In this document: positions 1-11,981 of the stretch, one piece after another
Numbering within the stretch: position 1 is the stretch's first letter
Layout of the letters: the number at the start of each line of letters is the position of its first letter
Source: a virus
Taxonomy: Duplodnaviria; Heunggongvirae; Uroviricota; Caudoviricetes
Direction: 5' to 3' (one strand)
Length of the DNA: 11,981 nucleotides
Virus record (IMG/VR): IMGVR_UViG_2606217102_000003
Location: 1 to 11,981 of that record
Notes under the pieces: generated by a model
Seen by the model: only the letters and a program-made list of their open reading frames with translations
What the model was told of the DNA's origin: nothing
The model's database searches: none
Translations under genes and position numbers: made by a program

Positions 1-22
1 CATGATTGTGTCGAAATCCATA

Positions 23-259
23 TCACTCACCTGAGTTTCTTTCCAGCCAGCGACGGGCACCATTTTCGGTTTTAAACGTTTTGCTTTTGGTATACGTCAT
101 CGCGGTGAACGTACCGTCCTGGTTGGGGAACACGCCACATACCAGAGATTCGTTGTTGCCAAGATCGATAGTATCCATGCTGACCTCATTTCCCCTTAAC
201 GCCGGGGTAGCGGAACAAAAACCTGCTGCATAGTTATTAAAGTTGAACCCTGCCGTCAT
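23..259 (-). CDS. Hypothetical small protein (78 aa); first ORF downstream of the candidate leftward early promoter
   Basis: Complete minus-strand ORF in the track. A GAGG Shine-Dalgarno lies about 10 nt upstream of the ATG (reverse complement of 257-259). Sits directly downstream of the operator-bearing region at 360-404. No family recognised. Confidence 0.4.
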   Translation of the reverse strand: MTAGFNFNNYAAGFCSATPALRGNEVSMDTIDLGNNESLVCGVFPNQDGTFTAMTYTKSKTFKTENGARRWLERNSGE

Positions 260-359
260 GTTCTTACGCCTCGGGCTGGCTACTTAACCCCTGACCACTG
301 CCTGGTAACTCGAGGTATTGCCCTGTATTGTGTGGGACGGGATGGGTTGGTATGGGAAA

Positions 360-404
360 ACTATAGGAAATGCCTAATTACTTGTCAATAGGCTATGCCT
401 AATA
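360..404 (-). promoter_or_regulatory. Candidate leftward early promoter (P_L-like) overlapped by an operator copy
   Basis: On the minus strand: -35 TTGACA (rc of 382-387), 16-bp spacer, -10 TATAGT (rc of 360-365). The 21-bp element ttgtcaataggctatgcctaa (382-402) is the exact reverse complement of 1027-1047 on the other side of the repressor gene. Extra GCCTAAT half-site-like motifs at about 372-378 and 414-421. Confidence 0.45.
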
Positions 405-496
405 ATTTGGGCGCAACCTAATAGGTGATGGTTTGTGGAAGAGGTAGTAGGAGTTAACTAACGGGAACTAGGAATTTCCCGTCGGACCATATAAGT

Positions 497-973
497 TTAA
501 GTTCCTGTCTTGGTGATGTTCTGGCTTTTCCGTTTTGATTCTTGATTTTTCAGATAGTTAGCTACCTTCATTTCCATTGCGGCAATGTAGGCGCGAACGT
601 CATGATCAACCCAACTAGGCTCCGTAGCATTTCCAGATAAGATGAAAGCCACAATTGCTCTTTTTTCATCAGAGGCGGCTTGATAAAGGCTGTTTATGTC
701 TAAAAGTTCACTTTTTGTATCTGAAGTGGATGGGGTTGGTATGGGGTATTCGTTAAGCCCCCAATGCTCTGGACCAACCACATCAGAAAAGAAACGCCAT
801 AGTTCTGGAAGTTTGTCTTTACTTATCGAACCTTTCTTAATCCAGTCATGGATTGATGGTGGTTGGACTTTGAAATGACGTGCGATTTCCGCCTTTGATT
901 TGACGGCTCCTGATGCAATTTTTTTGTTAATGGCCTGCTCTATCGCTCGGCCTAAGTCTTTACCACTAAGCAT
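497..973 (-). CDS. racR: Prophage repressor, RacR-like (CI-type HTH DNA-binding protein, 158 aa)
   Basis: 158-aa ORF with an N-terminal HTH-like segment (SKAEIARHFKVQPPSIHDWIKKG). Divergent from ydaS/ydaT-like genes, the same arrangement as the Rac immunity region. GGAGA RBS upstream of the ATG. Symbol assigned by synteny and length, not by alignment. Confidence 0.75.
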   Translation of the reverse strand: MLSGKDLGRAIEQAINKKIASGAVKSKAEIARHFKVQPPSIHDWIKKGSISKDKLPELWRFFSDVVGPEHWGLNEYPIPTPSTSDTKSELLDINSLYQAASDEKRAIVAFILSGNATEPSWVDHDVRAYIAAMEMKVANYLKNQESKRKSQNITKTGT

Positions 974-1025
974 TGCTTAATAGTCTCCTATGCGCATCGC
1001 GTTAGGCAATCCCTACTCTCGATGT

Positions 1026-1070
1026 ATTAGGCATAGCCTATTGACAATTTCATTAGGCTAAGCCTAATAT
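1026..1070 (+). promoter_or_regulatory. Candidate rightward early promoter (P_R-like) with two palindromic operator sites
   Basis: -35 TTGACA (1042-1047), 17-bp spacer, -10 TAATAT (1065-1070). Near-palindrome ATTAGGCATAGCCTATT (1026-1042) overlaps the -35; perfect palindrome ATTAGGCTAAGCCTAAT (1052-1068) overlaps the spacer and -10. Confidence 0.55.
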
Positions 1071-1097
1071 TGTTGCGTGTTTTTTGGAGTTCATTCG

Positions 1098-1421
1098 ATG
1101 AAAAAAGATAACTATTCATTCAAACGAGCTTGTGCTGTTGTCGGTGGGCAATCAGCAATGGCTAGGCTTTTAGGTGTATCTCCTCCAAGCGTAAATCAAT
1201 GGATCAAAGGTGTACGTCAGTTACCTGCTGAGAGATGTCCTGCGATTGAACGAGCAACAAAAGGTGGTGTCCTGTGTGAAGAACTTCGTCCTGATGTTGA
1301 TTGGACATACTTACGACGCTCGTCATGTTATTCGCAGAATATGTCGATGAAGCAACCAAATGACGAAAACGATCATACCCGAAGCATCAAGAGGCAAATG
1401 ATTCATGAAAATCAAACATGA
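1098..1421 (+). CDS. ydaS: YdaS-like Cro-type HTH protein (107 aa)
   Basis: GGAG RBS at 1086-1089, 8 nt before ATG 1098. Protein begins MKKDNYSFKRACAVVGGQSAMARLLGVSPPSVNQWIKG, which matches my memory of YdaS-family proteins. Positioned as first rightward gene opposite the repressor. The track start at 1077 is probably too far upstream. Confidence 0.75.
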   Translation: MKKDNYSFKRACAVVGGQSAMARLLGVSPPSVNQWIKGVRQLPAERCPAIERATKGGVLCEELRPDVDWTYLRRSSCYSQNMSMKQPNDENDHTRSIKRQMIHENQT

Positions 1422-1830
1422 GCACATCCGCATGGCGATGAATGCCTGGGCATACCCTGATGGTGAGAAAGTTCCTGCAGCTGAAATAGCCCGGACTTAT
1501 TTCGAACTGGGGATGACGTTCCCTGAACTGTATGACGACAGCCATCCGGAAGCCCTGGCTCGCAATACCCAGAAAATTTTCCGCTGGGTAGAGAAAGACA
1601 CCCCTGATGCAGTTGAAAAAATTCAGGCGTTGTTACCAGCGATCGAAAAGGCAATGCCACCTTTGCTGGTGGCCAGAATGCGCAGCCACAGTTCAGCTTA
1701 TTTTCGGGAGCTGGTGGAGATGCGGGAGCGACTGGTGAGAGACGCTGATGATTTTGTCGCAGTGGCAATCGCCGGTTTCAATCAGATGAACCGTGGTGGC
1801 CCGGCAGGAAATGCTGTGGCAGTACATTGA
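1405..1830 (+). CDS. ydaT: YdaT-like protein (141 aa)
   Basis: Overlaps the ydaS-like stop by 17 nt (translational coupling). N-terminus MKIKHEHI and position match the YdaT family as I recall it. Confidence 0.65.
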   Translation: MKIKHEHIRMAMNAWAYPDGEKVPAAEIARTYFELGMTFPELYDDSHPEALARNTQKIFRWVEKDTPDAVEKIQALLPAIEKAMPPLLVARMRSHSSAYFRELVEMRERLVRDADDFVAVAIAGFNQMNRGGPAGNAVAVH

Positions 1831-1895
1831 CTGACAATAGCCATATCGAATCGCTTCCGGCAACTCGTGAGTAAAAAGATTCGGTATCAGAAGAG

Positions 1896-2972
1896 GTGAG
1901 TATGGCTAACGCCTGGCTCAGATTATGGCATGACATGCCAAATGACCCTAAGTGGCGAACAATTGCCAGGGTGTCAGGGCAGCCAATTGCAACAGTGATG
2001 GCAGTGTATATCCACCTCCTGGTGAGCGCGTCACGAAATGTCACGCGAGGTCACATTGATGTCACGACAGAAGATTTGGCAAGTGCGCTCGACGTGACAG
2101 AAGAGGTAATTGATTCAATTTTGCAGACGATGCAGGGGCGGGTACTTGATGGTGATTTAATCACTGGATGGGAAAAACGCCAGGTGCTGAAAGAGGACAA
2201 CGGCAATATTTCGCAAACCGCAAAATCTCCGGCAGAGCGCAAGAGGGCGCAGCGAGAGAGGGAAAGAAAGCGGGAACAAAATGGCGATTGTCACGGCGAG
2301 TCACGAAATGTCACGCACATGTCACGACGAGTCACGACAGATAAAGATACAGATAAAGATACAGATCAAGAAGATCAAAACACTATGGTCCATGGCGTAA
2401 AAAACGCCACGAACCAGGCAGGGGATGTTCAGACCGTCACTCCTGGCCAGCCCGCAGGCACGACACCGGAAGCCGATTCAGCGTATGCGCTGAAAGCCGA
2501 TTCGGGCGCTGTGCAGCAGGTGATGACCGCAAGGCAGGAGCAATCACACCAACTTCAGCAGCCTGAAGCCGATTCCGCCATTCAGCGGGAAGCCGATCGG
2601 GTAGTCCCGGAAAACACCGGGCAGCCTGTGGGACGAGTGGATTATCCTGATGTGTTCGAACAGGTCTGGCGGGAATACCCGTTGCGTGCTGGGGCAAACC
2701 CGAAGAAATCCGCTTTCAGTGCCTGGAAGGCCAGATTACGCGAGGGGGTGTCACCAGAGGCCATGCTGGATGGCGTGAGGCGTTACGCAAGATACCTTGC
2801 GGCTACCGGGAAAACGGGAACGGAATTTGTTCAGCGAGCGACGACGTTTTTTGGACCGGACCGGAATTTTGAAAACCCCTGGCTGCTCCCGGTAAGCGGC
2901 ACGAACAACCAGCGTTGTGTGAATCATATTTCTGAACCGGATACCGAAATTCCACCGGGCTTCAGGGGGTAA
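1896..2972 (+). CDS. Phage replication initiation protein (replisome-organizer-like N-terminus, conserved phage C-terminal domain) with embedded origin repeats
   Basis: GAGGTGA RBS before ATG 1896. N-terminus WLRLWHDMPNDPKWRTIARV...VYIHLL fits the replisome-organizer N-terminal pattern (W-I/L-K/R-L...D-M-F-D-D-E-K). C-terminus FEQVWREYPLRAGANPKKSAFSAWKARL...TFFGPDRNFENPW fits a conserved phage replication C-terminal domain. Iterons lie inside the coding sequence. Confidence 0.7.
   Translation: MSMANAWLRLWHDMPNDPKWRTIARVSGQPIATVMAVYIHLLVSASRNVTRGHIDVTTEDLASALDVTEEVIDSILQTMQGRVLDGDLITGWEKRQVLKEDNGNISQTAKSPAERKRAQRERERKREQNGDCHGESRNVTHMSRRVTTDKDTDKDTDQEDQNTMVHGVKNATNQAGDVQTVTPGQPAGTTPEADSAYALKADSGAVQQVMTARQEQSHQLQQPEADSAIQREADRVVPENTGQPVGRVDYPDVFEQVWREYPLRAGANPKKSAFSAWKARLREGVSPEAMLDGVRRYARYLAATGKTGTEFVQRATTFFGPDRNFENPWLLPVSGTNNQRCVNHISEPDTEIPPGFRG
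2030..2070 (+). repeat. Iteron cluster A: four direct GTCAC(G) repeats at 10-11 bp spacing
   Basis: gtcacgaaat / gtcacgcgag / gtcacattgat / gtcacgacag, read directly from the sequence. An inverted copy gacgtgac lies at 2091-2098. Confidence 0.7.
2290..2340 (+). repeat. Iteron cluster B: five direct TCACG repeats at 10-11 bp spacing
   Basis: TCACG at 2291, 2301, 2311, 2322, 2332 (tgtcacggcgag tcacgaaatg tcacgcacatg tcacgacgag tcacgacag). Immediately followed by an AT-rich repeat. Confidence 0.75.
2339..2385 (+). repeat. AT-rich tandem repeat (agataaagatac x2, then agatcaagaagatcaaaa); candidate DNA-unwinding element
   Basis: Two perfect 12-bp tandem copies followed by related A-rich sequence. 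Encodes the acidic linker DKDTDKDTDQEDQN. Confidence 0.6.
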
Positions 2973-3012
2973 GTGTTGATTTCTGGTCATGAGGTAATTT
3001 TCAGGAGGACTT

Positions 3013-3435
3013 GTGGCAAAAGTTTTTACACAAGAAGAGCGAGAAAAAATTAAAGGGCAGGTTGTTGAACTCGTACGCCAGAGTGGGCGTGAGACGTTAC
3101 GGCAACTGGAAGTCAAGACAGGTGCGACAAGATATCTGATGAGCGTTCTCGCAAGAGAGCTGGTTGCCAGCGGCGATGTATACAACTCTGGTTACGGGTT
3201 ATTCCCGTCTGAACAGGCGCGTAAGGACTGGCAAAATGCCCGTAAAAAGCTCTCAAGGGCAAAGCTGAAGAAACCATCTGCGGTTGATCCGGACCTTATC
3301 TGGTCATTACCTGACGGAGAAATACGTCGCTACGACAGGCGTCAGAACATAATCTGTCGCGAGTGCCGGAAGAGTGAGGTTATGCAGCGTGTGCTGGCAT
3401 TTTATCAGGGTAATTTTCAGGAGGTGATGGCGTGA
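3013..3435 (+). CDS. Hypothetical phage protein (140 aa), possible winged-helix N-terminus
   Basis: AGGAGG RBS at 3002-3007, 5 nt before GTG 3013. No confident family assignment. Confidence 0.5.
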   Translation: MAKVFTQEEREKIKGQVVELVRQSGRETLRQLEVKTGATRYLMSVLARELVASGDVYNSGYGLFPSEQARKDWQNARKKLSRAKLKKPSAVDPDLIWSLPDGEIRRYDRRQNIICRECRKSEVMQRVLAFYQGNFQEVMA

Positions 3436-3728
3436 GGGTGAGGGTTTATATCGCCGGTCCAATGACGGGGTATGAAAATTTCAACCGTGAGGCGTTTCAC
3501 AAGGCAGAAGAGGAACTGAAACGGGAAGGGCATACCGTCTTAAACCCGGCAGTACTTCCGGACGGGCTGACACAGCCGCACTACATGGATATTTGCATGG
3601 CAATGATTCGTTGTGTGGATGCGATTTACATGCTGAAAGGCTGGCAGCGGTCAGCGGGCGCTAAGGCAGAGCTGGCACTGGCGGAGAAACTGGGGCATGC
3701 GGTGATTTATCAGGAGGTGGCTCAATGA
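3432..3728 (+). CDS. DUF4406-like protein (nucleoside 2-deoxyribosyltransferase-like fold), 98 aa
   Basis: N-terminal motif VYIAGPMTGYENFNREAF is characteristic of the DUF4406 family as I recall it. GTG start overlaps the upstream stop (GTGA). Confidence 0.6.
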   Translation: MRVRVYIAGPMTGYENFNREAFHKAEEELKREGHTVLNPAVLPDGLTQPHYMDICMAMIRCVDAIYMLKGWQRSAGAKAELALAEKLGHAVIYQEVAQ

Positions 3729-4186
3729 GAGAGGTTAACTATGAGGCGCTTCGTGAGGCAGCACAAAACTATCAGTCGACGCTGGCGTGGTATCAGGCTA
3801 TCCCGGACAGCCCAAATGCTGAACGGGATTGTGATGCGGCTCTTGCTGCGTTTAAGCGTCATATCCGTCATCGGGAAGCGGATATTATCGCTGATTTGCT
3901 GGATGGACTGGAAGAAGCAAAATCACAACTCAACGAGCAGCGTGAGTATTACGAAGGCGTTATCTCTGATGGGAGCAAGCGTATTGCTGAACTGGAAGCG
4001 CGGGAAGTTCAATTACCGACTCGCTACGACCTTCGATATGGACACCCGATAAATGCAGATGAGCGACATGTCATGATACCTAAAGAAAATGGCAGTTGGC
4101 TTTACCTGATTGACCTAGAACACGCATTACGCGTCGCTGGCATTCGCATCAAAGGAGAGGAGCATGGAAATAAAACCAGAGGATGA
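3725..4186 (+). CDS. Ead/Ea22-like phage protein (153 aa)
   Basis: N-terminus MREVNYEALREAAQNYQ resembles Ea22-like proteins of lambdoid phages. ATG overlaps the upstream stop (ATGA). Confidence 0.55.
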   Translation: MREVNYEALREAAQNYQSTLAWYQAIPDSPNAERDCDAALAAFKRHIRHREADIIADLLDGLEEAKSQLNEQREYYEGVISDGSKRIAELEAREVQLPTRYDLRYGHPINADERHVMIPKENGSWLYLIDLEHALRVAGIRIKGEEHGNKTRG

Positions 4187-4520
4187 GTTAAGCAATATCG
4201 TTTTATTTCCGGTAAAAGAGGATGACCCTCGTAATCAGGTTAATTTTCTTTATGAGCCATCGGAAAGACCATATTGTCATCACGCCTCTGTCCGGGTTGA
4301 CGAAAAAGAGCGTCAGGTCCGCTGTAAAATCTGCGGTGCAGTTGTGGAGCCATTTGACTGGATGCTCTCTGTGGCGAAAAGAGAAACCAGACTGGCAGAT
4401 GATGTAAGGCTCTTGCGTCAGGAGGAGCGGGAAAGGCGAAAAAATATAGAAAAGCTAATTCAGATTGAGCGTAACGCGAAAGCGCGGATACGCAGGGCGA
4501 CAAAATCCAGAACTGAATAA
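4164..4520 (+). CDS. Hypothetical phage protein with putative zinc-ribbon (CHH...CKICG), 118 aa
   Basis: ORF overlaps the upstream gene by 23 nt. Cys/His cluster and basic C-terminal tail. No family recognised. Confidence 0.5.
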   Translation: MEIKPEDELSNIVLFPVKEDDPRNQVNFLYEPSERPYCHHASVRVDEKERQVRCKICGAVVEPFDWMLSVAKRETRLADDVRLLRQEERERRKNIEKLIQIERNAKARIRRATKSRTE

Positions 4521-4608
4521 TTAAATTTAGCTCTGTTAAAAATTTAATCCTTAACCGGAGGGATTTCTGCACCCTCAGAACATCAGGAGGCCGCCTGAAA
4601 GGGCGGTA

Positions 4609-5217
4609 ATGAAAATGACTGAATTAACAAAAGAACAATTAATCGAAGAAGCCAAATTAAAAATAGCGATTACGAAATGCCACCCCAATTCAGGGATGGC
4701 GCGAGTAGAGGGCGAGTTATTCAAAATTGTATTGGCATCGCTGGAAGCAGAGCCAGTGGCATATCAGTATCGCCAGTGGGATGCAGAATATGATGAATGG
4801 GGAGAATGGGAAGATTGCGGGGAATATGCTTTCGAAAGATTTGTTGAGGAAGAGAAATGCCAGGGGGCAGGTGTTCAGACCCGTAAGCTATACGCCACGC
4901 CGCCAATGCTGGTGGTGCCGGATGAACGGGCTGCCTATGAGTTATTTATGGAGAAGCATTTCGGGGATTCTGTAGATCGCCGCAGGGTAAAAAATGGCGG
5001 TAGTGAATACATGGCATGGGATATGGCGATTGGCTGGATTATCTGGTGTCACCGCGCCGCTATGTTTCAGGCCGGAAACTTTCGGAAAAATAAGAATTCG
5101 TCAACCAGCTCCCCGGCAACTCCGGATGATTGGATAAGCTGTAGTGAGCGAATGCCGGATAGCAAAACAGCTGTTCTTGTTGCCAGGGAGTTTGACGGGA
5201 AAGGTGACTGCGAATGA
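4609..5217 (+). CDS. DUF551-like protein, N-terminal part; reading frame appears disrupted at the 3' end
   Basis: C-terminal segment WISCSERMPDSKTAVLV looks like the start of a DUF551 domain. The domain's characteristic ending (HWMPLPEPP) is encoded in a different frame immediately downstream (5214-5336). Confidence 0.55.
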   Translation: MKMTELTKEQLIEEAKLKIAITKCHPNSGMARVEGELFKIVLASLEAEPVAYQYRQWDAEYDEWGEWEDCGEYAFERFVEEEKCQGAGVQTRKLYATPPMLVVPDERAAYELFMEKHFGDSVDRRRVKNGGSEYMAWDMAIGWIIWCHRAAMFQAGNFRKNKNSSTSSPATPDDWISCSERMPDSKTAVLVAREFDGKGDCE

Positions 5218-5336
5218 AGTGGGCGACTTACATACCGGGACATCCTGATGCTAATGATGGTTGGATAATTCCTGGTGCGTCGTGGATTCCATCACACTGG
5301 ATGCCGCTACCAGAACCGCCGCAGGAGGCGAAATGA
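5214..5336 (+). CDS. DUF551 C-terminal fragment (40 aa) in an alternative frame; likely the detached 3' part of the upstream gene
   Basis: Translates to MKWATYIPGHPDANDGWIIPGASWIPSHWMPLPEPPQEAK. This frame has a stop at 5205-5207, so the junction lies within 5208-5217. Confidence 0.4.
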   Translation: MKWATYIPGHPDANDGWIIPGASWIPSHWMPLPEPPQEAK

Positions 5337-5596
5337 TGGATGTAGAAGAGAAGGTTTTGCAGGTGATGCGTTCCCGTGCTGCCCTACAAGAGAAAGCTCT
5401 CGGTGGTGAATATCCATTCACGATAGCAACCTGGAATCTGCGGTTGGCAATGGAGAAGGAATTTCCTGATGAAGAATGGCGTTCGGCAGATTTGCGCAAA
5501 ATTCTTATAGAGATGGCTAAAGACGGAAAAGTATCCAAAGATACCCATGCCAGCCGGATTGGTCAGGCGGTATGGAGACTGGAGGCGAGGCAATGA
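5333..5596 (+). CDS. Hypothetical small protein (87 aa)
   Basis: ATG 5333 overlaps the stop of the DUF551 fragment (ATGA). The track ORF 5261-5596 shares this frame; the internal ATG is the more plausible start. Confidence 0.45.
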   Translation: MMDVEEKVLQVMRSRAALQEKALGGEYPFTIATWNLRLAMEKEFPDEEWRSADLRKILIEMAKDGKVSKDTHASRIGQAVWRLEARQ

Positions 5597-5676
5597 GCTG
5601 GCCTGAAGCATTCACAACGGTAGGAACTGCAATGGCGGTTGCGCTGGTGGTGTATTCGATTTGCCGCTGGGGATAA
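5593..5676 (+). CDS. Possible 27-aa hydrophobic peptide (MSWPEAFTTVGTAMAVALVVYSICRWG)
   Basis: ATG overlaps the upstream stop (ATGA). One predicted transmembrane helix. Too short for the ORF track; hand-translated. Confidence 0.25.
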   Translation: MSWPEAFTTVGTAMAVALVVYSICRWG

Positions 5677-5685
5677 ATCGCCGAA

Positions 5686-5725
5686 AAAAGATCCCGACAC
5701 AAACATGAGCTGGGATCTTTGATTT
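5686..5725. terminator. Hairpin terminator, probably bidirectional, between the rightward accessory operon and the antisense parDE pair
   Basis: aaagatccc (16-nt loop) gggatcttt; 9-bp stem flanked by an A-run on the plus side (T6 on the minus strand) and a T-rich tail. A second hairpin tccgcc...ggcgga at about 5741-5764 is followed by tttatt. Confidence 0.5.
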
Positions 5726-5800
5726 ATATAGCCTACGAATCCGCCAGTAAGAGAGGGGGCGGACGGTTTATTCTAACACCGGAATGATGTGGGTAAAAGT

Positions 5801-6100
5801 TTATAAGAAATCGGTTTCATAACTTTGCCCACCATGATAGATACCGACAATAAAGACTTTTCTGCCATCAACGGCAAAAGCAATAATCGTTCTGTGGCGG
5901 AAATGAGTTACCCGCATCCCCTGGCGAATATCATCGCGTTTATTGCCCCGATGCGGGAATGTAGAAAACCCATCAAGATAATCAAGAAGCGCATTGGCAT
6001 AATTGTCAGCAATGACGCTTCCTGCTTTCTCCGTTATGTATCTGTGCAGGTTGATTATCTGCTGTTCGGCCTCAGGAGTAATGATGACTTCATATGTCAT
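5801..6100 (-). CDS. parE: ParE/RelE-superfamily toxin (99 aa)
   Basis: MTYEVIITPEAEQQI...IIAFAVDGRKVFIVGIYHGGQSYETDF fits ParE-family toxins. Start placed at the internal ATG (rc of 6098-6100), 5 nt downstream of the antitoxin stop. The track ORF extends further upstream and would overlap the antitoxin. Confidence 0.75.
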   Translation of the reverse strand: MTYEVIITPEAEQQIINLHRYITEKAGSVIADNYANALLDYLDGFSTFPHRGNKRDDIRQGMRVTHFRHRTIIAFAVDGRKVFIVGIYHGGQSYETDFL

Positions 6101-6105
6101 GCAGA

Positions 6106-6363
6106 TTACTTCCCGGATCGAATCGCAGCGCGAACCTGTGAAATGGAGCGTCCGTTGTTCGGGTTTTTGCGGATTGAATCCAGGGAGGGGGCGGCTGAAT
6201 GCGTTAACCACGCTTCGATTGCTTTATCGCGCTCATTCAGTGCGCGAAGCCCTTCACGAATGACCTCGCTTTCTGAAGCATAGGCACCGGAAGCCACACG
6301 GGCGCGCACCATGTCAGCCATCTCGTTAGTTAATGTAATGCTGAATTGTTGGGTTGTACGCAT
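6106..6363 (-). CDS. parD: ParD-family (ribbon-helix-helix) antitoxin (85 aa)
   Basis: FSITLTNEMADMVRARVASGAYASESEVIREGLRALNERDKAIEAW matches the ParD/COG3609 pattern. GAGG RBS upstream of ATG (rc of 6361-6363). Antitoxin-then-toxin order. Confidence 0.7.
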   Translation of the reverse strand: MRTTQQFSITLTNEMADMVRARVASGAYASESEVIREGLRALNERDKAIEAWLTHSAAPSLDSIRKNPNNGRSISQVRAAIRSGK

Positions 6364-6398
6364 GGTAAACCTCAAGGAGTAGGATAGAACACTATTCG

Positions 6399-11981: not shown

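Follow-up and report, generated by a model that had tools for sequence, protein, structure and literature searches.

Positions 355–1398 of the DNA analysed here (approximate limits, set by homology breakpoints with heteroimmune phages) probably form a Rac-like immunity cassette, comprising PL/OL, racR, OR/PR and ydaS, in which the repressor RacR controls two outward-facing early promoters through two operator arrays, with bridging between the arrays probable. RacR is among the few essential transcription factors of Escherichia coli K-12 and restrains toxic prophage genes. What is found here is the RacR/YdaS/YdaT lambdoid switch, already known and with a published operator motif, and it leaves the general picture unchanged: lambda, Qin and CP-933P have each been shown to have this textbook lambdoid layout. 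The right half of the switch is already published for the Rac prophage of K-12, and the same hexamers and sites occur in our sequence; the left half is a conserved, expected and apparently undescribed second operator with its predicted promoter. The sole new element is the explicit recognition of this conserved candidate OL/PL for RacR-type immunity, together with the reading of the RacR octamer that would result from it.

Results

The analysed stretch of 11,981 bp (hereafter the window) has matches of 100% identity in E. coli chromosomes and represents the early region of a lambdoid prophage whose insertion adjoins potC. The racR gene (497–973, minus strand) encodes a 158-aa repressor with an N-terminal helix-turn-helix (HTH) domain of the lambda-cI/Xre type and a non-S24 C-terminal oligomerisation domain, and it is divergent from genes for a Cro-like and a CII-like protein. 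The Cro analogue is ydaS-like (1098–1421, plus strand; 107 aa; PF15943 YdaS_toxin, 3.8e-30; P22_Cro, 1e-08), and the ydaT-like CII analogue (1405–1830, plus strand; 141 aa; PF06254, 6.8e-10) lies outside the immunity-specific cassette. On the other side of racR, ydfA (DUF1391; 23–178, minus strand; an alternative start at 259 gives 78 aa) is the first gene of a leftward operon that the predicted PL would drive, followed in a genome 100% identical to the window by ydfC, dicB, an exonuclease gene, xis and int. The record of that genome carries no annotation of dicF.

The gene enclosed by the inverted repeats had been taken for a phage repressor in the first-pass annotation, an assignment made specific by the NCBIfam equivalog NF049929 for RacR (246.3 bits against a cutoff of 200, residues 1–145) and by 91% identity to a protein cluster named RacR. 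An AlphaFold2 model (pLDDT 78.6) consists of a five-helix N-terminal domain, a disordered linker (residues 78–89) and a helical C-terminal domain, and in a fold search with this predicted model the N-terminal domain resembled that of lambda cI, in keeping with the lambda cI/434/Xre type of HTH. A sequence search of the RacR profile against PDB chains yielded nothing meaningful (best E 0.19). Pfam domains were not detected in RacR, and this includes the Peptidase_S24 domain of the autocleaving LexA/CI repressors; RacR acts CI-like at DNA yet stands outside the S24 family. Beta-proteobacterial relatives keep the N-terminal domain (72–78% identity over residues 1–76) and have the same operators on both sides, but bear a Peptidase_S24 domain in place of the RacR C-terminal one; S24 is present in three relatives that share the RacR N-terminal domain (L012, L016 and P0101). 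Because the S24-bearing relatives keep both the DNA-binding domain and the operators, the two operator sets and the DNA-binding domain are the conserved unit, with an interchangeable effector domain.

A scan of all 11,981 bp for ATTAGGC-N3-GCCTAAT with at most three mismatches returned seven matches, starting at 362, 387, 406, 965, 1001, 1026 and 1052 and thus all within 362–1068, where 0.45 were expected by chance and none of 200 shuffled sequences reached seven. Exact TTAGGC/GCCTAA hexamers are confined in the same way, all seven copies in the window falling within 372–1067. By analogy with lambda we named the sites OL1–OL3 and OR1–OR4; their centres are spaced by 25 and 19 bp on the left and by 36, 25 and 26 bp on the right. 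The arrays also contain the longest exact inverted repeat of the window. Positions 382–402 had been described as the exact reverse complement of 1027–1047, which they are, and the perfect repeat is in fact longer, 23 bp instead of 21 (382–404 and 1025–1047, with 620 nt between the arms); 30 mononucleotide shuffles gave 12–16 bp. Equally present is the second palindrome reported at 1052–1068, ATTAGGCTAAGCCTAAT, a perfect 17-bp match with 8-bp arms around a central A. Two extra GCCTAAT half-sites had been listed as well, and here the claim holds for 372–378 and fails for 414–421, the actual letters being ACCTAAT at 416–422. Both of these half-sites are the good halves of complete but degenerate 17-bp sites (362–378 and 406–422), and two further right-hand sites, at 1001–1017 and 965–981, were absent from that annotation.

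The right array occupies the 124-bp spacer between the divergent racR and ydaS genes, and four sites plus PR in such a multi-operator spacer is the arrangement of lambdoid immunity regions. OR4 (ACTAAGCATTGCTTAAT, 965–981; published K-12 name O3) overlaps the racR ATG (971–973), where its role is probably negative autoregulation; outside Escherichia, 18 of 19 homolog loci (L018 being the exception) and phage KpF5 have a site whose spacer contains the ATG. An isolated GCCTAA half-site at 950–955, inside the racR coding sequence, corresponds to the single extra TTAGGC site of PMC9638921. OR3 (GTTAGGCAATCCCTACT, 1001–1017) lies in the racR promoter region and is homologous to the operator that overlaps the PR -35 in other genera, TTAGGCAATTCCTAT-TGAC. 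OR2 (ATTAGGCATAGCCTATT, 1026–1042; one mismatch), contained in the right arm of the repeat (1025–1047), abuts or overlaps the -35 of PR, and OR1 (1052–1068; no mismatches) covers the spacer and -10 with its centre at about -17. The promoter scan placed PR (PydaS) on the plus strand with TTGACA at 1041–1046 and TAATAT at 1065–1070, an 18-nt spacer and a 10/12 match.

RacR binding, footprints and promoter at this right operator have been shown in K-12. There, RacR binds the racR–ydaS spacer by EMSA and ChIP-qPCR, and GCCTAA/TTAGGC repeats were noted (PMC5700373). DNase I footprints, which cover the OR1 region, gave ATTAGGC as the monomer site and operators of the form (T/A)TAGGC-n3-GCCTA(T/A), including one that covers the racR ATG (PMC9638921); the window's sites starting at 965, 1001, 1026 and 1052 fit this form in its racR–ydaS spacer, again with one over the racR ATG. 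Primer extension mapped a single ydaS start with -35 TTGACA and -10 TAATAT, and replacement of TAATAT by CCCGGG abolished ydaS promoter activity (PMC9638921); the same -35 hexamer was mapped in PMC11879457.

Downstream of racR, a second operator set of three sites combined with TTGACA-17-TATAGT extends over 360–422, as would be expected of an OL/PL; 74 bp separate the racR stop (497) from the nearest site (422), with no ORF between them. The predicted PL reads along the minus strand with its -35, TTGACA, at 383–388 and its -10, TATAGT, at 360–365 (11/12 match, 17-nt spacer), and its transcription start is predicted near 353. OL2 (AATAGGCTATGCCTAAT, 387–403; one mismatch), within the left arm of the repeat (382–404), abuts or overlaps this -35 with its centre at about -42. 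OL1 (TATAGGAAATGCCTAAT, 362–378; centre at about -17) covers the spacer and -10; it is a weak match here, with three mismatches overall, in which the right half fits 7/7 and the left half, doubling as the -10, 4/7, but its counterpart has 0–2 core mismatches in most other genera, and TAGG and CCTAAT are invariant in a six-genus alignment, as is the GTCAA of the -35. OL3 (TTTGGGCGCAACCTAAT, 406–422; three mismatches), a third and weak site, lies to the racR side of PL; it is recognisable in Escherichia only and is not kept in other genera. PL and PR share a common design, with one operator at the -35 and one over the spacer and -10, 25–26 bp apart, and it is because of this shared design that the 23-bp block of operator plus TTGACA appears in mirror image.

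Comparison with related prophages, which had been proposed as a check on the sites, strongly supports the left operator. An alignment of RacR homologs led to 23 loci of about 5 kb with a RacR-type DNA-binding domain, taken from species-representative genomes. In 13 of the 23, from about nine genera, a pair of sites exactly 25 bp apart is kept downstream of the repressor gene, and the motif matches almost nowhere else in these loci. The pair lies at +546 to +616 in Escherichia, Mixta, Morganella, Proteus, Erwinia and two metagenome bins (L004 and L008), and at +1167 to +2557 in Achromobacter, Pigmentiphaga and Burkholderia. One of the bins, L004, is labelled Nanosynbacter yet is identical to the E. 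coli loci. The remaining ten loci, among them Klebsiella sp. L009 with a full-length RacR, lack the pair in the retrieved flank of 2.5 kb. Every pair reads (site)TTGACA-spacer-(site)TA..AT outward from the repressor gene, matching the layout of the PR in its own locus, with TAATAT, TAACAT, TAGTAT or TACTAT as the -10 counterpart in other genera. The isolated Klebsiella phage KpF5 has the same downstream pair, with a restriction-like cargo gene between the repressor gene and the pair.

The left sites are also inherited together with racR. Phages Tritos and vB_EcoS-689R5 are 94–97% identical to positions 1–347/354 and 1399–2600 of the window, with nothing matching in between; their repressors in this slot are different ones, a 139-aa HTH_3 protein and a 214-aa protein that combines HTH_3 with S24, and in each of these cassettes a separate repeat motif flanks the repressor gene on either side. 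From the breakpoints at 347/354 and 1399 it follows that the left sites belong to the specificity module of racR, so that operators, repressor and cro move between heteroimmune phages as a unit, as is characteristic of lambdoid immunity. One repressor serving both promoters, as the first-pass annotation had predicted, is upheld on the right by the published K-12 operator, and on the left it is favoured by the cross-genus footprint, by this co-inheritance and by the 40–70-fold rise of leftward Rac genes that follows reduced racR expression in K-12 (PMC6765115).

The Rac prophage of K-12 belongs to the same family (RacR 91% identical in protein sequence; about 87% DNA identity over 191–1428) and shares the half-site ATTAGGC, the PR hexamers TTGACA/TAATAT, the site over the racR ATG and the YdaT box. 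It also has left sites downstream of racR, at 2129–2145 and 2154–2170 of the retrieved K-12 locus (L001), whereas published work is confined to the racR–ydaS intergenic region; in the part of the Rac literature that we covered we found no mention of a left operator or promoter. The two differ in that the repeat is perfect over 23 bp in the window and the K-12 operator spacer departs from it by one base, and in that the left arm of the window's prophage is Qin-like (ydfA, ydfC, dicB) where K-12 Rac has ydaG, ydaF and kilR.

Discussion

We envisage a switch in which RacR dimers would recognise the 17-bp ATTAGGC-N3-GCCTAAT sites, OR1–OR4 overlying PR, the racR promoters and the racR start codon, and OL1–OL3 overlying a presumably strong outward PL that would feed the early-left operon of ydfA, ydfC, dicB, exonuclease, xis and int. 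RacR filling OR1/OR2 and OL1/OL2 would occlude RNA polymerase at PR and PL, and because occupancy of the paired sites would exclude the polymerase, one repressor could silence both early operons; OR3 and OR4 may tune the racR promoters. RacR is an octamer in solution, so that tetramers bound at the two arrays would probably span the 0.64 kb from OL to OR in the manner of lambda CI. That octamer was established for K-12 RacR by size-exclusion chromatography, and its authors read it as four dimers on the four right-hand repeats and not as an OL–OR bridge (PMC11014345). The published octamers are the sole pointer to looping, which they suggest. The centres of OL and OR are 639 bp apart here, 641 bp in K-12 and 0.6–2.6 kb elsewhere; we set helical phasing aside as an argument, the distance not being conserved and phasing being uninformative for loops of such length. 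We likewise infer RacR binding at OL, activity of PL and bistability, and 'bistable', for the switch in the window, is a term borrowed from the sister systems CP-933P and Qin. The switch may also be less symmetrical than that of lambda, since YdaS is reported not to repress racR in K-12 (PMC9638921).

Several features set this arrangement apart from lambda. CI has an S24 autocleavage domain where RacR has none, and RecA-mediated induction is therefore not expected. The OL–OR distance is about 2.4 kb in lambda compared with 0.64 kb in the window, where no cargo of the rexAB type lies between racR and PL. Operators are centred at -17 and -42 in the window, as opposed to on the -10 and -35 in lambda, and unlike lambda the window has a fourth right-hand site over the start codon.

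Two other E. coli prophages are close parallels. CP-933P of E. coli O157:H7 (PaaR2, YdaS, YdaT) likewise combines a YdaS-type Cro and a YdaT-type CII with a short octameric repressor that lacks S24. Its PL has a -35 and -10 identical to those of PR and three OL sites, and in a GFP reporter it was repressed about 100-fold by the repressor and by YdaS (PMC8630535). However, the CP-933P repressor is not a member of the RacR family, the operator consensus is GTTTAGTAA and not the ATTAGGC-based motif of the window, which accordingly is not of the PaaR2 type, and a toxin-antitoxin pair, paaA2-parE2, sits between repressor gene and PL where the window has its 74-bp gap. In Qin, the dicA–dicC region pairs a short non-cleavable repressor with sets of three operators each at dicCp and dicBp, which are analogous to PR and PL, respectively, and dicBp drives ydfA-ydfC-dicF-dicB (PMC10448788); repressor family and operator sequence differ from those of the window.

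Two outward TTGACA promoters had been proposed from the outset, and our scan of 200–1200 returned exactly those two. The count equals the shuffle mean (2 against 2.0), and the weight of PL and PR therefore comes from their position and conservation and not from their number. A promoter-like count that does not exceed chance is what one would see if the left copy bound RacR without being a promoter, acting as a looping anchor or as a roadblock against read-through from racR, with TTGACA and TATAGT there by accident; read-through from the racR promoter towards kil is indeed documented, and is handled by Rho (PMC4150792). We nevertheless consider this account unlikely. An outward TTGACA with a -10-like hexamer at a 16–18-nt spacing accompanies 14 of 14 independent downstream pairs in a PR-like layout, and the left border of the cassette falls a short way past the PL -10, in the region of the predicted start (about 353), so that homology with the heteroimmune phages begins where a shared transcript would be expected to start. 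The equivalent promoters of CP-933P and Qin are active, moreover. With regard to elements that might accompany a PL, we found no terminator-like site in 200–1200, and an Rfam scan of 1–1200 (E ≤ 1) gave no match to a nut/put-like or sRNA element in the PL leader. A hairpin 3' of the racR stop (455–480, minus strand), considered as a terminator insulating PL, was rejected since its folding energy is no better than that of shuffled sequences (z -0.85).

If PL is a promoter, the question arises which protein would run it. When racR expression is lowered in K-12, ydaF, ydaG, ydaE, racC and kilR rise 40–70-fold (PMC6765115; PMC11014345), while the RacR regulon is described as uncharacterised (PMC11014345). 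This rise of the leftward genes could be indirect, via YdaS/YdaT or prophage excision, and another group attributed the silencing of kil to a Rho-dependent terminator inside racR (PMC4150792), an account that is compatible with the PL model but does not require PL. PL could accordingly be real and be governed mainly by YdaS or some other factor, the more so as the RNA-seq support for RacR is indirect and YdaS itself binds DNA and is a competitor at the right operator (PMC11014345). We regard this as very unlikely, given that three half-sites on the left match the footprinted RacR half-site 7/7 and that, from genus to genus, the left sites go with the RacR-type DNA-binding domain, including cases in which it is joined to a different C-terminal domain.

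Slightly less probable still is that the left copy is a non-functional relic of duplication or gene conversion across racR, for which the perfect identity over 23 bp may be cited. The Escherichia right operator has, moreover, one extra unit compared with other genera, and this unit is identical to the left -35 unit, so sequence has probably moved between the two sides. A relic would be expected to decay, yet in the six-genus alignment of the racR-downstream spacer nothing but the two left operators and the -35 is invariant, the flanks being unalignable, and the left sites persist at variable distances of 0.5–2.5 kb. Recombination sites that invert the 620-bp racR segment in the manner of phase variation, as perfect inverted repeats around a short segment might suggest, are all but ruled out by the constant orientation of racR in the window, K-12, phage 683R6, KpF5 and all 23 homolog loci and by the absence of an adjacent invertase gene, with the best E. 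coli matches being single collinear pieces and operator plus -35 fully accounting for the repeat.

RacR control of both promoters thus remains our preferred reading, and the left operator offers a second interpretation of the published octamer. We give slightly less than even chances to the stronger proposition that the RacR-type left operator is functional, was overlooked and is the true partner of the octamer, with a loop of about 0.64 kb joining OL1–OL2 to OR1–OR2, and that DNA-binding domain and OL/OR form an ancient unit. Were this so, the loop would tighten repression of the lethal ydaS–ydaT operon, set racR autoregulation via the ATG-overlapping site, and silence the killer genes on the left (kilR in Rac, dicB here) directly. 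The models of four dimers on four repeats and of kil silencing by Rho only would then need revision, and the DNA-binding domain with OL/OR would represent an ancient unit, common to phages of beta- and gamma-proteobacteria, that has acquired by grafting either an S24 autocleavage or a RacR oligomerisation domain. More immediately, the conserved candidate left operator and promoter provide a testable direct route for control of kilR, dicB and the recombination and excision genes by RacR. The racR-downstream region that contains them is present in 1086 of 5426 complete E. coli genomes, about one in five.

Operator units and repressor domains

Comparison with the regions upstream of the RacR-homolog genes in other genera (loci L006-L024) revealed that the right operator (1001-1068) carries one operator unit more in Escherichia. 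This additional unit, TTAGGCATAGCCTATTGACAA, has exactly the sequence of the left -35 unit, and the ancestral -35 unit of the right operator, TTAGGCAATCCCTAC, has lost its TTGAC in Escherichia. The sequences suggest that a left-side unit was copied into the right operator of Escherichia, an event that, if true, would also account for the perfect 23-bp repeat.

Repressors of Achromobacter, Pigmentiphaga, Pectobacterium and others combine a RacR-type DNA-binding domain with a fused Peptidase_S24 domain (proteins P0100, P0101 and P0114). In two loci encoding such fusions (L012, 2498-3598; L016, 2498-3403), the same TTAGGC-N3-GCCTAA operators are retained on both sides of the repressor gene, and two to three cargo ORFs lie ahead of the left operator pair. 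In the S24-fused repressors, a domain has clearly been exchanged while the operator system stayed fixed. In Klebsiella phage KpF5 (L029), the left operator pair is separated from the RacR-like repressor gene by a gene (3149-4303) whose 384-aa product carries a type I restriction HSDR_N domain; in lambda, rexAB occupies this position. By analogy with rexAB, the location indicates that the KpF5 protein is probably lysogen-expressed defence cargo.

Borders of the immunity cassette

An exact 13-nt direct repeat, GGGTTGGTATGGG, occurs at 344-356 and 733-745, and the motif GGATGGG accompanies both copies (at 340 and 728). The first copy is located at the left edge of the immunity cassette, where the PL transcript is predicted to begin, and the second falls in the part of racR that encodes the interdomain linker (YPIPTPS), the point at which relatives exchange the C-terminal domain. 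By rough estimate, only about 0.005 repeats of 13 nt would be expected by chance in the 851-bp region; the direct repeat may represent a recombination footprint.

The predicted PL transcript begins with ~32 nt (322-353, minus strand), CCCAUACCAACCCAUCCCGUCCCACACAAUAC, that are C-rich and nearly devoid of G, a composition that resembles a Rho-loading site. A scan of positions 1-1200 against Rfam (E ≤ 1) returned no match. The block at 260-354 is 90-95% conserved in approximately 3750 of 5426 E. coli genomes, in which it adjoins several immunity types.

At the opposite end of the cassette, a YdaT box, ATGATT-N6-AATCAA (1398-1415), holds the ydaT ATG (1405) in its spacer and has the same sequence as the YdaT box of K-12 (PMC11879457). 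Its start coincides with the right cassette border (1399) identified by comparison with heteroimmune phages, and YdaT and its box are thus common to these phages.

Replication and late regions

Clusters of GTCAC(G/A) repeats with ~10-bp spacing and two tandem copies of ACAGATAAAGAT (2030-2068, 2290-2338 and 2337-2360) all fall within the replisome-organiser gene (1896-2972), where they are probably iterons of the phage replication origin. In the prophage late region we detected two tRNA genes, one with anticodon CAT (10427-10502; Met, or Ile after modification) and one for Arg-TCT (10600-10676). The near-identical genome L026 has Ile, Arg and Arg tRNAs annotated ~170 bp further along, so an indel distinguishes the two sequences in the tRNA region.

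Follow-up and report, generated by a model that had tools for sequence, protein, structure and literature searches.

The DNA analysed is an 11,981-nt stretch (the window) of a Caudoviricetes record, IMG/VR IMGVR_UViG_2606217102_000003. Near its left end, a leftward racR is followed by rightward ydaS and ydaT genes, the three open reading frames having the positions and sizes given to them by the first-pass annotation (Table 1). Downstream of the PL-like promoter lies the first gene of the leftward operon, a mechanical ORF for which RefSeq relatives annotate positions 23-178 (51 aa); in two relatives it is labelled ydfA or DUF1391, and the counterpart in E. coli K-12 is ydaF. To the right, the replication initiator contains GTCACG iterons (2030-2098 and 2290-2336), a hexamer present in 14 copies in the window against 4.6 expected, with nine of the 14 inside one 310-nt stretch of this gene. 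RusA and a Q-like antiterminator are also encoded in the window.

Table 1. Features of the repressor locus and its immediate neighbours (window coordinates).
Feature	Position	Strand	Evidence
DUF1391 protein like ydfA/ydaF, leftward (PL) operon gene 1	23..259	-	PF07151, E 8.7e-29
PL-like leftward promoter, TTGACA-17-TATAGT, 11/12 consensus positions	360..388	-	promoter scan
Candidate OL operator cluster, overlaps PL	362..422		motif scan; outside the interval of the first-pass annotation
OL site TATAGGAAATGCCTAAT	362-378
OL site AATAGGCTATGCCTAAT	387-403
OL third site, weak	406-422
racR, prophage repressor, predicted functional analogue of CI, 158 aa, N-terminal HTH	497..973	-	K-12 identity, NF049929
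OR operator cluster, four inverted repeats	965..1068		motif scan, K-12 comparison
OR site ACTAAGC-ATT-GCTTAAT, covers racR ATG	965-981
OR site GTTAGGC-AAT-CCCTACT	1001-1017
OR site ATTAGGC-ATA-GCCTATT	1026-1042
OR site ATTAGGC-TAA-GCCTAAT	1052-1068
PydaST, PR-equivalent promoter, TTGACA-18-TAATAT	1041..1070	+	promoter scan
ydaS, Cro-like HTH regulator, 107 aa	1098..1421	+	PF15943, P22_Cro, Cro structures
Position equivalent to K-12 reverse promoter PracR4 (PRE analogue)	1188..1220	-	alignment with K-12 ydaS
YdaT-box ATGATTCATGAAAATCAA, inverted repeat ATGATT-N6-AATCAA, ydaT ATG in spacer	1398..1415	+
ydaT, CII-like tetrameric activator, CP-933P/3C4R allele type, 141 aa	1405..1830	+	PF06254, phrog_163
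Mosaic junction, 8 codons (~24 nt) into ydaT	1428..1440		blastn against K-12 and alignment
Replication initiator, lambda O position	1896..2972	+	phrog_3729 'replication initiation protein', E 2e-256

Positions 260-1900 recur with 100% identity in the chromosomes of two E. coli strains, Z0117EC0005 and B7A, in which PGAP labels the three genes racR, HTH domain protein and 'toxin YdaT family protein'. The closest relative carries int, xis, exo and dicB, the last on the leftward operon, together with lysis, head and tail genes; this amounts to a near-complete virion gene set with full lysis and morphogenesis functions, in which baseplate genes are frameshifted. In the closest relatives the element is integrated beside potC. 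The same chimeric arrangement of racR, ydaS and ydaT is present in 530 of 5426 complete E. coli genomes (~10%), at identities of up to 100%. Within the phage collection the full arrangement was found in no isolated phage: the best match, vB_EcoS-683R6, has a K-12-type racR-ydaS (71% coverage), and other isolated phages have the ydaT allele alone in common, beside different repressors.

RacR is 91% identical to its K-12 counterpart (144/158) and passes the NCBIfam RacR equivalog NF049929 with 246.3 bits against a cut-off of 200, over residues 1-145. It matches no Pfam family (E up to 0.01) and none in PHROGs, and a PDB sequence search returned no credible solved relative (best E 0.63). The C-terminal S24 autopeptidase domain that marks the SOS-cleavable repressors of the LexA/CI type is absent. 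In K-12, operator binding by RacR and repression of ydaST have been demonstrated (PMC5700373, PMC9638921), and the protein has been described as an octamer, with prophage excision driven by YdaS (PMC11014345). A hairpin on the minus strand at 430-500, considered as a racR terminator or nut-like element, folds at -11 kcal/mol (z = -0.85), no better than shuffled sequences, and was set aside.

YdaS is 85% identical to the K-12 protein (83/98), and begins MKKDNYSF where K-12 has MKKENYSF; it has 107 residues from the ATG, or 114 if started at an upstream GTG at 1077. The protein passes PF15943 (103.9 bits against a cut-off of 30, E 3.8e-30), scores 35.3 bits with P22_Cro and matches the Cro structures 3BD1 and 5W8Y, and its HTH resembles that of RacR (12/29 identical, E 5e-6). 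Relative to K-12, ydaS has a 12-nt deletion removing four codons, and a TGA to CGA change that adds 13 codons, carrying the reading frame through the YdaT-box and into a 17-nt overlap with the start of ydaT. A divergent YdaS homologue lies beside racR in 11 of 12 RacR loci from other genomes, a set that spans 57-91% identity and includes Escherichia, Mixta, Klebsiella, Proteus, Achromobacter and others.

YdaT is of another allele type. It passes PF06254 (39.7 bits against a cut-off of 21) and matches phrog_163, 'CII-like transcriptional activator' (E 3.9e-45), and is only 33% identical to the YdaT of K-12 Rac (47/144), whereas identity reaches 95% with PDB 3C4R, an O6 homologue, and 83% with the YdaT (8BT1) of CP-933P, the Sp12 element of E. 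coli O157:H7 (paaR2-paaA2-parE2 / ydaS-ydaT). At 33% identity it does not group as an orthologue of the toxic, rcsA-activating K-12 allele. From the CP-933P protein it differs at 24 of 140 positions, while the predicted recognition-helix stretch, NTQKIFRW, is the same in both, the closest substitutions being V62L and E63D. At the DNA level, homology to K-12 Rac runs at 86% over 191-1428 and ends just past the YdaT-box. The module is a natural mosaic, of Rac type in RacR, YdaS, the YdaT-box and every operator, and of the CP-933P/3C4R type in YdaT beyond codon 8. The first-pass annotation had assigned the locus to the Rac-type immunity region, and had proposed alignment with the three K-12 proteins as a check, low identity counting against it; the gene order, the identical operator and promoter hexamers and the identities of RacR and YdaS uphold the assignment, and for YdaT the alignment goes against it.

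The RacR operator motif, TAGGC-N3-GCCTA, falls into two clusters, OR and OL. At up to one mismatch TAGGCNNNGCCTA is matched five times in the window against 0.20 expected, a count reached in none of 200 shuffles, and all five matches adjoin racR; the operator set that had been read from the letters is real. The four OR sites, with centre-to-centre distances of 26, 25 and 36 bp, have half-sites unchanged from K-12, and agree with the published operator, (T/A)TAGGC-n3-GCCTA(T/A), footprinted there (PMC9638921). Since these are the operators already footprinted in K-12, the present copy adds little as the good model that it had been proposed to be. The two ydaS-proximal operators overlap PydaST, whose hexamers and spacing equal those of the mapped K-12 promoter (PMC11879457).

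The OL cluster repeats this organisation to the left of racR. The segment 382-404 repeats 1025-1047, the segment containing OR2 and the -35 element, in inverted orientation and without a mismatch over 23 nt. Just two sigma-70-like sites were found in 200-1900, PR and PL, and operators overlap both. Half-sites and promoter hexamers at OL/PL are conserved in K-12. From this arrangement we infer that RacR would control the leftward promoter as well. A conserved OL/PL set would offer a simple reason why, in published work, RacR depletion derepressed leftward Rac genes, including ydaG, ydaF and kilR, 40- to 70-fold.

With up to two mismatches allowed, TTGATT-N6-AATCAA occurs in the window only at the YdaT-box. 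The box has the sequence and location of the footprinted K-12 box, and lies one nucleotide from the OM site of CP-933P (PMC11879457, PMC9986795). In K-12, the YdaT proteins of both Rac and CP-933P activate the reverse promoter PracR4 through this box, and do so equally (PMC11879457). The -10 of the PracR4 equivalent, TACGCT (minus strand, 1188-1193), is conserved, the -35 (1215-1220) reads CTGACG against TTGACG in K-12, a T-to-C change, and the spacer with the published hexamers is 21 nt (PMC11879457). Because of this -35 and spacer, and because a consensus promoter scan called no promoter there, the PracR4 equivalent is given as a position only.

Together, these features very probably constitute the lysis/lysogeny immunity switch of a lambdoid E. 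coli prophage with Rac immunity, comparable to lambda cI-cro-cII-O. The module is already known and well studied, a lambda-like CI/Cro/CII switch having been published for both Rac and CP-933P, and the first-pass view of YdaS and YdaT as Cro- and CII-like regulators, itself published (PMC5917428, PMC8630535, PMC9986795, PMC11879457), agrees with the matches to Cro structures and phrog_163. In the proposed mechanism, RacR dimers would bind the TAGGC-N3-GCCTA inverted repeats and assemble into higher oligomers; occupancy of OR, over PydaST, and of OL, over the leftward promoter, would silence both early operons and leave racR autoregulated. YdaS, as the Cro analogue with an HTH like that of RacR, would be expected to compete at the same operators, whereas YdaT, as the CII analogue, would bind as a tetramer to the YdaT-box over its own start codon, activating the reverse promoter inside ydaS and so raising racR transcription during establishment. 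The genes, identities, motifs, clustering and conservation behind this outline were computed on the present DNA; RacR binding, YdaT-box-dependent activation and cross-activation by both YdaT types come from experiments with the K-12 and CP-933P homologues.

As in lambda, the repressor and the cro-cII pair are transcribed divergently, several partly symmetric operators overlap PR and a second set overlaps PL, a CII-type activator is directed at a reverse promoter inside cro, and an O-like initiator with iterons adjoins. It is distinct from lambda in that family scans detect no homology between RacR and CI and RacR has no S24 autocleavage domain, the YdaT site is an inverted rather than a direct repeat (PMC9986795), and the OL-OR gap is ~640 bp against 2.4 kb. 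In addition, K-12 YdaS does not repress racR, unlike Cro acting on cI (PMC9638921, PMC11879457), and of the two YdaT proteins only that of K-12, not that of CP-933P, binds the intergenic region as well (PMC9638921, PMC11879457). As a result, the lambda analogy is imperfect and the behaviour of the chimera is not predictable in detail.

With CP-933P, where the switch is bistable (PMC8630535), the locus shares the YdaT type, a YdaT operator differing by one nucleotide at the same ydaS/ydaT junction, and the CI/Cro/CII logic (PMC8630535, PMC9986795). There PaaR2 takes the place of RacR, and its operon is fused to a ParE2 toxin-antitoxin pair, whereas a parDE-like pair lies 4 kb away in this window (5801-6363), outside the repressor operon; identity between the YdaS of CP-933P and that of Rac is only 26% (PMC8630535), and YdaS here is Rac-type. 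Compared with K-12 Rac (racR-ydaS-ydaT, b1356-b1358), gene order and orientation are the same, and the RacR half-sites, PydaST, the OL/PL region and the 18-nt YdaT-box match exactly or almost exactly, from which an immunity specificity equal to that of K-12 Rac is predicted. The differences are the ydaT allele, replaced from codon 9 on, the deletion and read-through extension of ydaS, the PracR4 -35, and the setting, since K-12 Rac is a defective element in another chromosomal context, and the closest relatives here sit beside potC with near-complete virion genes.

Defective copies are numerous among the Rac-like elements of E. coli (PMC5700373), and the frameshifted baseplate genes of the closest relative and the weakened -35 of the PracR4 equivalent would also fit a cryptic prophage that has decayed to an inert state, in which genes and sites are recognisable and the switch no longer operates. 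This is very unlikely, given that all three reading frames are intact, that half-sites and promoter hexamers are invariant within DNA otherwise only 86% identical to K-12, and that 530 complete genomes share the arrangement; even the highly defective K-12 Rac retains a functioning switch (PMC11014345).

It had also been suggested that loss of repression may be toxic through ydaS and ydaT. Two 2017 papers reported that racR is essential in K-12 and that ydaS/ydaT expression is lethal (PMC5700373, PMC5700377), and these reports, the Pfam names YdaS_toxin and YdaT_toxin and the PGAP label could be taken to indicate a toxin-antitoxin or 'toxin-repressor' module, with YdaS and/or YdaT as dedicated toxins and RacR mainly as their silencer. 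We consider this highly improbable. The two genes occupy the cro and cII positions beside a replication initiator, and their products resemble DNA-binding regulators; in the solved structures YdaT is an HTH/POU tetramer, and its operator has been mapped (PMC9986795). A later K-12 study found YdaS non-toxic, and the K-12 toxicity has been traced to Rac YdaT, acting via host rcsA (PMC11014345, PMC11879457). The toxin-antitoxin hypothesis had been tested earlier and was unsupported (cited in PMC5917428), and published evidence speaks against a type II pair of YdaS antitoxin and YdaT toxin (PMC5917428, PMC8630535, PMC11014345); the reading taken from the Pfam names was rejected on these grounds.

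A narrower alternative, that the switch works as described, yet its YdaT is toxic as in K-12, through rcsA activation and then filamentation, is also unlikely, though less so. Both YdaT types share the YdaT-box and are equally effective activators of one promoter (PMC11879457), and with 24 substitutions relative to CP-933P YdaT the behaviour of the present protein could differ. Nevertheless, the toxic K-12 protein is a distant relative, the predicted recognition-helix stretch is that of CP-933P, and the CP-933P YdaT, the nearest relative for which toxicity has been examined, neither activates the rcsA promoter (PMC11879457) nor is toxic (PMC8630535). Since YdaT here is of this type, the toxicity idea transfers poorly, and toxic derepression via ydaS/ydaT is not supported as it was worded. 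Within the immunity-switch reading, derepression would probably still be harmful, as it equals prophage induction; we infer that RacR loss would do its damage by inducing the prophage, with DicB, replication and lysis as the agents, and not by way of YdaT and rcsA. Neither the toxicity known from K-12 nor the label 'toxin YdaT family protein' should be extended to every RacR-linked ydaT. Apart from correct annotation, the locus is of minor importance.

More tentatively, OL may be a second, so far undescribed RacR operator set, and the OL/OR arrangement suggests a looping model in which the RacR octamer could join OL to OR around racR. Equally tentatively, and independently of this, natural exchange of the gene in the cII position at the conserved YdaT-box/MKIKHEHI junction may yield Rac-immunity prophages whose repressor can be lost without killing by YdaT via rcsA, and racR 'essentiality' would then be allele-dependent. 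Among the 12 RacR loci from other genomes, an OL-equivalent pair, spaced 25 bp apart, is present downstream of racR in nine, and across the set motif matches are confined to an upstream triplet and, in these nine, the downstream pair.

The three ORFs of the Rac-type immunity module proposed in the first-pass annotation, a RacR-like repressor gene followed by ydaS- and ydaT-like genes, are all found at 497–1830 (Table), and do not represent a chance ORF pattern. Neither this type of system nor the sequence itself, which occurs in annotated genomes, is new: 260–1900 is matched at 100% identity in the E. coli chromosomes of Z0117EC0005 and ETEC B7A, and RefSeq labels the genes there racR, HTH domain protein and "toxin YdaT family protein". 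Some part of this interval is matched by 3775 of 5426 complete E. coli genomes, with at least 80% of it in one piece in 530.

Alignment with the K-12 Rac region, the pairwise comparison that the annotation had proposed, identifies RacR (144/158 identical residues, 91%) and YdaS (83/98, 85%; N-terminus MKKDNYSF versus MKKENYSF) as orthologues of the K-12 proteins by sequence, whereas YdaT (47/144, 33%) is a different allele. The annotation's overall reading thus holds for RacR and YdaS and for the Cro/CII-like character of YdaS and YdaT, but not for the identity of YdaT or for the toxicity drawn from it. RacR scores 246 bits against the NCBIfam RacR equivalog (cut-off 200), and a Pfam scan of the protein found no S24 domain; it is therefore not expected to undergo RecA-stimulated autocleavage. 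YdaS is recognised by PF15943 and by P22_Cro, and matches Cro structures such as 3BD1; its HTH shares 12/29 residues with that of RacR (E 5e-6), a resemblance that fits operators common to both. YdaT passes PF06254 and is termed a "CII-like transcriptional activator" by PHROGs; among solved structures, it shares 95% identity with 3C4R, from an E. coli O6 prophage, and 83% with 8BT1, which is CP-933P YdaT.

Features of the immunity module and early region
Feature	Position	Strand	Details
Putative PL	388–360	-	TTGACA-17-TATAGT; directed into DUF1391 gene
Predicted OL sites	362–378, 387–403, 406–422		Third site weak
racR	497–973	-	158 aa
Predicted OR sites	1052–1068, 1026–1042, 1001–1017, 965–981		Spacing 26, 25, 36 bp; last over racR ATG
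Putative PR (PydaST)	1041–1070	+	TTGACA-18-TAATAT; identical to mapped K-12 PydaST (PMC11879457)
ydaS	1098–1421	+	107 aa from ATG; mechanical GTG start at 1077 gives 114 aa
ydaT	1405–1830	+	141 aa
Replication initiation protein, O-like	1896–2972		Next gene after ydaT; PHROGs
ParE-family toxin (PF05016) and ParD antitoxin (PF03693) pair	5801–6103, 6106–6363	-, -	nin-like region; strand opposite early genes
DUF968 protein	6773–7831		Late-early region; HNH-like nuclease signature
DUF1133 protein, Q-like antiterminator	8194–8748		Late-early region; weak similarity to antiterminator Q
N6/N4 DNA methyltransferase	9328–10377		Late-early region; just upstream of tRNAs and holin

The RacR operator, (T/A)TAGGC-n3-GCCTA(T/A), has been footprinted in the K-12 racR–ydaS intergenic region (PMC9638921). 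At up to one mismatch, TAGGCNNNGCCTA occurs five times in the window against 0.20 expected, a count reached in none of 200 shuffles, and allowing two mismatches yields seven sites, all within two clusters: OR, between racR and ydaS, and OL, downstream of racR and outside the originally annotated interval. A consensus scan of 200–1900 returned only two sigma-70-like sites, putative PR and PL, and 382–404 is a perfect 23-nt inverted copy of 1025–1047, comprising an operator and a -35 hexamer. In K-12 both regions are conserved, down to invariant half-sites and hexamers. Across 12 RacR loci (57–91% protein identity) from Escherichia, Mixta, Klebsiella, Proteus, Achromobacter and several metagenome-assembled genomes, motif matches comprised only an upstream triplet and, in nine loci, two sites on the downstream side of racR separated by 25 bp. 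No earlier description of the OL/PL set came to light in the accessible Rac literature, and this conserved, predicted operator set is one of the few mildly new points here. It would account for the reported response to RacR depletion, in which ydaG, ydaF, kilR and further leftward genes rise 40- to 70-fold (PMC11014345 section 23).

In two Achromobacter loci (L012 5537–5578, L014 4854–4895) the downstream pair lies 1.6–2.3 kb past the racR-like match, versus ~100 bp in enterobacteria; the protein match spans residues 1–77 only, the C-terminal part of the repressor differs, and extra DNA separates repressor and OL.

A lambda-type switch is the best-supported reading. RacR, reported as an octamer in K-12 (PMC11014345), would take the role of CI, autoregulating and acting through OR and OL to repress PR and PL, with YdaS in the role of Cro and YdaT in that of CII, as activator of a PRE-like promoter. 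Only one sequence in the window fits the YdaT operator pattern: ATGATTCATGAAAATCAA at 1398–1415, letter-for-letter the K-12 YdaT-box, whose spacer contains the ydaT ATG (PMC11879457 section 18). The OM site of CP-933P differs from it by one base (PMC9986795). On this box, K-12 YdaT activates PracR4, a reverse promoter inside ydaS, up to 29-fold, raising racR expression, and the same reporter responds equally to CP-933P YdaT (PMC11879457 sections 18, 20). At the equivalent position in the window the -10 is conserved and the -35 is CTGACG, versus TTGACG in K-12; the consensus scan of 200–1900 did not call it a promoter.

The module is a mosaic. By blastn, 86% identity to K-12 extends over 191–1428 and no further, and the alignment places the end of homology after the first eight ydaT codons (MKIKHEHI). 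Rac-type sequence thus makes up RacR, YdaS, the two regulatory regions and the beginning of ydaT, and the ydaT body is, by sequence, of the CP-933P/3C4R type. Since both YdaT types activate the same reporter, such a chimera is expected to be functionally coherent. The ydaT allele occurs at ≥80% nucleotide identity in 3058 of the 5426 genomes, far above the 530 with the whole arrangement, and adjoins other repressors in isolated phages. Of the 12 loci, 11 have a YdaS homologue encoded divergently from RacR, and a YdaT homologue occurs in Escherichia-like loci only. Repressor, Cro-like gene and operators thus move together as a unit, with the cII position exchangeable. The junction at the YdaT-box is a further mildly new point. 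Relative to K-12, ydaS carries a 12-nt deletion and its stop codon is changed from TGA to CGA, making YdaS 13 codons longer, across the ydaT start. This read-through (1398–1421) traverses the YdaT-box and overlaps ydaT by 17 nt, such that bound YdaT would cover both the end of ydaS translation and the ydaT initiation codon.

One compared locus, L006 (JARKOR010000130.1), a 5.2-kb contig labelled as a "Candidatus Nanosynbacter" MAG, has a racR–ydaS–ydaT region essentially identical to K-12 (YdaT 100%), and is almost certainly a mis-binned E. coli contig.

The toxicity proposal reflects the literature on K-12 accurately (PMC5700373, PMC5700377, PMC5917428), but the inference does not transfer. 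K-12 toxicity was traced to Rac YdaT, not YdaS (PMC11014345 section 25), acting through direct activation of host rcsA, which CP-933P YdaT cannot activate (PMC11879457 section 22), and no toxicity was seen with CP-933P YdaT (PMC8630535). As the YdaT described here is far closer to that of CP-933P than to that of K-12, and shares with the former an identical stretch of the predicted recognition helix, NTQKIFRW, the YdaT–rcsA route is probably not at work here. RacR loss would nonetheless be expected to do harm, because a prophage that, judging from its closest relative, is largely intact would be induced. The consequence, toxicity that would depend on the ydaT allele, is likewise mildly new.

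The neighbourhood is consistent with a lambdoid early region, with DUF977, DUF4406, Ead/Ea22 proteins and RusA also encoded. The parDE-type pair lies 4 kb from racR, unlike the parE2 system of CP-933P, which is fused to the operon of the repressor. In the closest relative the prophage adjoins potC, with int, xis, exo and dicB on the left and, on the right, genes for lysis, an HK97-type head and a contractile tail; the window stops short of dicB and the full lysis cassette. Within the initiator gene, GTCACG clusters at 2030–2098 and 2290–2336 show ~10–11-nt phasing (14 copies in the window versus 4.6 expected, nine of them in a 310-nt stretch of this gene), and resemble origin iterons within an O-like gene, an arrangement known from lambda; three tandem copies of ACAGATAAAGAT adjoin them at 2337–2372. 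ARAGORN called tRNA-Met(CAT) and tRNA-Arg(TCT) at 10427–10676. As RefSeq relatives annotate three tRNAs there (Ile, Arg, Arg), the CAT tRNA is probably of the lysidine-modified tRNA-Ile2 type, with the middle tRNA uncalled in the window.

Follow-up and report, generated by a model that had tools for sequence, protein, structure and literature searches.

A probable theta-type replication origin within the initiator gene of a lambdoid Escherichia coli prophage

Organization of the locus

The window, which here means the whole stretch of 11,981 nucleotides of Caudoviricetes DNA that was analyzed, contains an operon with the gene order cI, cro, cII-like, and initiator. The initiator gene is flanked by YdaT-like (cII-like) and DUF977 genes. 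A GAGG ribosome-binding site was found at 1893-1896, and an in-frame GTG is present at 1896, upstream of the ATG. The features of the locus are listed below.

1041-1070, + strand: candidate for a pR-like promoter (TTGACA-18-TAATAT) between cI and cro, from a consensus scan only
1902-2972, + strand: initiator gene, 356 aa, 'phage replisome organizer', from the open reading frame and its translation (ATG at 1902)
1902-2186, + strand: N-terminal winged-helix domain, aa 1-95, presumed to bind the iterons
2030-2066, + strand: iteron cluster A, four GTCAC(G) starting at 2030, 2040, 2050, and 2061; codons 43-55
2093-2098, - strand: inverted iteron copy, GTCACG; codons 64-66 (DVT)
2290-2336, + strand: iteron cluster B, five GTCACG starting at 2290, 2300, 2310, 2321, and 2331; linker codons 130-145
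2337-2385, + strand: A+T-rich and purine-rich tandem repeat, presumed DNA unwinding element, ACAGATAAAGAT x2.9 followed by AGATCAAGAAGATCAAAAC
2386-2416, no strand assigned: imperfect inverted repeat, TGGTCCATGGCGT-AAAAA-ACGCCACGAACCA, directly 3' of the AT-rich tract
2634-2969, + strand: C-terminal DnaT-CTD-like domain and SEPDTEIPPGFRG tail, presumed to bind ssDNA and recruit the host primosome

The candidate promoter would transcribe the cro-like, cII-like, and initiator genes, and hence the putative origin. No helicase or loader gene was found between the initiator and the Q-like gene or elsewhere in the window. DnaA boxes were absent within 1800-3100 and occurred at chance level in the window as a whole, which is neutral for the reading of the region as an origin. 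An Rfam scan detected two tRNAs only, none in the repeat region. A plasmid search for a minimal replicon returned none, and its matches were large plasmids, chromosomes, and phage-sized circles. The early-operon position of the repeats and their tie to the initiator argue against a packaging site.

Domains of the initiator

The protein matched the replication initiation protein family phrog_3729 (E 2e-256). NCBI names it 'phage replisome organizer', and its 90% cluster there comprises 5786 member sequences. The N-domain was matched by structure to a winged-helix fold and resembles the DnaD N-domain and a plasmid initiator, and the linker between the N- and C-domains is disordered. When a profile of 31 homologues was compared with PDB, the DnaT CTD was recovered (6aep, E 4.6e-7 over ~100 positions; 2ru8, 5e-5; 9zbt, 1.9e-4). 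Relatives carry PF17948, and pLDDT was 79-95 over aa 251-330. Two 'replisome organizer' profiles also matched (phrog_4880, E 6.6e-6; phrog_5968, E 1e-4), and the profile for the replisome organizer N-terminal domain, TIGR01714 (PF09681), was aligned over positions 1-119 of 119, although its score of 15.5 bits (E 0.015) lay below the curated cut-off of 49.8. No Pfam match was obtained at E<=0.01, Phage_rep_O included. The full-length DnaT equivalog NF002770 fell far short of its cut-off of 201 with a score of 18.3 bits, and the match was confined to the last 24 residues. An hhalign comparison of the N-domain profile with SPP1 G38P revealed no homology (probability 0.1%, E 0.42).

Two phased repeat arrays in the initiator gene

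A preliminary description of this DNA had reported four GTCAC(G) repeats in cluster A and five TCACG repeats in cluster B at a spacing of 10 or 11 nt, and both arrays were confirmed by position and by shuffling. In cluster A, three of the four copies are full GTCACG words, with spacings of 10, 10, and 11 nt, and the codons concerned specify the loop/strand between helices 29-45 and 56-63. In cluster B, all five copies are GTCACG, with spacings of 10, 10, 11, and 10 nt. The earlier inventory had overlooked the inverted copy on the - strand at 2093-2098, which is kept as GACGTGAC in most GTCACG-type homologues; the V65 codon is always GTG. The word GTCACG occurred 14 times in the window compared to an expectation of 4.6 +/- 1.95, and this count was reached in 0 of 200 shuffles. 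In 1000 dinucleotide-preserving shuffles, no 5-mer chain exceeded three copies at 9-12 nt spacing, against the five and four observed. The 5-mer chain scan revealed no other phased-repeat candidate origin elsewhere in the window.

The peptide remarks made earlier were correct, with SRNVTRGHIDVTT, ESRNVTHMSRRVTT, and DKDTDKDTDQEDQ all present in the translation. Unlike the GTCACG arrays, another repeat of the initiator gene, AAGCCGAT x4, stays strictly within the reading frame and has the look of a repeated peptide.

Selection on the repeats and their conservation

The GTCACG copies fall in all three reading frames. On comparing 22 species-level homologues with 53-75% identity, the entropy of third-codon (synonymous) sites was 0.20 bit in the cluster A cores and 1.41 outside them (p=1.7e-6), while spacer codons varied freely (for example, R49, 1.74 bit). 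Because three frames are used and the synonymous sites in the cores are frozen, the GTCACG repeats act as DNA-level elements under selection.

Arrays in relatives were called with a chain-based detector. The repeats are retained in conserved homologues: a phased linker array of at least three copies, followed by an A+T-rich and purine-rich tract, was present in 72 of 78 species-representative loci. A matching word in the N-domain codons was observed in 47 of the 78, and cluster A was absent in 25 of the 72 and is therefore not required for origin function across the family. The word differs by lineage (GTCACG, GTAACG, CGAACGC, or GCAACGC), and the 10/11-nt phasing is preserved across genera. 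According to an NNNAC contingency table, the words of clusters A and B were identical in 40 of 44 loci, and three of the four exceptions were reverse complements.

Comparison of repeat number among related prophages, as the preliminary description had proposed, gave five cluster B copies in all 73 E. coli loci, while the AT repeat varied. Two of these loci (L076 and L084) have a base change in one cluster B core each, and the remaining substitutions lie in spacers. The homologues of Pseudomonas phage phi1 and Aeromonas phage pAEv1818 (70% identity) retain both clusters, although their C-domains and downstream partner genes differ from those of the window. Distant homologues have the same layout with other words, such as CGAACGC in L004 and GCAACG in L005. 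The word thus tracks the initiator N-domain, independent of the C-domain and the neighboring genes. Array-bearing homologues were found in E. coli, Pseudomonas, Aeromonas, Ralstonia, and many other Proteobacteria, and N-domain relatives are present in E. coli O157 prophages.

The AT-rich tract and the adjoining hairpin

Tandem Repeats Finder located ACAGATAAAGAT x2.9 at 2337-2371, directly 3' of cluster B. The whole tract (2337-2385) encodes the acidic linker DKDTDKDTDQEDQ. The G+C content drops to 0.275 at 2340-2379, and 2337-2386 is the third least stable 50-mer in the 12-kb window (0.17% of windows are less stable). The copy number of ACAGATAAAGAT differs among E. coli loci, resulting in proteins of 354-364 aa. 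In 65 relatives, the 30 nt past the last iteron had an A+T content of 0.64 compared to 0.40 and a purine content of 0.81 compared to 0.54, and the tract was A+T-rich in 64 of these loci. Conservation in this tract extends beyond low stability to a purine strand bias. The tract is short (~45 bp), and its composition is partly owed to coding for an acidic/basic linker.

The inverted repeat at 2386-2416 folds as single-stranded DNA with -8.7 kcal/mol (z -3.1). Hairpins were enriched at the equivalent position in relatives, where the perfect stem measured 5.95 nt compared to 5.07 nt (p=2e-8), and this hairpin is possibly a third origin element. Its interpretation as a minus-strand terminator was rejected; in G+C-rich relatives the next tract is CT-rich and contains no T run.

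A probable origin and competing explanations

The repeats are under DNA-level selection, conserved, co-vary in their word with the initiator lineage, and adjoin an unwinding-prone AT/purine tract. These results support the earlier proposal of an origin embedded in the initiator gene, and we consider it very probable that the region is the theta-type replication origin of a lambdoid E. coli prophage, situated inside the gene of its own initiator. On the best reading, cluster B and the AT tract form the core of this origin, of the iteron and unwinding-element kind represented by lambda O and SPP1 G38P, with cluster A as an accessory array for initiator binding.

The arrays might instead be operators, bound within the gene by the initiator or another phage regulator for roadblock autoregulation or expression timing, with replication starting elsewhere. 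Cluster A in particular would suit such a role, since it and an inverted copy are situated within the 5' third of the coding sequence, it has no AT-rich neighbor of its own, and it is dispensable in a third of the relatives, as a regulatory accessory could be. Secondary iteron arrays also serve as control elements in iteron plasmids. However, cluster B is invariably joined to a low-stability, purine-rich tract that an operator does not need, the window offers no other phased-repeat origin, and the layout agrees with two experimentally proven origins (PMC7466680, PMC5737612). We therefore regard operators without an origin as unlikely. The arrays could also serve both as an origin and in autoregulation.

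It is less likely still that the repeats bind a protein other than the initiator, such as the cII-like YdaT, DUF977, or a host factor. The YdaT-like and DUF977 genes do flank the initiator, and lambda CII binds intragenic direct repeats spaced 10 nt apart. However, the arrays accompany the N-domain without YdaT/DUF977 neighbors in phi1, pAEv1818, Manatee podovirus, and Hennie, and DUF977 also adjoins other initiator types. The hosts range from Enterobacterales to Burkholderiales and Sphingomonadales, within the Gamma-, Beta-, and Alphaproteobacteria, which argues against a single host factor.

It is scarcely credible that the repeats have no function at the DNA level and only reflect a recurring peptide motif (S-R-x-V-T) or slippage during replication of a low-complexity linker: the peptide SRNVT recurs, the linker is disordered and change-tolerant, and the neighboring 12-mer repeat varies in copy number like slippage-prone DNA, but this explanation is contradicted by copies that encode different peptides in three frames, by synonymous sites frozen in the cores beside free spacer codons, and by a word that changes jointly in both arrays, and it also sits poorly with phasing preserved across genera and with an iteron number that stays constant in E. 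coli while the AT repeat does not.

Comparison with known origins and initiators

The preliminary description had likened the locus to lambda. The layout is indeed shared, but the protein is not a homologue of lambda O and has no Pfam match. The lambda iteron is a 19-bp inverted repeat at about 20-23 bp spacing, whereas the core here is 6-7 nt at one helical turn. As in lambda and the Stx phages 933W and P27, the putative origin occupies a central part of the initiator gene, where the DNA encodes the linker joining a DNA-binding N-domain to a partner-binding C-domain. The lambda gene likewise stands in a pR-type operon after cro and cII. Both loci have four to six phased iterons with an AT-rich tract downstream, and the location of the lambda ori in gene O is experimentally proven (PMC7466680). 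Unlike lambda, the present locus has a second array in the N-domain codons, and its C-domain is DnaT-like, with no P-type loader gene following.

In the Bacillus phage SPP1, oriL lies in the organizer gene 38 and consists of AB-box direct repeats with an adjoining AT-rich DUE, and a 356-bp oriL fragment is both required and sufficient in vitro (PMC5737612, PMC6316719). The sequence of gene 38 revealed ~11-nt repeats at gene nt ~355-410 followed by AACAATGATAACAA repeats, so that the repeat array and the AT repeats occupy the same position and order within the gene as those described here. In contrast, the N-domains have no detectable homology to G38P. The second binding region of SPP1, oriR, is 13 kb away, whereas cluster A is ~260 bp from cluster B, and SPP1 supplies a loader (G39P) and a helicase (G40P) of its own, whereas the window encodes neither function.

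The C-terminal ~100 aa of the initiator align with the CTD of E. coli DnaT (primosomal protein I), including the terminal SEPDxxIPPGFRG. An acidic linker precedes the CTD in both proteins, and at the helicase-loading site the DnaT CTD assembles into filaments on ssDNA (PMC13377028). In place of the DnaT N-domain, the initiator has a winged helix that presumably binds the origin, so that the homology is at the domain level only. Neither the RepA_N plasmid initiators (staphylococcal pSK41/pTZ2162 RepA, PDB 4pta) nor DnaD gave a sequence-level match to the initiator. RepA_N proteins belong to Gram-positive plasmids and have other C-domains, whereas the present family occurs in Proteobacterial prophages.

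Bipartite iteron systems, such as P4 (ori and crr) and the secondary arrays of P1, F, and R6K, repeat the initiator-binding word in a further array, at a distance from the core origin. Here, the second array is only ~260 bp away and lies in codons of the initiator's own folded domain. The layout is therefore the classic one of lambda and SPP1, and its unusual part is the second array in the codons of the DNA-binding domain.

Proposed mechanism of initiation

From the arrangement of sites and domains, we infer the following course of initiation. The winged-helix N-domain would bind the phased GTCACG iterons, five in cluster B and four plus one inverted in the DNA that encodes the N-domain. Oligomerization on cluster B would bend or wrap the DNA, and this complex, together with negative supercoiling, would open the adjoining low-stability, purine-rich ACAGATAAAGAT repeat. 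The DnaT-CTD-like C-domains, held on a long disordered tether, would coat the exposed single strand and thereby designate it as the place where DnaC loads host DnaB. Helicase loading is a conjectural step, because recruitment of DnaB/DnaC is attributed to the DnaT N-domain, which the initiator does not have. Possible roles of cluster A are a higher local concentration of the initiator, loop formation with cluster B, or autoregulation of the gene.

The codons that carry cluster A might themselves specify sequence-reading residues of the initiator, such that a base change would alter the site and the reading head together; we consider this doubtful. Within the close clade, the columns separating GTCACG-type from CGAACGC-type initiators lie only in the cluster A loop and in the basic segment adjoining cluster B, and the putative recognition helix and wing contain zero type-specific residues. 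Distant relatives, however, combine GTCAC words with unrelated loop sequences, which counts against such self-reference. If it were true, the array would provide a route to new replicon specificities.

Implications for related prophages

This initiator is very common, and the origins of its homologues appear to be unmapped. We found no paper pairing 'GTCACG' with 'iteron', although an earlier in-silico mention is possible, and papers pairing 'replisome organizer' with 'iterons' did not include any on this initiator family. The Eru paper on the replication regions that non-lambdoid Stx phages carry does not describe this initiator type or its repeats. A comparative rule can be formulated from the loci analyzed, namely, that the linker codons contain a phased NNNACG(C) array followed by a purine/AT tract and then by a hairpin. 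This rule predicts the origin for hundreds of prophages and sorts them by replicon specificity type. That an origin-binding domain is fused to a DnaT CTD, with no phage loader, suggests a route by which phages enter the host restart primosome pathway. Possible uses include minimal replicons, incompatibility-based prophage curing, and sparing the origin when the gene is recoded. The gene is also a clear natural case of a protein-coding sequence that holds another code at the DNA level, in which units of 21 nt (7 codons) bring the 10.5-nt iteron period into step with the 3-nt codon period.

Initiator gene and its neighbors

The initiator gene and the genes around it are arranged as follows.

497-973, minus strand: ORF in the repressor position, upstream of the initiator
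1077-1421: YdaS/Cro-like gene, upstream of the initiator
1405-1830: YdaT/cII-like gene, upstream of the initiator
1902-2972: initiator ORF, 356 amino acids
3013-3435: DUF977 gene ("LygF"/"Ren-like"), downstream of the initiator
8194-8748: Q-like antiterminator

The initiator matched phrog_3729 ("replication initiation protein") end to end; its NCBI name is "phage replisome organizer", and its 90% cluster contains 5786 sequences. The E. coli phages Tritos, Evi, and vB_EcoS-640R1 matched the window DNA at 96-99% identity. Tritos is annotated with CI, Cro, Rha-like, and replication proteins in the same order as in the window, and its CI repressor occupies the place of the ORF at 497-973, which had no family match of its own. 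In its AlphaFold2 model, the initiator had two confidently predicted domains, an N-domain (aa 1-95) and a C-domain (aa 245-332); between them came a basic helix (aa 110-126) and a disordered linker (aa 127-244). The N-domain weakly matched the TIGR01714 replisome-organizer N-domain. A profile of 31 homologues matched the DnaT C-terminal domain (6aep, E 4.6e-7; also 2ru8 and 9zbt), and this match took in the terminal SEPDxxIPPGFRG.

The final ~60 nt of the initiator sequence and the start of DUF977 (2910-3435) were ~92% identical to phages HannyBb, PhiR42_1, and mEp460, which carry other initiator types. The C-terminal tail may be exchanged between phages as one module with DUF977. The phage also carries genes for two tRNAs, tRNA-Met (CAT, 10427-10502) and tRNA-Arg (TCT, 10600-10676), located 3' of a DNA methylase gene (9328-10377).

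Phased iterons and an unwinding-prone tract

The repeat elements within the initiator gene were mapped as follows.

2030, 2040, 2050, 2061 (starts), plus strand: cluster A, four GTCAC copies at spacings of 10/10/11 nt
2093-2098, minus strand: inverted GTCACG copy
2290, 2300, 2310, 2321, 2331 (starts), plus strand: cluster B, five GTCAC copies at spacings of 10/10/11/10 nt
2337-2371: tandem repeat ACAGATAAAGAT x2.9, directly abutting cluster B
2386-2416: imperfect inverted repeat, directly past the AT tract

Eight of the nine copies in clusters A and B were full GTCACG. The window contained 14 copies of this hexamer (expected, 4.6 ± 1.95), and 0 of 200 shuffles had as many. Across 1000 dinucleotide-preserving shuffles of the whole window, the longest chain of any 5-mer at 9-12 nt spacing had three members, whereas the real chains had five and four. 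The G+C content fell to 0.275 within the ACAGATAAAGAT repeat, and 2337-2386 ranked as the third least stable 50-mer of the 12-kb window by nearest-neighbor energy. The preliminary description of two phased clusters followed by an AT-rich repeat was thus borne out in coordinates, spacing, shuffles, G+C content, and stability.

The nine iteron copies were spread over all three reading frames. In contrast, AAGCCGAT, present four times (2470, 2494, 2566, and 2590; span 2470-2597), stayed in a single frame and encoded [EK]ADS/R in the disordered linker, so that it looks like a peptide-level repeat. Codon usage was compared in 22 homologues from different species with N-domains 53-75% identical. Third-codon entropy averaged 0.20 bit in the cluster A cores versus 1.41 bit in other conserved codons (Mann-Whitney p=1.7e-6); V47 (GTC), T48 (ACG), and H51 (CAC) were invariant, while the spacer codon R49 showed 1.74 bit. 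Among 73 E. coli loci in IMG/VR, iteron number was constant and substitutions fell almost entirely in the spacers, with GTCAC changed to ATCAC in one cluster B core in two loci. The AT-rich 12-mer/6-mer repeat varied among these loci, giving proteins of 354-364 aa. These patterns of sequence change indicate that the GTCAC(G) repeats are DNA elements rather than peptide repeats.

Conservation of the arrays across relatives

Pseudomonas phage phi1 and Aeromonas phage pAEv1818 shared 70% identity with the initiator, limited to aa 1-138, and their C-domains and downstream genes were unlike those of the window. Both retained four iterons plus the inverted copy in cluster A, with four (phi1) and three (pAEv1818) in cluster B, followed by tataaagatacagaagaag and (GATAAA)n, respectively. 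Two 50.9-kb P. aeruginosa "plasmids" in PLSDB (CP137943.1 and CP124671.1) carry a phi1-type initiator; their size and content suggest circular D3-like phage genomes that were submitted as plasmids. A Manatee Spring podovirus had CGAACGC three times in N-domain codons and four to five times in the linker, then agataaagaagaagaag. Ralstonia phage Hennie had GCAACG four times in each array, then a purine tract.

Using our own script, we surveyed 78 loci from species-representative genomes, counting at least three phased copies in the linker codons as a linker array. The repeats were not missing from conserved homologues: a phased linker-codon array was found in 72 of the 78 loci, with the linker word also phased in N-domain codons in 47 and the linker array alone in 25. 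Where both arrays had at least three copies, the two words were identical in 40 of 44 loci (GTCAC 28, CGAAC 8, GCAAC 3, GTAAC 1); three of the four mismatches were GTCAC/GTGAC, which are mutual reverse complements. NNNACG(C) was common to all iteron words. The 30 nt past the last iteron had 64% A+T versus 40% in the gene remainder (higher in 64 of 65 loci) and 81% purines on the coding strand versus 54%. In G+C-rich hosts the tract turns into AGAGGAGAGGAG; therefore, purine strand bias is conserved as much as A+T richness. In a Pantoea/Enterobacter/Erwinia subgroup (L108, L111, and L113), the linker arrays consisted of overlapping words with a 5-nt period (GTCACGTCACGTCAC). GTAAC and GTCAC were mixed within one array in L108 and L111, which suggests that the third iteron base is read loosely there.

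The inverted repeat at 2386-2416 folded as single-stranded DNA at -8.7 kcal/mol versus -3.7 ± 1.6 in shuffles (z -3.1). Most relatives had a hairpin-forming inverted repeat past the AT/purine tract, 30-65 nt after the last iteron (e.g., L091, L099, L105, L107, L122, L131, L134, L136, L141, and L168). Within 110 nt past the last iteron, the mean perfect stem was 5.95 nt versus 5.07 nt in same-gene control windows (p=2e-8). Stems varied by locus, and the loops recurred as TGAC/TAAC/TGGC tetraloops or the 11-nt TCACTACGTTC. Certain loops are also coding sequence for conserved peptides (SLRS; PPxPPxGG from CCCCCC...GGGGG), and DNA-level and peptide-level selection are entangled in the conservation of the hairpin.

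Cluster A as a second array

Cluster A falls in codons 43-55, which the AlphaFold2 model places at the end of helix 29-45 and in the loop/strand ahead of helix 56-63. This loop was longer by 7 codons (21 nt, two iterons) in E. albertii L090, which has six phased copies, by 7 codons in L108, L111, and L113, and by about 14 in L126. The insertion unit of 7 codons equals two iterons at 10.5 nt, so that iterons are gained with the frame kept. In five Xanthomonadales-type loci (L140, L143, L145, L146, and L149), the second array had moved to gene nt ~66-107, where an inserted segment reading SR(N/K)VT(V/I)(G/A) separates helices 16-25 and 29-45, and the usual loop lacked iterons. Cluster A is therefore a movable, dispensable second array. 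The sequences suggest that the requirement for it lies in the DNA and that the protein takes the array in wherever possible. Its possible roles are those of an enhancer or a partner in DNA looping, a local initiator sink, or an autoregulatory roadblock.

Cluster A may instead be purely an operator; a pure operator function leaves unexplained why an unwinding tract always adjoins cluster B. It is unlikely that a different protein of the operon, or a host factor, binds the arrays, the initiator N-domain being their sole constant companion across very different phages and hosts. Three findings contradict an origin of the repeats as a by-product of peptide repetition or slippage: the copies use all three frames, synonymous sites are constrained, and the words co-vary.

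Proposed mechanism and known origins

Phased iterons with an unwinding-prone tract on their downstream side occupy the part of the initiator gene, near its middle, that encodes the linker, in the early rightward operon. In function this is most probably an iteron/DUE origin within an initiator gene, a textbook kind. By analogy with proven origins, we infer the binding and loading steps as follows. Winged-helix N-domains would bind the GTCACG arrays, the nucleoprotein complex and supercoiling would open 2337-2385, and the DnaT-CTD-like domains would coat the exposed strand. In DnaT itself, the CTD assembles into filaments on ssDNA, marking where the helicase is to be loaded (PMC13377028). The phage would then have to draw in host DnaB/DnaC, since it has no helicase or loader of its own; none was found in the stretch from the initiator to the Q-like antiterminator. 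The initiator lacks the DnaT N-domain, the presumed recruiter of DnaB/DnaC; co-filamentation with host DnaT would be one possible route.

Two proven origins were compared. Lambda ori in O has the same order of iterons and then unwinding tract (PMC7466680). The likeness to lambda proposed earlier held for this layout but not for the protein, as the initiator is not a lambda O homologue. Nor is it a homologue of G38P. SPP1 oriL lies in gene 38; in vitro, a fragment of 356 bp is both required and sufficient (PMC5737612, PMC6316719). Its repeats GAAACGACA/GAAAAAGACAC at ~11 nt, then AACAATGATAACAA x3 (L169, 8935-9027), resemble the window in element order and mid-gene position, whereas the N-domains are unrelated. 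We found no published description of these iterons in the literature searched, although an earlier in-silico mention may exist. The paradigm does not cover three features seen here: a conserved second array in codons of a folded DNA-binding domain, its expansion in 21-nt/7-codon units, and a hairpin that is also conserved.

Within the close clade, GTCACG-type and CGAACGC-type initiators were told apart solely by the cluster-A-encoded loop and aa 101-110 near cluster B; helix 67-77 and the wing had no separating columns. That these two segments read the variable iteron half, with site and reader encoded by the same bases, is nevertheless improbable, as distant relatives use GTCAC with unrelated loops.

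What the first reader, a model, noticed from the sequence alone, without database searches (positions are those of the whole stretch)
5180..5340. DUF551-like gene split across two reading frames
The 202-aa ORF ends ...WISCSERMPDSKTAVLVAREFDGKGDCE*, while the characteristic domain ending ...SHWMPLPEPPQEAK is encoded in another frame starting at 5214. That frame has a stop at 5205-5207, so the junction must lie within 5208-5217. There is no canonical slippery heptamer, so a 1-nt indel (pseudogenisation) or a sequencing error is more likely than programmed frameshifting.
Basis: seen in the sequence. Interest (0 to 1): 0.45.

Follow-up and report, generated by a model that had tools for sequence, protein, structure and literature searches.

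The report
Prophage DUF551 gene broken by one-base deletion
A prophage accessory gene of unknown function in E. coli has lost a single G, which splits its C-terminal DUF551 domain across two reading frames; this is an ordinary, real, already-annotated frameshift pseudogene and not a recoding signal or a sequencing error.

Summary
ORF 4609-5217 (202 aa) carries DUF551 profile positions 2-24. The overlapping 40-aa ORF 5214-5336, in the -1 frame, carries positions 30-68. Alignment with intact relatives shows the window has lost one G of a conserved TGG codon: GACTGGCGAATG has become GACTGCGAATG at window 5210. The relatives are phage 933W L0140, phage Louie, E. coli IAI39 and above all the ortholog in E. 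coli AST19, which is otherwise identical from 4733 to 5336. The intact product is 240-242 aa (...GKGDWRMKWATY...). The same deletion is in 3 of 5,426 complete E. coli genomes (B7A, TD225-C4, 700481). It is also in at least 24 further contigs from isolates, gut metagenomes and independently assembled read sets, in several mosaic prophage backgrounds, so it is a real inherited allele. There is no slippery heptamer, no homopolymer and no downstream RNA structure (z -0.07), and the two-frame layout is not conserved in relatives, so programmed frameshifting is excluded. By chance the deletion creates an ATGA stop/start overlap at a conserved internal Met preceded by AGGTGA, so the 40-aa remnant could be translated by coupling; this is untested. 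RefSeq already annotates the locus as a pseudogene fragment plus a 40-aa DUF551 CDS. Interest is low.

The parts
4609..5217 (+). Truncated upstream ORF (202 aa): a mosaic N-terminal module (phrog_660 / phrog_60) plus the first third of DUF551, ending at a premature TGA created by the frameshift.
   Evidence: ORF list; Pfam DUF551 profile 2-24 at residues 175-198; PHROG matches; orthologs are 238-246 aa.
5210..5210 (+). Site of the lesion: a single G where intact alleles have GG (TGG Trp codon). GACTGGCGAATG has become GACTGCGAATG, a 1-nt deletion.
   Evidence: DNA alignment with 933W, Louie, IAI39 and 57_142493 and with the AST19 ortholog, which is identical from 4733 to 5336 apart from this base.
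5214..5336 (+). 40-aa remnant ORF in the -1 frame that encodes the last two thirds of DUF551. It starts at what is an internal Met (W-R-M-K-W) of the intact protein and overlaps the upstream stop as ATGA.
   Evidence: Pfam profile 30-68; protein alignment; RefSeq WP_077763265.1 in three genomes.
5202..5207 (+). Fortuitous Shine-Dalgarno-like AGGTGA, 6 nt upstream of the remnant ORF's ATG. It is also present in intact alleles, where it is simply coding sequence.
   Evidence: Duplex with the 16S 3' end is -10.6 kcal/mol, in the top 5.8% of the 260 ATGs in the window and within the -8.3 to -17.7 range of the seven candidate ORF start codons scored alongside it. The sequence is conserved in all aligned homologues.
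5131..5324 (+). DNA that encodes the DUF551 domain as a whole (two frames in this allele, one frame in intact alleles).
   Evidence: Pfam coordinates converted to nucleotides.
5333..5596 (+). Downstream eaa-like gene (87 aa, phrog_2814). Its ATG overlaps the DUF551 stop as ATGA and it has its own GGAGG site, so a polar effect of the frameshift should be small (inference).
   Evidence: annotated as 'eaa protein' in TD225-C4 and AST19.

Best explanation
A DUF551-domain accessory gene in the early (nin/ea-type) region of a Rac-like lambdoid prophage of E. coli has suffered a real, recent, single-event deletion of one G in a TGG codon. Translation from 4609 therefore leaves the ancestral frame after Asp-200, reads Cys-Glu and stops at 5215-5217. 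The result is a 202-aa protein that keeps the N-terminal module but only about 24 of the 68 DUF551 positions. The remaining two thirds of the domain are stranded in the -1 frame as a 40-aa ORF. The full-length 240-242-aa protein is not made. The gene is a frameshift pseudogene or truncated allele that is inherited and spread by recombination among related prophages. Shown here: the deletion, its position, its presence in many independent assemblies, the lack of recoding signals, and the single-frame state of all relatives. Inferred: loss of DUF551 function, and possible coupled translation of the 40-aa remnant from the ATGA overlap and the AGGTGA site.
For: Split of one Pfam domain across two frames. 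All intact relatives read GGTGACTGGCGAATGAAG = G-D-W-R-M-K, and the window lacks one G. The AST19 ortholog (a single 240-aa DUF551 CDS) is 100% identical to the window from 4733 to 5336 except for that G. Homologues covering at least 89% of the query are 238-246 aa, and six of the seven carry a precomputed PF04448 hit. A junction-specific probe finds the deletion in 3 of 5,426 complete genomes, while the intact junction is in 105. The exact 202-aa and 40-aa products are on 16 and 20 contigs. The index lists the 202-aa product in 38 blocks, 24 contigs were read, and all 10 fetched loci carry the same deletion with 0 mismatches over 728 nt. Carriers differ in their immunity, replication and ea modules, and the window itself is a fourth mosaic. 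PGAP annotates the upstream part as a pseudogene lacking its C-terminus. There is no in-phase slippery heptamer, no homopolymer near the junction and no 3' structure, z -0.07.
Against: Nothing here contradicts the deletion. What is not shown is loss of function. DUF551 has no known activity, the N-terminal module is intact, the allele persists in several prophage backgrounds, and neither piece has accumulated a secondary lesion. The ATGA overlap plus the SD-like site would allow both pieces to be made. No expression data were available.
Confidence: 0.9

Rival explanations
1. Functional gene fission. The 202-aa protein works without a complete DUF551, and/or the 40-aa peptide is made by termination-reinitiation at the ATGA overlap and complements or acts on its own. 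On this reading the split allele is tolerated or even favoured and is not decaying.
For: ATGA stop/start overlap and an AGGTGA site 6 nt upstream, -10.6 kcal/mol, top 5.8% of ATGs. The allele is present in at least four mosaic prophage backgrounds and many samples with no secondary lesions in either piece. N-terminal modules of this family also occur as separate genes without DUF551, for example the 124-aa CDS upstream of the DUF551 gene in strain 57_142493 and the 175-aa relatives without a Pfam hit.
Against: The SD-like site and the Met are ancestral coding sequence present in all intact alleles, so they are fortuitous. The break falls inside a small 68-position domain. The near-zero divergence among carriers (0-2 mismatches in 728 nt) means the allele is too young for its persistence to indicate selection. 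It is rare: 3 of 5,426 genomes against 105 for the intact junction word.
Confidence: 0.07
2. Programmed recoding: -1 ribosomal frameshifting or transcriptional slippage restores a full-length DUF551 protein from the two frames.
For: Only the geometry supports it: the downstream frame is -1 and the permissive interval is short (5208-5217).
Against: There is no X XXY YYZ heptamer in phase. The only XXXYYYZ (GGGAAAG at 5197) is out of phase and lies upstream of the -1-frame stop at 5205-5207. The codons available for slippage (TGC, GAA, TGA) cannot re-pair in the -1 frame. There is no homopolymer of 4 or more within 5170-5220. The 85 nt downstream fold no better than shuffles, z -0.07. All relatives, including an ortholog identical apart from the missing G over the last ~600 nt, are single-frame.
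Confidence: 0.02
3. Sequencing or assembly error: the genome really has GG and the gene is intact.
For: A 1-nt indel in a GG dinucleotide is the kind of change some platforms introduce.
Against: The identical deletion is in three complete genomes from different countries and projects. It is also in draft isolate assemblies dating back to about 2014 (KDX83917.1, GCA_000713785.1), in four ENA gut metagenome assemblies and in four Logan assemblies of independent runs. The window differs by 1-2 SNPs from each complete genome, so it is a further independent source.
Confidence: 0.01

Closest known systems
Intact DUF551-domain proteins of lambdoid phages and prophages (E. coli AST19 WP_126747672.1; phage 933W L0140; phage Louie CDS0022; IAI39 WP_000208034.1; YfdS of CPS-53)
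   Same: Same C-terminal domain, with 91-94% DNA identity over the last ~230 nt (100% with AST19 apart from the missing G). Same position in the prophage early region, just upstream of an eaa-type gene. Same mosaic architecture of a variable N-terminal module plus a portable DUF551 (portability noted in PMC10834534).
   Different: Here the domain is interrupted after about profile position 24 by a 1-nt deletion, so no single polypeptide contains it.
Frameshift pseudogenes of cryptic and decaying prophages, as flagged by NCBI PGAP
   Same: A single-base indel, a premature stop and a stranded downstream ORF that gene callers pick up as a small CDS. RefSeq already annotates exactly this in B7A, TD225-C4 and 700481.
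   Different: Nothing essential. The only peculiarity is that the remnant begins at a conserved internal Met with an ATGA overlap and an SD-like motif, so it looks deceptively like a coupled gene pair.
Programmed -1 frameshift genes of phages (e.g. lambda G/GT tail assembly chaperones; E. coli dnaX)
   Same: Two overlapping ORFs with the downstream one in the -1 frame.
   Different: No slippery heptamer, no stimulatory structure, and no conservation of the two-frame layout. The relatives are single-frame.

Membership tests
DUF551 (Pfam PF04448) | Sequence match to the profile above the gathering score (22 bits) | tested here: met
   ORF1 scores 30.8 bits and ORF2 31.1 bits. The repaired fusion scores 69.5 bits over profile 2-68.
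DUF551 (Pfam PF04448) | The whole domain is present in one polypeptide | tested here: not met
   Profile positions 2-24 and 30-68 are encoded in different frames, separated by a stop. All intact relatives have it in one frame.
Programmed -1 ribosomal frameshift site | In-phase slippery heptamer X XXY YYZ within the interval where a shift could be productive (5208-5217) | tested here: not met
   None was found. The only XXXYYYZ (5197) is out of phase and upstream of the -1-frame stop.
Programmed -1 ribosomal frameshift site | Stimulatory downstream RNA structure | tested here: not met
   Region 5216-5300 has an MFE of -22.1 kcal/mol against a shuffle mean of -21.9, z -0.07.
Programmed -1 ribosomal frameshift site | Two-frame arrangement conserved among homologues | tested here: not met
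   The homologues are single-frame. The split is confined to one allele with near-zero divergence.
Transcriptional slippage site | Long A or T homopolymer at the junction | tested here: not met
   The only run of 4 or more in 5150-5220 is AAAA at 5164, far upstream of the -1-frame stops.
Translationally coupled gene pair (termination-reinitiation) | Overlapping stop and start codons, with or without an SD-like element | tested here: met
   ATGA at 5214-5217 and AGGTGA at 5202-5207. Both are by-products of ancestral coding sequence.
Translationally coupled gene pair (termination-reinitiation) | The downstream product is actually made | not testable with these tools
   This needs ribosome profiling or proteomics in a carrier strain.

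The most novel reading that the evidence does not exclude
The one-base deletion has produced a viable gene fission. The 202-aa N-terminal protein functions without DUF551, and the 40-aa C-terminal DUF551 fragment is translated by termination-reinitiation at the ATGA overlap, acting as a free micro-protein or reassembling with the N-terminal stub. On this reading the allele's spread through several prophage mosaics reflects tolerance or benefit.
Probability: 0.06. Interest if true: 0.3.

Novelty: already known. Interest (0 to 1): 0.08.

Why it matters
It matters little beyond annotation hygiene. The pair of ORFs should be treated as one frameshifted DUF551 gene and not as two genes or a recoding candidate. 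The case does illustrate how an internal Met preceded by an SD-like sequence can make a pseudogene remnant look like a translationally coupled small gene. The allele could also serve as a natural truncation for anyone trying to assign a function to the still-uncharacterised DUF551 domain.

Tried and rejected
(1) Programmed -1 frameshift or transcriptional slippage. I scanned for slippery heptamers and homopolymers and folded the 85 nt downstream, and found nothing.

(2) Sequencing error. Rejected after junction-specific probes and exact-protein look-ups found the same deletion in many independent assemblies.

(3) Recurrent deletion or hotspot in other DUF551 alleles. A probe carrying the common A-variant flank found no carrier, and there was none in the phage collection, so this is a single event.

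(4) Structure of the intact ortholog, to see where the break falls in the fold. AlphaFold2 with a 22-sequence alignment gave pLDDT 39.8 and pTM 0.26, which is unusable. No fold search was run.

(5) Sequence search of PDB with the repaired protein gave no hit at E <= 1.

(6) The PHROG scan returned only 'unknown function' families. The 'Lar-like restriction alleviation' label on the phage Louie homologue is the depositor's annotation and was not supported by any test here.

(7) Literature. DUF551 appears only as an uncharacterised portable domain (PMC10834534, PMC4776307).

Full report
OBSERVATION. The window holds a 202-aa ORF at 4609-5217 that ends ...AREFDGKGDCE*. It also holds a 40-aa ORF at 5214-5336 (MKWATYIPGHPDANDGWIIPGASWIPSHWMPLPEPPQEAK*) in the -1 frame. 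The two overlap in the tetranucleotide ATGA, and the -1 frame is closed by TGA at 5205-5207. Pfam DUF551 (PF04448, 68 positions) matches residues 175-198 of the first ORF at profile positions 2-24 (30.8 bits). It matches residues 2-37 of the second ORF at positions 30-68 (31.1 bits). A conceptual fusion matches positions 2-68 with 69.5 bits, E 4.5e-19.

WHAT HAPPENED. BLAST against phage and E. coli collections shows that the last ~230 nt are 91-94% identical to the 3' ends of DUF551 genes in 319 phage records and about 2,000 E. coli genomes. The matching stretch in the records is consistently 1 nt longer than in the query. The DNA alignment and the protein alignment used phage 933W L0140, phage Louie CDS0022, E. 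coli IAI39 and strain 57_142493. All of these read GGTGACTGGCGAATGAAG (G-D-W-R-M-K), whereas the window reads GGTGACT-GCGAATGAAG.

The best comparator is the true ortholog in E. coli AST19, a single 240-aa CDS annotated 'DUF551 domain-containing protein' in the same prophage context. From window 4733 to 5336 it is identical to the window except for this one base. The seven database homologues that cover at least 89% of the 202-aa query are all 238-246 aa, and six of them carry a precomputed PF04448 hit. The sequences of five of them (P0018, P0033-P0036) were fetched, and all end in ...HWM(P/L)LPEPPQ... That condition is not met.

REAL MUTATION, NOT AN ERROR. I used a 36-nt junction probe that intact alleles cannot seed under megablast. 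It finds exactly three of 5,426 complete E. coli genomes: TD225-C4 (Mexico), B7A, and 700481 (Pakistan) (confirmed with a second probe). No phage record carries the deletion. The repaired 37-mer is present in 105 genomes. A probe carrying the commoner A-variant flank finds no deletion carrier, so this is one mutational event in one allele and not a hotspot.

The exact 40-aa and 202-aa products are on 20 and 16 contigs respectively in the 15-billion-protein collection, with a B7A variant on 4 more. The gene-position index lists the 202-aa product in 38 blocks of the collection, of which the 24 with the longest contigs were read. These include NCBI isolate drafts, ENA gut metagenome assemblies and Logan assemblies of independent read sets. 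All ten fetched loci carry the same deletion, the same 40-aa ORF and 0 mismatches to the window over the 728-nt gene.

The carriers are mosaically different upstream: RelBE plus an HTH protein, RacR, or a LexA-like repressor, and different Ea22, DUF4752 or 118-aa neighbours. The window itself is a further mosaic. Positions 1-3717 match B7A at 99.8%, positions 4511-11336 match 700481 at 99.65%, and the segment between matches neither. It also differs from each complete genome by 1-2 SNPs within the gene. RefSeq/PGAP already annotates the upstream piece as a pseudogene ('missing C-terminus') and the 40-aa piece as WP_077763265.1.

NO RECODING. Within the only interval where a -1 shift could be productive (5208-5217: c tgc gaa tga) there is no X XXY YYZ heptamer. 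The sole XXXYYYZ nearby (GGGAAAG, 5197) is out of phase and lies before the -1-frame stop. There is no homopolymer that could support transcriptional slippage. The 85 nt downstream fold no better than shuffled sequence: -22.1 against -21.9 kcal/mol, z -0.07. The two-frame layout is confined to a single allele of near-zero divergence, which is the opposite of what a programmed signal would show.

CONSEQUENCES (inferred). Translation from 4609 yields a 202-aa protein. It retains the N-terminal module (phrog_660 / phrog_60, function unknown) but only about a third of DUF551. The full-length 240-242-aa protein is not made. The deletion places the new stop so that it overlaps (ATGA) a conserved internal Met of the ancestral protein. 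That Met is preceded at 6 nt by AGGTGA, whose duplex with the 16S 3' end is -10.6 kcal/mol. This is in the top 5.8% of the 260 ATGs in the window and within the -8.3 to -17.7 range of the seven candidate ORF start codons scored alongside it. Both elements are ordinary coding sequence in the intact alleles, so the apparent coupled gene pair is fortuitous. It does mean the 40-aa remnant could be translated by termination-reinitiation, which is untested. The downstream eaa-like gene (5333-5596) has its own GGAGG site, so a polar effect is unlikely.

CONTEXT. The gene sits in the rightward early region of a Rac-like lambdoid prophage. The order is YdaS/Cro-like, YdaT, a replication protein, DUF977, DUF4406, Ea22-like, a 118-aa zinc-ribbon-like protein, the DUF551 gene, and eaa. 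An antisense ParE/ParD pair follows, and then DUF968, RusA, the DUF1133/Q-like antiterminator, a DNA methylase, two tRNAs and TerB. DUF551 itself is an uncharacterised portable C-terminal domain. It is found on YfdS of CPS-53, on an Stx-phage Ea22 variant and fused to other enzymes (PMC10834534, PMC4776307). There is no PDB relative by sequence, and an AlphaFold2 model of the intact ortholog was too poor to use, pLDDT 39.8.

VERDICT. This is a genuine, recent, single-G deletion that pseudogenises or truncates a DUF551 prophage accessory gene. It is not a sequencing error and not programmed frameshifting. It is already annotated as such in RefSeq. The only reading with any novelty is functional fission with a coupled 40-aa product, which has a probability of about 0.06. 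Interest is 0.08.

Noticed in passing
window 1-11981 (breakpoints near 3717 and 4511): The window is a recombinant mosaic of Rac-like prophages. Positions 1-3717 are 99.8% identical to B7A and 4511-11336 are 99.65% identical to strain 700481. The block at 3717-4511 (Ea22-like 153 aa plus a 118-aa zinc-ribbon-like ORF) matches neither, but it does occur in other assemblies such as L010.
   Followed up: partly
window 5801-6100 (-) and 6106-6363 (-): A ParE toxin / ParD antitoxin pair lies antisense inside the rightward prophage early operon, immediately downstream of eaa. It is conserved in all carrier loci and in the intact AST19 locus.
   Followed up: no
protein P0005 (not in the window): A different 42-aa DUF551 fragment (MKWATYIPG...QEVNRG) starts at the same internal Met. 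It is on 11 contigs, including a 5.25-Mb genome. It belongs to another allele, and the G deletion seen here was not found in alleles with the common A-variant flank. Whether P0005's own allele has that flank was not checked, and the cause of that split was not determined.
   Followed up: partly
window 5109-5336 versus L002-L005: The 3' ~230 nt that encode DUF551 are 91-94% identical in DNA across hundreds of phages and about 2,000 E. coli genomes, while the N-terminal parts of the same genes are unrelated or shuffled. The domain appears to behave as a conserved recombination joint in lambdoid mosaics.
   Followed up: no
window 10427-10502 and 10600-10676 (+): Two prophage-borne tRNA genes lie downstream of the DNA methylase gene: anticodon CAT (called Met by ARAGORN and Ile by PGAP in the matching genomes) and Arg-TCT.
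   Followed up: no
window 4164-4520 (+): A 118-aa ORF (phrog_1621, with a weak sub-threshold TFIIB-type zinc-ribbon match) overlaps the end of the Ea22-like gene by 23 nt. It is called as a gene in several assemblies, but TD225-C4, B7A and 700481 have no annotated counterpart in the gap upstream of the DUF551 gene.
   Followed up: no
L001 6148-6585 (= window 4756-5193): PGAP's pseudogene feature covers only part of the upstream ORF and is labelled 'incomplete; partial in the middle of a contig' and not 'frameshifted'. The RefSeq annotation therefore understates the extent and cause of the lesion.
   Followed up: no
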